Positions 1 through 64,000 are shown, counted from the stretch's first letter. The stretch is 64,000 nt of DNA from an uncultured virus (IMG/VR IMGVR_UViG_3300042520_003480) (IMGVR_UViG_3300042520_003480), one strand, 5' to 3'. The notes: a model not told the origin generated them from the letters alone. Numbers and translations are program-made.

Positions 1-1196
1 GCTGTTTTAATATAAACAGGATCAAAAGAACTTAGGTTATTATATTCTACATTAAAACCAGTTAAGTCAATATTGGTTGATCCTTTATCAAAAGCTGTTT
101 TAATATAAACAGGATCAAAAGAACTTAAATTGTTGTACTCTGCTGTATAAGCTGTTAAGACTGGAACAATACTAACTTTATCATTGTGTGCATTAGGATA
201 TTGAGGATCAAAGCCTGTTAATGAGTCGTGGGTTATGTTAAAAGCTGTTAAGACTGGAACAATACTAACTTTATCATTGTGTGCATTAGGATATTGAGGA
301 TCAAACTCTGTTAAAGAATCGTGTGTTATGTTAAAAGCTGTTAAGAAGGGAATAATCGAGACTTTATCATTATGAGCATTAGGATATTGAGAATCAAACT
401 CTGTTAATGAGTCGTGGGTTATGTTAAAAGCAGTTAAGAAGGGAATAATCGAGACTTTATCATTATGAGCATTAGGATATTGAGAATCAAACTCTGTTAA
501 TGAGTCGTGGGTTATGTTAAAAGCAGTTAAGACTGGAACGATGCCAACCTTATCAAAATGAGCATTAGGATATTGAGAATCAAACTCTGTTAATGAGTCG
601 TGGGTTATGTTAAAAGCAGTTAAGACTGGAACAATACTAACTTTATCATTATGTGCATTAGGATAATAAGAATCAAAGCCTGTTAAGGAATCGTGTGTTA
701 CATTAAAAGCAGACAGGGAAGTTGTTGATTTAGCTGTATCAGACGAAGCTGTGAGAAATCTAAAGAGATCTTTATTTACATACGCTGTTAATAGACTACT
801 AGTAGAACTAGTATCAGTTAGAGTTTTTAAGAATTGACTTTCTGAAGAAAGAGAAGAGAAAGCAACGTGAGAGGCTGATAAGGCTGTTGTGGGAAATACG
901 TCATCTGGATATAAAAGCTTAAATAATCTAACTCCACCTACGTAATCTTGAAGAGTCCATACATCAGCTCCAACATATTGCTTTGTCCCATGAAGGGCCG
1001 TTAGTCCGGTCGTGCTTGTAACTGTTTCGGGCAATTCGCTAGGAATCCTATTTGCATCATCTAGTGTTTGTCTGCATACATAAACTCCAATCCCTCCAAT
1101 TACTTTAAACGTATATATGGAAGTCTGACTCACAACCTGAATATAATTCATGGAGGTGAGAAGCAGATTTCTTGGAATTTGAATACATCTGAACAT
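1..1196 (-). CDS. Repeat-containing putative virion structural protein, truncated at the window edge and absent from the ORF track
   Basis: ATG at 1196 overlaps the TGA of the upstream gene (TGATG). Manual translation MFRCIQIPRNLLLTS... stays open to position 1 and contains 31-aa repeats DKVSIVPVLTAFNITHDSLTEFDSQYPNAHN. Confidence 0.85.
   Translation of the reverse strand, partial: MFRCIQIPRNLLLTSMNYIQVVSQTSIYTFKVIGGIGVYVCRQTLDDANRIPSELPETVTSTTGLTALHGTKQYVGADVWTLQDYVGGVRLFKLLYPDDVFPTTALSASHVAFSSLSSESQFLKTLTDTSSTSSLLTAYVNKDLFRFLTASSDTAKSTTSLSAFNVTHDSLTGFDSYYPNAHNDKVSIVPVLTAFNITHDSLTEFDSQYPNAHFDKVGIVPVLTAFNITHDSLTEFDSQYPNAHNDKVSIIPFLTAFNITHDSLTEFDSQYPNAHNDKVSIIPFLTAFNITHDSLTEFDPQYPNAHNDKVSIVPVLTAFNITHDSLTGFDPQYPNAHNDKVSIVPVLTAYTAEYNNLSSFDPVYIKTAFDKGSTNIDLTGFNVEYNNLSSFDPVYIKT
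148..712. repeat. Six imperfect 93-bp coding tandem repeats, plus a diverged 93-bp unit at 1-150
   Basis: Equivalent positions recur at 171, 264, 357, 450, 543 and 636; gctgttttaatataaacaggatcaaaagaactta occurs at 1 and 94. Confidence 0.95.
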
Positions 1197-1837
1197 CACT
1201 TATAAGCAATTACTGCACCAAATTGCAGATCAATTGAAGTAATTGGTCCAGAAAACGTAAACGTGATAGGTAGAATGTAGTTAGGTAAATTTCCTATGTT
1301 TGTGTTTGGAGCCCCTATACTAATAAATTTAGCAGCAGAAACCACAGTAATCGTGGTCCAGTTTCCAAAAGCTACTGAACCAGCTTCAATAAAATCAAAA
1401 CCATTTTGACCTAATTGTTGGTCCGCCTTGCTGACTAAATAGTCAACTTTTTGAGTCAATGCTGATAATTGACTTACTACTGTTATCGAGTCGCTACTAA
1501 CATGAGAAGAGAAAGAAGTTAGTTTATTATACAAATTTGTGTCATTTGTATTTTCTTGTTCTTTGAATGCTGTAAGTTGTTGAAATTGTAAATTATTGTT
1601 AGCAAATTCTTGTGTCTTAAAGTCTCCAAGCGTTGTGTTTAAGGCGCTTATCTCTGCTCCAATGTTAGAGGTAGATGTTATAATTTCTTCTGGATTTACT
1701 AGATAGACAGAACGAGCGTACAAGTCCCGATCTGCTCCTTGTACAGGAACCCACGAAAAGGTCTCAGCCATTCCAACGTTATATGTTGGAGGAGCAGTTG
1801 GAGTAGCTGTAAGAAGTGGAGTAAAAGGTTTAGCCAT
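1196..1837 (-). CDS. Hypothetical protein, probably virion-associated, with a central coiled-coil-like segment
   Basis: 213-aa ORF with a late-promoter-like GATAAGTA 6 nt upstream of the ATG. Confidence 0.6.
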   Translation of the reverse strand: MAKPFTPLLTATPTAPPTYNVGMAETFSWVPVQGADRDLYARSVYLVNPEEIITSTSNIGAEISALNTTLGDFKTQEFANNNLQFQQLTAFKEQENTNDTNLYNKLTSFSSHVSSDSITVVSQLSALTQKVDYLVSKADQQLGQNGFDFIEAGSVAFGNWTTITVVSAAKFISIGAPNTNIGNLPNYILPITFTFSGPITSIDLQFGAVIAYK

Positions 1838-1883
1838 TTGATTTACTTATCTTTTATAAGAAATATCTGTACAACTTTTCAAC

Positions 1884-1920
1884 AAAAAAAAAACCCTGAG
1901 GTTAAGTCAGGGCTTTTTTT
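1884..1920. terminator. Intrinsic terminator, possibly bidirectional
   Basis: A-tract, CCCTGA-loop-TCAGGG hairpin and T-tract, downstream of the minus-strand gene ending at 1941. Confidence 0.75.
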
Positions 1921-1940
1921 AAGAGCGTATACAAATTTGC

Positions 1941-3392
1941 TTATCTCTGCCACGTAAGAGTATAGGAAAGCTCAACTACTCTTCCTGGAGGAGGGTTCCA
2001 TGTCGTCTCAAACATAGTGAATATGCCTGCAAACCCTCTCCAATCCTCTTTGACTTGCATGTTATCATGAAGACCTCTCCACATGTTCATGTATTTTATG
2101 GGTTGAATGAGGTCATCTGTAGCAAAAGCGAAAGTTACTTTAGTTTGCCACAAACCAGCTGGCGGTGTTGAAGTTCTCAAGTATTTAAACGGCGTTGACA
2201 TTTCAACTGCTGATCTTGGATTAGAATATACTGTGGGTACAGTCAACAATTGAGCTGTTACAGGAAGGGGAATTGGATCTGATGCAGTATCTACAATGTT
2301 CCAAGGGTCAGTAGACATTAAAGGAACAGCTGTTGCGTAATCTCCTATTGCTCCTGTAGTGGCAGTGTCATCAAAGAATTCAAGCATCCACAACCCCCTT
2401 TTTTCAGCTGACGTAGATGTGTTTGCTGCGGAGGATTCGAATACTGAAGGAATTAATTGATTTAGTCCGTAAGCCCCCCACTCACCAAGTGTTCCTCCAG
2501 GAGAACCTCCACCTGAAAACATAAGGTCTCTAGCTACTCCTCCTACTGTTGCTTGTGGCGTTCTTTTTCCGCCTTCTAAGCGAAAGAACGGACACTGAGC
2601 AATAAATGTCTTGTTGGCAGGGAATTGATCTTCGGGCAATGCTCCTACAACTGCTGCTAAGTTTAATGACACACCTGTAGTAAACCCAACGGCTGTGTTG
2701 CAAATCGTGAACTCACATTCGTATGTGACTTCTTCTCGAGCTCCTGCTGAATATCTTGCTCTTGGACCTGGTACAGTAGCTCTACTAAAAAGACTGTAAT
2801 AAGCGTTGTCTCTATGAGTTAACCGCGTGGGATCTTCTATCGGGATACTGTTTCCGAATGAATCACCTCTTTGGTTGGTTACTCCTACCGTTCCTTTTAC
2901 TGCGTCCATGCAAGCAGGCCAAGTTCCTGGTCCTGTAAACCCAATGGGCGATGGGATACCGGCAATTCTGCCTACCGTTGCATAATAAGCAGGACCTATT
3001 CCAACTTCTCCCACTGTTATGGCTGAGGCAAAATGTACGACAAACGTTTGTTTAAAGCGGACAATCATATCTCCAGATGGAAGTACCTCATATTCCGTTT
3101 TTGTTTTTGTTGGATCAGGATTATGAAAAATATCTATATTACCAACAGGGTTGTAGGAGCGTTCGAAAAGTGGATCTATGAGAGTATACTTGTGTGCTCC
3201 TGTTGGGCTTGTTGCGGCGTTTGATGCTCCTAGAAATAAGTAATAAAAATTTTCAGCTACGGCCCAGCAAGGGTGTTCTGCGTGACCGGCTAATCTGGTC
3301 ATTCCCCAATCAGTAATTCCGTTGTCGATAGTAAGATTAGCGTTCTTAAAATGGAATTTGCCTCGTACTTTTATGTCTATATTTTTATTCAT
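1941..3392 (-). CDS. Putative tail/baseplate structural protein, paralog of 11699..13084
   Basis: Shares NxITDWGMxR, ExG, FSRAT.P.P and a C-terminal YxxT[WF]xR with the 461-aa protein; late-promoter motif upstream. Confidence 0.6.
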   Translation of the reverse strand: MNKNIDIKVRGKFHFKNANLTIDNGITDWGMTRLAGHAEHPCWAVAENFYYLFLGASNAATSPTGAHKYTLIDPLFERSYNPVGNIDIFHNPDPTKTKTEYEVLPSGDMIVRFKQTFVVHFASAITVGEVGIGPAYYATVGRIAGIPSPIGFTGPGTWPACMDAVKGTVGVTNQRGDSFGNSIPIEDPTRLTHRDNAYYSLFSRATVPGPRARYSAGAREEVTYECEFTICNTAVGFTTGVSLNLAAVVGALPEDQFPANKTFIAQCPFFRLEGGKRTPQATVGGVARDLMFSGGGSPGGTLGEWGAYGLNQLIPSVFESSAANTSTSAEKRGLWMLEFFDDTATTGAIGDYATAVPLMSTDPWNIVDTASDPIPLPVTAQLLTVPTVYSNPRSAVEMSTPFKYLRTSTPPAGLWQTKVTFAFATDDLIQPIKYMNMWRGLHDNMQVKEDWRGFAGIFTMFETTWNPPPGRVVELSYTLTWQR

Positions 3393-3447
3393 ATATTTTA
3401 TTTATCTAAATTAGTTTTTTTTTCAAATTACATAAATAGAGTAATAT

Positions 3448-5025
3448 ATGAGTGGAATGAATCCTAATCTAAGAAATAGAACCGCAAAGCTAATACGGAC
3501 GTTCAATATACAAGGAAAAACTTTGGGTTCGCAATCTTACCTCCCACCGACTCCTACACCGACTCCAACTCCTACACCGACTCCAACTCCTACACCGACT
3601 CCAACTCCTACACCGACTCCAACTCCTACACCGACTCCTCCTTTAAACTCAAAAGACTTAATGTCAGTTTGCATGGATGTTAGCGGAAGATCTATAGATA
3701 GTTCGTCTTGGACCGTGCTGCTGCCACCAGACAAGGAAACATCTTCTGTTTGTCTGACAATTGATGGGTTGTCTAAACCTAGTACGCCGAGTGTTGGGCT
3801 CACTATAAAAGAAGAGATTGCTTCTGTGTGTATTAACATGAGTGGTTTATCAAAAGGGTATACGGGATTAGGATTGCCCTTTCCACTTAATTCTGAAAAA
3901 ATTGCTTTGTGTTATAATATTGAAGGTAAGTCTACTCTTGGTGCTGGGTTTAGCTCTCTCCTACCTAGTATCGAAAGATCTTCTGTTTGTTTTAATATAG
4001 ATGGTCATTCTATAGGAGGAACGGGAGGAGGAGGAGGACTGTCTGCGATTTCTCCGGAGCTGGCTTCGGTGTGTGTTGATATAAAAGGAAGTTCAACAAC
4101 CAGCATTGGAACTCCAATAACTGGGTCATCAGCTCTAAAAGAGAGCGCGTTTGCGTGTTTTAATTTAGACGGAAATTCAACAAGTTATTCAACACTTCCT
4201 CTTGATCCGGATACACTTAATGCTTCTAATAGTTCAATTCTTTGTTTTGACATAGAAGGACTAGCTCGAACGAGCACTCTTATTCCTTTGGCAATATCCT
4301 GGAAAGAATCCGCAAACATGTGTTTTGAACTAGATGGAATTTCTAGAACCATTGTTTCTACACCAATACTTTATGATGAGGATTCTAGTTCTTTTTGCTT
4401 TGAAGTAGAGGGAGAGATGACAAATTCTCTTTTTACACCTATTCCTGATATAAAAGAGAGTTCTTCTCTTTGTTTTGAAATGTCAGGAGAATCCTACATA
4501 GCAGGCAGCAGACCTCCGATAGGAATTGGCTCATCGCTCATATTTTATGCCCCAATCGGACAAACTGGAGTTGGCACTAGCTCAACTAACTCTGATTATG
4601 TAACTTTAACCCCTTCTTCTCTGTTATACTTTAAAATTTGGGATACCGTAACCTCAGGATATATTAACGTTCCTTTTAGTTATTTTATACAGAGACGTCT
4701 ATTGGCTTCTGATAGAGTAATTGAATATGACAGACACTTGTGCTCTCTTCCTTTAATTGAATTGGATCTTGACTTTCCTCAAGCTGTTGGCCAAACCGCT
4801 ACTACAATAGGCGTTTTTTACGCTCATCCCGTAGGAGCTCCTATTGCTCTTAATTCAATAAATCAACTAACAGGAGATTTATATAGCATTACGCCAGTTG
4901 GAGGAGCTACAAGCACCACATTGCCTTCTCAGCCCCTTAATTATCTTGGAAAAAATTACGTAATTTATAGATTGACCGCTCAGATACCCAACACAAGTTT
5001 AACTCTAAGAACTGTCTGCTATTAA
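3448..5025 (+). CDS. Putative virion protein with a short leader, a Pro-Thr linker and about 11 Cys-containing strand-like repeats
   Basis: SGMNPNLRNR leader, (PT)n, then repeats such as ETSSVCLTIDGLS and ERSSVCFNIDGHS. Confidence 0.65.
   Translation: MSGMNPNLRNRTAKLIRTFNIQGKTLGSQSYLPPTPTPTPTPTPTPTPTPTPTPTPTPTPTPTPPLNSKDLMSVCMDVSGRSIDSSSWTVLLPPDKETSSVCLTIDGLSKPSTPSVGLTIKEEIASVCINMSGLSKGYTGLGLPFPLNSEKIALCYNIEGKSTLGAGFSSLLPSIERSSVCFNIDGHSIGGTGGGGGLSAISPELASVCVDIKGSSTTSIGTPITGSSALKESAFACFNLDGNSTSYSTLPLDPDTLNASNSSILCFDIEGLARTSTLIPLAISWKESANMCFELDGISRTIVSTPILYDEDSSSFCFEVEGEMTNSLFTPIPDIKESSSLCFEMSGESYIAGSRPPIGIGSSLIFYAPIGQTGVGTSSTNSDYVTLTPSSLLYFKIWDTVTSGYINVPFSYFIQRRLLASDRVIEYDRHLCSLPLIELDLDFPQAVGQTATTIGVFYAHPVGAPIALNSINQLTGDLYSITPVGGATSTTLPSQPLNYLGKNYVIYRLTAQIPNTSLTLRTVCY
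3544..3640 (+). repeat. 18-bp tandem repeat encoding a Pro-Thr linker
   Basis: (ccgactccaactcctaca)n. Confidence 0.95.
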
Positions 5026-5031
5026 TAAAAA

Positions 5032-6921
5032 ATGAATATTTTAAATGTACAAACTGGAGCCATTTCTCAACTCGTTCCAAGAACCTTATCAAACGTAAAC
5101 GCCTTACACGGACTTTATTTTTCTCATGAAGGTGTTGGCGGATATGTAGAATTACCTAGCATAATTTACAGAAACGACATACCAATTGGAGAAGAAATGA
5201 ATTCTGATGGTATGTCTTCTGGCAGAAGAAAGTTGGGAATGATTGTTTATGCAGCTGAAGAAGATAGATACTACCAGTTAGCTCCTCTTAGTAGTGATTC
5301 TCTAGGTATAAACAAAGTTCAAATCACATATGCTGATTGGGTTGCTGCTAATGATGCCCAAAAAATGGTTTGGTTGGATCCAACTAAAACCAGAGAAGAT
5401 ATTTTTAATTCAACATCAACAGGTGCCTTAATTGTTGGTTCTGGAGATCCAAATGATGCTTGGAGGGAAATATACTTAAACGGAGACCCAAATTTAAGAA
5501 CTTATTTAGATGGAAATTTTCTACCTCTTTCTGGAGGGACTGTTGATGGAAATCTTTTTATTGAAGGCAGCTTGTACATAACAGGTAGTGCTGCACAGAT
5601 TAGTGCGACAAATATTTCTATTGCTGATCCGTTAATATTCTTAGCTCATGGAAATCCTACTAATTCTTTAGATTTAGGGTTTGTAGCTGAATACAACCAA
5701 CATCCTCTTGGTCAGCAACATACGGGTTTAGTCAGACTTCATGACAAAGATGAATGGACATTGTTTACGGGCTTAACAACAGATCCGTTAACCTCAACTA
5801 CTATCTCAAGAACGGATCCTACTTTTAAAATAGATACTTTAAATGCTAACATTAAAGGAAATCTATTAACAAGCACAAACGTTTTTGGATATCTTAGCTC
5901 AAATGATGTAATATATGCTAAGGATGGCAATTCTGGTGAATGGGGCTCTGTTTATACAACTGTTAGTACGAATAGTGCTAAGTGGGAAACTGCTTACAGT
6001 GCTACTTCTAGTAATATCATCCATAAAGGAAATTCATTTGGAGAAAACGTAATAATAGGTTCAAATGATCCCTATAGTTTGGTTTTTGAAACGAGCGGTA
6101 CGCCAAGAGTTACTGTGCTTTCGGGAGGAAACGTTGGTATTGGAAACACAAATCCAAATTATAGCTTAACTGTAACTGGAGATGTTAGTGCAAACGCATT
6201 AAGATTGACCTCAGGAACAAGTTCTACAAACGGAATTCTTTTTGGAACTGATGTTAATCTTTATAGAAGTGCAGCAAATGTTTTAAAAACTGATGACAGC
6301 TTCATACCTGTCCTTAATACCTCAACTACCTCAAACACTGTGGTTGTTGGTAAAAGCACTACAGATAATACTCTAGAAAAACGAAACGTAAATTCACAAG
6401 TTTGGAATACAACTGCTACTTTTGTAACGGCGGATCCTTCTTTTAGTATTACAACAAATTATGTACCAAAAGCTTCCAACTCTACTTCTTTAAGAAATAG
6501 CCAAATTTTTGATAACGGAACAAACGTAGGTGTAGGAACAATTACTCCTAATGAAAAATTAACTGTTACTGGAAGTATTAGTGCCACGGATTATATTTTT
6601 AATCGTACAAAATTAAATTTTGTAGATTCAACTTATACGTTTAAATTGAGTGATCAAAATTGTTTAACGTTGTTTAATACAACAACTCCTGTAACTGCTT
6701 ATGTGCCATCTGATACTTCTGAGGCATTTTCAGTTGGTACTAGTGTTAACTTTACCACTCTTAGTGCCATTGTGTATGTTAAAAGCGAAGCTGGGGTGAC
6801 AATACGAGCCGCTGATGGTCGTGACTATCTCAGAACAAGTTATTCAACTGGAACCGTTCTCAAAATAAACTCTAATGACTGGTTATTATTTGGAGATATT
6901 TGGAGTGACACTCTAAATTAA
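5032..6921 (+). CDS. Tail fibre protein
   Basis: GNVGIG/NVGVGT fibre repeats, DVNLYRSAANVLKTDD and a C-terminal domain ending WLLFGD; paralogous to 45845..48739. Confidence 0.75.
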   Translation: MNILNVQTGAISQLVPRTLSNVNALHGLYFSHEGVGGYVELPSIIYRNDIPIGEEMNSDGMSSGRRKLGMIVYAAEEDRYYQLAPLSSDSLGINKVQITYADWVAANDAQKMVWLDPTKTREDIFNSTSTGALIVGSGDPNDAWREIYLNGDPNLRTYLDGNFLPLSGGTVDGNLFIEGSLYITGSAAQISATNISIADPLIFLAHGNPTNSLDLGFVAEYNQHPLGQQHTGLVRLHDKDEWTLFTGLTTDPLTSTTISRTDPTFKIDTLNANIKGNLLTSTNVFGYLSSNDVIYAKDGNSGEWGSVYTTVSTNSAKWETAYSATSSNIIHKGNSFGENVIIGSNDPYSLVFETSGTPRVTVLSGGNVGIGNTNPNYSLTVTGDVSANALRLTSGTSSTNGILFGTDVNLYRSAANVLKTDDSFIPVLNTSTTSNTVVVGKSTTDNTLEKRNVNSQVWNTTATFVTADPSFSITTNYVPKASNSTSLRNSQIFDNGTNVGVGTITPNEKLTVTGSISATDYIFNRTKLNFVDSTYTFKLSDQNCLTLFNTTTPVTAYVPSDTSEAFSVGTSVNFTTLSAIVYVKSEAGVTIRAADGRDYLRTSYSTGTVLKINSNDWLLFGDIWSDTLN

Positions 6922-6926
6922 AAGAA

Positions 6927-9900
6927 ATGATAATACAACAAGGCATAATAGCTAGTTCGATCCAAACACTAAGCAAAATAATAATTGACTCATTAACGGA
7001 TTATGCTACCACTTCTTATAGTTTGTGTTCGTTCAGTGCTCCTGAAGGAGAAATTCCGATCTCATGGTTTAAATTTATTGATATAGACAACGATGTAATT
7101 ACAAACTCTTATTCTCTATGCTCGTTTAGCGTATCAGAAAATCAATTATTGAGTGCAAATTTGGGATATCACTTTCTGTCTGCTGAAGATACTATTACAA
7201 ACTCTTATTCTCTATGCTCGTTTAGCGTATCAGAAAATCAATTATCGAGTATAAATTTGGGATATCACTTTTTGTCTGCTGAAGATACTATTACAAATAC
7301 ACTTAATGTCTCTTCCTTTAGTGTTCCGACTTCCGGATTAACGCTAACATACCCCTTAACTGTAACAAATATTAATACATTTCGAACGTCCATTTATGGG
7401 GTTTCTTCTGATGCAGTAGCTGTTCTCGGAAATCCCCGTTTTAGTTTTACGTATTGGGAGGTTTCGAATGGCGGTTCATGGTCAATTGTTCCGACATATC
7501 AAACAGTTAGCGGCTATGCTTTCTTGTCTGGAGGACAATCTTGGTATGATGCTTCAGTAGGGGCTTTGAGTGCTAGACTTATAGTAGGGTATCAAGGAAG
7601 ATCATATAGAACAAATCCTGTTGCTCTTAAACCTTATTCCAGCGTGTTAGACATTCCTAACCTTCAATTATGGTTAGATGCTTCTGACTCTACTACACTT
7701 TCTGGTGGAAATGCAACAACAGGAGCTTTTCGAGATAGCAGTTCTAATATTTTTACTATTACAAAAAATGGAAACGTTGGACAAGGAAATTTTAGTCCAT
7801 TTTTTACAACTGGTTCAACTTACAGTCCAACTATACATGGAGGAAGTGGGTATTTTGATAGAAGCAGTTATCTGTCGACCCCATCAAATGCCGCTTTTAA
7901 TTTTGGAACAGGAAATTTTACCGTTGAATGTTGGATCAATTCAAATGATGTGTCATCATCAACACAAGTAGGATTTCTTCAGACATCAGATGTTGCTGGT
8001 GGATTAAAACAGGACTACAATTCAGGAATTGCTATTGTTCAAGGTATAGGGGCTGGTGTTGGAATGACTGGTGGGTTGGCTGTCAATATTGCTGGAACTT
8101 TTGTAGGCTCAAACACTCCAATATTAACAACTGGCACTTGGTATCATATCGCAGTTGTTAGAAATAGCGGTGTTGTAAGAATATATGTAAACGGGAAAGT
8201 TCATGCTTCTGGAACAGCAAATGGAAATTGTTTCGGAACAAACCTGTGTGTAGGTGGTTATTATAATACAAGTTATCTTTATAATGGATATATCTCCAAT
8301 CTCCGCGTTGTCAAAGGAACGCCTCTCTATACTTCAAACTTTACTCCTCCTACAGCTCCTTTAACAAACATTTCAAATACTTCTCTTCTTCTCAACTTTA
8401 CAAATGGGGTAGCTTTAGATGGCACTATTAATAACAGTTTAGCTTTATATGGTGGAGCAGCAATTGTTAATGCTGCAAAAAAATACGGAACAGGTTCTTT
8501 TCTCTTTAACGGAAATGGAGAGTACATAGTAGCTCCTTCTCGACCAAATTATAGACTTGGTTTCGATAATTTCACAATAGAATGTTGGGTAAAATTTAAT
8601 AACACCACAACGGACAGCGATGGTATTGCGGATAGTGGAAGCACATTAACTTCTGCAAATGCCAATCAATGGTTTATATATAGAAATAATAATATACTAC
8701 GTTTTGGTAGACACGCAGTTGCTGATTTATTAACTTACGACACATCGACGTTAGTTCCAAACACTTGGTATCACCTTGCTGTGACTAGAGACTCTGACTA
8801 TTTGAGTATGTTTATCAATGGAACGAGAGTATCGTCAACATATTATGCAGGATGGGACATTGATGACTCAAACGTAAGAATTGGAGTAGTCGCGACTCCA
8901 TTTTATATGAAAGGAGGCATTGATGATTTCAGACTCACTAGAAGAGTTTCAAGATACGGTCCATCCACAGTGTTGCTTTTAAATGGCAATGGCTCAGATA
9001 ATGCTAACAATAACACTTTTTTAGATAGTAGTTCCAATAACTTTACTATCACAAGAAACGGATCCGTTACTCAAGGATCGTTTAGTCCATTCCCATTAAA
9101 TGGAGCAACTTATAATCCTTCTTTACATGGAGGAAGTGGGTATTTTAATGGAGTAGCTGGAAACTATCTTTCAGTTCCTGCTAATGCGGGCTTTAATTTT
9201 TCTTCTGGAACGTTTACGGTAGAAGCGCAGGTAAACTTTAATTCTCTTCCTGTCCAAGCCACGGTCTTCGGAAATTATAATAGCATTAATACCGGTTGGA
9301 CATTAAATTTAAGCAATGGAAAAATAGTAGTTAATTTTTCTGGAGATGGACCAAATATTACAGGAACCACATCAATTCAAACGGGAGTTTGGTACCATAT
9401 TGCTGTATCTGGTTCTCCTGGCTCTTACAAATTATTCGTAAACGGAATACAGGAAGGATCAACTTATGCAGGAGCGACTTCATTGGTTGGAGGAAATTTA
9501 GGAGTAGGAGCACTAGGAGACAGATCTGGATATATTGGAGCGAATCCAATGAGCGGTTATATTTCTAGTCTTCGCATTATCAACGGAACTGCTCTTTATA
9601 CCTCTAACTTTACTCCTTCTACAGCTCCATTAACAAATATTACAGATACTTCTCTTCTTCTTAACTTCACAAACGGAGGAGTTATTGATAGTACTGGCAA
9701 AAACGACGTAATCACAGTAGGAAACGCAAAGATTAGTACATCTATTAAGAAGTATGGGACAGGTTCTATGTATTTTGATGGAAGTGGAGACTATCTACGA
9801 ATTCCTGCAAGCTCTGATTTGACTCTAGGAATTGCTGATTTTACAATTGAATTCTGGTGCAATTTTACTTCCACTAATGATTCAGGATCTGTTAACAGAA

Positions 9901-11681
9901 GAATACTTAGTCACGGAACCAACACACTAGATAGAATGCAAATATTCATTAACGATGCCGCTGGATATGGCAGTCCAATAGGAGGAATAGTGTTGTATAC
10001 GACTTCAGCTATAGGCACGACGATTGTTGCTGTAAATGATGGAAATTGGCATCATATTGCGTTTACAAGACAAGGAGGAACTTTGTATACTTTTGTTGAC
10101 GGAGCTTTAATGTATTCACGAGCAAACACGACGAACTTTAATGATTCTTCTGCTCCTTATTATTTTGGAGCTTATGCTAGCACGACAAGTGGCTTCTACA
10201 ACGGTTTCTTAGATGATTTTAGAATTACAAAAGGAGCTGCTCTCTATACATCAAACTTTACTCCTCCAACTTCAGAATTAGGTTTAACGGACTTGACTAC
10301 TGTATCTGCTTCTCCGTTTACTCCTCCTTTAGAACACCCAACATCCAGTTCTGGAGATTCTGACTTTAATAACGTTTCATTGCTATTACAAGCCAACGAG
10401 CCTGGGACTGAACAGCTTAATTGGAAAGATAAATCTCCAAATGGCAATTTTGCATTTCAAACTAATTCACTTCTTAGTCCTTCAGTATCAAGTCTTGGTA
10501 TTGGTTTGCTTTCTGCTGTAGTGTTTGACGGTACAAATGATTTCTTGAACTTGTCAACCCCGATACCTCTTACTGCGAGCAATGCTTCTAGCTTTTTTGT
10601 GTATAATAGACAAGGCAGTTCTGATATTAATATATCTTTAGGTAATAAAGTATCTCAAAACATATCCACTGGATTGCAATGGAGCGATAACAGAGTTTAT
10701 GCTTTAGAAGGATACTCGAATGCTAAAAGCAATATTGGTCCGACATTGATGGCGGTTACCAAAAATCCCAACGTTCTTTATATGGGCAACGAACGGTTGT
10801 TTACGTTTGGTTGTTCGTTGTTAACTTTGCAAAATTCAACTGTAATTGATAACAGCGGAAACGGACGGACTTTATATTCGGATGGCAACACTCTTCCTAC
10901 TTCTTCCGCTGTAACAATTGCTGGAAATGCAACTCGTGCCTGGACCTTTAATGGAATAAATTTAGTTTACATGGACCCCTCCAACGACTTTGTTTGGGGA
11001 ACTGGGCCATATACTATTGAGGCATGGGTCAAACCCACTAGTTATAACTGCCAAAGTGCCCCACCGCTGATATTCGGTCTGGTCGTCCCAGGAATGCACT
11101 GGGCAGGAGAGATAAATTTCTTAACTTTAAATAATTTTTCAGGCCAAGTTCAGTTTTATGCAACTAAAACCGGAGCTCCTGACCCAAACACAGTCTCAAT
11201 TGTTGCTCCAGCGACAGCTCCGTTGAATGTTTGGACTCACGTTGCCGTAGTAAGAGAAGGAACGGGAGTTAATCAGCTTAAATTGTATGTAAATGGAGTG
11301 CTTTCTGTAAGTGGAACCGACGTTAATGACTACACTGACGCTACTGCGGCTCCCTCAATTGCAAGACAATCCGTTACAGTTGCGAATGGATTTTGTGGTA
11401 GTATTTCTAACGTTCGTGTAGTTAAAGGAAAAGCAATGTATACTAATAACTTTACACCTGTTGCTCCGCTAGTAACCGTACCAAGAACATCTCCGCTTTC
11501 TAAACAAACAGATTATGGTACTGGATGGGGAACATCAAATGCGGTAGTTGATGGAGTAGGTGTTTATGAAAGTGCGAGACATAAAGGAGCGATGGGAGAA
11601 ATAATTTATGCTAATTGCACTTTGCCTGAAGCTGAATTACAGTTGGTTGGAAATAGCTTAGTCACAAAGTGGGGAATATAA
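6927..11681 (+). CDS. Large multi-LamG (concanavalin A-like) receptor-binding/structural protein
   Basis: Five FT(V/I)ExW-like ... WxH(I/L/V)A ... GxIxxxR(V/I) modules and repeated YTSNFTP motifs. Confidence 0.85.
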   Translation: MIIQQGIIASSIQTLSKIIIDSLTDYATTSYSLCSFSAPEGEIPISWFKFIDIDNDVITNSYSLCSFSVSENQLLSANLGYHFLSAEDTITNSYSLCSFSVSENQLSSINLGYHFLSAEDTITNTLNVSSFSVPTSGLTLTYPLTVTNINTFRTSIYGVSSDAVAVLGNPRFSFTYWEVSNGGSWSIVPTYQTVSGYAFLSGGQSWYDASVGALSARLIVGYQGRSYRTNPVALKPYSSVLDIPNLQLWLDASDSTTLSGGNATTGAFRDSSSNIFTITKNGNVGQGNFSPFFTTGSTYSPTIHGGSGYFDRSSYLSTPSNAAFNFGTGNFTVECWINSNDVSSSTQVGFLQTSDVAGGLKQDYNSGIAIVQGIGAGVGMTGGLAVNIAGTFVGSNTPILTTGTWYHIAVVRNSGVVRIYVNGKVHASGTANGNCFGTNLCVGGYYNTSYLYNGYISNLRVVKGTPLYTSNFTPPTAPLTNISNTSLLLNFTNGVALDGTINNSLALYGGAAIVNAAKKYGTGSFLFNGNGEYIVAPSRPNYRLGFDNFTIECWVKFNNTTTDSDGIADSGSTLTSANANQWFIYRNNNILRFGRHAVADLLTYDTSTLVPNTWYHLAVTRDSDYLSMFINGTRVSSTYYAGWDIDDSNVRIGVVATPFYMKGGIDDFRLTRRVSRYGPSTVLLLNGNGSDNANNNTFLDSSSNNFTITRNGSVTQGSFSPFPLNGATYNPSLHGGSGYFNGVAGNYLSVPANAGFNFSSGTFTVEAQVNFNSLPVQATVFGNYNSINTGWTLNLSNGKIVVNFSGDGPNITGTTSIQTGVWYHIAVSGSPGSYKLFVNGIQEGSTYAGATSLVGGNLGVGALGDRSGYIGANPMSGYISSLRIINGTALYTSNFTPSTAPLTNITDTSLLLNFTNGGVIDSTGKNDVITVGNAKISTSIKKYGTGSMYFDGSGDYLRIPASSDLTLGIADFTIEFWCNFTSTNDSGSVNRRILSHGTNTLDRMQIFINDAAGYGSPIGGIVLYTTSAIGTTIVAVNDGNWHHIAFTRQGGTLYTFVDGALMYSRANTTNFNDSSAPYYFGAYASTTSGFYNGFLDDFRITKGAALYTSNFTPPTSELGLTDLTTVSASPFTPPLEHPTSSSGDSDFNNVSLLLQANEPGTEQLNWKDKSPNGNFAFQTNSLLSPSVSSLGIGLLSAVVFDGTNDFLNLSTPIPLTASNASSFFVYNRQGSSDINISLGNKVSQNISTGLQWSDNRVYALEGYSNAKSNIGPTLMAVTKNPNVLYMGNERLFTFGCSLLTLQNSTVIDNSGNGRTLYSDGNTLPTSSAVTIAGNATRAWTFNGINLVYMDPSNDFVWGTGPYTIEAWVKPTSYNCQSAPPLIFGLVVPGMHWAGEINFLTLNNFSGQVQFYATKTGAPDPNTVSIVAPATAPLNVWTHVAVVREGTGVNQLKLYVNGVLSVSGTDVNDYTDATAAPSIARQSVTVANGFCGSISNVRVVKGKAMYTNNFTPVAPLVTVPRTSPLSKQTDYGTGWGTSNAVVDGVGVYESARHKGAMGEIIYANCTLPEAELQLVGNSLVTKWGI
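7098..7298 (+). repeat. 96-bp near-identical coding tandem duplication
   Basis: ITNSYSLCSFSVSENQLxSxNLGYHFLSAEDT occurs twice, starting at 7098 and 7194. Confidence 0.9.
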
Positions 11682-11698
11682 CTTAAATAAACATATAT

Positions 11699-13084
11699 AT
11701 GAACATTGATTACAATACTTCTCTTGCTGGAGAATACACAATTTATGACGAGAACATGAATGTTCTTAGCGAAACGAAAAATCTTATTACAGATTGGGGA
11801 ATGAGAAGATTTGTTGGAGATAGATTAACAGGAGCTCCTCATCCGGAAGATACCGATCTATCTCAACAAGCTTTTGTGAATAACATGCGTTTTATCATGC
11901 TTGGCATCGGGGGCTCGTATGGTACTGAAACATATAGTAACTTTAGTTTAGTTAGTGCAATTCCTGCAACCGACTACACAGAATACAATGTACAAGCAAC
12001 TACAGGAACAACACTTTCGACTGATTCAGCAAGTGGGGATATGTTAATTATTTTTACAAGATTGACTCGTTTTGAAATGGCATCCGCATTCGATTCAGTC
12101 ATGGCTCCAACATCTTCGTATGAAATCAAAGAAATTGGATGCAGTTGGAGTCAGACATGCAGCGCAAACAATAGATTCGGGATTTTTAGTAGAGCAACAT
12201 TGCCTTCTCCAATTACAGTTAGACCAAGAAATAAGATTTATGCAAAATATAAACTCACTATTAGAACCGATGCAAACCAAGTCAAAGGCTCAATGGCACG
12301 TTTAAATGGCACAGGGGCTGTAAATCTTCCAGCTAATAGAACGAACGTAAGAGAGCTACCCTTATTTACCCTTAAGACAGATGGAACGTCTGCAGGAATA
12401 ATTAACAATAACTTAGGTGACAATTATAATTATTCATTACCTTTATTTGAAGATGCTGGAACCAACAATTTAACATATGTGGATGTTGCAGATAATACAG
12501 CTGGAGATGTAGTTTTTGGGCCTTCTGCTCAAAAGTTGTGGTGGCTACAATTTTATACATCTAATTGGGCTACTACAAACACAATAGACAGAGGTTCGGA
12601 CCCAGCTACTAGATATGATACATTTGTTTCTACTACAAGTTCGAATTTAAATCCAGTATATAATCTTACTGTACTATTTAATGCCATTAACAACGTTGGG
12701 GCTAATACATATGATGGAGTAATTGCTCAGAACTTAAAACCTTTTACTACCAACGTTACTGGTCGGAAGTCTCATGACTCGGTTACCGTGACAACAGTTA
12801 ATAGTAATACTTGGAAAAGAACAATACGGTTTTTATTTACTCCTGCTGAATTGATGCAAAACATAACAGTTTTTAATTTATATAGAGCCAATTTAGGAGA
12901 TTGGGATCTCACTCACGCCAATTTCTCGGGTTATTGGTGGACTCATTATGACAATCGTTACATTAATATTGACACCACGGCTCCTCACACTTTTGGTATA
13001 GTTACAGCTCTTAGTGCGGAGTATAATCCTAACCCTTCTTTGTATGACGGATTTGAATATAACTTTACGTTTTCAAGAAATTAA
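11699..13084 (+). CDS. Putative tail/baseplate structural protein, paralog of 1941..3392
   Basis: NLITDWGMRRF, IKEIG, IFSRATLPSP and C-terminal YNFTFSRN. Confidence 0.6.
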   Translation: MNIDYNTSLAGEYTIYDENMNVLSETKNLITDWGMRRFVGDRLTGAPHPEDTDLSQQAFVNNMRFIMLGIGGSYGTETYSNFSLVSAIPATDYTEYNVQATTGTTLSTDSASGDMLIIFTRLTRFEMASAFDSVMAPTSSYEIKEIGCSWSQTCSANNRFGIFSRATLPSPITVRPRNKIYAKYKLTIRTDANQVKGSMARLNGTGAVNLPANRTNVRELPLFTLKTDGTSAGIINNNLGDNYNYSLPLFEDAGTNNLTYVDVADNTAGDVVFGPSAQKLWWLQFYTSNWATTNTIDRGSDPATRYDTFVSTTSSNLNPVYNLTVLFNAINNVGANTYDGVIAQNLKPFTTNVTGRKSHDSVTVTTVNSNTWKRTIRFLFTPAELMQNITVFNLYRANLGDWDLTHANFSGYWWTHYDNRYINIDTTAPHTFGIVTALSAEYNPNPSLYDGFEYNFTFSRN

Positions 13085-13410
13085 TATAAACAAGACGTCA
13101 CGTCGAATGAAAAAATTTTCTTTGTTTCATTAACCGAATTTTTAAATACGAACGTGTGAACTGGTCTTGGGTTTTGTATATAATCTGTTGGTCTGATTTC
13201 TTCTAATTCTTCGAAGCACTCCCATGCACCCTCTTCGTTGCTCAAATCCGTAGTTATTTGTTCTTTTAAATATTCATTCAACGGTTTGTTGGACTTATAA
13301 TAAGATATATTATCCGCCATATTGACATTTGTATATCCTTCTTTTAATCTTGGGGTTGTTGGTAGTGTGGAGCTTAATTGTTCAACCTCTGTATATTGAT
13401 GTTCGTTCAT
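13081..13410 (-). CDS. Hypothetical protein, paralog of 13486..13752
   Basis: Shares a PR...F...FDVTxC pattern with the neighbouring ORF. Confidence 0.6.
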   Translation of the reverse strand: MNEHQYTEVEQLSSTLPTTPRLKEGYTNVNMADNISYYKSNKPLNEYLKEQITTDLSNEEGAWECFEELEEIRPTDYIQNPRPVHTFVFKNSVNETKKIFSFDVTSCLY

Positions 13411-13485
13411 TACTTTAATTATTCAAGAAGCAGTTTTAGCAACAGATGCAACTCTAAGATTATATTATCACAATAACTATGTGAA

Positions 13486-13752
13486 TTATCTCCCAAACCA
13501 ACTACTTCCTCCTGTACACTCGGTCACATCAAACCAAATTGCGTGACCAATTATGTTACTTTCATTAATCAAAAACCCTCTAAGCTTTCTAGGAGTTTTA
13601 GAGTAACTTGTAATTTTGTCTTCAATTAGTTCCTTTGTGACATAATATTCTTTTCCTTCAAATTGTTTTTGAATAGCTCTTCGAAGAAAATCTTGAAGTT
13701 CCATTCTTCCTACTTGTTCTGGTTTAACGTGATAAATAATTGGTTCGGACAT
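13486..13752 (-). CDS. Hypothetical protein, paralog of 13081..13410
   Basis: TPRKLRGF...WFDVTEC; sigma70-like promoter upstream (TTGAAT...TGTTATAAT). Confidence 0.6.
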   Translation of the reverse strand: MSEPIIYHVKPEQVGRMELQDFLRRAIQKQFEGKEYYVTKELIEDKITSYSKTPRKLRGFLINESNIIGHAIWFDVTECTGGSSWFGR

Positions 13753-13795
13753 ATTAATATATTATAACAAATTGTTTAAAATTCAACACCCATAG

Positions 13796-13803
13796 TATAA
13801 ATA
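13796..13803 (+). promoter_or_regulatory. T4-type late promoter
   Basis: Exact TATAAATA 6 nt before the ATG at 13810. Confidence 0.75.
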
Positions 13804-13809
13804 AAATTC

Positions 13810-15165
13810 ATGCAACAAATACACTCGGGTATAAATCCAAATTTGAGAAATCGAGTTATAAAACTCCAACAACCTTATCCTATTCAAGGTAAAATGATTC
13901 TCAATGAGCGTCCTCCAACACCGACTCCAACACCGACTCCAACACCGACTCCAACACCGACTCCAACACCGACTCCAACACCGACTCCAACACCGACTCC
14001 GACACCAACACCGACTCCAACTCCAACTCCGACTCCAACACCCATAGGTCTTTGGGTAAGCGAAGAAACATTTGAAGGAATCAGCTCTAATGATCATCTT
14101 GGGAACAGCGTTTCTATAACAGGAGACGGAAACAGAATAGCGTTGGGAGCTCGTACTGTTACAGGAGACAGTAAGTCTGGTTATGTAAAAATTTATGAAT
14201 ACAACAACACAACAACATCATGGTCTCAATTAGGTCCTGATATAAACGGAACAGTTGGTAATGATTTATTCGGTCATTCTGTATCATTGAATTATCAAAA
14301 TGGCAATAGAATAATTGTCGGAGATCCTGCATTCTCAGGAAACACTGGTGTTGTTAGAGTGTATGAGTGGAATGGCGCTTCATGGAATCAAATGGGACAA
14401 CTTTTGAGTGGCATTAACACTCAAGACTATTATGGAACTAAAGTAAAAATTAATGAGGACGGAAATAAAGTTATTATAGCTGCTACTCAGGATTCAAGTA
14501 CTGCTCGGGGTTACGTCCAAGTTTATGAATATATGGGTGGTTCATGGACCTTAGTTGGTAATACATTAAGCGGAACTGCAGACAATGATTTGTTTGGAGA
14601 TTCCATCTCAATGAATCTGTCTGGAAACGTAATTGCTATTGGAGCAAAGCTTAATGATGCTGGCGGAACAAATAGTGGTCAAATTAAAGTATATCAATAC
14701 GATTCGGGCACTGGAGATTGGGCTCAAAAAGGACAATCTATTAACGGATTACCACCAACTCCTGTTCTTTACGGACTAAGCAACGTTAGTTTAAATTATG
14801 ATGGCAGTGTATTGGCTACAAATTCCAATACTGGTGTGTGTAAAATTTATGAGTATAATTCTGGTAGTAATACTTGGATTCAAAGAGGATCTGATTTATT
14901 AAACGCATTCTCTAGTTTAATAGCAACAAATTCTGCAGGAGATATTGTCGCAACTGGAAGCGGAACATCAAGTTCAATAGTAATCCACAAATGGACCGGG
15001 ACTACCTGGCTTCAGTACGGAGATCCTATAACCGTGCTAACATACTACTGGGATAGCTTTGCTATTGATGGTTCAGCCAATAGAATTATCGTGGGTGGTG
15101 GAACAGCCAATATTGGTGGATTGACTCTCAACGGACAAGCAATAACGTATAAATACCAACCTTAA
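13810..15165 (+). CDS. Beta-propeller (FG-GAP-like) protein with the shared leader and a Pro-Thr linker
   Basis: Repeated FGxSVS(L/I)xxxGNxI(A/I)(V/I)G...GxV(K/R)VYE blades; N-terminal [10 protein letters not shown] and (PT)n. Confidence 0.8.
13912..14043 (+). repeat. 12-bp tandem repeat encoding a Pro-Thr linker
   Basis: (ccaacaccgact)n. Confidence 0.95.
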
Positions 15166-15449
15166 AACCAAAGCTCAGAACAAGAAGCAGAAACTTCTCT
15201 AAGTAGTTTCATAGACGTTTTGACTTTGTATTTTAAAGATTTTAACCGTCTTTTTTTGGCAGGTGTATCGTTTATAGGATTTTGATCTGCCGCTTCGAGC
15301 TTTGCTAAAATTCTAACTAAATTTTCATACGTTGTTCCGATCTCCTGATCAAAATTTTCTAAAGGAAATGGCATAGGCTTCTTTACATTGGGTGTAAGTA
15401 AGTCAGGGTTAATTGAATTAAAAACCGTATAATCTAGAACTGATTTCAC
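15162..15449 (-). CDS. Hypothetical protein
   Basis: 95-aa ORF with a GTG start, last of a minus-strand run. Confidence 0.55.
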
Positions 15450-15457
15450 AAAAGTAT

Positions 15458-15901
15458 TTAAGCTGAGACTTTAAATTCGATTGAATTCGATGTTTCTACG
15501 GGAATCTTTACTGTTTCCAACGGAGTCGTCAACGTAGTAGCCATGAATTGCATAGAAACTCCATTTACTTGGTTGCAGCTTTCACATTTGAATGTATTAC
15601 GCTGATTTAGTTGAATGGGAATTGCGTTTGCTTGCTGGCAATAAGCACACGTCAGCTTTACAGTAAATTTAGAAAGCTTATCAAGCGCTTCTATTTCAAC
15701 TTGTTGATTTAATGTATTGTCTCGTTGAATAAGAAACGAGTTATACAAAACAAAACCTATAAACTGAATTAATAAAGAAATCCAAAACCATCCCCAAAAT
15801 GTTCCAATAATTGATGAACCTGCAAGTCCAAACAAAGCTGAAACAAAACACGTAATTCCTAAAGAAATTCCTACAATTGTTATTTCAAATCTTTTCATCA
15901 T
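15458..15901 (-). CDS. Two-TM membrane protein with a C-terminal Zn-ribbon
   Basis: Two N-terminal hydrophobic helices and CAYC...CESC. Confidence 0.7.
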   Translation of the reverse strand: MMKRFEITIVGISLGITCFVSALFGLAGSSIIGTFWGWFWISLLIQFIGFVLYNSFLIQRDNTLNQQVEIEALDKLSKFTVKLTCAYCQQANAIPIQLNQRNTFKCESCNQVNGVSMQFMATTLTTPLETVKIPVETSNSIEFKVSA

Positions 15902-15903
15902 GC

Positions 15904-16161
15904 TTAGTATATAGTCTCTTTTTCTTGTTCTGTGACCTTATTGAACAAATCGTCTGTTAAGGAATCTACGTATTTCAGTAGATCGAGAGGCTTTAAATCA
16001 AATGATGAAAAATCAATATTTTTTTCTTCACATTTATCTGCAACAATATCTACTGCATCTTTAAGAGAAGCCCATCGACAAAGTTCGTACAAGCTCATTC
16101 CATCAAGAGTTACAACTTTTTTAGGAAACTCGCTGTCTTTTTTATTAGTTTTATTTTTCAT
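15904..16161 (-). CDS. Hypothetical protein
   Basis: 85-aa ORF tightly packed within the operon. Confidence 0.6.
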   Translation of the reverse strand: MKNKTNKKDSEFPKKVVTLDGMSLYELCRWASLKDAVDIVADKCEEKNIDFSSFDLKPLDLLKYVDSLTDDLFNKVTEQEKETIY

Positions 16162-16453
16162 TCGAGATAATATTCGGAGTTTTTGTTGGACTGGTCAATA
16201 AAAATTTAACCGTTTCTTGAAAAATTTCATCAGGGAGCTCTTCAACAAATTCTAAAGTGTTGGTTTTAATATATTTGGTAAAATCCTCAAAGGTCAAAAA
16301 ATATTCTGAAGGTCCTGGTAAGAATAGAAATTTATAGCAATCTTTTTGGGCTTCTACAAACAACAAAAAACTTCCTGCGTGTATTTGAGTCCAAGCATAC
16401 AAGCCTTTTGGAATTGGTTGGTGATTTAATTTGGTTTGTTTCTTTTTAAACAT
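16151..16453 (-). CDS. Hypothetical protein
   Basis: 100-aa ORF with TTGACA upstream on the minus strand. Confidence 0.6.
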   Translation of the reverse strand: MFKKKQTKLNHQPIPKGLYAWTQIHAGSFLLFVEAQKDCYKFLFLPGPSEYFLTFEDFTKYIKTNTLEFVEELPDEIFQETVKFLLTSPTKTPNIISNEK

Positions 16454-16534
16454 TTGTATAAATCTATCTTCTTCTAAAATTATTATTGTGTCAACTGTTG
16501 TAACTAATTAAATAGTAAATATACTTTACCAATC

Positions 16535-18424
16535 ATGATTTATAGGCCCTATACAAACAACGGAGGAGTTCCTCCAAGCGGAAATGTCTCTAACATAAAT
16601 CAACCCGGAGGAGCACCTCAGAGTTCGTTGCTCTCGAGTTTTGTAAGCAGACTTCCATTTGCTTATCAAATCATTGATGCAATGGTAAAGAATAATCCAA
16701 AATTTTATTCTTTTAAAGATCAAGCTTCTTTGAGAGATTCAATGCTCCAAGATCAGAGCGTATTTCTTTCGCAGCCAAATCTCGACAATTATACAGCAAC
16801 TGGCGTTCCAGGCTCCTTTGCAATCAATAAAGATTATCAAGCTTTCGTTTATGCTTCTTTAGACAAAGACAAGGGCAGAAGAATGATGGATTATCGTCGT
16901 ATGGCTGCTTATGCTGAGCTAGCAGACTGTTTAGATGAAATTTGTGATGAGTGTATTGTAAGAGACGAAGACGGAAATATTGTAGATTTTACGCTAAACG
17001 GAAATTATTCCAAAACTATTCAGGATGAAATTAAAAAAGAATTTAAAAAATTTGTAGAGGTTTTTGATCTTGAAAACACTGGATGGGAAAAATTTAGACA
17101 ATTGCTAATTGAAGGAGAAATCCTTTATGAAAATCTAATTAAAGACGGAAAAGAAGATTTAGGAATTCTTGGCTTAATGTCAATTCCTACTGAATTAATC
17201 AATCCTGTTTTTCATAATGTTCAAAACGAACTTCTTAAAGGATTTTTACTACAAAAACCTGTCACAGGACCAACTGATTCAATTAATTCTGAAGACCAAC
17301 AACAACTTTTGTTTTTGCAAAGAGCTCAAGTCAGCTATATTCACTCAGGAATGTGGAATGAATTTAAAACATTTAAATTACCTTTTATTGAAAATGCAAA
17401 AAGAGCTTATAGACAACTTTCGTTAATTGAAGACTCGGTTGTAATTTATCGTTTAGTAAGAGCCCCAGAAAGACTTGTATTCAAAGTTTATACCGGAAAT
17501 ATGCCTCCTCCAAAAGCTGAGTCGTATATTAAAGGATTGATGATGAAGTATTGGTCTAAGAAGACATACAACAGCATGGAGTCAAGAGTCTCTAATGTTT
17601 ATGATCCCCAATCAATGTTAGACTCATATTGGTTTCCTGTAGATGCACAAGGAAAGGGCACAGATGTCACTAATCTTCCTTCTGGAGGCTCTCTTGGAGA
17701 AATCAAAGATCTTGACTACTTCCTTTCAAAACTCTACAAGAGTTTAAAAGTTCCTACATCAAGATTCCTAACCCCAGGTGATCCATTTAAAGACGGAATG
17801 GAGATCACACGAGATGAGTTACGGTTTGCAAGATTCATTATGCGCTTGCAATCTCAATTCGCAATTGGAATTAAAGAAACGTTTGTAACTCATTTAAAGC
17901 TAAAGGGTCTATGGAAAGAATATAAGCTCAAAGAGCAATCTTTACAGATTAGATTTAATGAACCGACATCGTTTATGACGATGCGGAACCAACAGTTGCT
18001 TCAAATGCGGTTTGAGAATTACAATACTGCTACACAATCCGAAGCTATTTCTAAATCATACGCTCAAAAGTATTATTTAGATATGTCTGCTGATCAAATG
18101 AAAGAAAACAGAGAGTGGCTCAGAAGAGACTCAGCTCTTACATGGGAACTTGCTAAAATTCAAGAACTTGGTCCTAACTTTAGAGAACAACTCGAGGCTC
18201 AGATGGGAGCAGCTGGAGGAGAAGGAGCAGAAGCAGGTGGAGCCAGTGCTCTTGGTGGAGGGGGTGGCGGAGGAGGTGGAGGAGATGCCATTCCTGAGTT
18301 TGGAGACGCTGGAGAAGAAGCTCCAGGAGCTGGTGGAGAGACAGGAGAAGTACCAGCTGAGCCAGTTGGTGGTGGAGCTCAACCTGCTGCTCCTCAAACG
18401 CCTCCTGAAGTGCCTCCTGTATAA
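16535..18424 (+). CDS. gp20: Portal protein
   Basis: IEDSVVIYRLVRAPERLVF, GNMPPPKAE, LYKSLKVPTSR and ITRDELRFARFI are T4 gp20 motifs. Confidence 0.97.
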   Translation: MIYRPYTNNGGVPPSGNVSNINQPGGAPQSSLLSSFVSRLPFAYQIIDAMVKNNPKFYSFKDQASLRDSMLQDQSVFLSQPNLDNYTATGVPGSFAINKDYQAFVYASLDKDKGRRMMDYRRMAAYAELADCLDEICDECIVRDEDGNIVDFTLNGNYSKTIQDEIKKEFKKFVEVFDLENTGWEKFRQLLIEGEILYENLIKDGKEDLGILGLMSIPTELINPVFHNVQNELLKGFLLQKPVTGPTDSINSEDQQQLLFLQRAQVSYIHSGMWNEFKTFKLPFIENAKRAYRQLSLIEDSVVIYRLVRAPERLVFKVYTGNMPPPKAESYIKGLMMKYWSKKTYNSMESRVSNVYDPQSMLDSYWFPVDAQGKGTDVTNLPSGGSLGEIKDLDYFLSKLYKSLKVPTSRFLTPGDPFKDGMEITRDELRFARFIMRLQSQFAIGIKETFVTHLKLKGLWKEYKLKEQSLQIRFNEPTSFMTMRNQQLLQMRFENYNTATQSEAISKSYAQKYYLDMSADQMKENREWLRRDSALTWELAKIQELGPNFREQLEAQMGAAGGEGAEAGGASALGGGGGGGGGGDAIPEFGDAGEEAPGAGGETGEVPAEPVGGGAQPAAPQTPPEVPPV

Positions 18425-18427
18425 ATA
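18420..18427 (+). promoter_or_regulatory. T4-type late promoter
   Basis: Exact TATAAATA 5 nt before the ATG at 18433. Confidence 0.75.
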
Positions 18428-18432
18428 ATAAC

Positions 18433-19389
18433 ATGGGAGTCTTACCGCCAAATTATAAAGGAGGAACAACATTAAATCCTCAAGTCGTAACATACGAAGA
18501 TCTTTCTATAAGAATTCAACGTCAACTCGGAGCTCCGTTAATCAATTTAGAGCTGACAGACGAACAAATTTACGATAATATTACCGATGCAATCGAATAC
18601 TTTACAAAATGGGCAGGGTATACAGAAGAATATTTAATTTTTGACTCAAAATTATATATTCCTTGTGTTGGAATTAAAGTTGATGATTTAATCAACAAAT
18701 CTCGTAAGGTTTGCAAACCTCTCACTTCTTCAACCACAACCACAAGTACAACTACACCAGCTGTTCCTGGAGAAATTGCTGCTGAATGGGACACAGAAAC
18801 TATAACGACTACATTGACGTGTAGTTGTGAACCTCAATATGATTATGATGACGATTTAGCGTCGCTTCGTAAAGTAATTGATTGCTTTGAATTTTCAAAA
18901 GGAGAAGATACAGGCATCAATACCTTGTTTACACTAGAACAAGCGATGTCTCAACAAATTTATTCAAGTTACATGATTGGTAACTTTGGGTTTGATTTAG
19001 TGACTTGGGAAGTTCTTAAGGGGTTTATTGATACAAGAAACAAGGTGTTGGCAATGCAAGATCAATTTAGATTCGATTCAAGAACTCAGATTCTCAAAAT
19101 TATTCCTGAACCCAGAAGCAATCATTCGTATCTTGGAGTAGTTGGTTGTTATGTGGAACGTCCAATTAAAGACATAATCAAAGAAAAATGGGTCCAAAAA
19201 TATACTTTAGCTCTTTGCAAAATAGCTGTTGCAAGGGTTAGAGAAAAATTTACTGGAACCAATATGATGGGTGGAGGATCTCTAAATGCCGGATTGCTAG
19301 CAGAAGGAATTCAAGAAAAAGAAAAACTTGAACAAGAATTAATGAACAACTACGTTGATTCTGCCCCACCAACATTTTTCATTGGTTGA
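18433..19389 (+). CDS. gp13: Neck (head-tail adaptor) protein
   Basis: RQLGAPLINLELTDEQI...DAIEYF, WVQKYTLALCK, GGGSLNA and C-terminal PPTFFIG. Confidence 0.9.
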   Translation: MGVLPPNYKGGTTLNPQVVTYEDLSIRIQRQLGAPLINLELTDEQIYDNITDAIEYFTKWAGYTEEYLIFDSKLYIPCVGIKVDDLINKSRKVCKPLTSSTTTTSTTTPAVPGEIAAEWDTETITTTLTCSCEPQYDYDDDLASLRKVIDCFEFSKGEDTGINTLFTLEQAMSQQIYSSYMIGNFGFDLVTWEVLKGFIDTRNKVLAMQDQFRFDSRTQILKIIPEPRSNHSYLGVVGCYVERPIKDIIKEKWVQKYTLALCKIAVARVREKFTGTNMMGGGSLNAGLLAEGIQEKEKLEQELMNNYVDSAPPTFFIG

Positions 19390-19401
19390 ATAATTACTTG
19401 T

Positions 19402-19677
19402 ATGAACTTTCAAGTATTAGTAGAAGAAATTCTATTAGAATCAGGCAAATGTACTGGTCCAACTAAGAAAACTTCGTCTGATAGAAAAGGAAAAAAGTAT
19501 ATGCAGTGTGCAAGACAGTCAGATGGCACATACAAACGTGTTCATTGGGGCCAAAAAGGTGTTAGAGTGACAGGAAAGTCAGGAAACACCAAACGTAAAA
19601 AAGCTTTTAGGGCTCGTCATAAATGTTCCTCTGCTAAAGCTGGTAGTCCTAAAGCGATGGCTTGTCGGGACTGGTAA
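19402..19677 (+). CDS. Small basic conserved T4-like phage protein
   Basis: VHWGQKG...RKKAFRARHKC...ACRDW pattern and N-terminal FxxLxExILLE. Confidence 0.7.
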   Translation: MNFQVLVEEILLESGKCTGPTKKTSSDRKGKKYMQCARQSDGTYKRVHWGQKGVRVTGKSGNTKRKKAFRARHKCSSAKAGSPKAMACRDW

Positions 19678-19685
19678 AAAAAAAT

Positions 19686-19693
19686 TATAAATA
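19686..19693 (+). promoter_or_regulatory. T4-type late promoter
   Basis: Exact TATAAATA 5 nt before the ATG at 19699. Confidence 0.75.
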
Positions 19694-19698
19694 ATAAT

Positions 19699-20229
19699 AT
19701 GCCTTACTATTCTAAAGGAAAATGTATTTACAAAAAGAAAAGCAACAAAAAAGTTGGCTGCACAAAGGGGCCTGTAGAGAATTACATGGCTGCTCTTCAT
19801 GCCAATGTCGAAGAATCCTTAAATTTATCTAGAGTTGGATCAAACTTAGAATTTAAAAACGTTAGATTTCCTTCAAAAGACGCGGCCGTTGTTACGTTTC
19901 ATTATATTTCCAAAAAAGATAGCATTGACGTAACGTTGGTATATAAATCAGGAAGAAATGCAGAGGAAGCTACCTATTCTTATGGTGTTCTTAAAGATCT
20001 AGGAGATATTCATGACAAAGGAATTAGGTTTGTAAATTCCCAATCAAAAGAATTTGAAAACTTTGTTAACTTAAAGCGCGTAGCTTTGTCTTCACAGGAT
20101 ATCGAAACAGCTAAACAAGTCGCATCAGAAAAAATTAAAAGCCACTTTTCAGCTAACCCAACTTTAGATGAACCATTTGAAGAGTCTTTAGAGTTTGAGA
20201 GCCGATTTGATGCCTTGATAAATGCGTAA
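19699..20229 (+). CDS. Hypothetical late protein
   Basis: 176-aa ORF with basic N-terminus MPYYSKGKCIYKK...ALHANVEES. Confidence 0.65.
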   Translation: MPYYSKGKCIYKKKSNKKVGCTKGPVENYMAALHANVEESLNLSRVGSNLEFKNVRFPSKDAAVVTFHYISKKDSIDVTLVYKSGRNAEEATYSYGVLKDLGDIHDKGIRFVNSQSKEFENFVNLKRVALSSQDIETAKQVASEKIKSHFSANPTLDEPFEESLEFESRFDALINA

Positions 20230-20668
20230 AAACAACAAATTTAAGCAAGGAATCTTTACTCCTAGAAATAAAGAAAAATACAAAGGAACGTTTCCTATAT
20301 ATTATCGTAGTTCATATGAATTAAAGTTTCAAAGATGGGCTGATGCGAATCCTAGTGTTCTCACGTGGGGATCTGAAAGCATTGTTATTCCGTATCAAAA
20401 TCCTTTAACAGGCAGAGTTAGTAGATACTTTACAGACTTTAATATCACTATGAGAGATAAGAATGGGGAGCTTAAAAGGTTTATTATAGAAGTAAAACCT
20501 CACTCTCAAACATTACCTCCTGTACAAAAGACCAGAAATACAAAAAGTTTAATGAGACAACAAGCAGAATATGTTAAAAATAAAGCAAAATGGCAAGCTG
20601 CTCAGGCATATTGTGAAGCTAAGAACAGTTGTTTTGTAATTTTAACAGAAAAGCACTTGGGTATTTAG
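20222..20668 (+). CDS. gp4: Head completion nuclease (TnsA-like)
   Basis: NKEKYKG...YRSSYE...WGSE...IPY...RYFTDF...IEVKP...NKAKW. Confidence 0.93.
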   Translation: MRKNNKFKQGIFTPRNKEKYKGTFPIYYRSSYELKFQRWADANPSVLTWGSESIVIPYQNPLTGRVSRYFTDFNITMRDKNGELKRFIIEVKPHSQTLPPVQKTRNTKSLMRQQAEYVKNKAKWQAAQAYCEAKNSCFVILTEKHLGI

Positions 20669-21729
20669 TACTTGATACAATACAACATTGCAATGTTTGC
20701 TGGTCTTGTTTCGTGAGATGTTCTTGGAGTAGCTCCTCCAAGTCCGTTTGAGTCTCCTGCTCCAGCTGTTGCTTGGTCTCCAGTAGGACTTAAAACTTTT
20801 ACTCCAGTGGAGTTGCCTGTGACGGAAACAGAAATTTCAATTTCTTCTTTAGACGTTTTGACGGTGGGATCTTTATACATCGTTCTACCGTCTCCCATGT
20901 TTCCGCCAGAGGATTCCTTAATTGTGTTGTATGCATTGGTGTCGTGTGTGTGCCCACCGTCTTGGTCTACTGTGGTAGGGTGAGTGTGTTGAGGATCATG
21001 CAATCCGTGTTTATGGCCCTGAAAAGTATCTGTTTGCTTTTTACCAAAATCTCCGCTAGCGACAAGGTCGGTGTTAATTCCAGACCCCCTTACAAAGTAT
21101 CCTCTGAGGTCGGGCAGCTGTCCATATGTTCCATATGTAATACCAAGCGTGTTTCTGAGATTCTGTAACTCACTTGCATTGACACCTTGAACTGTTCCTG
21201 AAGTGCCAATAGGATCCCCATTACAGATCAACCAACCAACCGGAGCTGTATTGGCGGCCATTGGCATCACGGCTCCTGTCGGAACAAGCGTTCTACCATC
21301 CATATAACCAGAACCACCTGCAGAAATCGGAAGAACATTTGTAACTGCTTGAGAGGAAGCTAAATTAATTGCTCCGAAGTCTAGTAAAGTTCCGGAATTG
21401 TTTACTCTAAGCACTTGGTTTGCTGTGCCGTCTATGTCTACAACGGGACCAAAAGTTGTTAATTCTCTTCCAATTACACTTAATCCGTTTCGGTTTGCTA
21501 GTTTGGCGTTTGTGACGTCTCCATCATTCAATCCTTTAACACCAGAGAGGTTATTAAAATTGGTTACCATATTGTTTATGGCGTTGTTTACTGGCTCTAG
21601 CAATTTTTGTACAGTTAACTTTAAAGTAGTAGCTGAACCACCAAATCCTCTCGCAATTGGAATTTGATCGGCATTTTGAGCATTTCCAGCATCAGTTAGT
21701 TCAGAAATTTTGGTTGGTGTAGCAGCCAT
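20665..21729 (-). CDS. Tail-collar domain fibre protein
   Basis: N-terminal KISEL; PTGAVMP...PVGWLICNG...LPDLRGYFVRG; C-terminal ETRPANIAMLYCIKY. Confidence 0.9.
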   Translation of the reverse strand: MAATPTKISELTDAGNAQNADQIPIARGFGGSATTLKLTVQKLLEPVNNAINNMVTNFNNLSGVKGLNDGDVTNAKLANRNGLSVIGRELTTFGPVVDIDGTANQVLRVNNSGTLLDFGAINLASSQAVTNVLPISAGGSGYMDGRTLVPTGAVMPMAANTAPVGWLICNGDPIGTSGTVQGVNASELQNLRNTLGITYGTYGQLPDLRGYFVRGSGINTDLVASGDFGKKQTDTFQGHKHGLHDPQHTHPTTVDQDGGHTHDTNAYNTIKESSGGNMGDGRTMYKDPTVKTSKEEIEISVSVTGNSTGVKVLSPTGDQATAGAGDSNGLGGATPRTSHETRPANIAMLYCIKY

Positions 21730-21747
21730 GATGTTATATTTATTATT

Positions 21748-22125
21748 TTAAATGCACTGAACAAGGAAATAATCAAAATTCTCTTGTTTTTCGAAGTTTG
21801 TGATACCATCTTCTTCTATTGCGAGCCAACACTCTTCGTCGTTGTTGTCCGTTAAGCAGGGAGCATAAAGAAGATTGGTTGATTCGGTTATAATTGCAGA
21901 ATTTGTCGGGTCTGTTCCTGTTTCTAGTGCTAGGTAACAACCTTCTGTTAAATCTATTTTGCAATTAATTTGTAAAGGAAAATTTAATCCAGAGTTTGGG
22001 GTTTTTGCTTTGTTTGAAATGCTGGCTGGAGTTCGCTTTAAAAGACACGGAATTACTACAGGAATTATTTCTTCATCTGGAGGAAGTGGCGGTAAAACTA
22101 CACTGGATAAACAGCGAACAAGCAT
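21748..22125 (-). CDS. Small structural/adaptor-like protein with LxxExG motifs
   Basis: YLALETG and WLAIEEDG motifs, directly upstream of the fibre gene. Confidence 0.5.
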   Translation of the reverse strand: MLVRCLSSVVLPPLPPDEEIIPVVIPCLLKRTPASISNKAKTPNSGLNFPLQINCKIDLTEGCYLALETGTDPTNSAIITESTNLLYAPCLTDNNDEECWLAIEEDGITNFEKQENFDYFLVQCI

Positions 22126-22207
22126 AATATATTTCTAATAATTATCAATAAGCTCGCATAAACAGGTGAAAAAGTTAACAAGTTAGATAAATAAAATTAA
22201 CATTACT

Positions 22208-22885
22208 ATGGGATTAAAGTTTTTAACAACCGAATTGCATGAGCAATTAGACTTCCTCGTCGAAGAAAAAAATTCTCAAGAACCACAAAAATATTATATA
22301 ACTGGTCCGTACATGATGGCTGAGAAACAAAATCAAAACGGACGTGTTTATCAATTAGATGAAATGGTTAGAGAAGTTGGTCGTTATATGAGTGATATGG
22401 TTAAAACTCGTAGAGCAATTGGAGAAATGAATCACCCCCAATCAACTGAAGTTAATCCTGTTAATGCCTGCCATCTTGTTACAGAACTTAGACAAAACGG
22501 CAACTACTTCATGGGTAAGTCTTTAATTCTTGATACACCAATGGGACAATTGCTCAAAAGTTTAGTCAAAGACAAAATCCAAATGGGTATTTCTACCCGT
22601 GGTCTTGGAAATCTTACGGAAGCCACGGATGGAAAACGAGTTTCAAACTTTCATCTTATATGCTTAGATGTAGTTCATCAACCTTCTGTGCAAAATGCAA
22701 TGTTGGAATCAATTTTAGAATCAAAAGAATGGCTCGTTGGTTCAGATGGAAGAATTATGGAAGTTTCTTACAACGCATTTTCTAATTTAAAAGAATCATT
22801 AAATAAGCTACCTAAGCATGAAACAAATGCTTTCTTAAAAGAGCAATTGACTAATTTTATTAATTCTCTCAAATCCTCTAAATAA
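22208..22885 (+). CDS. gp21: Prohead protease
   Basis: NQNGRVY, AIGEMNHP, ILDTPMG, GISTRGLG and DVVHQPS. Confidence 0.96.
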   Translation: MGLKFLTTELHEQLDFLVEEKNSQEPQKYYITGPYMMAEKQNQNGRVYQLDEMVREVGRYMSDMVKTRRAIGEMNHPQSTEVNPVNACHLVTELRQNGNYFMGKSLILDTPMGQLLKSLVKDKIQMGISTRGLGNLTEATDGKRVSNFHLICLDVVHQPSVQNAMLESILESKEWLVGSDGRIMEVSYNAFSNLKESLNKLPKHETNAFLKEQLTNFINSLKSSK

Positions 22886-22889
22886 TTTT

Positions 22890-23033
22890 ATGGACACAGA
22901 AAAAAAAGACATCAAACAGTTCATTTCTAACGTTGTTGACAGAAATTACAGTCAAGCTAACAACTCTTTACAGAAAATGATTGAAAACAAGCTAAAAAAT
23001 AAAATTAAAGCTTGTCTTGAACCAAAAAATTAA
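22890..23033 (+). CDS. Small prohead core protein (gp67-like), absent from the ORF track
   Basis: Manual translation MDTEKKDIKQFISNVVDRNYSQANNSLQKMIENKLKNKIKACLEPKN*, between gp21 and gp22. Confidence 0.6.
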   Translation: MDTEKKDIKQFISNVVDRNYSQANNSLQKMIENKLKNKIKACLEPKN

Positions 23034-23059
23034 CACCAACAAGATAAATAAAATATAAC

Positions 23060-24025
23060 ATGATCAAGAATATTCTAAGTGAACAGTTCAAGGATTTGAT
23101 TACAGAAGAGACTCTTACGACAATCGAAGAGGCTTTTAATCAAGCCGTTGAAGAAAAGTCAAAGGAAAAGATTCAGCTTGAATCCCAAAACGTCAAACAA
23201 AAGCTTGATGAAGAGTATACATCCAAACTTCAACACGTAATTGATAGGATCGACGAAGATCACACAAATAAACTTAAAAAGCTCGTTGAAGCAATTGATA
23301 CAGATCATGCCGTAAAGCTCCAGAAGCTTGTCAAGGGCATTGACAAAAAGCACACATCAATGCTAAATCAGCTTGTAGAAAAATACGAAGGACAGATTGC
23401 TGATGATGCTAAGTCATTTCAAGAAAAACTCGTTGAAGAAGTTTCTAACTATCTTGATTTGTATATCGACAAGAATATTCCTAAAAATCAAATTTCTGAA
23501 GCTGTTGCTAATATTAAAGCTGCTAAACAACTTCAACAAATCCGTCAGATTGTCGGAATCTCTGAAGAGTTCATTGACAATGAAGTCAAAGAAGCTCTTG
23601 TTGACGGAAAGAAAACAATTGATTCACTTAGAGGCGAATTAAACGTTGCTTTAAAAGAAAACGCAGACCTAACATTGCGTTCGAATAAAGCCCAGGCACA
23701 CATCATTCTTGAACAAAAGACGGCTGATATGCCTTCAGCTAAAAAACAATTTGTAAACAAACTCTTGGGAAATAAAGCTCCTGAATACATTCAAGAGAAC
23801 TTCCAATATGTTGTTGATATGTTCGAAAGAGAATATCAAGACGAGGTTGATGAGATTAAAGAATCAGTCAAACAAGAATTTGTAAAAACTCCTGCAATCG
23901 ATCGTCCTCAAGTGATTGCAGAAAGCGTAGAATTTAACAATGAGATCGAACGAGCTGAATCAGGTGATACAGTAAACGGCTATCTGAACGAGATGAAGAA
24001 ACTTAACAGATTTTCTGCTAAATAA
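23060..24025 (+). CDS. gp22: Prohead scaffolding core protein
   Basis: Acidic coiled-coil containing LVEEVSNYLDLY, immediately upstream of the capsid gene. Confidence 0.88.
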   Translation: MIKNILSEQFKDLITEETLTTIEEAFNQAVEEKSKEKIQLESQNVKQKLDEEYTSKLQHVIDRIDEDHTNKLKKLVEAIDTDHAVKLQKLVKGIDKKHTSMLNQLVEKYEGQIADDAKSFQEKLVEEVSNYLDLYIDKNIPKNQISEAVANIKAAKQLQQIRQIVGISEEFIDNEVKEALVDGKKTIDSLRGELNVALKENADLTLRSNKAQAHIILEQKTADMPSAKKQFVNKLLGNKAPEYIQENFQYVVDMFEREYQDEVDEIKESVKQEFVKTPAIDRPQVIAESVEFNNEIERAESGDTVNGYLNEMKKLNRFSAK

Positions 24026-24061
24026 TTCACTCACAATAAAAGGAAAAACACAAATAAAACT

Positions 24062-25522
24062 ATGTCAAACTTAATGCATATAAACAAAGATTATGCTCAG
24101 ACTTTGGTTGAGAAATGGGCTCCAGTTTTGGACTTCAAATCAGACAAAGTTTCTGAGATCACAAACGAAACAACACGCTTAAACACAGCTATCCTCTTGG
24201 AAAACCAAGAAAAGTGGTGCTTACGGGAAGCCAGCAATTCTGCCTCTACAGGTGGAGTGTTTGGTGCCCATCAGCCAACTGCTGGCGCCTATTCTGGCGA
24301 CAGATACGCTGCTGGCGATGCTCGTTTACCTAAAGTCCTTATTCCGATGATTCGTCGTACATTCCCCGAGCTCATTACTAATGAGATCGTCGGTGTACAA
24401 CCAATGACCGGTCCAGTCGGCCTTGCTTTCGCAATGCGCTACAAGTACGAAGATTCCGCTCTCGGATATTCTGCTAATGGCGACGGAAACAATCCTTCTG
24501 GCTCACTTGGTGCTAATACAGCACAAGCACATGAAAAAGAACTTGGGTACAACTACCTTAACAATGCCTTCACAGGTGCAGTTTCTCCAGAACTCAGCGG
24601 TAAAGCTGGTGTTTGGGATTCTTCCACTGGTGCTGGTAATCTTCTTGAAGATTCTGGTGTTGGAGCTTTCATGAGCCAATTTGAGCTTAGCTCAAAAATC
24701 CCTCAGATCACAGTTTCGTTTGAGAAAACAGCCGTTGAAGCTTTAACCCGTAGGTTAGCAGCTAAATGGTCTGTTGAGCTCGAGCAGGATCTTAAAAATA
24801 TGAACGGTATCGATATCGATGCTGAGCTTACTAACGCCATGTCTTATGAGATCCAGGCTGAAATCGACCGCGAAATGATCGCCCGTATGATTCAGGTCTG
24901 CCTCAATGCTGGTGAAGGTGTTGGTTATTCCACATGGTCTGCTATCTCTGCTGACGGTCGTTGGTCTGGAGAGCGCGCTCGTGACTTCTACAACAGAATC
25001 GTTGTTGAAGCTAACCGCGTCGCTATTCGCAATCGTCGTGGTGCCGCTAATTTCATTATCGCCACTCCACGTATCTGCGCTATTCTCGAGACTCTTCCAA
25101 ACTTCAGCTGGATGCCAGTCAATGGTAATGTGAATACACAGCCTGTTGGTATTGCTAAGGTCGGTTCGGTCGGTGGTCGTTTCCAAATCTATCGTGATAC
25201 TCGTACAGAAGCACAAACAAATGCTGGTTACACAACATCCAACAAGGGTGGCGGATACGTTCCGACTCGTAAGGCTATTGATTATGCTCTTCTCGGATAT
25301 AAGGGTGCAGAATACTACGACAGTGGTATCGTCTATTGCCCATACATCCCTGTAATGGTACAGCGCACGATTGGTCCTAACGACTTCAGCCCACGTGTTG
25401 GATTGCTCACTCGTTATGGAGTGGTTGACCACATCTTTGGTGCTAGCTTGTACTATCACTTAGTGATTTGCACAGGACTCGGCGAGTCGTTCAGACCTGG
25501 AACAGCTGCAATTTATCTCTAA
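24062..25522 (+). CDS. gp23: Major capsid protein
   Basis: EKWAPVLD, LLENQ, GVQPMTGPVGLAFAMR, ELEQDLK and YCPYIP. Confidence 0.98.
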   Translation: MSNLMHINKDYAQTLVEKWAPVLDFKSDKVSEITNETTRLNTAILLENQEKWCLREASNSASTGGVFGAHQPTAGAYSGDRYAAGDARLPKVLIPMIRRTFPELITNEIVGVQPMTGPVGLAFAMRYKYEDSALGYSANGDGNNPSGSLGANTAQAHEKELGYNYLNNAFTGAVSPELSGKAGVWDSSTGAGNLLEDSGVGAFMSQFELSSKIPQITVSFEKTAVEALTRRLAAKWSVELEQDLKNMNGIDIDAELTNAMSYEIQAEIDREMIARMIQVCLNAGEGVGYSTWSAISADGRWSGERARDFYNRIVVEANRVAIRNRRGAANFIIATPRICAILETLPNFSWMPVNGNVNTQPVGIAKVGSVGGRFQIYRDTRTEAQTNAGYTTSNKGGGYVPTRKAIDYALLGYKGAEYYDSGIVYCPYIPVMVQRTIGPNDFSPRVGLLTRYGVVDHIFGASLYYHLVICTGLGESFRPGTAAIYL

Positions 25523-25552
25523 TACAGATATTTGCTTTCAGGCAAACAATTC

Positions 25553-25586
25553 AGAAACCCGGTCGAAAGACCGGGTTTTCTTTTTT
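25553..25586 (+). terminator. Intrinsic terminator after the capsid gene
   Basis: AAACCCGGTC-GAAA-GACCGGGTTT followed by a T-tract. Confidence 0.92.
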
Positions 25587-25592
25587 ATGGAG

Positions 25593-25621
25593 TTGATTTA
25601 TAACTATTGTGAATGTAATAT
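25593..25621 (+). promoter_or_regulatory. Sigma70-like promoter
   Basis: TTGATT-N17-TAATAT, 6 nt before the ATG at 25628. Confidence 0.55.
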
Positions 25622-25627
25622 AAGATT

Positions 25628-25774
25628 ATGAGCAATAATCAAGCAGGCAAAGGGGACAAACCTCGACCAATCATCAAAAGAGCATATGATAATAATTTTG
25701 ATCAAATCGTTTGGAAACGTTCTGAGGAAAAGGAAAGCGCCAGTAAAAAAGGAAAGAAGACCTACAAGTATTAA
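25628..25774 (+). CDS. 48-aa small basic protein, absent from the ORF track
   Basis: MSNNQAGKGDKPRPIIKRAYDNNFDQIVW...; the GKGxKPR...N(F/W)DxI pattern recurs in small phage proteins, and it has its own promoter. Confidence 0.7.
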   Translation: MSNNQAGKGDKPRPIIKRAYDNNFDQIVWKRSEEKESASKKGKKTYKY

Positions 25775-26112
25775 TCTACTTTAATTTCAATTATTTTGTC
25801 GAAGAACACAGAAGTAATTTTTTCGGGAATCTTAGGTAAAAAGCGAGTAGGCAAAGAGCCCAATCTATAATCAAAATATAGTATTCCTTCTTCTGAATAA
25901 TTCTCTACGTTGAATGGAATGGGTATATCAAAATTTTCTTTAATATTTTTGTCAGACATTAAAGAAAATTGAATAAAATAATGAATTTTTTTGTATAAAA
26001 TAAGTTTTCCTTTTTTTATAACTTTATTGTTTAAGTGAATGCTTAAACGTTTTTGTAAACAAGAAATTAAAATTGGTTCAATTTCTACGTTGTTAATTGT
26101 TAAAGTATTCAT
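25771..26112 (-). CDS. Hypothetical protein
   Basis: 113-aa ORF at the end of an operon. Confidence 0.6.
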   Translation of the reverse strand: MNTLTINNVEIEPILISCLQKRLSIHLNNKVIKKGKLILYKKIHYFIQFSLMSDKNIKENFDIPIPFNVENYSEEGILYFDYRLGSLPTRFLPKIPEKITSVFFDKIIEIKVD

Positions 26113-26113
26113 A

Positions 26114-26500
26114 TTAAGTATTCATAAACCGAGCTTTTTGATCAGCAGACATATCCACTAACCGCTCATAAAAGTATTTCCAAAATGGGGCAGGATCTGG
26201 GCTGGTTTTAATTACAGCAATAACCTCTACGTCATTGCAATTAATCATGCGAAAGTTTTGCATAAACACGTCCCAGGTCGCTACTAAGTTTTTTGAAGAA
26301 GGATCGTATTTTAAGGACCCTGTCGGTTGTACAAAGTTCAAAACTCTTTTGCCTGGAACCGATAACAAGAGTCTTTTATCGTTTGTGCAAAGCATTCTTC
26401 TATAATCCCCAAAGCCGGGCTTTTGAATTCTCCGACGAAAGCGCAGCTCTGCAGCGTTTGTCTGCAATAGTATAAACAAAGCTGTTCTTCCTAATTGCAT
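26114..26500 (-). CDS. SH3/WYL-like fold phage protein
   Basis: ELRFRRR...RRMLCT...TWDVFMQNFRMI resembles small SH3-barrel proteins of T4-like phages. Confidence 0.55.
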   Translation of the reverse strand: MQLGRTALFILLQTNAAELRFRRRIQKPGFGDYRRMLCTNDKRLLLSVPGKRVLNFVQPTGSLKYDPSSKNLVATWDVFMQNFRMINCNDVEVIAVIKTSPDPAPFWKYFYERLVDMSADQKARFMNT

Positions 26501-26889
26501 TAATTAGTGGCAGGTCGACAAATACCGAAGATCCTATCTTCGTTTAGAAAAATGTTGAGTTTTCCATTTCTCTGCATTCCTTTAATTCCTTTGTCTCCAG
26601 GAAAAATTACATAATGCCCTGTTTTTACTTGCTTTGTGTTTGGTCCAGCCAAAACAACCTTGCCTACTCTCCAAGCTTTGTTGTCTACTACCTCTGCAGG
26701 AAGAATAATGCCGTTTCGAATCAATGATTTACCGTCTTCTGCTGTATCTGCATACACTACCTGAATTACATCTCCAAGTAGTTCCGTAATTTCAAAATTT
26801 TCGGGAAGTGGGCAGTCTTGATATAATTCCACGTCTGCAATACCATTGTTTTCTCTGGGTAATAAGTGTGAGTGAGGAGTTTGTTCCAT
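26500..26889 (-). CDS. groES: GroES-like co-chaperonin
   Basis: LGDVIQV...GIILP...GKVVLAGP...VKTGHYVIF...FLNEDRIFG. Confidence 0.85.
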   Translation of the reverse strand: MEQTPHSHLLPRENNGIADVELYQDCPLPENFEITELLGDVIQVVYADTAEDGKSLIRNGIILPAEVVDNKAWRVGKVVLAGPNTKQVKTGHYVIFPGDKGIKGMQRNGKLNIFLNEDRIFGICRPATN

Positions 26890-26937
26890 AGTGTTAATTA
26901 GATCCAGAAAATTTTACGTCAACTGATAAATAACTAT

Positions 26938-27216
26938 ATGATATTTAAAGACACAGAACTTTTAACGAATCTTTACGAAGGAATTACTAACAATAAGTTG
27001 CAAGACAAAAAAGGAAAAAAAGAGTTAGAAGAGGCTAAAAAGGGCAAAAAACCTGAATTTTTGTATTCTAACAAAAATAAAGATGAAGATGAACCTATGA
27101 GCAAAACTCTTAAAAAGAAAGCAATGAAAGAAGGGTTACTTACGTTTAAAGATCGCTTTGAAGCTGTAATGACAGAAAATGATTCAAGAAGAAAGTCTAT
27201 CAATAGAACCAAGTAA
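26938..27216 (+). CDS. Small charged late protein, possible internal head protein
   Basis: GATAAATA 5 nt upstream; LYE, LEEA and VMTE protease-like sites. Confidence 0.55.
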   Translation: MIFKDTELLTNLYEGITNNKLQDKKGKKELEEAKKGKKPEFLYSNKNKDEDEPMSKTLKKKAMKEGLLTFKDRFEAVMTENDSRRKSINRTK

Positions 27217-27540
27217 AAACATCGCTTCTCTGTTTGAAATTTCACATCGTTGAGCAATAGCTTTCGCTTTAAGGTCTATTTCAATGTCGGTGTCTTTAAT
27301 TTTTTTGATGTAATTTATTCTTGGAGAGTATTTCATTTTAGGAAAAAAAGAAATCATTGTTTTGTAGTGCAATTCTTTGTTTTCTAGTAAAATTTTAGAG
27401 TTTACTTGATTAATAGATAAACATAACGTTGGATTAATAAAACTTAACCAACGATTAACTAAAAAAGGAACATATTCATCTAGTGGTAAATCTCCCTTTT
27501 TGGTTACAATTATGTCTTTTAGGTAATCAAAGATTGTCAC
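27184..27540 (-). CDS. gp62: Clamp loader small subunit
   Basis: IFDYLKDI...YVPFLVNRWLSF...YIKK...CEISNREA matches the gp62 pattern. Confidence 0.8.
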   Translation of the reverse strand: MTIFDYLKDIIVTKKGDLPLDEYVPFLVNRWLSFINPTLCLSINQVNSKILLENKELHYKTMISFFPKMKYSPRINYIKKIKDTDIEIDLKAKAIAQRCEISNREAMFLLGSIDRLSS

Positions 27541-28054
27541 GTCTGGTTTCTATAAAAATGCTCTTTGTTAGATAGTGAAACGAATCAACTGCGTTTTGTT
27601 GGAACTCTTCTAGCTGTTTTTTATCAAAAGACAAACAATTAATTTTGTCAATAGACAGTTCGATTGCAAATATGATGTGAAATACAATTGAATCCTTAAT
27701 GGGATTGAGTATTGATAAGGAAACTTGTTTTCCGTCAACAAATATGCTGTTTTCGTCTACAAAACATTGTTTGTTTGTTGTTACAGAAATAAAAGAACCG
27801 AGTTGATTCAAAAATAACCTTTGAAAACAAGCTCCGCCAAACATATTTACACCAGGAAGCTCTACAGCAAGTACGAGTGATTTCTCAATAACAAGCGGTC
27901 CGATAACTGTTGGAGAAATAAAGGATAAGATATCTCCGTGAGGAGAAACATCTTCTCCAAATAATTTAAATGCAAATCTTTGCTGAACTAATCTACAATC
28001 ATACAGACCATCGTCGTTGAGAAACTGTCGAATTTGGTTGTCGTTTAAGATCAT
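27527..28054 (-). CDS. Divergent DUF366-like protein
   Basis: YD...RFAF...GDILSF...VELP...FQRLF...GKQVSLSI...FHI aligns by eye to DUF366, with several acidic motifs missing. Confidence 0.55.
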   Translation of the reverse strand: MILNDNQIRQFLNDDGLYDCRLVQQRFAFKLFGEDVSPHGDILSFISPTVIGPLVIEKSLVLAVELPGVNMFGGACFQRLFLNQLGSFISVTTNKQCFVDENSIFVDGKQVSLSILNPIKDSIVFHIIFAIELSIDKINCLSFDKKQLEEFQQNAVDSFHYLTKSIFIETRRDNL

Positions 28055-28722
28055 TTGCAGTAAGTTTCTTTGAATTTAATGTTCGCTTCATCCCACTGGT
28101 TTGTCAACATTGAGTCCCCTAACCCATAATGAATAACACGGATTGGAAGAACTCCGCATGTGACTGATTTTTGATTAGCTCGCAAACAAAACGCTATATC
28201 ATAAAAATGAAAATTAAAGTTTTCATCAAATGAAAGATCCTTTTCTTTTAAATTTTTTATCTTGCAAGCTATAAACAACCCATCAATAGTCAAAGATCTG
28301 CTTTTTGTTGGACCAAAAATTGTTGTCCAAACCTTTCCTTCGTTAATGTGAGAGACTTCCCCCACATAGTCCTCTCTTGGTGCACAAAGATGCCAAGCAA
28401 GTTTTTCTGCTTGTGTATTGAACGATTTGGCTCCTGCAAGACCTGTTATAGAATATGGACTTTGGGTTAATTTTTCGTAAAGAAAAATATCTTCAAGCAC
28501 TACATCATCGTGAACGAACAACGCGACCTTGTCGTTGTTCTTTGGGTCATTTAAAATTTCGTTATAACACTGAGACAACCCTTTTTTATTATCTTTAAAC
28601 ACATGTAAATCTACGTTGGAGTTAGATTCATATTGTTTTTTTAGACTCTGAAAAATAGGTCTTTGTTCGAACTCTTTATCAGTTTTAGCTTCTGTACAGG
28701 TAACAATTAGTAGTTTGCTCAT
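28051..28722 (-). CDS. GT-A fold (family 2-like) glycosyltransferase
   Basis: GLSQCYN, LFVHDDV, IDGLFIA and FDENFNFHFYDIAFC. Confidence 0.85.
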   Translation of the reverse strand: MSKLLIVTCTEAKTDKEFEQRPIFQSLKKQYESNSNVDLHVFKDNKKGLSQCYNEILNDPKNNDKVALFVHDDVVLEDIFLYEKLTQSPYSITGLAGAKSFNTQAEKLAWHLCAPREDYVGEVSHINEGKVWTTIFGPTKSRSLTIDGLFIACKIKNLKEKDLSFDENFNFHFYDIAFCLRANQKSVTCGVLPIRVIHYGLGDSMLTNQWDEANIKFKETYCK

Positions 28723-29510
28723 ACGTCTTTATATTTTTGTTTAAGGTATTCAATATTTTTTTTAGCCAACATCTGCTGCTCGTTTGTGAGAGTTGCATCA
28801 AAGTATGCATTAGTTGTTGGAATTCTCGTTACATTTTGTGTAGTAAAGTCAATTCCATTAATTGCAGCAAGAATTGTATAACAACTGTCGGAACTACGAA
28901 TGTTTGGAATTTTATTTTGTAAATAATAATCAAACTCTGTGTGTTCTCCCATTCCGAGAAGATGAAGAGGCTTTAACAGCAAATTACGCTTTAGTAACTC
29001 TTCAACGCACTGATTTCTAGATACAGCAATGTGAGTATCTCCAGTCGCATCGTTCCAACATTTGGGAACAGCAATTTTGCTAAGACCAAGACACTTGACA
29101 AACGGACTAACAAGCATGTTATAAAAGCATTCAAACCAAGTCTCTTTATTGCTACCTTGAGGACAAGCAAAAATCCAGGTTGAACTAAGTAAATTCGAGG
29201 CTTTCATTTTTGACACAAAACTTCTAAAGTTTTGCAATGTTTGTTGAGAGTCAAAAAGCACATCTGGAGCAATGACTTCGGATGGTTTAAGTTCCTTGAC
29301 TGCTTCAATCAAAGCATCTTCTGTCACTAAGCTTTCTTCAGCTGCACCGTTATCCAATGTTATAAAGGCTTTTGGATTTGCTTTTCTAATATTAAGAAAG
29401 TGGCTTCTGTAAATTGAGTTATTAAGATAGTGATGAGCTAAAGCGAAATATCTATCGCCATTTTCCATCATATCTAGATGGTTATTTGGTGGGATTGTAT
29501 AGAATTTCAT
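28719..29510 (-). CDS. TGT-like TIM-barrel, putative DpdA-family guanine transglycosylase
   Basis: TGT-type motifs in order: LDNG, APDV, PQG, HLLG and SSDS; located next to a DpdL-like gene. Confidence 0.7.
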   Translation of the reverse strand: MKFYTIPPNNHLDMMENGDRYFALAHHYLNNSIYRSHFLNIRKANPKAFITLDNGAAEESLVTEDALIEAVKELKPSEVIAPDVLFDSQQTLQNFRSFVSKMKASNLLSSTWIFACPQGSNKETWFECFYNMLVSPFVKCLGLSKIAVPKCWNDATGDTHIAVSRNQCVEELLKRNLLLKPLHLLGMGEHTEFDYYLQNKIPNIRSSDSCYTILAAINGIDFTTQNVTRIPTTNAYFDATLTNEQQMLAKKNIEYLKQKYKDV

Positions 29511-29932
29511 TTATTCTTAAAAATATATTGTTTTACATCGAGTATTCCAAGATCAATGTCCCCTTGTTCAGCTTCTTTAAATGAAATTGCGTCCCCTTGT
29601 CGGGCTCTTTCCTTGTATCTTAACTTTCTTTCCTTTTTAGGGCATTCGATCCACAAAAGAGTTGCTTCTGGAAAGTGCTTTATAATTTCTTTTTGTCTAA
29701 CACCTGATACAATGTATTGCTTCACGTCGCTTAAAGGCATCTTGCGTATCAAATTTTCAACAATTTGTTCATGAAGATGCTTTGAATCTTGAAGTTGCTT
29801 TCTGTCACTTGTCTGTTTAATTTCTCTAACAATATCTCCAATTTCAATAAAAATTCCATCAACCAACGCAGCAAGAGCCTTCGAGTAATGGGTTTTACCG
29901 GAACAAAGCTGTCCACAAACAAACGTTATCAT
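29507..29932 (-). CDS. P-loop nucleoside/nucleotide kinase-like protein
   Basis: N-terminal GQLCSGKT, GDIVRE, VSGVR and an ERxxR lid. Confidence 0.8.
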   Translation of the reverse strand: MITFVCGQLCSGKTHYSKALAALVDGIFIEIGDIVREIKQTSDRKQLQDSKHLHEQIVENLIRKMPLSDVKQYIVSGVRQKEIIKHFPEATLLWIECPKKERKLRYKERARQGDAISFKEAEQGDIDLGILDVKQYIFKNK

Positions 29933-30273
29933 CTGTATACTTTAGCTCCGTTTTCGTTATCTTCAAGAACTTCTACTGAAGAACAGTTGAATTTTTCAAG
30001 CAAATGCTGAGAGAGCATTTCACACGACATTGCTCCAAGATCTCCAGGTCTTCCAAAAGCAACTTCAAGATATTTAACAATATCTTGTTTGAAAAGAATA
30101 ATTTCAACATCTCTATCAGAATGTGTTACTTCTTTCTCAAGGGTGATGTGAAAAATATGCCTATGCTTGTCTTTTAGCATATGAATCCAAGGTTGATTAG
30201 GAAGCATTTCAGCCACACCAGGCCAATTATGAAGAGCTTCGTATTGTAGCTTTACAATAATATTTGTTATCAT
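29929..30273 (-). CDS. dpdL: QueD-paralog T-fold protein (DpdL-like); likely start MITNII at 30273
   Basis: ALHNW, LKDKHRHIF (LxxxHRHxF in place of QueD CxxxHGH), SCEM and EDNENGA. Confidence 0.7.
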   Translation of the reverse strand: MITNIIVKLQYEALHNWPGVAEMLPNQPWIHMLKDKHRHIFHITLEKEVTHSDRDVEIILFKQDIVKYLEVAFGRPGDLGAMSCEMLSQHLLEKFNCSSVEVLEDNENGAKVYR

Positions 30274-30280
30274 CAAGGTC

Positions 30281-30308
30281 AGTATAAAGGAAAAAAGGCC
30301 CAATGCAA
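30281..30308 (-). promoter_or_regulatory. Sigma70-like promoter of the modification operon
   Basis: TTGCAT-N16-TATACT, 7 nt before the ATG at 30273. Confidence 0.6.
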
Positions 30309-30326
30309 CAGCAAAGGGCCTTTTTT
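30291..30326. terminator. Intrinsic terminator overlapping the promoter
   Basis: AAAAAAGGCCC...GGGCCTTTTTT inverted repeat. Confidence 0.7.
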
Positions 30327-30339
30327 ATTTTGTTTATTT

Positions 30340-30561
30340 TTAGGCTTCGACGACGGCTGCAAATTGCCCAAGATTGTTACGCACATTGTGGTAACGAGGA
30401 CGAAGAATTGCTTGGTTAGTACGATCCAAAAAGCCTACAAACTCGTACTTTGACGGATTCAGATGACGAGCGATCATCTTTTGTTTGCGGTTTTGAGTGA
30501 GACTGGAATCGAGGTTAGTCTTTCCAGTGATTTGTTCGATTTGTTTGATTACTGTGTTCAT
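30340..30561 (-). CDS. Small hypothetical early-type protein
   Basis: 73 aa, with its own TTGACT promoter and a downstream terminator; C-terminal RNxxGQFA. Confidence 0.65.
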   Translation of the reverse strand: MNTVIKQIEQITGKTNLDSSLTQNRKQKMIARHLNPSKYEFVGFLDRTNQAILRPRYHNVRNNLGQFAAVVEA

Positions 30562-30594
30562 TGGATCTTTATAATCTAATGAATATTTTTAGAG

Positions 30595-31494
30595 TCAACT
30601 GTTATTTTTTAAATTATTAATTTCTTCAGTTAAATCTTGAATTGCTTTTACTAATATCGGAATTAATTTTCCGTATGAAGCTTCAATCTTGTCTGGATTT
30701 GATTCGTCAACCAACCCAGGAACAACAAAGTCTGTTTTTTGTTGAGCTTCTACTAATTGTTGAGCAATAAATCCGATATCAGAGCAACCGACTTTGCTTC
30801 CATCTCTTGAGTTCCAGTCAAATGATACCGGCTCTAACGCATTAATGAACGCTAAAGCTGGCGAAAGAAGGGATATATTTGTTTTGTCCCTTTTGTCTGA
30901 AAGACTGGTAATTGAACCAGCTTGACAGCGCAATGTTTTAATTGCAGCGTTACCTAGATTTATAGTATTTGATTCGTCACAACAATTTGGAGCACTTTGA
31001 TTTCCAATGTATGTGTTGTTAGTTCCAACTGTATTATAAAATCCTGCATTATATCCAATAGCCGTATTGCCGTTTCCTGTACTATTTGAGCCAAGAGCTT
31101 GATATCCAATAGCTACGTTGCCCGACCCAGAAGTAACAGAAGATAAAGCGTTCGTTCCAATTGCTATGTTTTTATATCCAGTAGTTAAATTTGCAAAATT
31201 ATTTTGACCGACTGTAATGTTGTCTGTTCCTACTGAACGGGTTGTCCAAAAGGACGAAAGACTTTGAACCGTTGTATATGCCCCATTCCAAAGAGGAAAA
31301 TTGGCGTTTACTAGAGCAATAGTTGGAGCAATAAATGTGTTTATATAAGGAATATAAGAAGAGCTTGATGCTTGAAACAACGTTGAGAGAGCAATTTTTT
31401 GTGTTGTTCCTGAATTGACTATTGGTAATACATCTGCTAAAGAAACATTAACAAATAGAAGTTCTGGTAAATTGGATATTTTTGTATCAGCCAT
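30595..31494 (-). CDS. Fibre/spike protein with a C-terminal intramolecular chaperone (peptidase S74-like)
   Basis: N-terminal KISNL, NxAIGxxAL repeats and SDKRDKTNI...GFIAQ...LVKAIQDL. Confidence 0.88.
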   Translation of the reverse strand: MADTKISNLPELLFVNVSLADVLPIVNSGTTQKIALSTLFQASSSSYIPYINTFIAPTIALVNANFPLWNGAYTTVQSLSSFWTTRSVGTDNITVGQNNFANLTTGYKNIAIGTNALSSVTSGSGNVAIGYQALGSNSTGNGNTAIGYNAGFYNTVGTNNTYIGNQSAPNCCDESNTINLGNAAIKTLRCQAGSITSLSDKRDKTNISLLSPALAFINALEPVSFDWNSRDGSKVGCSDIGFIAQQLVEAQQKTDFVVPGLVDESNPDKIEASYGKLIPILVKAIQDLTEEINNLKNNS

Positions 31495-31498
31495 AGTG

Positions 31499-32056
31499 TT
31501 AACAATTATTTAATAAAAAATCCAATTCTAATCTATCTCCGTTTTCTTGTAACAAATAAAGAGTGTCTCCATCTAACAACACAAATCCCGATAACGAAGG
31601 AGTTGATATTATAGGATATTGAGAATTTAGTACCGAAATACCGCTATTAAAAGGAAATTGATATGGAGTAAATGTAGTCGGAGAAGAATATGTATTAATT
31701 TTTACGTTATCTGTAAGCTTGCCGTAGCCTGCTGGGTTTTCAAAAATAATGTCTACAAGCCCTGGACAAGTTGCTGAGGGCATTAGGAACCTAACGGTGG
31801 AATTTTTGTCATAACTCCATTCACAATGGAGAAGCTTTACACCAAAAAACGGTGGGTATTTATTAGAAGTTTTAGCAGGAAATTTTTCAAATGGATTGTG
31901 CTCAGTCGAAATGTCGTGTAACGGATGACCAGAAAGATATACGTTTGTTAAATTTTCAAAGCCAGAACCAATTACTTCAAACCAACGGGTTTGTCCTACA
32001 TTGACAGAGTAAGCAGACTTTATATATTTTGGCTTAGGAGGAACGCTATAAATCAT
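31499..32056 (-). CDS. Ig-like (IPT/TIG) structural protein
   Basis: VIGSGF...VDIIFENPAGY and C-terminal YLLQENGDRLEL. Confidence 0.6.
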   Translation of the reverse strand: MIYSVPPKPKYIKSAYSVNVGQTRWFEVIGSGFENLTNVYLSGHPLHDISTEHNPFEKFPAKTSNKYPPFFGVKLLHCEWSYDKNSTVRFLMPSATCPGLVDIIFENPAGYGKLTDNVKINTYSSPTTFTPYQFPFNSGISVLNSQYPIISTPSLSGFVLLDGDTLYLLQENGDRLELDFLLNNC

Positions 32057-32739
32057 ATGTTGGTCCTAATACAAGGCTCTAGTAAGTATTCTGATACAAT
32101 ATTTTTAGAAGGAGTTATAGTTGTTTCTATTGTGTGAATATTTTCAATTGAATCAGGCAAAGATTGAAAGACCCATCCCTTAAACGTAAAAGATAAATCT
32201 GCAACAACTCTTGCAACTGTAGTTGCGTTTAGGTCTGTTGGATATTGTATGCTCACATTCCCGTCCCAAACTACTTTTGAACGAGTTTCATGATCTTGTC
32301 TATTTGGGGTTCTCCAAGATATTACAAAGTAAGGGTTAATATAGGGAATCAAATGAGATATAATTTGATCCATGTCTTCTTGGTATCTCGTTAAGATAGA
32401 AACTTTGTAGTTAATGTCGATTGGCAAAGGAGCTTTTTCGTGTAGACTGGCAGTTGAGTATTTTGGAGTGTGAAATGTACCTAGTATTTTATTTGCAACA
32501 CGACCTTGATCTCTTGCAATTCCTCCTATTTGAACAGACATAGCTGGAAGTTGTATGTTTTGATCCTTATCAAGCAAGTCAGCAAGCACTCTTTGCTTGG
32601 GGGCATATACAATTCTCACTTTAATTTGATCTCTTGCTTCTTTATGGACGTTGAATCTTTTAATTACAATGTCGCTCATCGAAGCTAAAAACTGATTAGT
32701 CATCGTAATTAATTCGTGATCGTACGTGTAAGTGTTCAT
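32053..32739 (-). CDS. gp15: Tail terminator / sheath stabiliser
   Basis: IKVRIVYAPKQR, LPAMS, DMDQII...PYINP and LSFTFKGWVF. Confidence 0.88.
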   Translation of the reverse strand: MNTYTYDHELITMTNQFLASMSDIVIKRFNVHKEARDQIKVRIVYAPKQRVLADLLDKDQNIQLPAMSVQIGGIARDQGRVANKILGTFHTPKYSTASLHEKAPLPIDINYKVSILTRYQEDMDQIISHLIPYINPYFVISWRTPNRQDHETRSKVVWDGNVSIQYPTDLNATTVARVVADLSFTFKGWVFQSLPDSIENIHTIETTITPSKNIVSEYLLEPCIRTNI

Positions 32740-32757
32740 TTATATAGTATATTTAAC

Positions 32758-32791
32758 AAAAAAGAGCTTGAATTACTTCAAGCTCTCCTTT
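32758..32791 (-). terminator. Intrinsic terminator
   Basis: GAGCTTGAA-ttac-TTCAAGCTC hairpin with a plus-strand A-tract. Confidence 0.75.
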
Positions 32792-32810
32792 GAACACCCG
32801 CAATCTGTTG

Positions 32811-33650
32811 TTAATCTTCCCACTTAAAGCTGCCTTTAGTGGTATTGAAATATGGATCAATCATTCGATCAAACTTCGATAAATCTGCAGTATCTTCATC
32901 GTCAAAGTCTAAAGCTTCTGTGTCTTCTTCATCAGAAGTTTCCTTTTCTTTTTCGATTTCTGAAAGTCCACCTGTATCTAAAAGGGCTAGTGCTTTTGAA
33001 GTGGTTACCATTTTGACCACTTCCTCCCATGACATTTCTTTATCTTCTGGTAACCTGTTAAACGCTTTTTGTAGGTCGGAATCATCTGAATTAAGATCAG
33101 CTGCTTTAATATAAACTTTTTCTACATCTAAGTCTTCTGTTTCTTCAGGAGCTTCAGGGGTTTCTGCGGTTTCTAAACTTGGATTTAATGCGTTTTTGAG
33201 AGCTTGCTTAAATTCTTTTTGAGTCATTTCTTTCTCGAGCTCTTCTCCGCCGGCAGTGGTGTATTTTACATTATTTTTTAGAAGAGTCATCATTCTGTCT
33301 GCTAAGAATTTGGAAGCATATTCAGCGGAAGCTTTTAAGGCAGTTTTGCTTGAAACTGACTTAATTGCGGCTTGAATTGCTGTGTGTAATTCTTCAGCGT
33401 TATCAACCGTCGGAGAATATGTATTCTCGTTCTCCGAAAAAACCTCTTTAAAAATTTCTTCTAAAACTTTGTGTCTGTCCTCTGGAGTTAATTTTTGTAA
33501 AGGAGCCCAGTGCCCTTTTGCTTCTCCTTCTGGAACTCCGCCTTTGATATGCTTTACTGCTCCACCCATTCCTCCTTCAAACCCGCTAATGTCTGCTGGA
33601 ACCATTTCACTAAGCATTTGCTCTAAAAGAACATCAAAATTTTTGGTCAT
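32811..33650 (-). CDS. Acidic hypothetical late protein, possible internal head protein
   Basis: N-terminal NFDVLLEQMLSE. Confidence 0.6.
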   Translation of the reverse strand: MTKNFDVLLEQMLSEMVPADISGFEGGMGGAVKHIKGGVPEGEAKGHWAPLQKLTPEDRHKVLEEIFKEVFSENENTYSPTVDNAEELHTAIQAAIKSVSSKTALKASAEYASKFLADRMMTLLKNNVKYTTAGGEELEKEMTQKEFKQALKNALNPSLETAETPEAPEETEDLDVEKVYIKAADLNSDDSDLQKAFNRLPEDKEMSWEEVVKMVTTSKALALLDTGGLSEIEKEKETSDEEDTEALDFDDEDTADLSKFDRMIDPYFNTTKGSFKWED

Positions 33651-33702
33651 AGTTTTATTTATTTAAATATATATTATTTTTAACTAATTAATAAATATCC
33701 TT

Positions 33703-34659
33703 ATGATTACTTTTTATAAATATTTCTTTTCTTCAGCAGATTTGTTGAGTGAAGGAGGAAATGTTTTTGGAACTACCTCTCCTATTAAAAAAGAATACAT
33801 ACAGCCAACTCTTAAACAATTTTTTAAAGAGTTTGGAGAAGTTTTTCCTAAAGCTAAAGCTCACTTTGAGGGAGTTCGTACTCTCGGTTCGGTTGGCAAG
33901 AAAGATGTTTCTGGTGACATCGACTTAGCTTTATCTGAAGATTCGTTTAAAAATATTGCGGATTGGCAATTAGACGAAAATAAAGTTAAAGAGCATTTTA
34001 ATTTGTTTAAAAAAAGAGCTAAAACATCTACTGACGAACAATTGACAAAAAGAGCTGTTATCGTATCTATTGCAGAAAAGATCGAGGCTTCCGGCAAAGA
34101 CATTCTCGTGGACGTTAAGGGATCTTCGAGTGGTTCGTTGTTTTGTCAGTTTCCACAGTACGATCAAAAGGGAAATAAAACAGAACAATACGTTCAAATT
34201 GACATCAATATTGGTAATATTGATTGGCTTTCTTTTGCTTATCATTCTGCAGTTTATAAGGGAAACGTAAAAGGACTGCATAGAACACAATTGTTGGTTG
34301 CTTTATTTTCTCACAAAGGGTTTACTTTTTCACATAACTATGGCGTAAAGAGTAAAGAAACTCAAGAAATTGCTGCTGCTTCGCCTGATCAAGCTATAAA
34401 GCTATTGAATAAAATGTATGGCACAAAGCTGAATACTGAAAATATAGGAGATTATTTTAGTATTATAAAAGAGATTAAGCAAAAATTATCTCCTCAAGAT
34501 CTTAATTCTGTATTTGACACATATTTAAAAATTTTAGATAGCACAAGAGCTGATATTCCAGAAGACTTACAACAATATTGGATTGGCAACCAAGAACGTT
34601 TGGGCTTAAAGGGAAAATTTTTACCAGATGACTCCAACTTAGTTAATTACAAGAAGTAA
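33703..34659 (+). CDS. Pol-beta superfamily nucleotidyltransferase
   Basis: LGSVGKK..SGDIDL with a third acid in VQIDI; leader MITFYKYF...LLSEGG. Confidence 0.8.
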   Translation: MITFYKYFFSSADLLSEGGNVFGTTSPIKKEYIQPTLKQFFKEFGEVFPKAKAHFEGVRTLGSVGKKDVSGDIDLALSEDSFKNIADWQLDENKVKEHFNLFKKRAKTSTDEQLTKRAVIVSIAEKIEASGKDILVDVKGSSSGSLFCQFPQYDQKGNKTEQYVQIDINIGNIDWLSFAYHSAVYKGNVKGLHRTQLLVALFSHKGFTFSHNYGVKSKETQEIAAASPDQAIKLLNKMYGTKLNTENIGDYFSIIKEIKQKLSPQDLNSVFDTYLKILDSTRADIPEDLQQYWIGNQERLGLKGKFLPDDSNLVNYKK

Positions 34660-34660
34660 T

Positions 34661-36208
34661 ATGAGTGGCGTTGCAGGAGGAAATAGGATTAGTAAACAAT
34701 ACGTTAAACAAACGTTTGATAATTTTGTTGATCAAGTGCTGAAAAAAATTCCTGGATTTGAAAAGGCATCCCTTTCTGGAAGCATTAAAGTAGGAATCAA
34801 ACCAGATTATGGAGATATAGATTGTATTGCTTTGTTTCAAGGAGATGACAAAAAGGAAGTAAAACAAAGAATTATTGAGTCGATTACAAAACTACCTCAA
34901 GATGTAATTCTGCCTTTCAAAAGCGAAAAATATGCAGGGAGACGCTACTATAATTCTGGAGAAATTATTTCTGTTTTATTTCCAATATCTGGAGATTTAG
35001 GCAAAACAATACAAGTGGATATTATTATTTCGTTATCAGAGACTGAACACGTTTTTAAAAATAGTTTTTTAGATATATCCGCTGAAAAACAAGGGTTGTT
35101 ACTTGGATTGGCAAAAGCAATTTTAATTGAAGAGTCTCCACAAAGTGCATTTCAAAGGTTAAAAATTAATAATATTCCTCCTCTTGCAGAAGACGAAGAA
35201 TATGAATTTAATTTAAGCTCTGTTAAATTGACACTTAGAAAAGTAAAATTAAAGGACTTTAAAGAAATAGCAAGAGAAGACATTTGGAATTCTCCAGATT
35301 GGAACGATGTAAAAAAACTTTTTGTAAATTACAACATTAATGGGTCTTTTGAGGAGTTATTGGACGACCTTTCATCTAAATTAAAGAATCAAAGATCAAA
35401 GAATAGGATTGCTGGCACTTTTAGATCCATGGTGAGCGTTAAAAGTGGAGAATTAGGAACACCAAAAGGAGATGCAAAAGAAGCTGCCCTAAAAGAAGTA
35501 GCTAGAACTCTCAGCGAATCTATTGAAAATGCTCACTTAACGGTGGCCTTGTATGCTGGAGGATTCAAGCCACCTCACAAGGCTCACTTTGAGAATGCTA
35601 AATTCTTGTGCAGTCTTGCTGACAAACTTATTGTTTTTATTGGTCCTGTCAAACGAGAGGGAGTTGTTTTAGTAACACAAGAACAATCAAGAGATATCTG
35701 GGAAATTTACGCTAAACATTTACCAAAACCGGTTGAAATACATCTCAGTAAAGTTACTCCAATTAGAGATTTGTATGAGTGGGTTGATGCAAATCAAGAA
35801 TCAGTAAAAAACGTTATTACAGGAACAATTGAATCAGAAATAAATCAAAAATTTGGATATTTTATAAAAAACAAAGAAAAATATCCTAAGGTAATTCTAA
35901 AAACGTTACCGGTCATTGAATCAGCAGAAGATCAAAAGTTTTCAGCAACTACTTTAAGACAATCTGAGCAAGCTATTGCAGAAGGTTCCTGGATTCCAAA
36001 AGAAGTTGCTCAATCTGCCGAAGATAAGCAGACAATACTAAATTTGTTAGTTCCGAAAACAGAATCATTTCAGACTTTTTTTAAAAAGCAAACAGACTCT
36101 CTTTTAGTAACGGAAAAATGCTGGAAGGGATATCAGCAAAAAGGAATGAAGAAAAAAGGAAAAAAACTAGTTCCTAATTGTGTTAAGACTAATACCAAGA
36201 AGGCTTAG
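34661..36208 (+). CDS. Pol-beta nucleotidyltransferase fused to a HIGH-type (cytidylyltransferase-like) domain
   Basis: SGS...YGDIDC...IQVDI, then YAGGFKPPHKAH...FSATTLR; C-terminal CWKGY...VPNCV. Confidence 0.8.
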   Translation: MSGVAGGNRISKQYVKQTFDNFVDQVLKKIPGFEKASLSGSIKVGIKPDYGDIDCIALFQGDDKKEVKQRIIESITKLPQDVILPFKSEKYAGRRYYNSGEIISVLFPISGDLGKTIQVDIIISLSETEHVFKNSFLDISAEKQGLLLGLAKAILIEESPQSAFQRLKINNIPPLAEDEEYEFNLSSVKLTLRKVKLKDFKEIAREDIWNSPDWNDVKKLFVNYNINGSFEELLDDLSSKLKNQRSKNRIAGTFRSMVSVKSGELGTPKGDAKEAALKEVARTLSESIENAHLTVALYAGGFKPPHKAHFENAKFLCSLADKLIVFIGPVKREGVVLVTQEQSRDIWEIYAKHLPKPVEIHLSKVTPIRDLYEWVDANQESVKNVITGTIESEINQKFGYFIKNKEKYPKVILKTLPVIESAEDQKFSATTLRQSEQAIAEGSWIPKEVAQSAEDKQTILNLLVPKTESFQTFFKKQTDSLLVTEKCWKGYQQKGMKKKGKKLVPNCVKTNTKKA

Positions 36209-36716
36209 GTCGTTTTGACCAAGTAGCAAAAGACTTGTCTAACCGAATATACTGTTTGTATTTATCTGTGATTGGAAGTTGCTCAAAACCTTTAATTTGC
36301 CTGCAATTAGATTCTGGATTGATTGCAACAGCAAAAGGCGTTAATTTAGTTCCTTTGCAAACAGAAGTCTTGTTGACATTATCTTTGCACCATTGAATAA
36401 ATGTCTTGGTAAAGTGCTCTGCAGAAGTTGGCCAACGATAGTCTCGTTCATTGAACATTTCTAAAGCATGCTCACACAACCACTCGAAGTTAGCCTTTGA
36501 TTCTCTAACCCAAACCGAACAAGGGTGATTGTAATAGCCTTTACCAGATTTACGAGGGGTTCCTTTTTTAGTAGGAGGAGCTGACAATAAAGCTTGATTT
36601 GTAAAACAATGTTGCAAAAGAATAGCTGATTCAATCTGCATTTTAGATCTGCAATGTTGATCACAGAGTTCTTGAGCTGAAATAATTGGATTGTCGTTTG
36701 TACAAAAAATGTTCAC
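36189..36716 (-). CDS. Pyrimidine-dimer DNA glycosylase / endonuclease V-like protein
   Basis: MNIF...P..SAQ.LCDQH..KMxIESAxLL...NHPCSVW...C-terminal PSW; GTG start. Confidence 0.75.
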   Translation of the reverse strand: MNIFCTNDNPIISAQELCDQHCRSKMQIESAILLQHCFTNQALLSAPPTKKGTPRKSGKGYYNHPCSVWVRESKANFEWLCEHALEMFNERDYRWPTSAEHFTKTFIQWCKDNVNKTSVCKGTKLTPFAVAINPESNCRQIKGFEQLPITDKYKQYIRLDKSFATWSKRPKPSWY

Positions 36717-36728
36717 TGACCTAGTATC

Positions 36729-38156
36729 TCAATCTTGCTTTGGACTTTCAACGTTTTTTTCTTCACTGGAAGCAACTTTTGTTAAGTTTATTAACAAATC
36801 TTCTTTTTCGATGTAATTGCGAATATACCCATTTGATGTTCTAAACACTCTAAATGTCAAGAAAGGTGTTCCTGAAATTTTATCAAAAATTGAAATGATT
36901 GGTCGTGTTTTATTAGAGAAAGTTGCTGCAAGGTGAATTTTATCGTGAACGACGGTGTCGGCTAATTTTTTAAAGTTTAAGCTGTAATAACCTTTATCCG
37001 TAAATTGTACTAATCTTAAATGAGGTTCCCCTAGTGCCCCATATTTTATTACTCCCTTTGTGATATTTTGAACAGCGGAGCGATAATTCGTGACAAACGC
37101 GTTTGATAGCTGATTTGCTGCTTCTTCATATGCGATTTCGTAAGCAGTTTCGATGCTAGCACTTCCTAAAAACGTACTTTCTGCTGCACCTATACTAATT
37201 CCAAAATCCTTCCAAAGAGATTCGAGAATTTCATACTGCTTTTGTCGACCAGCTCTTTCTCCACCACTTCCCTTTTGTCCTATTATTTTCGTATTTCCTT
37301 CTTTTATGCTTAATACATACCGTTTTAGTACTTTGTTATTGGCTTTTAGTGTAACATCTACTTTGCTTGTAGCCTCAAAAGAAACACCATCGCTAATTAC
37401 CTCTACGTAATCGTGTTGTTCGTTTCCTTCAAAGTGATTTGCATATCGGGGAGCTGTGCGGTTAGTATAAGATACAATTCCGTCCATTTGATTTTCTGAA
37501 ATAAGAAGCCTTACTGTATCAACACTTAAAAAAGATTGCATGGGGAGAGCCTTTAATCTAACTTCAAGCTTAAACGTATCTTCAACTCCTTCTTTGCCTT
37601 CAACGCGCTTTGTTAGAGTTTTAAAAGTCGTTGAGTCTTGTTCTGTTTCTGATAACTCTTGAATTGTTTTATATACATCGTCTGCTGTAATTTCTTCATT
37701 AGGTCTTGCTTTAAGTCTAGCAAAAAGAGCTGCTCCCAACACTCCTTCGATAATTTGACCTCTATTTCCGAACGATTTTCCTTTTAACGCTGCTGTTTTA
37801 ACAATGTGTCTTACCTTAATATTAGCGGGAACGTTGTCAATTGTACCCGTCAATGTTGTATCTCTGGCTGCTTGGGGATCTCTTATTGTATATAATATGC
37901 GTTGACCTGGGTCCGGGGTAAATTCTTTTTCGAGTCCTTTTAGCATCACTGGAAAAGAAACTACTGGATTACTGGCAAGAAAATCATTTATTTTATCGTA
38001 GTATCCGGGTAAGCTGGCTGGAGTAGCTGGTCCAATGATCGACTCACTAATAGTGTCGATTTCTCCATATGCTCTGGTTAATGTTTCAGGAAACCAACCC
38101 TCTTTAATTTCCTTTTTGTAGACCTGTTCGTAAGCTTTTTTTAGGCGGTAATCCAT
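36729..38156 (-). CDS. Putative PD-(D/E)xK nuclease-like protein
   Basis: NRGQIIEG helix, KVDV and LSIK resemble a restriction-endonuclease core. Confidence 0.5.
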   Translation of the reverse strand: MDYRLKKAYEQVYKKEIKEGWFPETLTRAYGEIDTISESIIGPATPASLPGYYDKINDFLASNPVVSFPVMLKGLEKEFTPDPGQRILYTIRDPQAARDTTLTGTIDNVPANIKVRHIVKTAALKGKSFGNRGQIIEGVLGAALFARLKARPNEEITADDVYKTIQELSETEQDSTTFKTLTKRVEGKEGVEDTFKLEVRLKALPMQSFLSVDTVRLLISENQMDGIVSYTNRTAPRYANHFEGNEQHDYVEVISDGVSFEATSKVDVTLKANNKVLKRYVLSIKEGNTKIIGQKGSGGERAGRQKQYEILESLWKDFGISIGAAESTFLGSASIETAYEIAYEEAANQLSNAFVTNYRSAVQNITKGVIKYGALGEPHLRLVQFTDKGYYSLNFKKLADTVVHDKIHLAATFSNKTRPIISIFDKISGTPFLTFRVFRTSNGYIRNYIEKEDLLINLTKVASSEEKNVESPKQD

Positions 38157-38167
38157 TTGTTTAATTA

Positions 38168-38431
38168 TTAGGATTCTTCTTCTTCGTCCTCATCTCCTTC
38201 TTCTGAGTCTTCATCTGCTAATTCAACAAATCCAATAATAACATTTCTTGGGGTGCATATTCCCAAAGCCCCTAAAAACCTATGAAACGCATCTAATAAC
38301 GTTTCTACGGAAGTATTTTCTCCGTCTAAAGAAATTTCAATGTTTTGATGTAATTCAGGAGAGGTGAAAGAAAACTTGACTCGAGCGTTTGGCTCGAGCT
38401 TAGATTCTGAAAGGTCAAAAGGAAGCCTCAT
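38168..38431 (-). CDS. Small acidic hypothetical protein
   Basis: LLDAFHRFLGALG, similar to 54250..54462. Confidence 0.6.
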   Translation of the reverse strand: MRLPFDLSESKLEPNARVKFSFTSPELHQNIEISLDGENTSVETLLDAFHRFLGALGICTPRNVIIGFVELADEDSEEGDEDEEEES

Positions 38432-38561
38432 AATAGATTACTTATTAAAATGACAAACAAAAGCTAATTGGAATAAGTAGTATAGATGTCAGTCTATAAG
38501 ATGCATCCTAAAATTATATTTCCGAATGAGGCTTCACTCGAAGTCTTTATATTTTTTACTC

Positions 38562-39329
38562 ATGAAAAAAAACAAAGCAACACCTAAAACGGCTCAACCT
38601 ATACAACAAGAACAATCCTCTAAAGATACTTCACCAAGAGTTCATCAAAGAGATAAAATAGATTTTAATTTAAATTTAAGAGGATTAGATTGGTCTGAAA
38701 AGCAAAAGGCCTTTATTGAATTAGCTACCAACAAAGATACAAAAATTATATTTTTATCCGGACCTGCTGGAACTTCTAAATCAATTTTAGCTGTTTATTG
38801 TGCTTTACATTTATTGAACGAAAGGAAAGTTAGTGACATTATCTATGTGCGCACAATTGTCGAAAGTGCTGCTCAATCTATGGGTACACTTCCAGGAGAC
38901 GAAAATTCCAAATTAAAATTTTTCGTGTCTGTTTTAAATGACAAACTAGAGGAATTGTTGCCTGCTGGGGACATTAAACGACTACATACAGACGAGCGCG
39001 TAAAAGGCATGCCCGTAAACTATTTACGGGGAGCTTCTTATAACGCTAAAGCTGTAATTGTTGATGAAGCTCAAAATGGGACATTTAATGAATTGTTAAC
39101 TTGTCTTACTCGTATAGGAAAATTTACAAAGTATTTTATTTTAGGAGATCCTATGCAATCAGACTTGAGACACAAAGAACAATCGGGATTTAAACCCATG
39201 TTTGATATTTTTAATACACAAGAAGCTCAAGAACAAGGCATTTATTGTGTTGAATTCACTAAAGAAGATATAATGCGATCTGAAATACTTAAATTTATTA
39301 TTGAGCAGGTAGAAAAGTATAAAAACTAA
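38562..39329 (+). CDS. phoH: PhoH-family ATPase (probable start MKKNK at 38562)
   Basis: GPAGTSKS, MGTLPG, YLRGAS, VDEAQN, LTRIG and GDPMQSD. Confidence 0.95.
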   Translation: MKKNKATPKTAQPIQQEQSSKDTSPRVHQRDKIDFNLNLRGLDWSEKQKAFIELATNKDTKIIFLSGPAGTSKSILAVYCALHLLNERKVSDIIYVRTIVESAAQSMGTLPGDENSKLKFFVSVLNDKLEELLPAGDIKRLHTDERVKGMPVNYLRGASYNAKAVIVDEAQNGTFNELLTCLTRIGKFTKYFILGDPMQSDLRHKEQSGFKPMFDIFNTQEAQEQGIYCVEFTKEDIMRSEILKFIIEQVEKYKN

Positions 39330-39347
39330 AAAAACTTAAGTAACCTG

Positions 39348-39842
39348 ATGTCAAACAAGGGAATTATACATCATTTATATACAAAGAATGAATGTGAAGC
39401 TATTGAATTTTTGTATAAAGAAGAACCTGATCTAAGAAAACCCGTTGTAGAAGCAATAGGAAATAAACTTATTGTTGCTTCAGAAAAATTTGTTAATACG
39501 ACTTTTTTGAATGCAATGCATTTAATTTGTTTAACAGCAAAATTTGCTGATTCGGAAGACGAGTGCTATCGAGTTGCTGTTACTATATGTCAGTTTTGCA
39601 ACAAAACAAAAGATTTATTGCCTTCAATAACTCAAGACAAAGGAATACTGTTTGCAAATAAAACCTTGATTTCTTTATCTTTTTTTTCACAAGCAATGAA
39701 AAGAAGATGGATGCATAAAGGAGCCCCCTCTCCTCAATTCTATAGAAAGATTTCTAAAACGGTTTATGAATCTCATGGTCAAAAAGATATTTCTAGACAC
39801 CATGAACAATGGGAGGCTTTTCTTGGGGAACGGTTAATTTGA
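39348..39842 (+). CDS. Hypothetical protein
   Basis: 164-aa ORF with CTTAAGTA 5 nt upstream. Confidence 0.65.
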   Translation: MSNKGIIHHLYTKNECEAIEFLYKEEPDLRKPVVEAIGNKLIVASEKFVNTTFLNAMHLICLTAKFADSEDECYRVAVTICQFCNKTKDLLPSITQDKGILFANKTLISLSFFSQAMKRRWMHKGAPSPQFYRKISKTVYESHGQKDISRHHEQWEAFLGERLI

Positions 39843-39872
39843 TTTTTAAAAATTTTCATATAAATTTATACA

Positions 39873-40397
39873 ATGCAACCTTTATCTAATTTTTTGACTG
39901 AAGAAGAAATAAACAAACAAGCCAACATACTTCAAACCATACAGGAAACTCTTAGTTCAGCAAGAGAACTAAACTCAGCTTTCAAAGCATCCTTGAGTTC
40001 TATTCCAGTTCATCCATATGATTTTTATAAGCAGCAATACATTGAGCCAGATTATGTGCCCATTACATTTGAACAAGTTGAAGCTCCTGCAGATTTCTGT
40101 CACAAAACTTGTTTGTGTCAAATTTCTGCCATTTCTCAGCAATTTTCTAAAAACGTATTGACTCAAGTCGAGGCTTTATCTACAGGAAAAGTACCAGATG
40201 ACTGTAACGCCTTTATGGGGTTATCTGCCACTGAGAACGGAGAAGAATTTGTGATAGATAGAGAACGAGCTGGAAATTATTTAAAATTTGTAGAGATGAT
40301 TAAAACAATTCCAATTGAAGCAGTGAATAGAAATCCTGAAGAATTAGCAAAAAAGGTTATTTCTCAGTATATTAAAATGTTGGGATCTTTTAAATAA
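39873..40397 (+). CDS. Hypothetical protein
   Basis: 174-aa ORF containing CHKTCLC. Confidence 0.6.
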   Translation: MQPLSNFLTEEEINKQANILQTIQETLSSARELNSAFKASLSSIPVHPYDFYKQQYIEPDYVPITFEQVEAPADFCHKTCLCQISAISQQFSKNVLTQVEALSTGKVPDDCNAFMGLSATENGEEFVIDRERAGNYLKFVEMIKTIPIEAVNRNPEELAKKVISQYIKMLGSFK

Positions 40398-40402
40398 CTT
40401 TG

Positions 40403-41872
40403 TTATTTCATAAACGGTCCCGATTCTCCCTGTATAGCCTTCCAAGCAGCAACAAAAATACTGCCTACTGATTGGAAAAGAGCTATTCCTGCCTCTAGAG
40501 CACCTGTTGATTGTTTGTGCAACGGAGCTGAAGCGGAAACTCCTCCTTGCTTTCCTCTAACTTCTCCTGCTGAGTCTGCTGAGTAATCGAGGTCGGGAAC
40601 TCTGACTTCATGGGTATGCATAGCATCAGGTAATGCGTGAACGTGAGGAAAATTGTTTAATAATACAGGAGAAGTGACTATTCCTACTATAGGTCCAACA
40701 GTTGTACCCGTGGGAGAAGCAAGACATGGAACGAGACCTACCATTGAAACAATCGTGCCTGGTAGAATGTATCCGGTTGTAGTTAATTCGTACGGACGCA
40801 TTAGATAAGTCATATTTAAAATCTTATCTCTAATTCCTTCAATAAACCGCAAACTTAACATTTGCTGAGCTTCAACTGGATTGGTAGCTTTGCTTAACAC
40901 AAAGCCAATTGTATCTTTGAGTGCTGCTGGAATACCCTCTGCTCCTAATCCTCCCCAAAAAGCAGGTCCTCCATACATGTCGCTATTAGAAGAGGGTTTT
41001 GTCATTTCGTTACGACCACTACATTCCGCTTTTACAAAAGAAAGACTTTCCGCGTGCATATGACCTCCTACCATTAGGTTGCCTGTATTGCTAATTGTTC
41101 CTTTTACAAAAAAGTGTCCATCCGTAGGAGACACTTCGATGCTTCGACCGGAAATATCAACAACATCTCCTTGTAGAGATAATCTTCCCGTTTGAGTTCC
41201 GAGTAAAATTTCAGGAGCAGTAAACCTAGTAATCCCTCCGCTTATTGTCAAGGGACCTCCTGTTGTAATGTCGATTCCTTGAGCTCCAGCGAGAACGGTG
41301 AATTTATTAGAGCATTTGATCATGTAGTGACCGCCAGGAGAGGCAAGAGAGTTTATTCCTTGTACGTGATTACATTTTCCTCCTTCTGGAAATTGAGGAC
41401 CTGCTTTTTTGGTGTTTACCTTACCTGGGTCAATTAACCCTTTGTTTCTAACACTTTTCTCTTTATCAACACGATAAGAAGGAGCGTTATTCATTCCTAA
41501 CCCTACTTCTAGCAGATCGCACCCTTGTATAATAGTATATCTGTTTCCGCAAGGAGGAGCTAGTTTGCTTTCAAGTTCTAATAATTCTTTTGATTTACTT
41601 TGAGCTATAGATTTAACTTGCTCAATTTTAGCAGTATCATCTGAAGGATCTTTTAAAGTTCCTTTTCCGTCACAAGCTGAGCACTTTCCTTTTAACGCCG
41701 AACTTTTTGAGACAGGCATTTTTTCTTTTAAATAACTCAGCAAAGCTGTAGGTATTCTTATATTAAAGGATCTTTGCAAAAAACCTGTAATTGATGCAAA
41801 AACTCTACCTCCAGTTTTGGAGAGCATTGAACCTGTACAAAACGGACATTTTATTTCTCTTTGATTTGCCAT
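40403..41872 (-). CDS. Putative central-spike C-terminal part with an N-terminal Zn-finger
   Basis: CPFC...CSAC, beta-helix-like repeats and HVH...HTH near the C-terminus; directly follows gp5. Confidence 0.55.
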   Translation of the reverse strand: MANQREIKCPFCTGSMLSKTGGRVFASITGFLQRSFNIRIPTALLSYLKEKMPVSKSSALKGKCSACDGKGTLKDPSDDTAKIEQVKSIAQSKSKELLELESKLAPPCGNRYTIIQGCDLLEVGLGMNNAPSYRVDKEKSVRNKGLIDPGKVNTKKAGPQFPEGGKCNHVQGINSLASPGGHYMIKCSNKFTVLAGAQGIDITTGGPLTISGGITRFTAPEILLGTQTGRLSLQGDVVDISGRSIEVSPTDGHFFVKGTISNTGNLMVGGHMHAESLSFVKAECSGRNEMTKPSSNSDMYGGPAFWGGLGAEGIPAALKDTIGFVLSKATNPVEAQQMLSLRFIEGIRDKILNMTYLMRPYELTTTGYILPGTIVSMVGLVPCLASPTGTTVGPIVGIVTSPVLLNNFPHVHALPDAMHTHEVRVPDLDYSADSAGEVRGKQGGVSASAPLHKQSTGALEAGIALFQSVGSIFVAAWKAIQGESGPFMK

Positions 41873-41892
41873 TGGGATAACTTATGTTGGAA

Positions 41893-44145
41893 TTACGTTT
41901 CTGACAAAGGTTTTTGGATCTCAACAATCAATTCTTGAATTCTCTCTACTGCATCAACAGCAGGCTGGGACACGTTTCCTATTTTTACGTATACGTCTCC
42001 CATCACTACCTCATTGGTATCTCCTTGAACCCACTCTTCCTTAAACCCTAAAGTAGACTCCCATCTGTCTCCTTCAACTTGATCTCTACGATCAAATTTA
42101 GAAAAGTATTGATTGTATCCTTTGCCCATAAAGACATTGGAACCATCTTCTCCAAAAAACATGATGCTTTTTTGATCTAACATACGATCGGAGGGGTTAT
42201 TTGTGTCTTCCCATCTAATGCCTCCGACACCGTTTAAATTCATCAACCCTCCAGTTGATGTGGTTTGATTATCAGCTGTTGCTTCAGGTTTATAACCAGG
42301 TCCGTCACTGGCTAAACCGTAAGCGCTCTCCCATTCTTTGTCGGAATATGAAGCGGCAAAGTAAACAGGATATAGAGGATTACCTTCTCTAAAAAATACC
42401 CAAAGCATTGACCCAGCAGCAGGATAGGAAAATAATCCTTTGGCTACGTTATTTAAATTTTGAGTAACAACTGGTCCGTGCCTATCTGTATTGTTTACTA
42501 GCCCTCCTCCTCCGCCCGACATAGGCATTCCTGCCATATCTGCTGCATTTACATCAATTGGAGTTCCAGATGCAGTAGAAGCTAATACGGCAACTCCTAA
42601 TTGTTGATCTCTATAATTTGGATCGTATACTCCATCTTTTACATATTTACCTCCTGAGTATTGATCAGTACCCGACCATACATACGGAGAAGCAACTCCT
42701 TTTTGTCTATATCCCATTCCGTTAAATCTTTCCGCAAAATCATAAAACTGAGCATTTTGGGTAAAATCTTTTTGTTTAGCTCCAGAACCGTATTTTTGTA
42801 TAAGTTTGTGTTCTATCACTTCAGTAGAATGATCTACCCAGTTATCTGTTGGAGCATATGAGTTTGAGGAACTTCCAGCACTATCAAGGCCATCTTTGCG
42901 TACATATGAGGTAATGGAATTGCCGTTGGCAATTGATTTTGTCATACTGCCGCTACCCTCTCTCCAATGCATGGCTGCTAATTGTTCTGGATTAATTTTA
43001 TACCCTTTTGCTGCCAGATTGTCGCTAACTGCCTTATATTGACCGTAATTTTTTTGATAATTTTGTTGAAACAAACGAATGCCGGTTTTTTGTTGATTTG
43101 TTAAATTTGGAGCAACAGCTGAGGCTTGTCCACTTAAGGAGGCTGTGGATGAGGCTGTGACATCTGGATTGGCAACGCTTCCGTATTGGTTGTCTCCCTC
43201 TTTCGTGTTTATTGGAGTCGCGCTTTGGTGCACGTTTGCTGCTGCCACTTCTCCACTTAAGCTTGTTGCAGTTTTAGGTTGAGAGTTATTGCCAATTAAT
43301 GAGTTGGCTCTCTCTGCTATTCTTGCTTCTCCTTCTGCATTTGGTCTATGAAGAGTAAAATTTCCGTAGGATCCTTTTTTGTTTTCTGTTAATATTCTAT
43401 TTTGAGTAAAGTCACTAACCCAAGCTTTTCCTGTCCAAACCTGAATATGTCCATCGTTGCTTGGTCCTCCTCCGTCTGCAGCGACAATGTCTCCAACCTT
43501 CCATTGAGAGGAGTCACTCATATAATTAGATGGCAAGGAGTTAGGTGCATTGTAAAGACCGGTGCCTGTAAAACTTTGACCTTTAGAGGAACTATACAAG
43601 GTTGCGTTTGTTCCGAGCCCTCCTTCTTTCTTTGCATTAAATCTCGGGTGGCCTGTTAATGCTCCTAAAATACCTTGAGTTCCTCTCAAACAATTTCCTG
43701 GTCCTCTGTTTGTGCTATATGACGCTTTGCATTCGCTTCCTCTCGCATCATCTCCTACCCAATCTTCTGCTTCTTTATAAAGGCCTTGTAAATCTTTTAT
43801 GTCTGCAGGTTCGGCCTCAGGGCTTAAGTCAAAAACTCTGCTTACGACATCCTTGGCTCCTTGAACAAAATTTGCAATAAGATTACCTGGAGCCGAAGTG
43901 CCGCATATAGGAGAAGCTGCTTCAGCCCAAGGCAAAATCATTTCAAGTCTTTTTACAATTTCTGTTGAAAGACCATCAATCATGTTGTCTCCAGGACAAG
44001 AAATTTCAATATCATTGCCCTCTTTGTTCCAACCTTCATAAACAGAAGGCATAATATGAGGTATAAAAACTTTTACTCTTCCTCTTTTTTTGGGATCATT
44101 ATTACTAATGCACATCCCTAGATACATAGAATTATATTGTTTCAT
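41893..44145 (-). CDS. gp5: Baseplate hub gp5-like protein with inserted amidase-like and lysozyme-like domains
   Basis: NNDPKKRGRVKV...LPWA and PAAGSMLWVFFREGN.LYPVYF OB-fold motifs; insert contains NCLRG...GHIQVW...WVSDF and HWRE...ERFNGMGY...SPYVWSGT...GKYV.DG. Confidence 0.85.
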   Translation of the reverse strand: MKQYNSMYLGMCISNNDPKKRGRVKVFIPHIMPSVYEGWNKEGNDIEISCPGDNMIDGLSTEIVKRLEMILPWAEAASPICGTSAPGNLIANFVQGAKDVVSRVFDLSPEAEPADIKDLQGLYKEAEDWVGDDARGSECKASYSTNRGPGNCLRGTQGILGALTGHPRFNAKKEGGLGTNATLYSSSKGQSFTGTGLYNAPNSLPSNYMSDSSQWKVGDIVAADGGGPSNDGHIQVWTGKAWVSDFTQNRILTENKKGSYGNFTLHRPNAEGEARIAERANSLIGNNSQPKTATSLSGEVAAANVHQSATPINTKEGDNQYGSVANPDVTASSTASLSGQASAVAPNLTNQQKTGIRLFQQNYQKNYGQYKAVSDNLAAKGYKINPEQLAAMHWREGSGSMTKSIANGNSITSYVRKDGLDSAGSSSNSYAPTDNWVDHSTEVIEHKLIQKYGSGAKQKDFTQNAQFYDFAERFNGMGYRQKGVASPYVWSGTDQYSGGKYVKDGVYDPNYRDQQLGVAVLASTASGTPIDVNAADMAGMPMSGGGGGLVNNTDRHGPVVTQNLNNVAKGLFSYPAAGSMLWVFFREGNPLYPVYFAASYSDKEWESAYGLASDGPGYKPEATADNQTTSTGGLMNLNGVGGIRWEDTNNPSDRMLDQKSIMFFGEDGSNVFMGKGYNQYFSKFDRRDQVEGDRWESTLGFKEEWVQGDTNEVVMGDVYVKIGNVSQPAVDAVERIQELIVEIQKPLSET

Positions 44146-44151
44146 AGGTTT

Positions 44152-45612
44152 TTATTGAGATCTTAATGAAGGTGGTATTGTTACTGTTATGGTGGGGTCT
44201 ATTGTAGATGGAGTGGAAGGGGGAGTAATCGAAATTCCATTTACTACTAAAGGAGTGTTGGCGTTAAACTTTAGGTTATCAGGCATTGTTACTGTTACTT
44301 CTGGAGGAGAAGGTTGAGCTGGGGATTCGTTAGTTTTTGCTTCAAGTAAAGGAGCTCTTGGAGTTTGCTGAACTGGAACGCCTTGTACTGTTGAGATATC
44401 TGGATTTGTTGATGCTGGCTTAATTTCTTGAGGCTGAGCTTCTTGCAAGTCGTTAATTGGCGGCTTTTCCATTGCTCTATTTAAAAACGGACCAATGACA
44501 TCTAATTGACTTTGATATTGTTGCAGTGCTAATCCTATTACTCCTTGACTTAAAGTCTCCAACGACCCTCCAATACTATACCCCAAATTTCCGACAAATC
44601 CTAAACCAGGAATCTTAGAAATCTCTTGCATTTGAGACTTAACCGAAGCTGGGATCATGTTTGATAATAATTTGTCGGGATTTCTAAGCATGCCAAGTGT
44701 TTCTCCAACTTCAGGTGGAAGATATTGTTCTGCTAGCGAAACCGGATTTCTTAGTGTTGATTCAATTTGAGAGGAAATTGAAGTAACCTGATTTACAACA
44801 TTAAGAACTCCTGAAAACCCTCCTGCAAATTGACCTGCAAAATTAATTAAATCTCCAAGCTCTCCAAGTGCCTCTAAAAATTCCATAATAGCACTAATTG
44901 GCACAATAGAATCTAACACTCCTCCAGGACCAAAAAAAAAGTTAAAAACAGAAGACATCAAACTATCAATTAGTTCTGACATTTCCGTCATAATTTCCAT
45001 TAAGCCGTTGTATATGTCTGATGCTATTGCAAATGGTACAGATAGTATTGCGTCTGCTGCTAGAGCTAAATTGCGAACACTTCCTATTACTTGCCCCGGA
45101 AGATTGGCTAATTCGTTTACTTTATATTTTTTAAATGTAGCGTCTAATTTGTTTGCAAAATCCGGATTAACTTTGTCTACTAGAGCTGTCAAAGAGCTTG
45201 CTAAAACGAACGGAGCTCCAAGCGGGTCTCTTGCCATGTTAGTAAGCATTCCAAGAGTTTGACCCGTGGCTGAGGAAACCGGTGTCAATAGCTTGTTTAA
45301 GTTTTCTTGAACTCCTTGTATCTCGTGAGTCACTTCAGTAGTAAATTTGTCGATTCCTGTTGCAACTGGAGTCAAAGTGGAAGCTACAGCATTTTGAGCT
45401 TTAATTTCAACAGAGAACAAAGTTTGTATTGCGTTACGAGTGTAACGATCCATACCTAGCTCTTTGCTCTTTTGAGCGGACAGACCATCAGTAGCATTGC
45501 TTTGAAATAAGTCATTCAAATAAACTCCCATGGCTGGTCTTGTGCGAGCAAGAGTTCTTATCTTTTCTTCAGTAGAAGCTGAGTTGATATTTTTTGTTCC
45601 AACTAGTGACAT
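44152..45612 (-). CDS. Helical baseplate-region hypothetical protein
   Basis: 486-aa ORF upstream of gp5 with a Pro/Thr-rich tail. Confidence 0.55.
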   Translation of the reverse strand: MSLVGTKNINSASTEEKIRTLARTRPAMGVYLNDLFQSNATDGLSAQKSKELGMDRYTRNAIQTLFSVEIKAQNAVASTLTPVATGIDKFTTEVTHEIQGVQENLNKLLTPVSSATGQTLGMLTNMARDPLGAPFVLASSLTALVDKVNPDFANKLDATFKKYKVNELANLPGQVIGSVRNLALAADAILSVPFAIASDIYNGLMEIMTEMSELIDSLMSSVFNFFFGPGGVLDSIVPISAIMEFLEALGELGDLINFAGQFAGGFSGVLNVVNQVTSISSQIESTLRNPVSLAEQYLPPEVGETLGMLRNPDKLLSNMIPASVKSQMQEISKIPGLGFVGNLGYSIGGSLETLSQGVIGLALQQYQSQLDVIGPFLNRAMEKPPINDLQEAQPQEIKPASTNPDISTVQGVPVQQTPRAPLLEAKTNESPAQPSPPEVTVTMPDNLKFNANTPLVVNGISITPPSTPSTIDPTITVTIPPSLRSQ

Positions 45613-45656
45613 TTATCTTTAATTAACTAAGTTTGTTGATAATTAAACAAAATTGT

Positions 45657-45836
45657 ATGTACAGCAAATACCACGAAATCGAAGCAATTGTAGAAGATAT
45701 AATAGAGAATGTAATCATTGAGGCATTTGAGGGAAGTTTTTCATCCAAAAAAGAATGCAACGTGGCTTTAGATTTATTAAAAACAAAATTAGAAGAGCTG
45801 GAAGACGACATTTTTGATGACTTTTATGATAATTAG
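45657..45836 (+). CDS. Small acidic hypothetical protein (probable start MYSKY)
   Basis: ORF filling the gap before the fibre gene. Confidence 0.5.
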   Translation: MYSKYHEIEAIVEDIIENVIIEAFEGSFSSKKECNVALDLLKTKLEELEDDIFDDFYDN

Positions 45837-45844
45837 TATGTAAA

Positions 45845-48739
45845 ATGAGCAACAGATTTCACAACAAATACCACAGAGATAACCATCATAGCAAACGTAC
45901 CGCTAAGAACAATTCGATTACTGATGCGGCTTTTGATCCTATTGCTTCTTATGCTGAACCGTTTCAAGGGGAGTTTTTTAGTGATGGAGAAATTGTCACA
46001 AACTCGTTCTTGTCTGCAGCTGGAAACGTTTATGCTCAAAACGGAGTCATTTCTGACAACTTAACTGTTAGTGGAAATCTTTCTGTTTTAGGAGAATTTT
46101 CGAGACTGGATACATATGTGTATGTTACGTCTGCCATGGATATTACAAACCAAGGCACAGGTCCTGCTTTAAGAGTAACACAAACCGGAATGCAACCGAT
46201 TGCTCATTTCATTGATGCAGAGGGGGATGATATAGTATTTAATAATAACGGCTATGTTGGATTAGGCATAATGAATCCTTCCGAAAAATTGATGGTAATC
46301 GGCAATACGGTTTTATCAGGAAATGCTGTAGTTGCTGATAAGTTGTATTTTGGAACCAATGGAATTGCTTCTGATACAAACTTGTATAGAGCCAATACGA
46401 ATATTTTAAAAACAGATGATAAGTTAGCCATAGGAACAGTAGATGTAGATGGAACTAATAACGATATCCTAGTTATAGGGGCTGACGGTACAATTCGAAA
46501 AAGAGCAATTACTGGTGAATCTTGGAACACTCCCGCTAACTTTCTTAGTGGAGTTAATTTGACATTAGATTACGTTCCTAAATACGGAGATACACAAAAA
46601 TTTGTAAATTCTATAATCTATAACGAAGGAATGAGGGTGGGTATTGATAATAATAATCCTCTCGAAACGTTAGACGTAAACGGAACAGTGTTGTTTAGCA
46701 CAGCTAGTGCAAACGTTTTTGAAGTAATAGGAAAAGGCACACCTTATACTGATGGTGTTAAAGGAGTTGCTACAATTTATTCTGAAAGCACTGGAGCAGC
46801 TGGAGGTAATGTGTTAAAGGTTGGATCTGCTACAAATCCAGTTAATTTGGTCGTAAAGGATAACGGAAGAGTTGGAATTAATGATGATATACCAGAAGAA
46901 AATTTACACGTAGTTGGTAGTTATTTACAAACAGTCGACGGAAGTGGAGATTATATTATAAAAATCCAAGACGGTTCTGGACGAATAAATCATTATTGGA
47001 ATACTACAGGAACAACGACCCCGACATTTAAAAAAGGCGGAGACGATGCTACAAAAATTTTATTTGGAGGTCAAGGCCAGCCCATTCTTCAGGCTTCAAC
47101 CAGCCAAGATGGTACGGGAGTAGTTGCTGGAACTCCGATTACCTGGACTACTCCTTTTACAATTTTAAGAAACGGCAACGTTGGCGTTGGCAATGGAATG
47201 ATTAATCCTACAAGAACACTTCATGTTAGTTCTGTGGATTTGTTCAACACACGCTTTGAAAGCTCCCATATCAATGCCACTGTTGTTGAGATAAAGAATA
47301 ATAACAAAGTTTGGGAAAACGCTGTTGCTGGAAGTGCTAATCTTGCTGGAGTTCCATTAGGTTCGTATTATATTTTAGATCAAGCGGAAGGACCAAGAAT
47401 GGTCATTGATTTTATTGGAAACGTAGGTATTGGTACTACTACTCCAAACTCGACTGCAAGATTGCAAGTTTCTGGTGGTTCTATTATGCCACAAATTGGA
47501 AGTACTTCTGATACTGGTATCCAATTTCCTTCTGATCCAGGTAATGGTGGCGGAGATACTGCTTATATAAGATATTACGCGAGACCAGGAGAAGGAGAAA
47601 ATACTACCTTCGAGATTGGCACAACAAATGATGCAGATGATCATATTTCTTTAATGGCATCTGGTAATGTGGGAATTGGAACTTATTATCCAAACAAAGA
47701 TTTAACAGTGGCTGGAGAAATTTCAAGTTATAACGTCCGTGTTAATCAAGGTGCTCCAAATAATAATGACAATTCAACAAATGGTTATTCGTTTGGGATC
47801 GATGGAGATACTGGCGTATTCAGTCCTTTTGGTCCTGGAGGAGCCGGAAATGGAAACGTTTCTTTGTATTCTAATAATGTTGAAATTCTTAGATCAAACG
47901 GCACGAACGGTGTTACCATATTTCAAAATCTTAGTGTCACTGGTGAAATACGAGGAAACAAAGCTTTTAGGGCAGTTCAAGGAGCTCCAAATGACGGAAA
48001 TAACTCTACTAACGGTTATGCTTTTGAAGTTGACGGAAATACTGGAATATTTAGTCCTTTTGGTCCTGGAGGAATGGGCAACGGAATTGTATCTACATAC
48101 TCAAATGGCGAAGAAGTTTTAAGAGTAAGCGCTCCAGGAGGAATTGTATTTTATTACAACTTAAGCTCTGTTGATGCCGCAATTAGAGCAACTGTCGGGG
48201 CTCCTAATAGCAATAATCTTTCAACCAATGGATATGGCTTTGGTGAAGATGGAGATACTGGTGTCTTTAGTCCGGTTCTTACTGCTGGAGCAAATAACGG
48301 AGTAGTTTCATTGTATTCTAATAGCAATGAAATTCTTAGAGCTAGCGACACAAACGGAGTTACAATTTTTCATAATCTTAGCGTAACTGGAACAATAAAC
48401 GGCGTCACACCGAATGCACCAATTCCTATTGGAAGCTTTAGTCCTACCAATGCTTCTCATGATCAAACGTATATTTGTAGTCCTGGAGCTGGAGTCACTG
48501 TGACGATAACATTGCCTGCTGGATTAAATCCTGGTACTCAATTTTCCGTTATTAGAGCTGGAGATGTGGGCGGTTTTGTTGAATTTACAAACGCGGTTGG
48601 TGTAGCAGTTCCTCGTTCAAGTCCCGACAATACGTTTAACAATTTGGCGTTTGTTAATTCTGTAGCAAGCGCATATTTTGCTGGGACAGTCGATGGAACA
48701 GCAAACGTATGGTACCTACTAGGAGACTTGCTACCTTAA
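45845..48739 (+). CDS. Long tail fibre protein
   Basis: Many G.VGIG repeats, three GAPN...STNGY.F...G.TG.FSP repeats and C-terminal WYLLGDL. Confidence 0.85.
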   Translation: MSNRFHNKYHRDNHHSKRTAKNNSITDAAFDPIASYAEPFQGEFFSDGEIVTNSFLSAAGNVYAQNGVISDNLTVSGNLSVLGEFSRLDTYVYVTSAMDITNQGTGPALRVTQTGMQPIAHFIDAEGDDIVFNNNGYVGLGIMNPSEKLMVIGNTVLSGNAVVADKLYFGTNGIASDTNLYRANTNILKTDDKLAIGTVDVDGTNNDILVIGADGTIRKRAITGESWNTPANFLSGVNLTLDYVPKYGDTQKFVNSIIYNEGMRVGIDNNNPLETLDVNGTVLFSTASANVFEVIGKGTPYTDGVKGVATIYSESTGAAGGNVLKVGSATNPVNLVVKDNGRVGINDDIPEENLHVVGSYLQTVDGSGDYIIKIQDGSGRINHYWNTTGTTTPTFKKGGDDATKILFGGQGQPILQASTSQDGTGVVAGTPITWTTPFTILRNGNVGVGNGMINPTRTLHVSSVDLFNTRFESSHINATVVEIKNNNKVWENAVAGSANLAGVPLGSYYILDQAEGPRMVIDFIGNVGIGTTTPNSTARLQVSGGSIMPQIGSTSDTGIQFPSDPGNGGGDTAYIRYYARPGEGENTTFEIGTTNDADDHISLMASGNVGIGTYYPNKDLTVAGEISSYNVRVNQGAPNNNDNSTNGYSFGIDGDTGVFSPFGPGGAGNGNVSLYSNNVEILRSNGTNGVTIFQNLSVTGEIRGNKAFRAVQGAPNDGNNSTNGYAFEVDGNTGIFSPFGPGGMGNGIVSTYSNGEEVLRVSAPGGIVFYYNLSSVDAAIRATVGAPNSNNLSTNGYGFGEDGDTGVFSPVLTAGANNGVVSLYSNSNEILRASDTNGVTIFHNLSVTGTINGVTPNAPIPIGSFSPTNASHDQTYICSPGAGVTVTITLPAGLNPGTQFSVIRAGDVGGFVEFTNAVGVAVPRSSPDNTFNNLAFVNSVASAYFAGTVDGTANVWYLLGDLLP

Positions 48740-48743
48740 TGAC

Positions 48744-49691
48744 ATGGCAAATTTTGGATTAGGTTATTATGGAAGTGGTTATAATGTAGCTTTGACGTTA
48801 AACACGTCTCAAAACGTAAACCTTTATAATTTTATTATAGCTAATAGTGGATGGAGAAATACAAGCAAAAAACTAAAAGCTATAATAACAATTCCTGCAG
48901 GAAACGTGATATCCTCTCCTAATCCATTGTTACCAGCTTTAACTGTTCCAGCAAACGGAGCTGCCTCATTTCGTTCATATGATTACATTTTAATAAGAAA
49001 TTTTGGAACAATTGCAGGAGCTGGTGGAGCTGGTGGGGCTGTTGGAGGTGGTGGGCAATTTCCAACAGCTGGAGGAAACGGAGGAGTTGGAGGAACTGGC
49101 TTGGTTGCATCTAGAATTATACATCTAAACAATCAAGGAAATATATACGGAGGTGGTGGAGGAGGTGGAGGTGGTGGAGGCGGAGTAGAAACATATACTC
49201 TTGGAGTGCAAACAGGATCGTGTTGTAGTGCCTCTGGTTGTGACAACTGCCCAATGAGCGATTTGGAGGCGGCTGGATGGAATGATACTCGAAACAGGGA
49301 TTGTAGTTTTACAAATAGTGGATGCTGTAAAGTTTGTACAGATTGTTTTAATTGCACCGTGTGTTGTGATGAAACTGGCGACAATCCCTCGTCTGGAGTA
49401 AATGTTTGTGGAGGACAAACATTTTTTTGTCGTGTAAAGAATTGGGTAAATCACTGGGGTGGAATCGGAGGAACTGGACAAGGACCTAATGCTCCTGGAT
49501 TGGGAGCTCTTGGAACCAGCAGTGGAGGAGTTGGAGGAAATGGAGGAACTTGGGGTCAAAGAGGTAATGACGGACTTGCTGGGACAGCTAGAGCTGGGGG
49601 ATTGGGAGGAAGTGGTGGTTATTCTGTTAATGGAAATACATTAGTTAATTACGTGAATGTTGGAACGATAATAGGAGGAATTATTAACTAA
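48744..49691 (+). CDS. Gly-rich gp38-like adhesin with a Cys-rich insert (copy 1)
   Basis: NFGTIAGAGG, NNQGNIYGGGGGGG and GGxGGxWG polyglycine motifs; 14 Cys in the centre. Confidence 0.7.
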   Translation: MANFGLGYYGSGYNVALTLNTSQNVNLYNFIIANSGWRNTSKKLKAIITIPAGNVISSPNPLLPALTVPANGAASFRSYDYILIRNFGTIAGAGGAGGAVGGGGQFPTAGGNGGVGGTGLVASRIIHLNNQGNIYGGGGGGGGGGGGVETYTLGVQTGSCCSASGCDNCPMSDLEAAGWNDTRNRDCSFTNSGCCKVCTDCFNCTVCCDETGDNPSSGVNVCGGQTFFCRVKNWVNHWGGIGGTGQGPNAPGLGALGTSSGGVGGNGGTWGQRGNDGLAGTARAGGLGGSGGYSVNGNTLVNYVNVGTIIGGIIN

Positions 49692-50659
49692 TGGCAAATT
49701 TTGGATTAGGTTATTATGGAAGTGGTTATAATGTAGCTTTGACGTTAAACACGTCTCAAAACGTAAACCTTTATAATTTTATTATAGCTAATAGTGGATG
49801 GAGAAATACAAGTAAAAAACTAAAAGCGATAATAACAATTCCTGCTGGAGAGACAATTTACTCTACTAATCCCCTGTTGCCAGCTTTAACTGTTCCAGCA
49901 GACGGAGCTGCTTCTTTTCGTTCGTATGATTACATTTTAATAAGAAATTTTGGTACAATTGGAGGAGCTGCAGGAGTAGCAGGACTAGGAGCAATTAACG
50001 GAACCGATGGAGGAGTTGGGGGAACAGCCATTAGAGCATTAAGAAATTTTTCAATAAACAATCAAGGCAACATATATGGAGGCGGAGGAGGCGGAGGAGG
50101 CGGAGGAGGACATACACAAGGAGTAGTTCAATTTGGATTTCCTCCAGCGGAATGGTTTTTGAATTGCAATGGTAATGACGGAGCAGGTTGTTGTGGTGAT
50201 GCAAATAATTATTGTACGTTTTCTAATAATGGTGGAGCGGATTGTACTGCAAGTTCTTTTTGTGGTTGTACCGATCAGCGACCTGGAGCTATAGCGCGGG
50301 TTGTGGACTGCTCTGCTTCAGGAAGCGCAGCAGATTGTGGCTGTAATTGGGGAGCATGTGGTGGTACAGGTACTAATTGTGAAGCTAGAATTGGAGGAAA
50401 CGGAGGAAGAGGAAGAGGACATTTAGTACTAAATGCTGATTTATTAGGACAGCTTTCTCCTGGAGTATGTAGGGGGTTTGGAGGAAACGGAGGAGACTGG
50501 GGACAAATCGGAAGTCCAGGACAAAATGGTTGCTCCACTCCTGTTGGCAGTAGAAATCCTGGATTAGGAGGAAATGGCGGATTAGCTGGTTATTGGATTG
50601 ATGGTTTTGGATTCTTAAATCTGACAAACGGAAGCACAGAATTAGGAAGAACTGTTTAA
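49691..50659 (+). CDS. Gly-rich gp38-like adhesin with a Cys-rich insert (copy 2)
   Basis: Same N-terminus as copy 1 with a different Cys-rich centre. Confidence 0.7.
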   Translation: MANFGLGYYGSGYNVALTLNTSQNVNLYNFIIANSGWRNTSKKLKAIITIPAGETIYSTNPLLPALTVPADGAASFRSYDYILIRNFGTIGGAAGVAGLGAINGTDGGVGGTAIRALRNFSINNQGNIYGGGGGGGGGGGHTQGVVQFGFPPAEWFLNCNGNDGAGCCGDANNYCTFSNNGGADCTASSFCGCTDQRPGAIARVVDCSASGSAADCGCNWGACGGTGTNCEARIGGNGGRGRGHLVLNADLLGQLSPGVCRGFGGNGGDWGQIGSPGQNGCSTPVGSRNPGLGGNGGLAGYWIDGFGFLNLTNGSTELGRTV

Positions 50660-50688
50660 AATAAATAAAAAGAAATTAAATAAAAAAT

Positions 50689-51066
50689 ATGGAAGAAATA
50701 ACGTTAAATGTAGGATTTAAAATAGAGGGAGTTGATCCTTCTAACAACAGCATGCTTGTCAGACCGTGTTCAACTGACTTTAAAAATAGCCCTGAATCTT
50801 ATCCTTTATATAATATTAATATATCAAATTTGGATCCAAATAAAAATATACCTGAACAAATTATCGAGATGATATCATCGACTGTTAAGTCAATAGTTGC
50901 AAGCGAAAACAAAGAAACTGTTTCATCTATCTTGGAATTTGCTGAAGCTAATCAAAATAAAGTAATTTCGGTGGACAAAACATTTAATAAAAAGCCCGAA
51001 GCTGCTCCACAACCAATTATTACAGACGTAGTGCATCCAACCAATAATTTTGAGGTAGTTGTTTAA
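50689..51066 (+). CDS. Hypothetical protein, possible fibre assembly factor
   Basis: 125-aa ORF directly after the adhesins. Confidence 0.5.
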   Translation: MEEITLNVGFKIEGVDPSNNSMLVRPCSTDFKNSPESYPLYNINISNLDPNKNIPEQIIEMISSTVKSIVASENKETVSSILEFAEANQNKVISVDKTFNKKPEAAPQPIITDVVHPTNNFEVVV

Positions 51067-51072
51067 ATTTTT

Positions 51073-51351
51073 ATGGAAAAAATTTTAACATTTCTTTTGG
51101 TCTCTATATCAATTTCTTATATGTGGAGTTTTTCTACAATTTTTAATCCTGTGAGAAATTTTGTTGCTAGGATTCCTGTTATTAAATATCCAATGATCTG
51201 TCCTGAATGTTCTTCGTTTTGGTTTGGCTTACTTACTTGTTTATTTTTATACAATCCTTTTCAAGGAACATATCCAATATTATTAAGTGTTGTTCTTGGG
51301 GGATTGATAACACATTTAATTGCTTCTTTAATTTATAAAAAATTGCTATGA
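51073..51351 (+). CDS. Small membrane protein with CxxC (DUF1360-like)
   Basis: Three hydrophobic segments; SxIFxPxR...ICPECSSFW.G. Confidence 0.65.
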   Translation: MEKILTFLLVSISISYMWSFSTIFNPVRNFVARIPVIKYPMICPECSSFWFGLLTCLFLYNPFQGTYPILLSVVLGGLITHLIASLIYKKLL

Positions 51352-51779
51352 ATACTCAAACTATTGAACAAGAACCTTTATTGTCAAAAATTGCAATAAA
51401 GATGATTTCCGATCCTGTTTTTGAAAAAGGATTTAAGAATTATTTACAAACTAAAATTCCTTCTTTGTATGCTGACATTGAGAGTGCGTACTCAAATCCC
51501 AATTGCACTTGCGTCAAGAAGCTCGAAAGCTATGTTGAATCAAACAAAACAGAAATTGCTAATTTAATATTTGAATATTCTCAAACGACTGAAGTCAGCG
51601 TAGAAAATTACATTAAATATTATAACAACAGTGAGTCAACTCGAATGAACTTGAGTGGCAGAATATTAAAAACCACTTTAAAAAATTGGACATCCTTTAG
51701 TCAACAAATCAACAACGCTGTGTACAAGAATTTTTCTGTCGTAAAAGAAGGAGATGATATTTTGGTGTTTTTTCTCTAA
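51348..51779 (+). CDS. Hypothetical protein with an NPNCTC motif
   Basis: 143-aa ORF overlapping the upstream stop codon. Confidence 0.6.
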   Translation: MNTQTIEQEPLLSKIAIKMISDPVFEKGFKNYLQTKIPSLYADIESAYSNPNCTCVKKLESYVESNKTEIANLIFEYSQTTEVSVENYIKYYNNSESTRMNLSGRILKTTLKNWTSFSQQINNAVYKNFSVVKEGDDILVFFL

Positions 51780-51796
51780 AATAGATAAGTAATAAT

Positions 51797-52234
51797 ATGC
51801 TAAATAAAGACGTCCATTTACTTGAAGAAGCCTATCTCTCTGTTTCAAAAAAGCCATCTTCTGTTCCTTCAGATAATGAAGAGGTTACTACTGATCCTAA
51901 TGACGTAGTAAGTGCTGGGCCAATGGATGGTCCTGCTCCCGGAGTTGATGCAGACATGATTGATTCAGAAGTAACTGATACAGAAGCAGAAGATACAGAT
52001 ACGACAGGAATGCCTGTTTCTGTAGGAGTAATGGGTTCTGATGACTCCCGTTTAGACATTGGAGATGAGGATGAGGAAGATAGCATAGCAATTGAAAACT
52101 TGAACTCTATTAGAGAAAGTATTATGAAAATTGCTTCTTTTTGTGCTAGCGGAAGTCATCTCGAGCCATGGCAACAACAAAAACTTTCTATAGCCATGGA
52201 TAGTCTAGCTGAAGTCGCTAGACGTCTTCATTAA
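51797..52234 (+). CDS. Acidic late protein, possible internal head protein
   Basis: GATAAGTA 5 nt upstream; KDxxLLEEAY leader and LEPWQQQKLS.A.D.L. Confidence 0.6.
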   Translation: MLNKDVHLLEEAYLSVSKKPSSVPSDNEEVTTDPNDVVSAGPMDGPAPGVDADMIDSEVTDTEAEDTDTTGMPVSVGVMGSDDSRLDIGDEDEEDSIAIENLNSIRESIMKIASFCASGSHLEPWQQQKLSIAMDSLAEVARRLH

Positions 52235-52595
52235 GTTCTTTTAAAGAAGTTAGCATAACTAGCAGGTTATTATAACTAGCTACTGACTTAAATTTTCTTT
52301 GATTCATTGCGTCTAATACAATGTCAATTGACTTCGCGGCGTAGTTTAACGAAAAGACTCTAGTGTCTTCTTGTATCAACTCGAACATTTGGTCTGCAAA
52401 CTCTTCAGAATAAGCTACGTCTATTTCTACGTAACCTTGTTCGCACTTGGTTTTAAATTCGTTCAAATAAAACGATTCTCTCTTATCTTGAAACAGTTTA
52501 ATGTCTGTATATAAAAATTCACATAGAGTTCCAATCGTGGTCTTTTTGTTGTTTAGCAGACTAATTGCTTTGTCTATATCAATTTCGGTTCTCAT
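52218..52595 (-). CDS. Hypothetical protein
   Basis: 125-aa ORF. Confidence 0.55.
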   Translation of the reverse strand: MRTEIDIDKAISLLNNKKTTIGTLCEFLYTDIKLFQDKRESFYLNEFKTKCEQGYVEIDVAYSEEFADQMFELIQEDTRVFSLNYAAKSIDIVLDAMNQRKFKSVASYNNLLVMLTSLKELNEDV

Positions 52596-53427
52596 TACTA
52601 TGTTGAAAGGTTTTGTAGAGACTAATTAATTTACTTTTAAGAGATTTCCATAATTTTGGGCTTTTATTTATGCTTGTTAACATTTCTTCAAAGGTAGTAA
52701 AAGAGGAAGGTAAAGGCAATTCTTTATGCAAAAAATATGTGTCAAAGGGAGAGTTAATAAAGTTTCTAAGTTCTAAAAGAAATTTTTCTAACCTTTTTTT
52801 CATGATTTTTTTGGTCTCTGGCATTTTCGAATTTTTAATGTCTTGTAAAATTTGTTTGTATTGAGTTTTAATTGTATAAGCCAATTCTGTAGTAAACGCA
52901 TCAAACTCGATTGGTTCTTTATGATAAAGTTCTTTTTCCTTGGCCTTTTTTGTTTTATCGGACTTTACTTTTTGGTATTCTTTAGAGTATTCCTTGTGTT
53001 GTTGGAAGCCGTGAACAATCTCGTGAACTAAAACTGAAATTAGTTTATCTTTTTGCAAGAACCTAGAGTTATCATCAAAGATTATAATAATTTTATTGCT
53101 TGAATCACACATTGCATAATTTTCATTATCTTTACCAAAGGCCACGTATACGTCGTAGTTTACTATTTCGTTTGTTTTTAGGTCTTTGAATTTTGTGTTA
53201 GTTAAATTAGCTACAAACCAAATTTCTCCTTCGTCTTCTTTAAAATATTCTTTCCACTTTGGATCGAGATCGATTTTTTTTAACTTGTTTAAAACCTTAG
53301 GAGTAACGTTTTTAACCTCCTCTAAATACTTGCTTGCAATCTTGGCTGCCTGGATTGAAACCGTTCTAGGTACATCCCGAAATTTAGCTTCAGTAAAAAT
53401 ACTAAAATGGTCTGCAAACTTTTTCAT
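52579..53427 (-). CDS. Zincin-like metallopeptidase
   Basis: VHEIVHGFQ with downstream Y...PIEFDAF; leader MKKFADHFSIFTEA. Confidence 0.7.
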   Translation of the reverse strand: MKKFADHFSIFTEAKFRDVPRTVSIQAAKIASKYLEEVKNVTPKVLNKLKKIDLDPKWKEYFKEDEGEIWFVANLTNTKFKDLKTNEIVNYDVYVAFGKDNENYAMCDSSNKIIIIFDDNSRFLQKDKLISVLVHEIVHGFQQHKEYSKEYQKVKSDKTKKAKEKELYHKEPIEFDAFTTELAYTIKTQYKQILQDIKNSKMPETKKIMKKRLEKFLLELRNFINSPFDTYFLHKELPLPSSFTTFEEMLTSINKSPKLWKSLKSKLISLYKTFQHSNENRN

Positions 53428-53428
53428 A

Positions 53429-53863
53429 TTAGTACTTATACATTTGATATTGACCCAAATCGTCCGTAAATATTACACTTTTGAACTCAAAGTAATCAAG
53501 CAAGCTTTTGCAACTCATACAAGGAGAAGCTAAAGCAATTTGTTTATTTCTGTCGTAACGTAAACTAACAATGGTACATTTTTTTGTATCAATGTTTGTC
53601 AGGTTTTTTAACTTCACTATAGCATTAAACTCGCTGCAAGTGTGTTTTTGTTCAGAAAAATCTTCTCCTGTCTTAATTGACCGCTTTCTGTTTTTTAAAT
53701 TTGTAGGATGGGTCTTTTTTTGGTTTACCCCTATAGCTACTATCTTTTTTTTGTTTAATATGAACGAAAAATGTCTGCATCGAATTGGATCAGACCAATC
53801 GATTAAGGATTTTGCAATGTCTTCTAGACGTTTAAATTGCAATTTGTTCGCACTCAACGTCAT
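53429..53863 (-). CDS. Cytidine/dCMP deaminase-fold protein (variant)
   Basis: HFSFI...AIGVN...HTCSEFNAI...SPCMSC. Confidence 0.75.
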   Translation of the reverse strand: MTLSANKLQFKRLEDIAKSLIDWSDPIRCRHFSFILNKKKIVAIGVNQKKTHPTNLKNRKRSIKTGEDFSEQKHTCSEFNAIVKLKNLTNIDTKKCTIVSLRYDRNKQIALASPCMSCKSLLDYFEFKSVIFTDDLGQYQMYKY

Positions 53864-54260
53864 AAAATTTAAAGATATCTAATGCTTTGGTATCTCTTTG
53901 ATAAATGTCTTTATAAACGACCTTTTTAATTCCATATGCTGATATCATTAAGGCACAACATGAGCACGGCAATAAGGTGCAAGCAAGCAGCTTGCATTCT
54001 CCCTTCTTAAACAAAGAAAGGAGATTAACTTCTGCGTGTATCATGAACGGTCTTCTTTCATCTCTGTCTTTCCAAAACTCTTTGGGCACTACCTTGCCGC
54101 TAGCCAAGCCGTTATAAGCCACTCCAATCACTTTGTTGGAAAAATCTAAAGCACAAGCTCCTACTTTAGCATATACATCTTCACTGCGAAGAGACCCCAC
54201 TTCTGCTATTTTTAGAGCATATTTTTCCCAAGAAAGGCGTCCGTGAATGTTATTCTTCAA
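53832..54260 (-). CDS. cd: dCMP deaminase (probable TTG start near 54260)
   Basis: RSED...KVGAC...YNG...IHAEVN...LLPCSCC. Confidence 0.9.
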   Translation of the reverse strand: MKNNIHGRLSWEKYALKIAEVGSLRSEDVYAKVGACALDFSNKVIGVAYNGLASGKVVPKEFWKDRDERRPFMIHAEVNLLSLFKKGECKLLACTLLPCSCCALMISAYGIKKVVYKDIYQRDTKALDIFKFYDVECEQIAI

Positions 54261-54462
54261 TGACTCCAATTCTTTCTCCTTTGTCAAGACGGTAACCACA
54301 CCCAAGCAAAAAATCCTCAAATGCTTGAATTACTTCAGCAAGATTACATTCTCCATCAATTTTGTGGGTAATTTCTGTAATAGGAAAAGAAAAAGTTTCT
54401 GAATTATAGCCCTCGTGTGTGTATTTGAATATAATGTTGGAATCCGACTTTTGGTAATTCAT
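54250..54462 (-). CDS. Small hypothetical protein
   Basis: IQAFEDFLLGCGY; promoter TTGAAA-N16-TAAAAT 6 nt upstream. Confidence 0.65.
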   Translation of the reverse strand: MNYQKSDSNIIFKYTHEGYNSETFSFPITEITHKIDGECNLAEVIQAFEDFLLGCGYRLDKGERIGVIEE

Positions 54463-54505
54463 TGAATTATTTTAAGTGACCATTTAAGAATTTCAACTTT
54501 AGGAT

Positions 54506-54539
54506 AAAAAAAAGCTCCTCTGTTAAAGAGGAGCTTTTT
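54506..54539. terminator. Intrinsic terminator after the tail tube gene
   Basis: AAAAAAGCTCCTC-loop-GAGGAGCTTTTT. Confidence 0.88.
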
Positions 54540-54560
54540 GAAAAGTATTGCCTTTTTTGA

Positions 54561-55151
54561 TTACATCAACGTCCAAGGATTTACTTGACCGTTTTTATCG
54601 TAAGCAGTAGTTAGCTGTCCTGCAGAACCTTCTGGTCCTGATCTCCAGAACTGATATGCCAATGTGCATTGCACACTAGCAATTGCCCCATTATCCTTGA
54701 TGTCATACTGAGTGTCAGCCATAGCTTGAACGTAGCATCCAAAGAGAGTATAAACACGTTTTGTTTTGAACTCCTTGTCAACTAATTCCATGACCAAATT
54801 GCTGTTGCTTTTTGGAAGGGAATAATCTCCAGATGAGGTTTGCTCATCAAACGTTGCAAATGTTTGAGCTTCTAATGCTGCTCTAATGTCATAGCTTTCA
54901 TCACATCTAAAAGTAACTTGGTAACCAGCAGATCCTGGGTATGAAACAGTTCCTGGAAGATTAAATTGAAGCCCCATGTATGGAACTTGAATGTTATTAA
55001 TTGTTCTTCCTGGAAGAGCAGCGGTTTCAATGTAGGTTAATTGATCGTTGCTAAAAGCAATGTTACCAAATTGAGTTACTCTGAATTGGAAAAGCCTTGC
55101 GAAGTCTTTGCTTGAGGCTGTACGGTAGAAGTCTTGAATTGTGTATGCCAT
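54561..55151 (-). CDS. gp19: Tail tube protein
   Basis: ARLFQFRV, AALPGR, VPYMG, VTFRCDE and TLAYQFW; follows the sheath gene. Confidence 0.88.
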   Translation of the reverse strand: MAYTIQDFYRTASSKDFARLFQFRVTQFGNIAFSNDQLTYIETAALPGRTINNIQVPYMGLQFNLPGTVSYPGSAGYQVTFRCDESYDIRAALEAQTFATFDEQTSSGDYSLPKSNSNLVMELVDKEFKTKRVYTLFGCYVQAMADTQYDIKDNGAIASVQCTLAYQFWRSGPEGSAGQLTTAYDKNGQVNPWTLM

Positions 55152-55182
55152 ATATTATATTATTTAATTGTTTTTATTTAAC

Positions 55183-57354
55183 TTATAAAAGTTCTTGGAA
55201 ATCTTGTCCAGCTCTTGTTGCAACGAAGTTAACTAAGATAAACTCGGCTGTTTTTATTGGCTTGATGTAGATGTCTACTATCAATTCGTTGTTTTCGATT
55301 GTTTCCATTGTATTGTTGCGGTCGTCACTTACAATTAAGAAGTCGCTTAAGCCACTTGTGTTCTTAGCTAAATCAAAGATCGGTAAGATAGAGGTCTTAA
55401 CCTTTGTTCTCGTAAATGATGTATTTGGTTCAAATACAAACTTTCTTAGTGTTCTGACTGTTTCCCGCTCAAGAGCTAAGAACAATCTACGAACATTGAT
55501 TCTATCAAAGGCGGTTGGTTTTGTCTGTAGGGTCTTTTGGCCCATAATGCAATATCCATCACTTTGATAATAAACAACTGGGTTGACTGAAATTTCGTAC
55601 AACCGATCTCGTTGCTTTAGATTTGGATTAATCGCAATATCTAAGACACTAAATTTACCTCTCGTTACACCAGCGGGAGCTGCCCACATATGGCCCGCTA
55701 AGTCGCTCCTGCCATAAATTGCTGCTGCAAACCCAGAAAAGGGTGCCCACATTCTTTGAGCGCCATATATATCTGGGATTTTAACCCAATTACCATACAT
55801 TGCTGCATAATTTGTTTCGTAGTTAGCACATTCTTTAAGAGGCGCATACATATCTACGTTAAAATCAACTGAGTCCAGATCAATTCGTTTGCTGTCTCTT
55901 CCACTAATAAATATTGATCTAGGAGCGTCAATAATTGCAAAGCAGTCTTTACGAGTATTTTCAACAAAGTTAACGATAACGTTTGTAACATCACTCCAAG
56001 AAGGAATGACGACAAACGGATTTGGAATAAACACATTGTCTTGAAAGGCGGATATTCCAGCGTATTGACATGTCGAATAAATTGTGGAAAGACCGGCATC
56101 AATGAGTACATCTACTTCGGTGTTTTCTACGTTTTCTAATAACCGTAAAGCCTTGTCAAGTTTTTGAGGAACACTTCCGATTACTTTTAATTTTTCGGCA
56201 TTGCGGTTATCGGTAGTGTACACGCCAATTGGATGAAGTGCTTTGGCTTCATTGTGCAATGAAATTCTGGAGGTCGGATTGGTGCCTGTTGACGTCCAAT
56301 TGAATTTTTCTGACAACTCAGGATTGATGTACATCTTGATAGTTGGAGAAGCGTCGTTGATAAGATCTTGAGCGTATGCATTAGAAAGATTTCCTCCGCT
56401 TGGGCTGACTTTCTTTCTTGTTGAATCTAAACTTCCGAGATATTTCTCCACAGAAGCTAGTGTTAATAAAGAACTATCTGTGCTTGACCGACGAACCCTA
56501 AACACTCCAATTGAAAGATTATCTTGATAAAGAGGGGTTTCATATCCAATAAACCCTACTTTTTCTAAATTTTCTGAAACTGAATTAACTCCACGAACTG
56601 ACTCAAAATTTGTTGCTGAAAGAGCGAAGTCGAGTCTGAGCGGATCAATTGAGCTGAAATTAGAATTAATGTCTGTAGTTAAAGTTTGGATTGTTCTAAT
56701 TGAATCAAATGATGTTATACCAAGAGGAGTTAAAGACGCATTGTACATGGACAAGTTGTCGGCCATGCCAATATAGTATCCCTCTCCAACCTCGTTAATA
56801 GTTGTTCCAAGGTCGTTTAAAATCATAAACCCTGCTTTGGCATCTAATGCCAAAGGAAAACCTGGAGTAAGAGAAGCAGAAACCGATCCCGTTGCTGTGG
56901 GTCCTGCGTTTACGTCTGACCATGAAAAGTCTCCAGCAACTAACTTTTCATACGTAACTCTATCGATAGCAAAATGTTGTGGAGAGCCAATTACCCATTC
57001 TGTACTTGCTGGACCAACTCCAACTGCTGACATCATCGGAAACAGCAAAAGACTGTGTCCATTGGAAAATCCTGTTCCGTTACCTTCTCCATAAGGCAAA
57101 CGCAACGTTGTCAATCTGCAAGGAGAATTAATTATTTCTCTACAAGAGTAATGAAAGTATTTTTCTGCTTGAGTAGTAGGAGCTCCGTAGATTCTTTCTA
57201 GTTCACTTGCGGATGTAATGTGTACTGGTTCACTGATTGGACCTTGGCTAGCAAACCCAGGAACTACTATAATTGTTCCTGTTGGTATTGTTTCTGTTAA
57301 TGTTAGGTCCTTTTCTGTGATTTGAATGCCTGGTGAATTGATTGTTCTTGCCAT
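55183..57354 (-). CDS. gp18: Contractile tail sheath protein
   Basis: SPGIQITEKDLT, WAAPAGVTRG, GQKTLQ, AFDRINVRRLF, FEPN and IKPIKTAEFI. Confidence 0.97.
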   Translation of the reverse strand: MARTINSPGIQITEKDLTLTETIPTGTIIVVPGFASQGPISEPVHITSASELERIYGAPTTQAEKYFHYSCREIINSPCRLTTLRLPYGEGNGTGFSNGHSLLLFPMMSAVGVGPASTEWVIGSPQHFAIDRVTYEKLVAGDFSWSDVNAGPTATGSVSASLTPGFPLALDAKAGFMILNDLGTTINEVGEGYYIGMADNLSMYNASLTPLGITSFDSIRTIQTLTTDINSNFSSIDPLRLDFALSATNFESVRGVNSVSENLEKVGFIGYETPLYQDNLSIGVFRVRRSSTDSSLLTLASVEKYLGSLDSTRKKVSPSGGNLSNAYAQDLINDASPTIKMYINPELSEKFNWTSTGTNPTSRISLHNEAKALHPIGVYTTDNRNAEKLKVIGSVPQKLDKALRLLENVENTEVDVLIDAGLSTIYSTCQYAGISAFQDNVFIPNPFVVIPSWSDVTNVIVNFVENTRKDCFAIIDAPRSIFISGRDSKRIDLDSVDFNVDMYAPLKECANYETNYAAMYGNWVKIPDIYGAQRMWAPFSGFAAAIYGRSDLAGHMWAAPAGVTRGKFSVLDIAINPNLKQRDRLYEISVNPVVYYQSDGYCIMGQKTLQTKPTAFDRINVRRLFLALERETVRTLRKFVFEPNTSFTRTKVKTSILPIFDLAKNTSGLSDFLIVSDDRNNTMETIENNELIVDIYIKPIKTAEFILVNFVATRAGQDFQELL

Positions 57355-57367
57355 ATATTTTACTTAT

Positions 57368-57973
57368 CTAAAATGAGTTGATTTTTTTTTGATTTACTAA
57401 ACTTAGTTGTCCAAAGCTAAATTGAGCAGATGATTCTAAGATTTCTGCATCTCTGTATGAATAAGCAATGCTGCCAAGATTAGTTATAAAAGCGTTGTGA
57501 TAGTTAAACGCAATAACGGGCTCGTTATACTCATCCAAGGACATTATAGAAATGGTAGTTTGATATTCAGCAATATTTCCAGAGTTGGAAGTTGCTCTTA
57601 TTTCTGATGAGGATCCTCCGTAGTTACTATTTCGACTATCATTAAGAATGTCTAACCACTTCCATAGCACGTAATAATTCTTGTATTGATTGTCTATAAT
57701 AAAATTTACAGAAAGTGGTTCGTAATTTGGACGAGAGTGAGAAGACACATTGGCTGATTGTCCGTTGTATCTAACTTCAATTGGAGGAACAGCAATAGCT
57801 GGAACTATTGTTCCAAAGACGCTTATTTGTAGCGAGTCTATATTCAAAAGATCATCAGTTTCTGCGTATTTTCTTAAAATTTGCGGGGTGTTTAAAACCA
57901 TTATAAACTTGTCCTTAGAAGAAGAGTTTAAGGGAGAGTTAATTTTTGGGTTTTCGCAAATAACGTTTGACAT
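57368..57973 (-). CDS. Tail tube-fold protein (gp3/gp54-like)
   Basis: VPAIAVP, YEPLSVNFIID..YKNY..LWKW and NAFITNLG. Confidence 0.7.
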   Translation of the reverse strand: MSNVICENPKINSPLNSSSKDKFIMVLNTPQILRKYAETDDLLNIDSLQISVFGTIVPAIAVPPIEVRYNGQSANVSSHSRPNYEPLSVNFIIDNQYKNYYVLWKWLDILNDSRNSNYGGSSSEIRATSNSGNIAEYQTTISIMSLDEYNEPVIAFNYHNAFITNLGSIAYSYRDAEILESSAQFSFGQLSLVNQKKINSF

Positions 57974-57976
57974 AAT

Positions 57977-59959
57977 TTAAAGAAAAGTGTAGCCCATTTC
58001 TAGTAGGCTGTCGAGATCTTGTTCATACTTATTTGTTATGTCTACATCCTTTGAAGTTAAATTTAGCGAAGGAAACAATTCGTGTTCGTCTAAACTTGCT
58101 GGCTTTGGCACAATTGTAGAGTATTTAGATAATTCTTTTAATTGATAAAATTCTTCAGAAATTTCCCAATAACCATTGTTTTTAATTTGTAATGGCTTAT
58201 GTTGCATGTCATAATCTACTATTTCAAAGTATTGCTGGCATATGTCTGATTCTAAAATAAACAGAGCCCAAACCAGCGACATTACCCTATCATCAAAAAA
58301 ATTGTCGCTCTTCTTTCTGTAGGTTCCATTTGGAAATCTTACAAATGTTTCAAATTCTGAGATTGTGGTTGGATCATTAATATGAACGGTTTGAAGATGG
58401 TTGATCCAATATCTCATATTTTGGATGCCATCAAATTTAATGTTAGTGTGAGAAAGAACTCCTAAGTTACGTGTTCTGTTGTATTTATCTTGTTCTGATA
58501 TTTTGGAATAAGATGCAATTTTTTCGTAATTGTAGTTGTGATGAAGAGCGTCTATAACTTGAGCTCCACAGTTGTTTCTTTCAATTAATATAGGAGGAAG
58601 TCCCCAAGATTGGCCAATTACTGAAAGCTTGTTTGCAAAATGATACGGCTCAATTTTGGCTGAACCATACACAGCTACTTGTTTAATGTTTTGTAAGTCT
58701 GTTACATCTAAGATTTGAGCTACAGAAGAAGCTCTTCCTATGCCTTCTCCAACGTCTACGCCAACAACGTATAATTTTGTGCTGTTTGGATATTCATATA
58801 CCACATATTCTCCATCTTCTGAAGACCATATTGGATCTTTTTTTTCGTTTTTAAATCGCTCGATTACAGAGGCTCCTACTGCTGCTGCTGCAGCATCCAA
58901 AAAGGCGTTACCATATTCTTGTAGAAATTTTTCTTCTGATCCAAACAATTGAATTTGATCATTTTTCCAATCTTCGTCTCTTCCTGGTCTATCCCACCAA
59001 TCAATTCTGGATGATTTCCAGCTAGGCAAAGTGCCCTTTTCTGCACCTGAAAAAATTTCGTAGAATTTGTTACCAACTCCATTTGGAGTACTCACTAGCA
59101 AAATTTTAGATTTTTTACCCGAAGACACTGAAGGAATTACCGAAGACCAAAATTCTTCTATTATATGCGGTTCAATAAACGCTACTTCATCAATAGCTAG
59201 TGTTGAAAGAGAATCTCCACGAATAGAAGTCGCTGTTGTAGTGGAAACAAGTATGCTCGAGTCGTTTCCTAAAGTCATTCCTGTTTTGCCGTAATCTTTT
59301 ACTCCGGGTTTTATGTAGTTGGGGAGCTGTTCGTACGCCATTCTTACTCTTTTAAAGATGTTTATTGCAGTTGCTTCTTTGTTTGCTACAATTGCTGCTC
59401 TGTGATCTTCATTAAAGCATGCCATCCAAAGTACAAAAATCGTTAAAAGCGTAGATTTTCCGCTCTGTCTAGATGCTAGGTTTACGGTAAAGCGGTTATT
59501 TACCATGTTTAGAAGCATTCGTTTTTGAGCGTCGTATAATTTTATTTTTTCTTTACCACTATCTACGCTAACTATGTAGAAGAAATTTTCTGCAAAATAC
59601 ACAACATCGCTCTTGCATTTCCGTAGCTCTTCAACCATGTCTCCTGTAAACTCATATTGAGCTCCGGCGATTGGTACATTCTTAGATCCTCTATAATAAA
59701 AAGACGAATCAATAGGCTCTTGATTTATAATTTTGTCAGTGTGTGTATTATATCCAGCCTCTGTAAATTTATTTTCGTCTAGAACGGAGTTTAATACATC
59801 TTCTTCTGTTGCATATTTAGAAGAAGAGAACTCTGGAATTTGTTGTAATACGACCTTGGGCTTTGTTGTTGATCCTTTGGGTCTGCCTCGTTTTGGTCTA
59901 TTTTTAGAGCCTGGAGGTCTTCCCTTTTTTCTTATATTATTAGACAACTCTTCTGACAT
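57977..59959 (-). CDS. gp17: Terminase large subunit
   Basis: LYDAQ, SRQSGKST, IDEVAF, STPNG and VGVDVGEG; N-terminal GRP motifs. Confidence 0.97.
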   Translation of the reverse strand: MSEELSNNIRKKGRPPGSKNRPKRGRPKGSTTKPKVVLQQIPEFSSSKYATEEDVLNSVLDENKFTEAGYNTHTDKIINQEPIDSSFYYRGSKNVPIAGAQYEFTGDMVEELRKCKSDVVYFAENFFYIVSVDSGKEKIKLYDAQKRMLLNMVNNRFTVNLASRQSGKSTLLTIFVLWMACFNEDHRAAIVANKEATAINIFKRVRMAYEQLPNYIKPGVKDYGKTGMTLGNDSSILVSTTTATSIRGDSLSTLAIDEVAFIEPHIIEEFWSSVIPSVSSGKKSKILLVSTPNGVGNKFYEIFSGAEKGTLPSWKSSRIDWWDRPGRDEDWKNDQIQLFGSEEKFLQEYGNAFLDAAAAAVGASVIERFKNEKKDPIWSSEDGEYVVYEYPNSTKLYVVGVDVGEGIGRASSVAQILDVTDLQNIKQVAVYGSAKIEPYHFANKLSVIGQSWGLPPILIERNNCGAQVIDALHHNYNYEKIASYSKISEQDKYNRTRNLGVLSHTNIKFDGIQNMRYWINHLQTVHINDPTTISEFETFVRFPNGTYRKKSDNFFDDRVMSLVWALFILESDICQQYFEIVDYDMQHKPLQIKNNGYWEISEEFYQLKELSKYSTIVPKPASLDEHELFPSLNLTSKDVDITNKYEQDLDSLLEMGYTFL

Positions 59960-59970
59960 TGCAGAAGTAA

Positions 59971-60342
59971 TTAAGGCCTGTTGCTAGCAATATCAAAAAA
60001 CGTAGAGCGAATTATATCAACAAGTGCTGCTTCATTTTTAGGAGTAGAAGCATTGATAATTACAACTTTTTCATCTTGTAAAGAATATCCTATTAAAGCA
60101 AAAGCGGACATGTATTCTTCAGCAATTAAACAAAGACGGGAAATTTCTTTGAGTTTATTTTTTTTGTCTTCTAAAAAAGGATCATTTTTATGTCTGGCTA
60201 AAGCCTGAGCAAACATATGTTCAATGTTTATTTTTTCTGCTTCGGTAATTTTTGTTTCTACGGATTTTTTTTTAGAAAGTTTCCGTCTAGGTTTTTTTGG
60301 TTCGTTCATGGCTTGCGCTCTTCTCTTGTTGTCTGTAAGCAA
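59971..60342 (-). CDS. Hypothetical protein
   Basis: ORF upstream of the terminase with a basic N-terminus; start may be at 60309. Confidence 0.55.
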   Translation of the reverse strand: MLTDNKRRAQAMNEPKKPRRKLSKKKSVETKITEAEKINIEHMFAQALARHKNDPFLEDKKNKLKEISRLCLIAEEYMSAFALIGYSLQDEKVVIINASTPKNEAALVDIIRSTFFDIASNRP

Positions 60343-60644
60343 GGCTTTGTTCCAATGATTCCGTATTTTGTCAAATGCTCTACGATAATTTCAAATGAAG
60401 AAGTTTGTATTTTTAAGCGTCCAGGAATGTATTGATTACCATCGTATAATTCAAAAAACGTTTCTCCGATGTAAGGATCGTTTATGTAACATGTACAAAA
60501 AACGGATGAGACACCCGGATCAATCATGATTGTCCAAGCTCTTGGGTCCACTTCACTGTATTCTGCAAAAAGCTTGTTTGCAAAGTACCCAGAGTCCCGA
60601 AAACGCTTAAGAGTGTAGCCAAGTGTAGTCAGTTTGTTTGCCAT
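60306..60644 (-). CDS. Hypothetical protein
   Basis: 112-aa ORF. Confidence 0.6.
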   Translation of the reverse strand: MANKLTTLGYTLKRFRDSGYFANKLFAEYSEVDPRAWTIMIDPGVSSVFCTCYINDPYIGETFFELYDGNQYIPGRLKIQTSSFEIIVEHLTKYGIIGTKPCLQTTREERKP

Positions 60645-60665
60645 AATAAAATTTATTTAGGCAAA

Positions 60666-61397
60666 TTACTTCACAAGTCCAGATACGATGTATTTTAAAG
60701 ACGAACTCTCAAACTTAAATACCTTGAGTTGCTGATTAACACTAACGTTTATTTCTTCTGAACCAAAAGAAAATAAAAGGACATTTTGAATGTTAATTGG
60801 AAATCCGTCTAGCAAAGCATGTCCATTATATTGGGAGCAAACCTCTGTAACAATTTCGTTTGTATTGGCCTTCTGCTCGTCTCCTAGCTTAGCTAAAACT
60901 TTATTGTTTTCTGTTACAAAATAAAGTTTTTCTGCCTCAGGAACAATGCTATTGAATTTTATTATTTCTGAAAGTTTTTGTTTTGTTATACTAAAAGAAG
61001 TATCAAAACTTAAATTATTGAGTTTTTCTTCGTTGATTGACTTCTTATTGACAATATAGCTCTCGTCTAATAGATGATACTTAAACGAGAATGTTTTATC
61101 GTTATATTTGATTGCGTTTGATTCAATTTGTAGCTGAATTTGTTCGGTTTCTATCCCTGAAAACAGTCTCAAAAAAGTTTTACAATCCGGAATAACACAC
61201 TTAAACGGGTCTTGAACTACACAGGGAATGTTGCTAAGAAGAATGGCAGAATTGTCTGAAGAGCTAACAAGGGTTTTTGCTGACCACCCTAATTTGTGAT
61301 TCGAAGGCTCGAAGTCTATTAAGAGATTATCTGCAATTTTTGAAACTGGTCCTAAAAGATTATTTACAAAATCGGTTTTATTAAGCGTTAATTTCAT
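60666..61397 (-). CDS. gp45: Sliding clamp
   Basis: 243 aa with a two-domain clamp-like pattern (IPDCKTFLRLFS, FKYHL, FSITKQKLSEIIK), near gp32. Confidence 0.7.
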   Translation of the reverse strand: MKLTLNKTDFVNNLLGPVSKIADNLLIDFEPSNHKLGWSAKTLVSSSDNSAILLSNIPCVVQDPFKCVIPDCKTFLRLFSGIETEQIQLQIESNAIKYNDKTFSFKYHLLDESYIVNKKSINEEKLNNLSFDTSFSITKQKLSEIIKFNSIVPEAEKLYFVTENNKVLAKLGDEQKANTNEIVTEVCSQYNGHALLDGFPINIQNVLLFSFGSEEINVSVNQQLKVFKFESSSLKYIVSGLVK

Positions 61398-61888
61398 TTA
61401 GTAACACGCTTAATTCTCTTCTTTTTAACAGAAATATCAACGCTTTCTAATTTATTAGCAATTCTTTCAAGACTGTTGGCAATGCTCTCTAAAGCAAAAT
61501 TAGAAGTAGATGAAGAGGAGATTGTCTGGAGACTTTGTTGCGGAAGTTGGGGTTGTTGAATGTAAGCAGCTTGCTGTTCAAATGGAGGTTGAGCTGTTGG
61601 TAGCGTAGGAGGAGGCAAGGGGTGAGCGTTTTCAGCTTCTTGTTGAAGCATCTGAATTAAACGAATTTCTTCTGCTTTTTTTGCGTGTTGATAATGAGGA
61701 GAATCTGCCAAAAATTGTTGAGGATTAATTCTTACAATATTTGGCTGAGATCCAGAATCAGTCTGTGCACTACTTTGAACTTTAAGCAATTCTGATCCAA
61801 AAATTTGGGCAATTTGTGCTGTGGCAATTTTATCGTCGGTAAACATATTATATATAATTTTAAGGGATTTAATGAAAGTTTTGAACAT
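61394..61888 (-). CDS. Hypothetical Gln/Pro-rich protein (start may be MFTDDK at 61846)
   Basis: ORF between folE and the clamp gene. Confidence 0.55.
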   Translation of the reverse strand: MFKTFIKSLKIIYNMFTDDKIATAQIAQIFGSELLKVQSSAQTDSGSQPNIVRINPQQFLADSPHYQHAKKAEEIRLIQMLQQEAENAHPLPPPTLPTAQPPFEQQAAYIQQPQLPQQSLQTISSSSTSNFALESIANSLERIANKLESVDISVKKKRIKRVTK

Positions 61889-61898
61889 TACAACTAAC

Positions 61899-62588
61899 CT
61901 ATGAACCGAATCTACTTTGATCGATCAAATTAAAGAATTCTTGTCTTGTTCCAATTTCATTTGTGTGAAAATATCCTGACATTTGACTGGTTTTCATGAT
62001 ACTATCGTGTTTAATGCCTCTGCACTTTACACAGTTGTGTTGGCTTTCGATTACTACAGCTACGCCTCTGCTGCCAACACACAATCTTTCAATATGATCG
62101 TGAATTTGCTTGGTCAGGCTTTCTTGAATATTAGGCCTGCGTGAATAGTAATCAACGATGCGATTAAGCTTACTTAGGCCGATGACCAAATCAGTAGTTT
62201 TCTTGCCAGGAATATAAGCAGCATGACACATGCCATGAAAGGTCAAGTTGTGATGAGCGCACATACTGACTACCGGAATGCGCGTCTGACAAATTAGCCC
62301 CGTATATCCTTCATCATTAGGGAATGCTGTAACTTCCGGCTCTGGACTATTTGAACCAGAGATTAGGTCATTTACCCACGCCTTAGCTACTCTGCGAGGC
62401 GTATTTGCTGAATGGGGATCCGCTGCCCAATCAAATCCCAAAGAGGTTAAGAACTTTCCGTAGTACTCAGCAGCTTGCTCAATCATTTGAGCCTTTTCTT
62501 CTGCTGTTCGTGCAATACTGCCGTTAGCTTTTTTAAGTAGTTCCATATTTATAGAGATTAATTTTAATACAATTTTACAGATCAGCAA
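61899..62588 (-). CDS. folE: GTP cyclohydrolase I (probable start MELLKK at 62546)
   Basis: TPRRVAK, SMCAHH, GLSKLNR, RRPNIQE and HNCVKCRG. Confidence 0.96.
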   Translation of the reverse strand: MLICKIVLKLISINMELLKKANGSIARTAEEKAQMIEQAAEYYGKFLTSLGFDWAADPHSANTPRRVAKAWVNDLISGSNSPEPEVTAFPNDEGYTGLICQTRIPVVSMCAHHNLTFHGMCHAAYIPGKKTTDLVIGLSKLNRIVDYYSRRPNIQESLTKQIHDHIERLCVGSRGVAVVIESQHNCVKCRGIKHDSIMKTSQMSGYFHTNEIGTRQEFFNLIDQSRFGS

Positions 62589-63531
62589 GAAGTTTTTTCA
62601 AAGCCTCGTCAGTAGACTCATCCGTTTCATTAACGTCATCTTTTACTGAAGCTTTATTTGATGGTTTATTTGGAGCAGCTTCCACATTCTCAAAGACACT
62701 TTCAATTGCTTCCGCTGACTTTTTTGTTGTCGTTGGCTTTTCATTTCGAATTGGGGCATATTCATCATCAGAATTATCTTCAACTGAAGATCCCGTCGTC
62801 AAATTAAAAAAGTGCTCGTCTAACAACCGTTGCATTTCTGCTGGAGTCGTTTGCTTGTTCACTGCTTTAAGATCATGTACAGATTCGTAAATCTTCTGTA
62901 CATCATTCTCCTCCAAGTCTAAGTCGGAAGGACTTAGAAATTTAGAAGAAGCATACGTAACCATTTGCTTGCCCCCTCGACCTGCTCCTGTTCGGCTTTC
63001 ACACTTAATGCGAAGAGTACTGCCGTTAGCAACATCAAAGACTTTCTCTACTCCAAATTCTTTAACATCGTCTCCCTCGAGAGCTGACTCGATAATCTTT
63101 GCTAGCTCTTTGCCATAGCGAAGGATTTTTACTTTACCTTCATTTTCTGGAGTTTCGGGATCCGAAATAACATACACATTGACCATCCAAGCTTCTTTGC
63201 GAGACAGAACGCGAGCAGACTCTTTTTCAGACTCTGTTCCTGTGCGATATGTTTTGAGATAATAAGCGTCAATAGGGCATGTTTCTCCAAAAGTAGTTGG
63301 ACAAAGAGCTGTCACATATTTGCCTGTAGCATTGGAATTCCAGCCGTGGTTATAGTAATGGAAAATGGTCTCCTTTGGTGAATTTGGATTTGGTACCAAG
63401 CGAACTTGGTATGTATTTCCAGCAGAAAATTTCATAATTTCCTTATATAAACCGTTTCCGCCTCCTTCCTTTTTGTCAGAGGAAAGTGATTGTTTGATTG
63501 CTTCGAACATTGATTTGGTGTTGATACTCAT
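62575..63531 (-). CDS. gp32: Single-stranded DNA-binding protein
   Basis: VRLVP, CPTTFGETCPI, NVYVISDPETPENEGKVKILRYGK and an acidic tail ending LLADL. Confidence 0.92.
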   Translation of the reverse strand: MSINTKSMFEAIKQSLSSDKKEGGGNGLYKEIMKFSAGNTYQVRLVPNPNSPKETIFHYYNHGWNSNATGKYVTALCPTTFGETCPIDAYYLKTYRTGTESEKESARVLSRKEAWMVNVYVISDPETPENEGKVKILRYGKELAKIIESALEGDDVKEFGVEKVFDVANGSTLRIKCESRTGAGRGGKQMVTYASSKFLSPSDLDLEENDVQKIYESVHDLKAVNKQTTPAEMQRLLDEHFFNLTTGSSVEDNSDDEYAPIRNEKPTTTKKSAEAIESVFENVEAAPNKPSNKASVKDDVNETDESTDEALKKLLADL

Positions 63532-63542
63532 AATTTCGTTTT

Positions 63543-64000
63543 TTATAATAGATTATTTTTTAATTGTGTCAACTGTTTTTCTACAAAATTAGAAAGAACA
63601 GGTAATGCTTTTTTAATGTAGGACTTGAGATTTGTTGAGTTGTTGTAGTTTATATACAATTGTTGAAATCGCTCTACAAACTCTCCAACAAAAATTTTTC
63701 GGACATCCTCGGCTAGGCTCTGAGCAGATGAAAATACATTGGTGAATTCCATAACACTGTAGATGTTTATTTTATTTTGTTTGTAGTGTTGCATCCAAGT
63801 GAATAAGTCAGATGTTCTGTGATACGGATATTGATAAAATTGGATGTTGTTTTCTATGCAGAAATTTGCAATAAATTTTAAAGAATCTTTAACACTTTCT
63901 ACTTGTGAATCTGGGTCCTGTAAAAACATTTGTTTTTTGTACATGGTGTATGATTTGATAGCTCTCATAGTAGAGAAATAATCTAACCCAAAATACTCAA
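63543..64000 (-). CDS. Hypothetical protein, possibly gp59-like helicase loader; 5' end outside the window
   Basis: The frame stays open past 63968 to the window edge (...EYFGLDYFSTMRAIK); it lies upstream of gp32, as gene 59 does in T4. Confidence 0.45.
   Translation of the reverse strand, partial: EYFGLDYFSTMRAIKSYTMYKKQMFLQDPDSQVESVKDSLKFIANFCIENNIQFYQYPYHRTSDLFTWMQHYKQNKINIYSVMEFTNVFSSAQSLAEDVRKIFVGEFVERFQQLYINYNNSTNLKSYIKKALPVLSNFVEKQLTQLKNNLL
63545..63572 (-). promoter_or_regulatory. Sigma70-like promoter for gp32
   Basis: TTGACA-N16-TATTAT. Confidence 0.6.

What the first reader, a model, noticed from the sequence alone, without database searches (positions are those of the whole stretch)
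27184..30308. 7-deazaguanine DNA-modification operon with extra enzymes (kinase, glycosyltransferase, DUF366-like)
Seen: one promoter precedes overlapping genes for a T-fold protein with LxxxHRHxF, a P-loop kinase, a TGT-like barrel (DNG/PD/QG/HLLG/SDS), a GT-A glycosyltransferase, a DUF366-like protein and gp62; folE lies next to gp32/gp45. Established (from memory): FolE-QueD-QueE make CDG, DpdA-family enzymes place 7-deazaguanines in phage DNA, and a QueD paralog with LxxxHRHxF (DpdL) is linked to unsubstituted 7-deazaguanine. Inference: a kinase wedged between dpdL and the barrel suggests base exchange at the nucleotide level followed by phosphorylation, i.e. pre-replicative G substitution. 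The coupled glycosyltransferase and DUF366-like gene may add an undescribed further modification. queD, queE and queC are not in this window.
Basis: partly seen in the sequence, partly recalled or inferred. Interest (0 to 1): 0.8.

Follow-up and report, generated by a model that had tools for sequence, protein, structure and literature searches.

The report
Phage 7-deazaguanine DNA operon with kinase
An uncultured freshwater T4-like phage carries the known three-gene set thought to replace guanine in its DNA by 7-deazaguanine, and the small kinase inside that set hints that the new base is built as a free nucleotide, while the sugar-transferase and DUF366 genes next to it are old neighbours.

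Summary
The six overlapping minus-strand genes are real. Three of them (DpdL-like, a 141-aa P-loop kinase, a TGT-fold DpdA3) match, in the same order, CGPG_00067/66/65 of Cellulophaga phage phiST, whose DNA has all G replaced by 2'-deoxy-7-deazaguanine (NAR 2023, PMC10516641). FolE is in the window. QueD and QueE, but no QueC, are in a complete 217-kb relative.

The kinase, which that paper dismissed as not conserved, follows DpdL in 9 of 11 loci from other phage lineages and in all 6 database phage records that hold this DpdA3 type. A dNTP-hydrolase-like gene is usually beside it. This supports, without proving, base exchange on nucleotides before replication. The published model is exchange on finished DNA.

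The glycosyltransferase and DUF366 protein are not extra decorating enzymes specific to this cassette. GT-DUF366-gp62 is a resident block in 80 related phage loci that lack the cassette at that place. In those loci QueC and a glutamine amidotransferase sit upstream instead (46 of 51 loci with enough sequence).

The annotated TTG start of dpdL lies in a strong terminator hairpin, so ATG 30273 is more likely. A single promoter was not shown. Earlier notes of this scan described the same operon on other DNA.

The parts
29929..30273 (-). dpdL-like gene (QueD paralogue, proposed CDG decarboxylase). The ORF as listed starts at TTG 30303; ATG 30273 is the likelier start.
   Evidence: 36% identity, E 2e-26, to phiST CGPG_00067 = DpdL. 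LxxxHRHxF motif read. phrog_17812 E 1.1e-22. No Pfam PTPS hit at E<=0.1.
29507..29932 (-). 141-aa P-loop kinase (AAA_18, NMP-kinase-like), homologue of phiST CGPG_00066
   Evidence: Pfam AAA_18 E 1.6e-9, over the cut-off. 28% identity, E 2e-14, to CGPG_00066. tblastn finds it in the same 6 phage records as DpdA3, directly upstream of it. Walker A GQLCSGKT.
28719..29510 (-). DpdA3-type TGT-fold protein (7-deazaguanine transglycosylase family)
   Evidence: 39% identity over 99% of its length to phiST CGPG_00065. Model pLDDT 85.9. The top 35 listed Foldseek hits are TGT. VIA-align wide search: ArcTGT Z 16.2, QTRT2 15.2, DpdA 7ui4 14.9, TGT 14.7, Cap10 13.5, then generic TIM barrels at Z<=13.1.
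28051..28722 (-). GT-A glycosyltransferase (Glyco_tranf_2_5); resident neighbour
   Evidence: Pfam E 4.5e-9, over the cut-off. Invariant HDD in 8 relatives. A homologue sits upstream of DUF366 in 64 of 80 related loci that lack the cassette there.
27527..28054 (-). Trimmed DUF366-family protein (biotin/lipoate-ligase-like fold); resident neighbour
   Evidence: Model pLDDT 84.2. Best PDB hit 2ddz (the Pyrococcus horikoshii protein of unknown function that I recall as PH0223, the solved DUF366 member; the title names neither): E 2.6e-8, TM 0.65, followed by biotin and lipoate protein ligases. The profile reaches PF04017-labelled proteins at E 3e-29 to 2e-17. It lacks two segments of canonical members.
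27184..27540 (-). gp62-like clamp-loader small subunit
   Evidence: phrog_225 E 9e-8. It follows DUF366 in 73 of 80 related loci.
30292..30326 (-). Terminator-like hairpin with flanking A-run and T-run, between the 73-aa gene and dpdL
   Evidence: RNA fold -21.8 kcal/mol, z -5.25; sequence.
30340..30561 (-). 73-aa gene of unknown function upstream of dpdL, conserved in relatives
   Evidence: 57-79% identity in 7 relatives among the 10 loci (the eighth hit, 100%, is L002, the window's own DNA). No Pfam or PHROG family.
61899..62588 (-). folE (GTP cyclohydrolase I), first step of the 7-deazaguanine pathway
   Evidence: PF01227 E 5.9e-44; phrog_2197 E 1e-55.

Best explanation
The region holds a phiST-type module for making phage DNA in which guanine is replaced by 2'-deoxy-7-deazaguanine (dDG). 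It sits in front of an older glycosyltransferase-DUF366-gp62 block of this T4-like lineage. Proposed pathway: FolE (in the window) with QueD and QueE (elsewhere in the genome, as in the complete relative) make 7-carboxy-7-deazaguanine (CDG) from GTP. DpdL removes the carboxyl group. DpdA3 swaps the deazapurine for guanine. I judge it somewhat more likely than not that this swap is made on a deoxyguanine nucleotide, not on finished DNA, and that the coupled kinase rephosphorylates the product so that the phage polymerase builds it in. Because the kinase is tied most tightly to DpdL, the order may be: DpdA3 loads CDG onto dGMP, DpdL decarboxylates the nucleotide, and the kinase follows. Shown here: gene identities, fold, synteny and co-occurrence. 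Inferred: every catalytic step, the substrate level and the product in DNA. The glycosyltransferase and DUF366 protein are not cassette-specific decorating enzymes. My odds: dDG-type genome about 0.75. Given that, nucleotide-level route about 0.5, DNA-level route about 0.35, other about 0.15.
For: The order DpdL-kinase-DpdA3 is the same as in phiST, and phiST DNA has 302,000 dDG per 10^6 nt with the dG peak gone (PMC10516641, passages read). The operon is conserved in 10 of 10 IMG/VR relatives. The complete relative G002 (217 kb, terminal repeats) has QueD, QueE and FolE but no QueC (0 of 4 records), which is the gene set of dDG phages. Kinase linkage: tblastn of the kinase and of DpdA3 hits the same 6 of 50,697 phage records, with the two genes adjacent. 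In 11 loci of other lineages (about 8 distinct phage types), the kinase lies directly downstream of DpdL in 9, and a MazG-like or dCTP-deaminase/dUTPase-like gene lies directly upstream of DpdL in 9. The 2 loci without the kinase carry a weak phosphoribosyltransferase-like gene (E 4.7e-4, below the cut-off). Flavobacterium phage immuto 2-6A (100% fdPreQ1) has an AAA_28 kinase, a PRA-PH pyrophosphatase and a phosphoribosyltransferase in its DpdA3 cluster. G002 has an AAA_28 kinase right after QueD-QueE. The published authors could not get dDG in E. coli from DpdL plus DpdA3 alone and note that other enzymes may be needed. They also report DpdA3 as the only subfamily giving complete replacement. 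DpdA3 is a bare 263-aa barrel: 229 of its residues align to the 413-residue DNA insertase DpdA. One TGT-fold relative in the list, Cap10, is solved in complex with a protein (title), so the fold is not tied to polynucleotide substrates. From established knowledge, recalled and not tested here: T4 builds hmC DNA through a dCTPase, a dCMP-level modification and a dNMP kinase, and 7-deaza-dGTP is accepted by DNA polymerases.
Against: No enzyme activity, nucleotide pool or DNA composition was or could be measured here. [quoted passage not shown] Well-studied TGT and DpdA enzymes act on polynucleotides. The kinase's substrate is unknown: AAA_18 is a broad family, NCBIfam gave no name, and PDB sequence search gave only E>=0.16. 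No MazG-like gene was found in the window or by Pfam in G002; G002 has only a dUTPase/DCD-like gene far from the operon. The kinase is missing next to DpdL/DpdA3 in 2 of 11 outside loci. hhalign of the DpdA3 alignment against E. coli Tgt was not significant (probability 0.3%), so catalytic-residue equivalence rests on motif register and fold only. QueD and QueE were not seen in this phage's own genome, which is not held.
Confidence: 0.5

Rival explanations
1. Published model. DpdL makes free 7-deazaguanine (or CDG is used), and DpdA3 exchanges it for guanine in already replicated phage DNA. The kinase and the dNTP hydrolases are ordinary phage nucleotide-supply genes that merely sit nearby.
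For: This is the conclusion of PMC10516641 (abstract and discussion). The fold is closest to tRNA and DNA transglycosylases, including the DNA insertase DpdA at Z 14.9. The kinase is absent beside DpdL/DpdA3 in 2 of 11 outside loci. In 4 loci (L116, L119, L120, L135) it lies 1.5-2.7 kb from DpdA3.
Against: Complete replacement of G is hard to reach by post-replicative exchange, and the other DpdA subfamilies reach 0.1-30%. The kinase keeps its place directly after DpdL across sipho-like and T4-like lineages at only 28-29% identity. DpdL plus DpdA3 gave no dDG in E. coli.
Confidence: 0.3
2. First reader's idea. The translationally coupled glycosyltransferase and DUF366 protein further decorate the deazaguanine, giving a new hypermodified base.
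For: 4-nt overlaps chain DpdA3, GT and DUF366. One relative (L011) has an NAD-dependent sugar epimerase directly upstream of dpdL.
Against: GT-DUF366-gp62 occurs in 64 (GT) and 73 (gp62) of 80 related loci with 0 of 80 carrying DpdL, kinase or DpdA3 there. DUF366-like is absent in 3 of 13 close relatives that keep the cassette and GT. It is the least conserved gene of the chain: 43-51% identity against 65-79% for GT and DpdA3. phiST and MA9V-3 have no homologue of GT or DUF366 near their cassette. dDG has no side chain to carry a sugar (reasoning).
Confidence: 0.06
3. GT and DUF366 belong to an older, QueC-based 7-deazaguanine gene chain (QueC, glutamine amidotransferase, two small genes, GT, DUF366). 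DUF366, with an ATP-using ligase-like fold, works on a carboxy- or amido-deazaguanine intermediate. In this lineage the QueC part was replaced by DpdL-kinase-DpdA3, and DUF366 is a decaying leftover.
For: QueC lies 0.7-2.9 kb upstream of DUF366 in 46 of 51 related loci with at least 3 kb of upstream sequence, and the amidotransferase in 42 of 51. All 5 records of such phages that were searched also hold a DpdA3-like gene elsewhere. The DUF366 fold matches biotin and lipoate ligases, which adenylate carboxylic acids (the chemistry is recalled). The window's copy is trimmed, fast-evolving and lost in 3 of 13 relatives.
Against: The 80 loci are related phages sharing synteny, so the counts are not independent events. 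5 of 51 loci have no QueC upstream. The one database record with a DUF366 homologue (the MaAM05 record) shows it among bacterial-type genes with no QueC annotated nearby. The genome-contig scan found only 1 locus, so no test in cellular genomes was possible. No function is published for DUF366 (no paper in one search held DUF366 or PF04017; one 2005 interaction survey names PH0223).
Confidence: 0.25

Closest known systems
dDG system of Cellulophaga phage phiST (FolE, QueD, QueE, MazG-like CGPG_00068, DpdL CGPG_00067, CGPG_00066, DpdA3 CGPG_00065; NAR 2023, PMC10516641)
   Same: Same three genes in the same order, at 36%, 28% and 39% identity. Same LxxxHRHxF motif. Same QueC-less precursor set in the complete relative.
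   Different: The host virus is a T4-like myovirus of lakes, not a siphovirus of a marine Flavobacteriia host. There is no MazG-like gene beside the cassette. FolE, QueD and QueE are scattered (FolE about 32 kb away; QueD/E about 60 kb from DpdA3 in G002). The cassette is chained to GT-DUF366-gp62. The paper treated the kinase as not conserved; here it is.
[quoted passage not shown]
   Same: The DpdA3 is related (hhalign probability 97.5%, E 5e-12). A P-loop kinase and an NTP pyrophosphatase lie in the cluster.
   Different: Its kinase is of another family (AAA_28; no relation to the window's kinase by hhalign). It has DpdN and QueF instead of DpdL and makes another end product. The QueC-type relatives of the window's phage resemble this cluster: DpdA3-like followed by a formyltransferase, and by an AAA_28 kinase in one of them.
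T4 hydroxymethylcytosine pathway (dCTPase gp56, dCMP hydroxymethylase gp42, dNMP kinase gp1) and the Z-genome pathway (MazZ, PurZ, DatZ). Analogues recalled from established knowledge.
   Same: The logic of complete replacement: hydrolyse the canonical dNTP, modify at the monophosphate level, rephosphorylate with a phage kinase, polymerise.
   Different: No homology was tested or claimed. Here the modifying enzyme would be a base-exchanging TGT-fold protein, which has no precedent on free nucleotides.
Bacterial DpdA (DNA preQ0 insertase, PDB 7ui4) and tRNA-guanine transglycosylases
   Same: Same barrel fold (Z 14.7-16.2, 225-233 residues aligned). Asp-containing motifs are conserved in all relatives.
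   Different: It is 263 aa against 373-577. I saw no CxCxxC zinc motif on reading the sequence (the motif is recalled). There is no Pfam TGT hit (PF01702 found 0 of 5 related records).

Membership tests
DpdA3 subfamily of TGT/DpdA | Full-length homology to the founding member, phiST CGPG_00065 | tested here: met
   39.3% identity, 99% coverage, E 2e-47 against the phage collection. phrog_20335 E 1.5e-57.
DpdA3 subfamily of TGT/DpdA | TGT-type TIM-barrel fold | tested here: met
   Foldseek top hits are all TGT until rank 36 (E 2e-5, TMq 0.55-0.62). In the independent VIA-align search the five best of 48,161 chains are ArcTGT, QTRT2, DpdA, TGT and Cap10 (Z 16.2-13.5), above generic barrels.
DpdA3 subfamily of TGT/DpdA | Catalytic aspartates equivalent to those of TGT | tested here: inconclusive
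   D52, D82 and D207 are invariant in 9 relatives and conserved in phiST and MA9V-3. hhalign to E. coli Tgt puts CPQG, HxLGxGE and RSSDSC on the expected Tgt motifs but is not significant (probability 0.3%). Which Tgt residues are catalytic is recalled.
DpdA3 subfamily of TGT/DpdA | Co-occurrence with FolE, QueD and QueE in the same genome | tested here: inconclusive
   FolE is in the window. QueD and QueE were seen only in relatives G002 and G003; the QueE-like gene was read beside QueD in G002 alone. The window's own genome is not held.
DpdA3 subfamily of TGT/DpdA | Inserts a 7-deazaguanine, with the modified base present in virion DNA | not testable with these tools
   Only assembled contigs of public runs were available; they cannot show base modification.
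DpdL (QueD paralogue, proposed CDG decarboxylase) | LxxxHRHxF in place of QueD's CxxxHGH (motif as given in PMC10516641) | tested here: met
   ...ML-KDK-HRH-I-F... in the translation. The complete relative's true QueD instead reads C-KYV-HGY.
DpdL (QueD paralogue, proposed CDG decarboxylase) | Homology to phiST CGPG_00067 | tested here: met
   36% identity over 108 residues, E 2e-26 for the pair.
DpdL (QueD paralogue, proposed CDG decarboxylase) | T-fold / PTPS family membership | tested here: inconclusive
   No Pfam PTPS hit at E<=0.1 for the window protein. A DpdL-like protein of another lineage (L122) hits PTPS at E 3.8e-5. No structure was predicted for it here.
DpdL (QueD paralogue, proposed CDG decarboxylase) | Genome lacks QueC | tested here: met
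   PF06508 found in 0 of 4 related records, including the complete G002; the control genomes rang 14 of 14. None in the window.
P-loop nucleotide kinase (AAA_18) | Walker A motif and a family score over the cut-off | tested here: met
   GQLCSGKT. PF13238 38.7 bits against a cut-off of 29.4. The nearest Atlas clusters are viral AAA_18 proteins (score 0.99).
P-loop nucleotide kinase (AAA_18) | Phosphorylates a (deaza)guanine deoxynucleotide | not testable with these tools
   No named equivalog in NCBIfam. PDB sequence hits only at E>=0.16, to adenylate-kinase-6-like proteins.
GT-A glycosyltransferase (Glyco_tranf_2_5) | Family score over the cut-off and an acidic DxD-type motif | tested here: met
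   36.8 bits against a cut-off of 27. H70-D71-D72 are invariant in 8 relatives. That DxD is typical of GT-A is recalled.
DUF366 (PF04017) | Pfam score over the cut-off | tested here: not met
   16.1 bits against a cut-off of 29.9, E 0.0083.
DUF366 (PF04017) | Profile-level homology and shared fold with the solved member | tested here: met
   The profile of 6 relatives reaches 44 PF04017-labelled proteins at E 3e-29 to 2e-17 (P0077 and P0079-P0120; two nearer hits, P0030 and P0068, carry the label too). The ExP...FGGxCFQRLF core is shared. The model's best PDB match is 2ddz, E 2.6e-8, TM 0.65.
gp62 clamp-loader small subunit | Homology to the phage clamp-loader family | tested here: met
   phrog_225 E 9e-8. 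No Pfam hit.

The most novel reading that the evidence does not exclude
DpdA3 is not a DNA-modifying enzyme but a nucleotide-level base exchanger. It loads CDG or 7-deazaguanine onto a deoxyguanine nucleotide freed by a dGTP hydrolase. DpdL and the coupled kinase then finish and rephosphorylate it, so that G-free genomes are made before replication. [quoted passage not shown] It would also give a TGT-fold enzyme a free-nucleotide substrate and supply an enzymatic route to 7-deaza-dGTP.
Probability: 0.4. Interest if true: 0.75.

Novelty: new member of a known kind. Interest (0 to 1): 0.5.

Why it matters
The module itself is known, so this window adds a freshwater T4-like lineage to the phages predicted to have G-free, 7-deazaguanine DNA. 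Such DNA resists restriction enzymes. The useful new point is comparative. A small kinase that the only paper on the system set aside is a conserved partner of DpdL and DpdA3, together with dNTP-hydrolase-like genes. That makes the open question of how DpdA3 phages reach 100% replacement directly testable with a short list of enzymes. It may also explain why the published heterologous reconstitution failed. Finally, it links the uncharacterised DUF366 family, by position, to QueC-type deazaguanine genes in phages.

Tried and rejected
- Complex prediction of DpdA3 with the kinase gave no verdict (score 0.00, controls not run). This is no evidence either way.
- Searching for longer, fused forms of the kinase found none among 7,998 candidates. 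The tool calls this weak evidence.
- hhalign of the DUF366 profile against the N-terminal domain of the MA9V-3 DpdL fusion showed no relation. A weak tblastn hint (E 0.52) was therefore dropped.
- hhalign of the kinase profile against the immuto AAA_28 kinase showed no relation.
- PDB sequence-profile searches of DpdA3, DUF366-like and GT gave nothing meaningful: only chance-level rows at E 0.57 or more for DpdA3 and DUF366-like, and none for GT.
- blastn of the operon against 50,697 phage records found no match.
- G001, the nearest held record, is a 22-kb fragment with no DpdA3 or QueD.
- The genome-contig scan for DUF366 returned 1 small MAG contig. The DUF366-QueC link in cellular genomes could therefore not be tested.
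- The first DUF366 literature search matched DUF3669 instead. The whole-word search found no paper on DUF366 function.
- Literature searches for DpdA3, for kinase with dGMP, and for 'pre-replicative' found no paper placing DpdA3 at the nucleotide level. The library lacks most subscription journals.
- Laying contigs of two metatranscriptome runs put short pieces (151-292 nt) on GT, DpdA3, kinase, DpdL, DUF366-like, gp62 and the 73-aa gene. The tool warns that DNA can be present in such libraries, so transcription is not shown. The uncovered parts mean nothing.
- The supplements of PMC10516641 (Data S1, S7, S8) were not opened. They may list further DpdA3 or DpdL phages and the CGPG_00066 search.

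Full report
WHAT IS THERE

The window is part of a T4-like myovirus. It holds a portal gene, a Gp23-type major capsid gene, tail sheath and tube genes, a large terminase gene, gp32, a gp45-like gene and PhoH. It is collinear, in inverted orientation, with 63-122 kb of a complete 217-kb IMG/VR phage genome with terminal repeats, G002.

Public runs from lake and freshwater metagenomes hold the operon. Besides three possible source samples, six runs from six studies hold 70-89% of its sampled words. Two of these were laid and match it at 99% or more over most pieces.

On the minus strand, six genes overlap by 4, 4, 4, 4 and 14 nt:
- a DpdL-like protein
- a 141-aa P-loop kinase
- a 263-aa TGT-like barrel
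- a GT-A glycosyltransferase
- a DUF366-like protein
- a gp62-like clamp-loader subunit

folE lies between gp32 and the gp45-like gene. No queD, queE or queC is in the window.

Two corrections are needed. A strong hairpin with flanking A-run and T-run (-21.8 kcal/mol, z -5.25) sits between the upstream 73-aa gene and dpdL. It covers the TTG start at 30303, so ATG 30273 (114 aa) is the likelier start. A single promoter could not be shown: sigma-70-like sites are at chance level.

THE THREE-GENE CORE IS THE phiST MODULE

tblastn of the barrel against 50,697 phage records finds only five Cellulophaga phage records (phiST, phi19:2, phi13:1) and Chryseobacterium phage MA9V-3, at 38-39% identity over the full length.

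In phiST the matching gene is CGPG_00065. It is preceded by CGPG_00066 and CGPG_00067. The window's kinase matches CGPG_00066 (28% identity, E 2e-14). Its first gene matches CGPG_00067 (36% identity, E 2e-26).

PMC10516641 (passages and sections 16 and 17 read) names CGPG_00067 DpdL, a proposed CDG decarboxylase with motif LxxxHRHxF. It names CGPG_00065 the founder of DpdA3. It also shows that phiST DNA contains dDG in place of all dG.

My structure model of the barrel (pLDDT 85.9) matches tRNA-guanine transglycosylases first in Foldseek. In an independent all-against-all search its five best matches are ArcTGT, QTRT2, the DNA insertase DpdA, bacterial TGT and Cap10 (Z 16.2-13.5), ahead of generic TIM barrels (Z 13.1 or less). 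Sequence-level tests against TGT fail (no Pfam hit; hhalign to E. coli Tgt not significant). Membership therefore rests on fold and on homology to the founder.

The complete relative G002 encodes QueD, a QueE-like radical-SAM protein and FolE, but no QueC. That is the gene set of dDG phages. The window's own genome is not held. By collinearity, its QueD and QueE would lie about 25 kb beyond the right end of the window.

THE KINASE IS A CONSERVED PARTNER

The paper states that other 7-deazaguanine phages do not encode CGPG_00066 homologues. Here they do.

- The kinase hits the same six phage records as DpdA3 and lies directly upstream of it in each.
- It is present in all 10 IMG/VR relatives of the window's operon.
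- A scan with a broader DpdA3 alignment returned 24 loci. Eleven of them belong to other lineages (about eight distinct phage types, since some are near-duplicates). In 9 of the 11 the kinase follows DpdL directly. In 9 of the 11 a MazG-like or dCTP-deaminase/dUTPase-like gene directly precedes DpdL.
- The two exceptions (L122 and L123) have instead a FolE2 gene and a weak phosphoribosyltransferase-like gene.

Flavobacterium phage immuto 2-6A has 100% fdPreQ1, and its DpdA3 is related to the window's (hhalign probability 97.5%). Its cluster holds an AAA_28 kinase, a PRA-PH pyrophosphatase and a phosphoribosyltransferase. G002 has an AAA_28 kinase right after QueD-QueE.

Further points bear on mechanism. 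Replacement is complete only in DpdA3 phages. DpdL plus DpdA3 failed to give dDG in E. coli. A modified nucleoside was reported in CP220-infected cells. (All three are from the paper's text.) The barrel is small and bare. Together these favour a route that works on nucleotides: hydrolyse dGTP, exchange the base on the monophosphate, finish with DpdL, rephosphorylate, polymerise. T4's hmC pathway follows the same logic (recalled knowledge).

Because the tightest pair is DpdL-kinase, DpdA3 may load CDG first and DpdL may act on the nucleotide. None of this is shown. The kinase's substrate is unknown, TGT enzymes are known on polynucleotides, the window and G002 lack a MazG-like gene at the cassette, and the literature states the opposite. 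My odds are about 0.5 for a nucleotide-level route, 0.35 for a DNA-level route and 0.15 for something else, given a dDG genome (about 0.75).

THE GLYCOSYLTRANSFERASE AND DUF366 PROTEIN

The DUF366 call is right but needed more than Pfam, where the score is 16 bits, below the cut-off. A profile of six relatives reaches PF04017-labelled proteins at E 3e-29 to 2e-17. The core motif ExP...FGGxCFQRLF is shared. The model (pLDDT 84.2) matches the solved DUF366 protein 2ddz best, followed by biotin and lipoate protein ligases. The window's copy lacks two segments of canonical members.

A scan with canonical DUF366 proteins gave 80 loci of related T4-like phages. In these the order GT-DUF366-gp62-GroES-like-p128 is kept (GT in 64 of 80, gp62 in 73 of 80). 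None has DpdL, the kinase or DpdA3 within the roughly 6 kb held on either side. The block is therefore resident, and the cassette was placed in front of it.

Among the 13 close relatives that reach past GT, 3 lack the DUF366-like gene (L005, L006, L125). It is the least conserved gene of the chain: 43-51% identity to the window against 65-79% for GT and DpdA3. phiST and MA9V-3 have neither gene at their cassette. Unsubstituted 7-deazaguanine has no side chain to glycosylate. A new sugar-bearing base is therefore unlikely (about 0.06).

There is one twist. In the relatives, the slot upstream of GT-DUF366 holds QueC and a glutamine amidotransferase. QueC is there in 46 of the 51 loci with at least 3 kb of upstream sequence, and the amidotransferase in 42 of 51. 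All five such phage records searched also carry a DpdA3-like gene elsewhere, next to a PurN-like formyltransferase. The same genomic place thus carries alternative 7-deazaguanine gene sets, and DUF366 may belong to the QueC-type set. These loci are kin sharing synteny, so this is a lead, not a count of independent events. I could not test cellular genomes.

COMPARISON AND NOVELTY

This is a new member of a known kind, the phiST-type DpdL/DpdA3 dDG module, in a freshwater T4-like lineage. Earlier notes of this scan described the same operon and the kinase idea on other DNA. I re-tested their main claims here. What is not in the literature I could search is the conserved kinase and dNTP-hydrolase partnership and its implication for a pre-replicative route.

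Noticed in passing
window 30292-30326 (minus strand): Strong hairpin with an A-run before and a T-run after (-21.8 kcal/mol, z -5.25). It looks like a bidirectional intrinsic terminator between the 73-aa gene and dpdL, and it overlaps the listed TTG start of dpdL.
   Followed up: partly
L006:445-1086, L007:7335-7976, L009:8877-9518: In three relatives a 213-aa ThyX (PF02511, E 1.2e-47 for L009) is inserted between dpdL and the kinase. A nucleotide-metabolism gene thus sits inside the cassette.
   Followed up: partly
L011:8211-9188: One relative has a 325-aa NAD-dependent sugar epimerase/dehydratase (PF01370, E 3.8e-59) directly upstream of dpdL.
   Followed up: no
L012:2690-3361 (= G002 40411-41079); also L030:1216-1926: An AAA_28 P-loop kinase follows QueD-QueE in the complete relative. 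It belongs to the same Pfam family as the 'thymidylate kinase' in the DpdA3 cluster of Flavobacterium phage immuto 2-6A, so this lineage has a second kinase tied to the pathway.
   Followed up: partly
L044:3222-6579, L050:3218-6582 and 44 more loci: Related T4-like phages carry the chain QueC, glutamine amidotransferase, a 123-aa gene, an 87-aa gene, GT, DUF366, gp62. Their DpdA3-like gene sits elsewhere, right after the DNA polymerase gene in three of the five records read (L111-L113), and is followed by a PurN-like formyltransferase, directly in two records and after one small gene in three.
   Followed up: partly
L015:5647-6528 (Chryseobacterium phage MA9V-3, XQU63047.1): Here DpdL is the C-terminal part of a 293-aa protein. 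The N-terminal ~180 residues match no Pfam family and are not DUF366-like.
   Followed up: partly
window 53429-53863 and 53832-54320 (minus strand): Two adjacent, overlapping cytidine/dCMP-deaminase-family genes (PF00383, E 2e-6 and 4.6e-12).
   Followed up: no
L019:8024-12039 (G002 48-52 kb): A cluster of GT2, GT1-like and methyltransferase genes lies between the SbcD-like and Rad50-like recombination genes of the complete relative. G002 also has a GDP-mannose dehydratase-like gene, a cytidylyltransferase and a sulfotransferase. These phages carry many sugar genes unrelated to the cassette.
   Followed up: no
L137 (MW495066.1 110417-122950): The only database 'phage' record with a canonical DUF366 homologue (Microcystis phage MaAM05) shows it among bacterial-type genes (glyS, mtgA, fabI, engB). 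This part of the record looks like cellular DNA.
   Followed up: no
window 6927-11681 (plus strand): A 1584-aa repetitive structural protein matches several baseplate-wedge and virion-protein PHROGs, each with up to five matched stretches.
   Followed up: no
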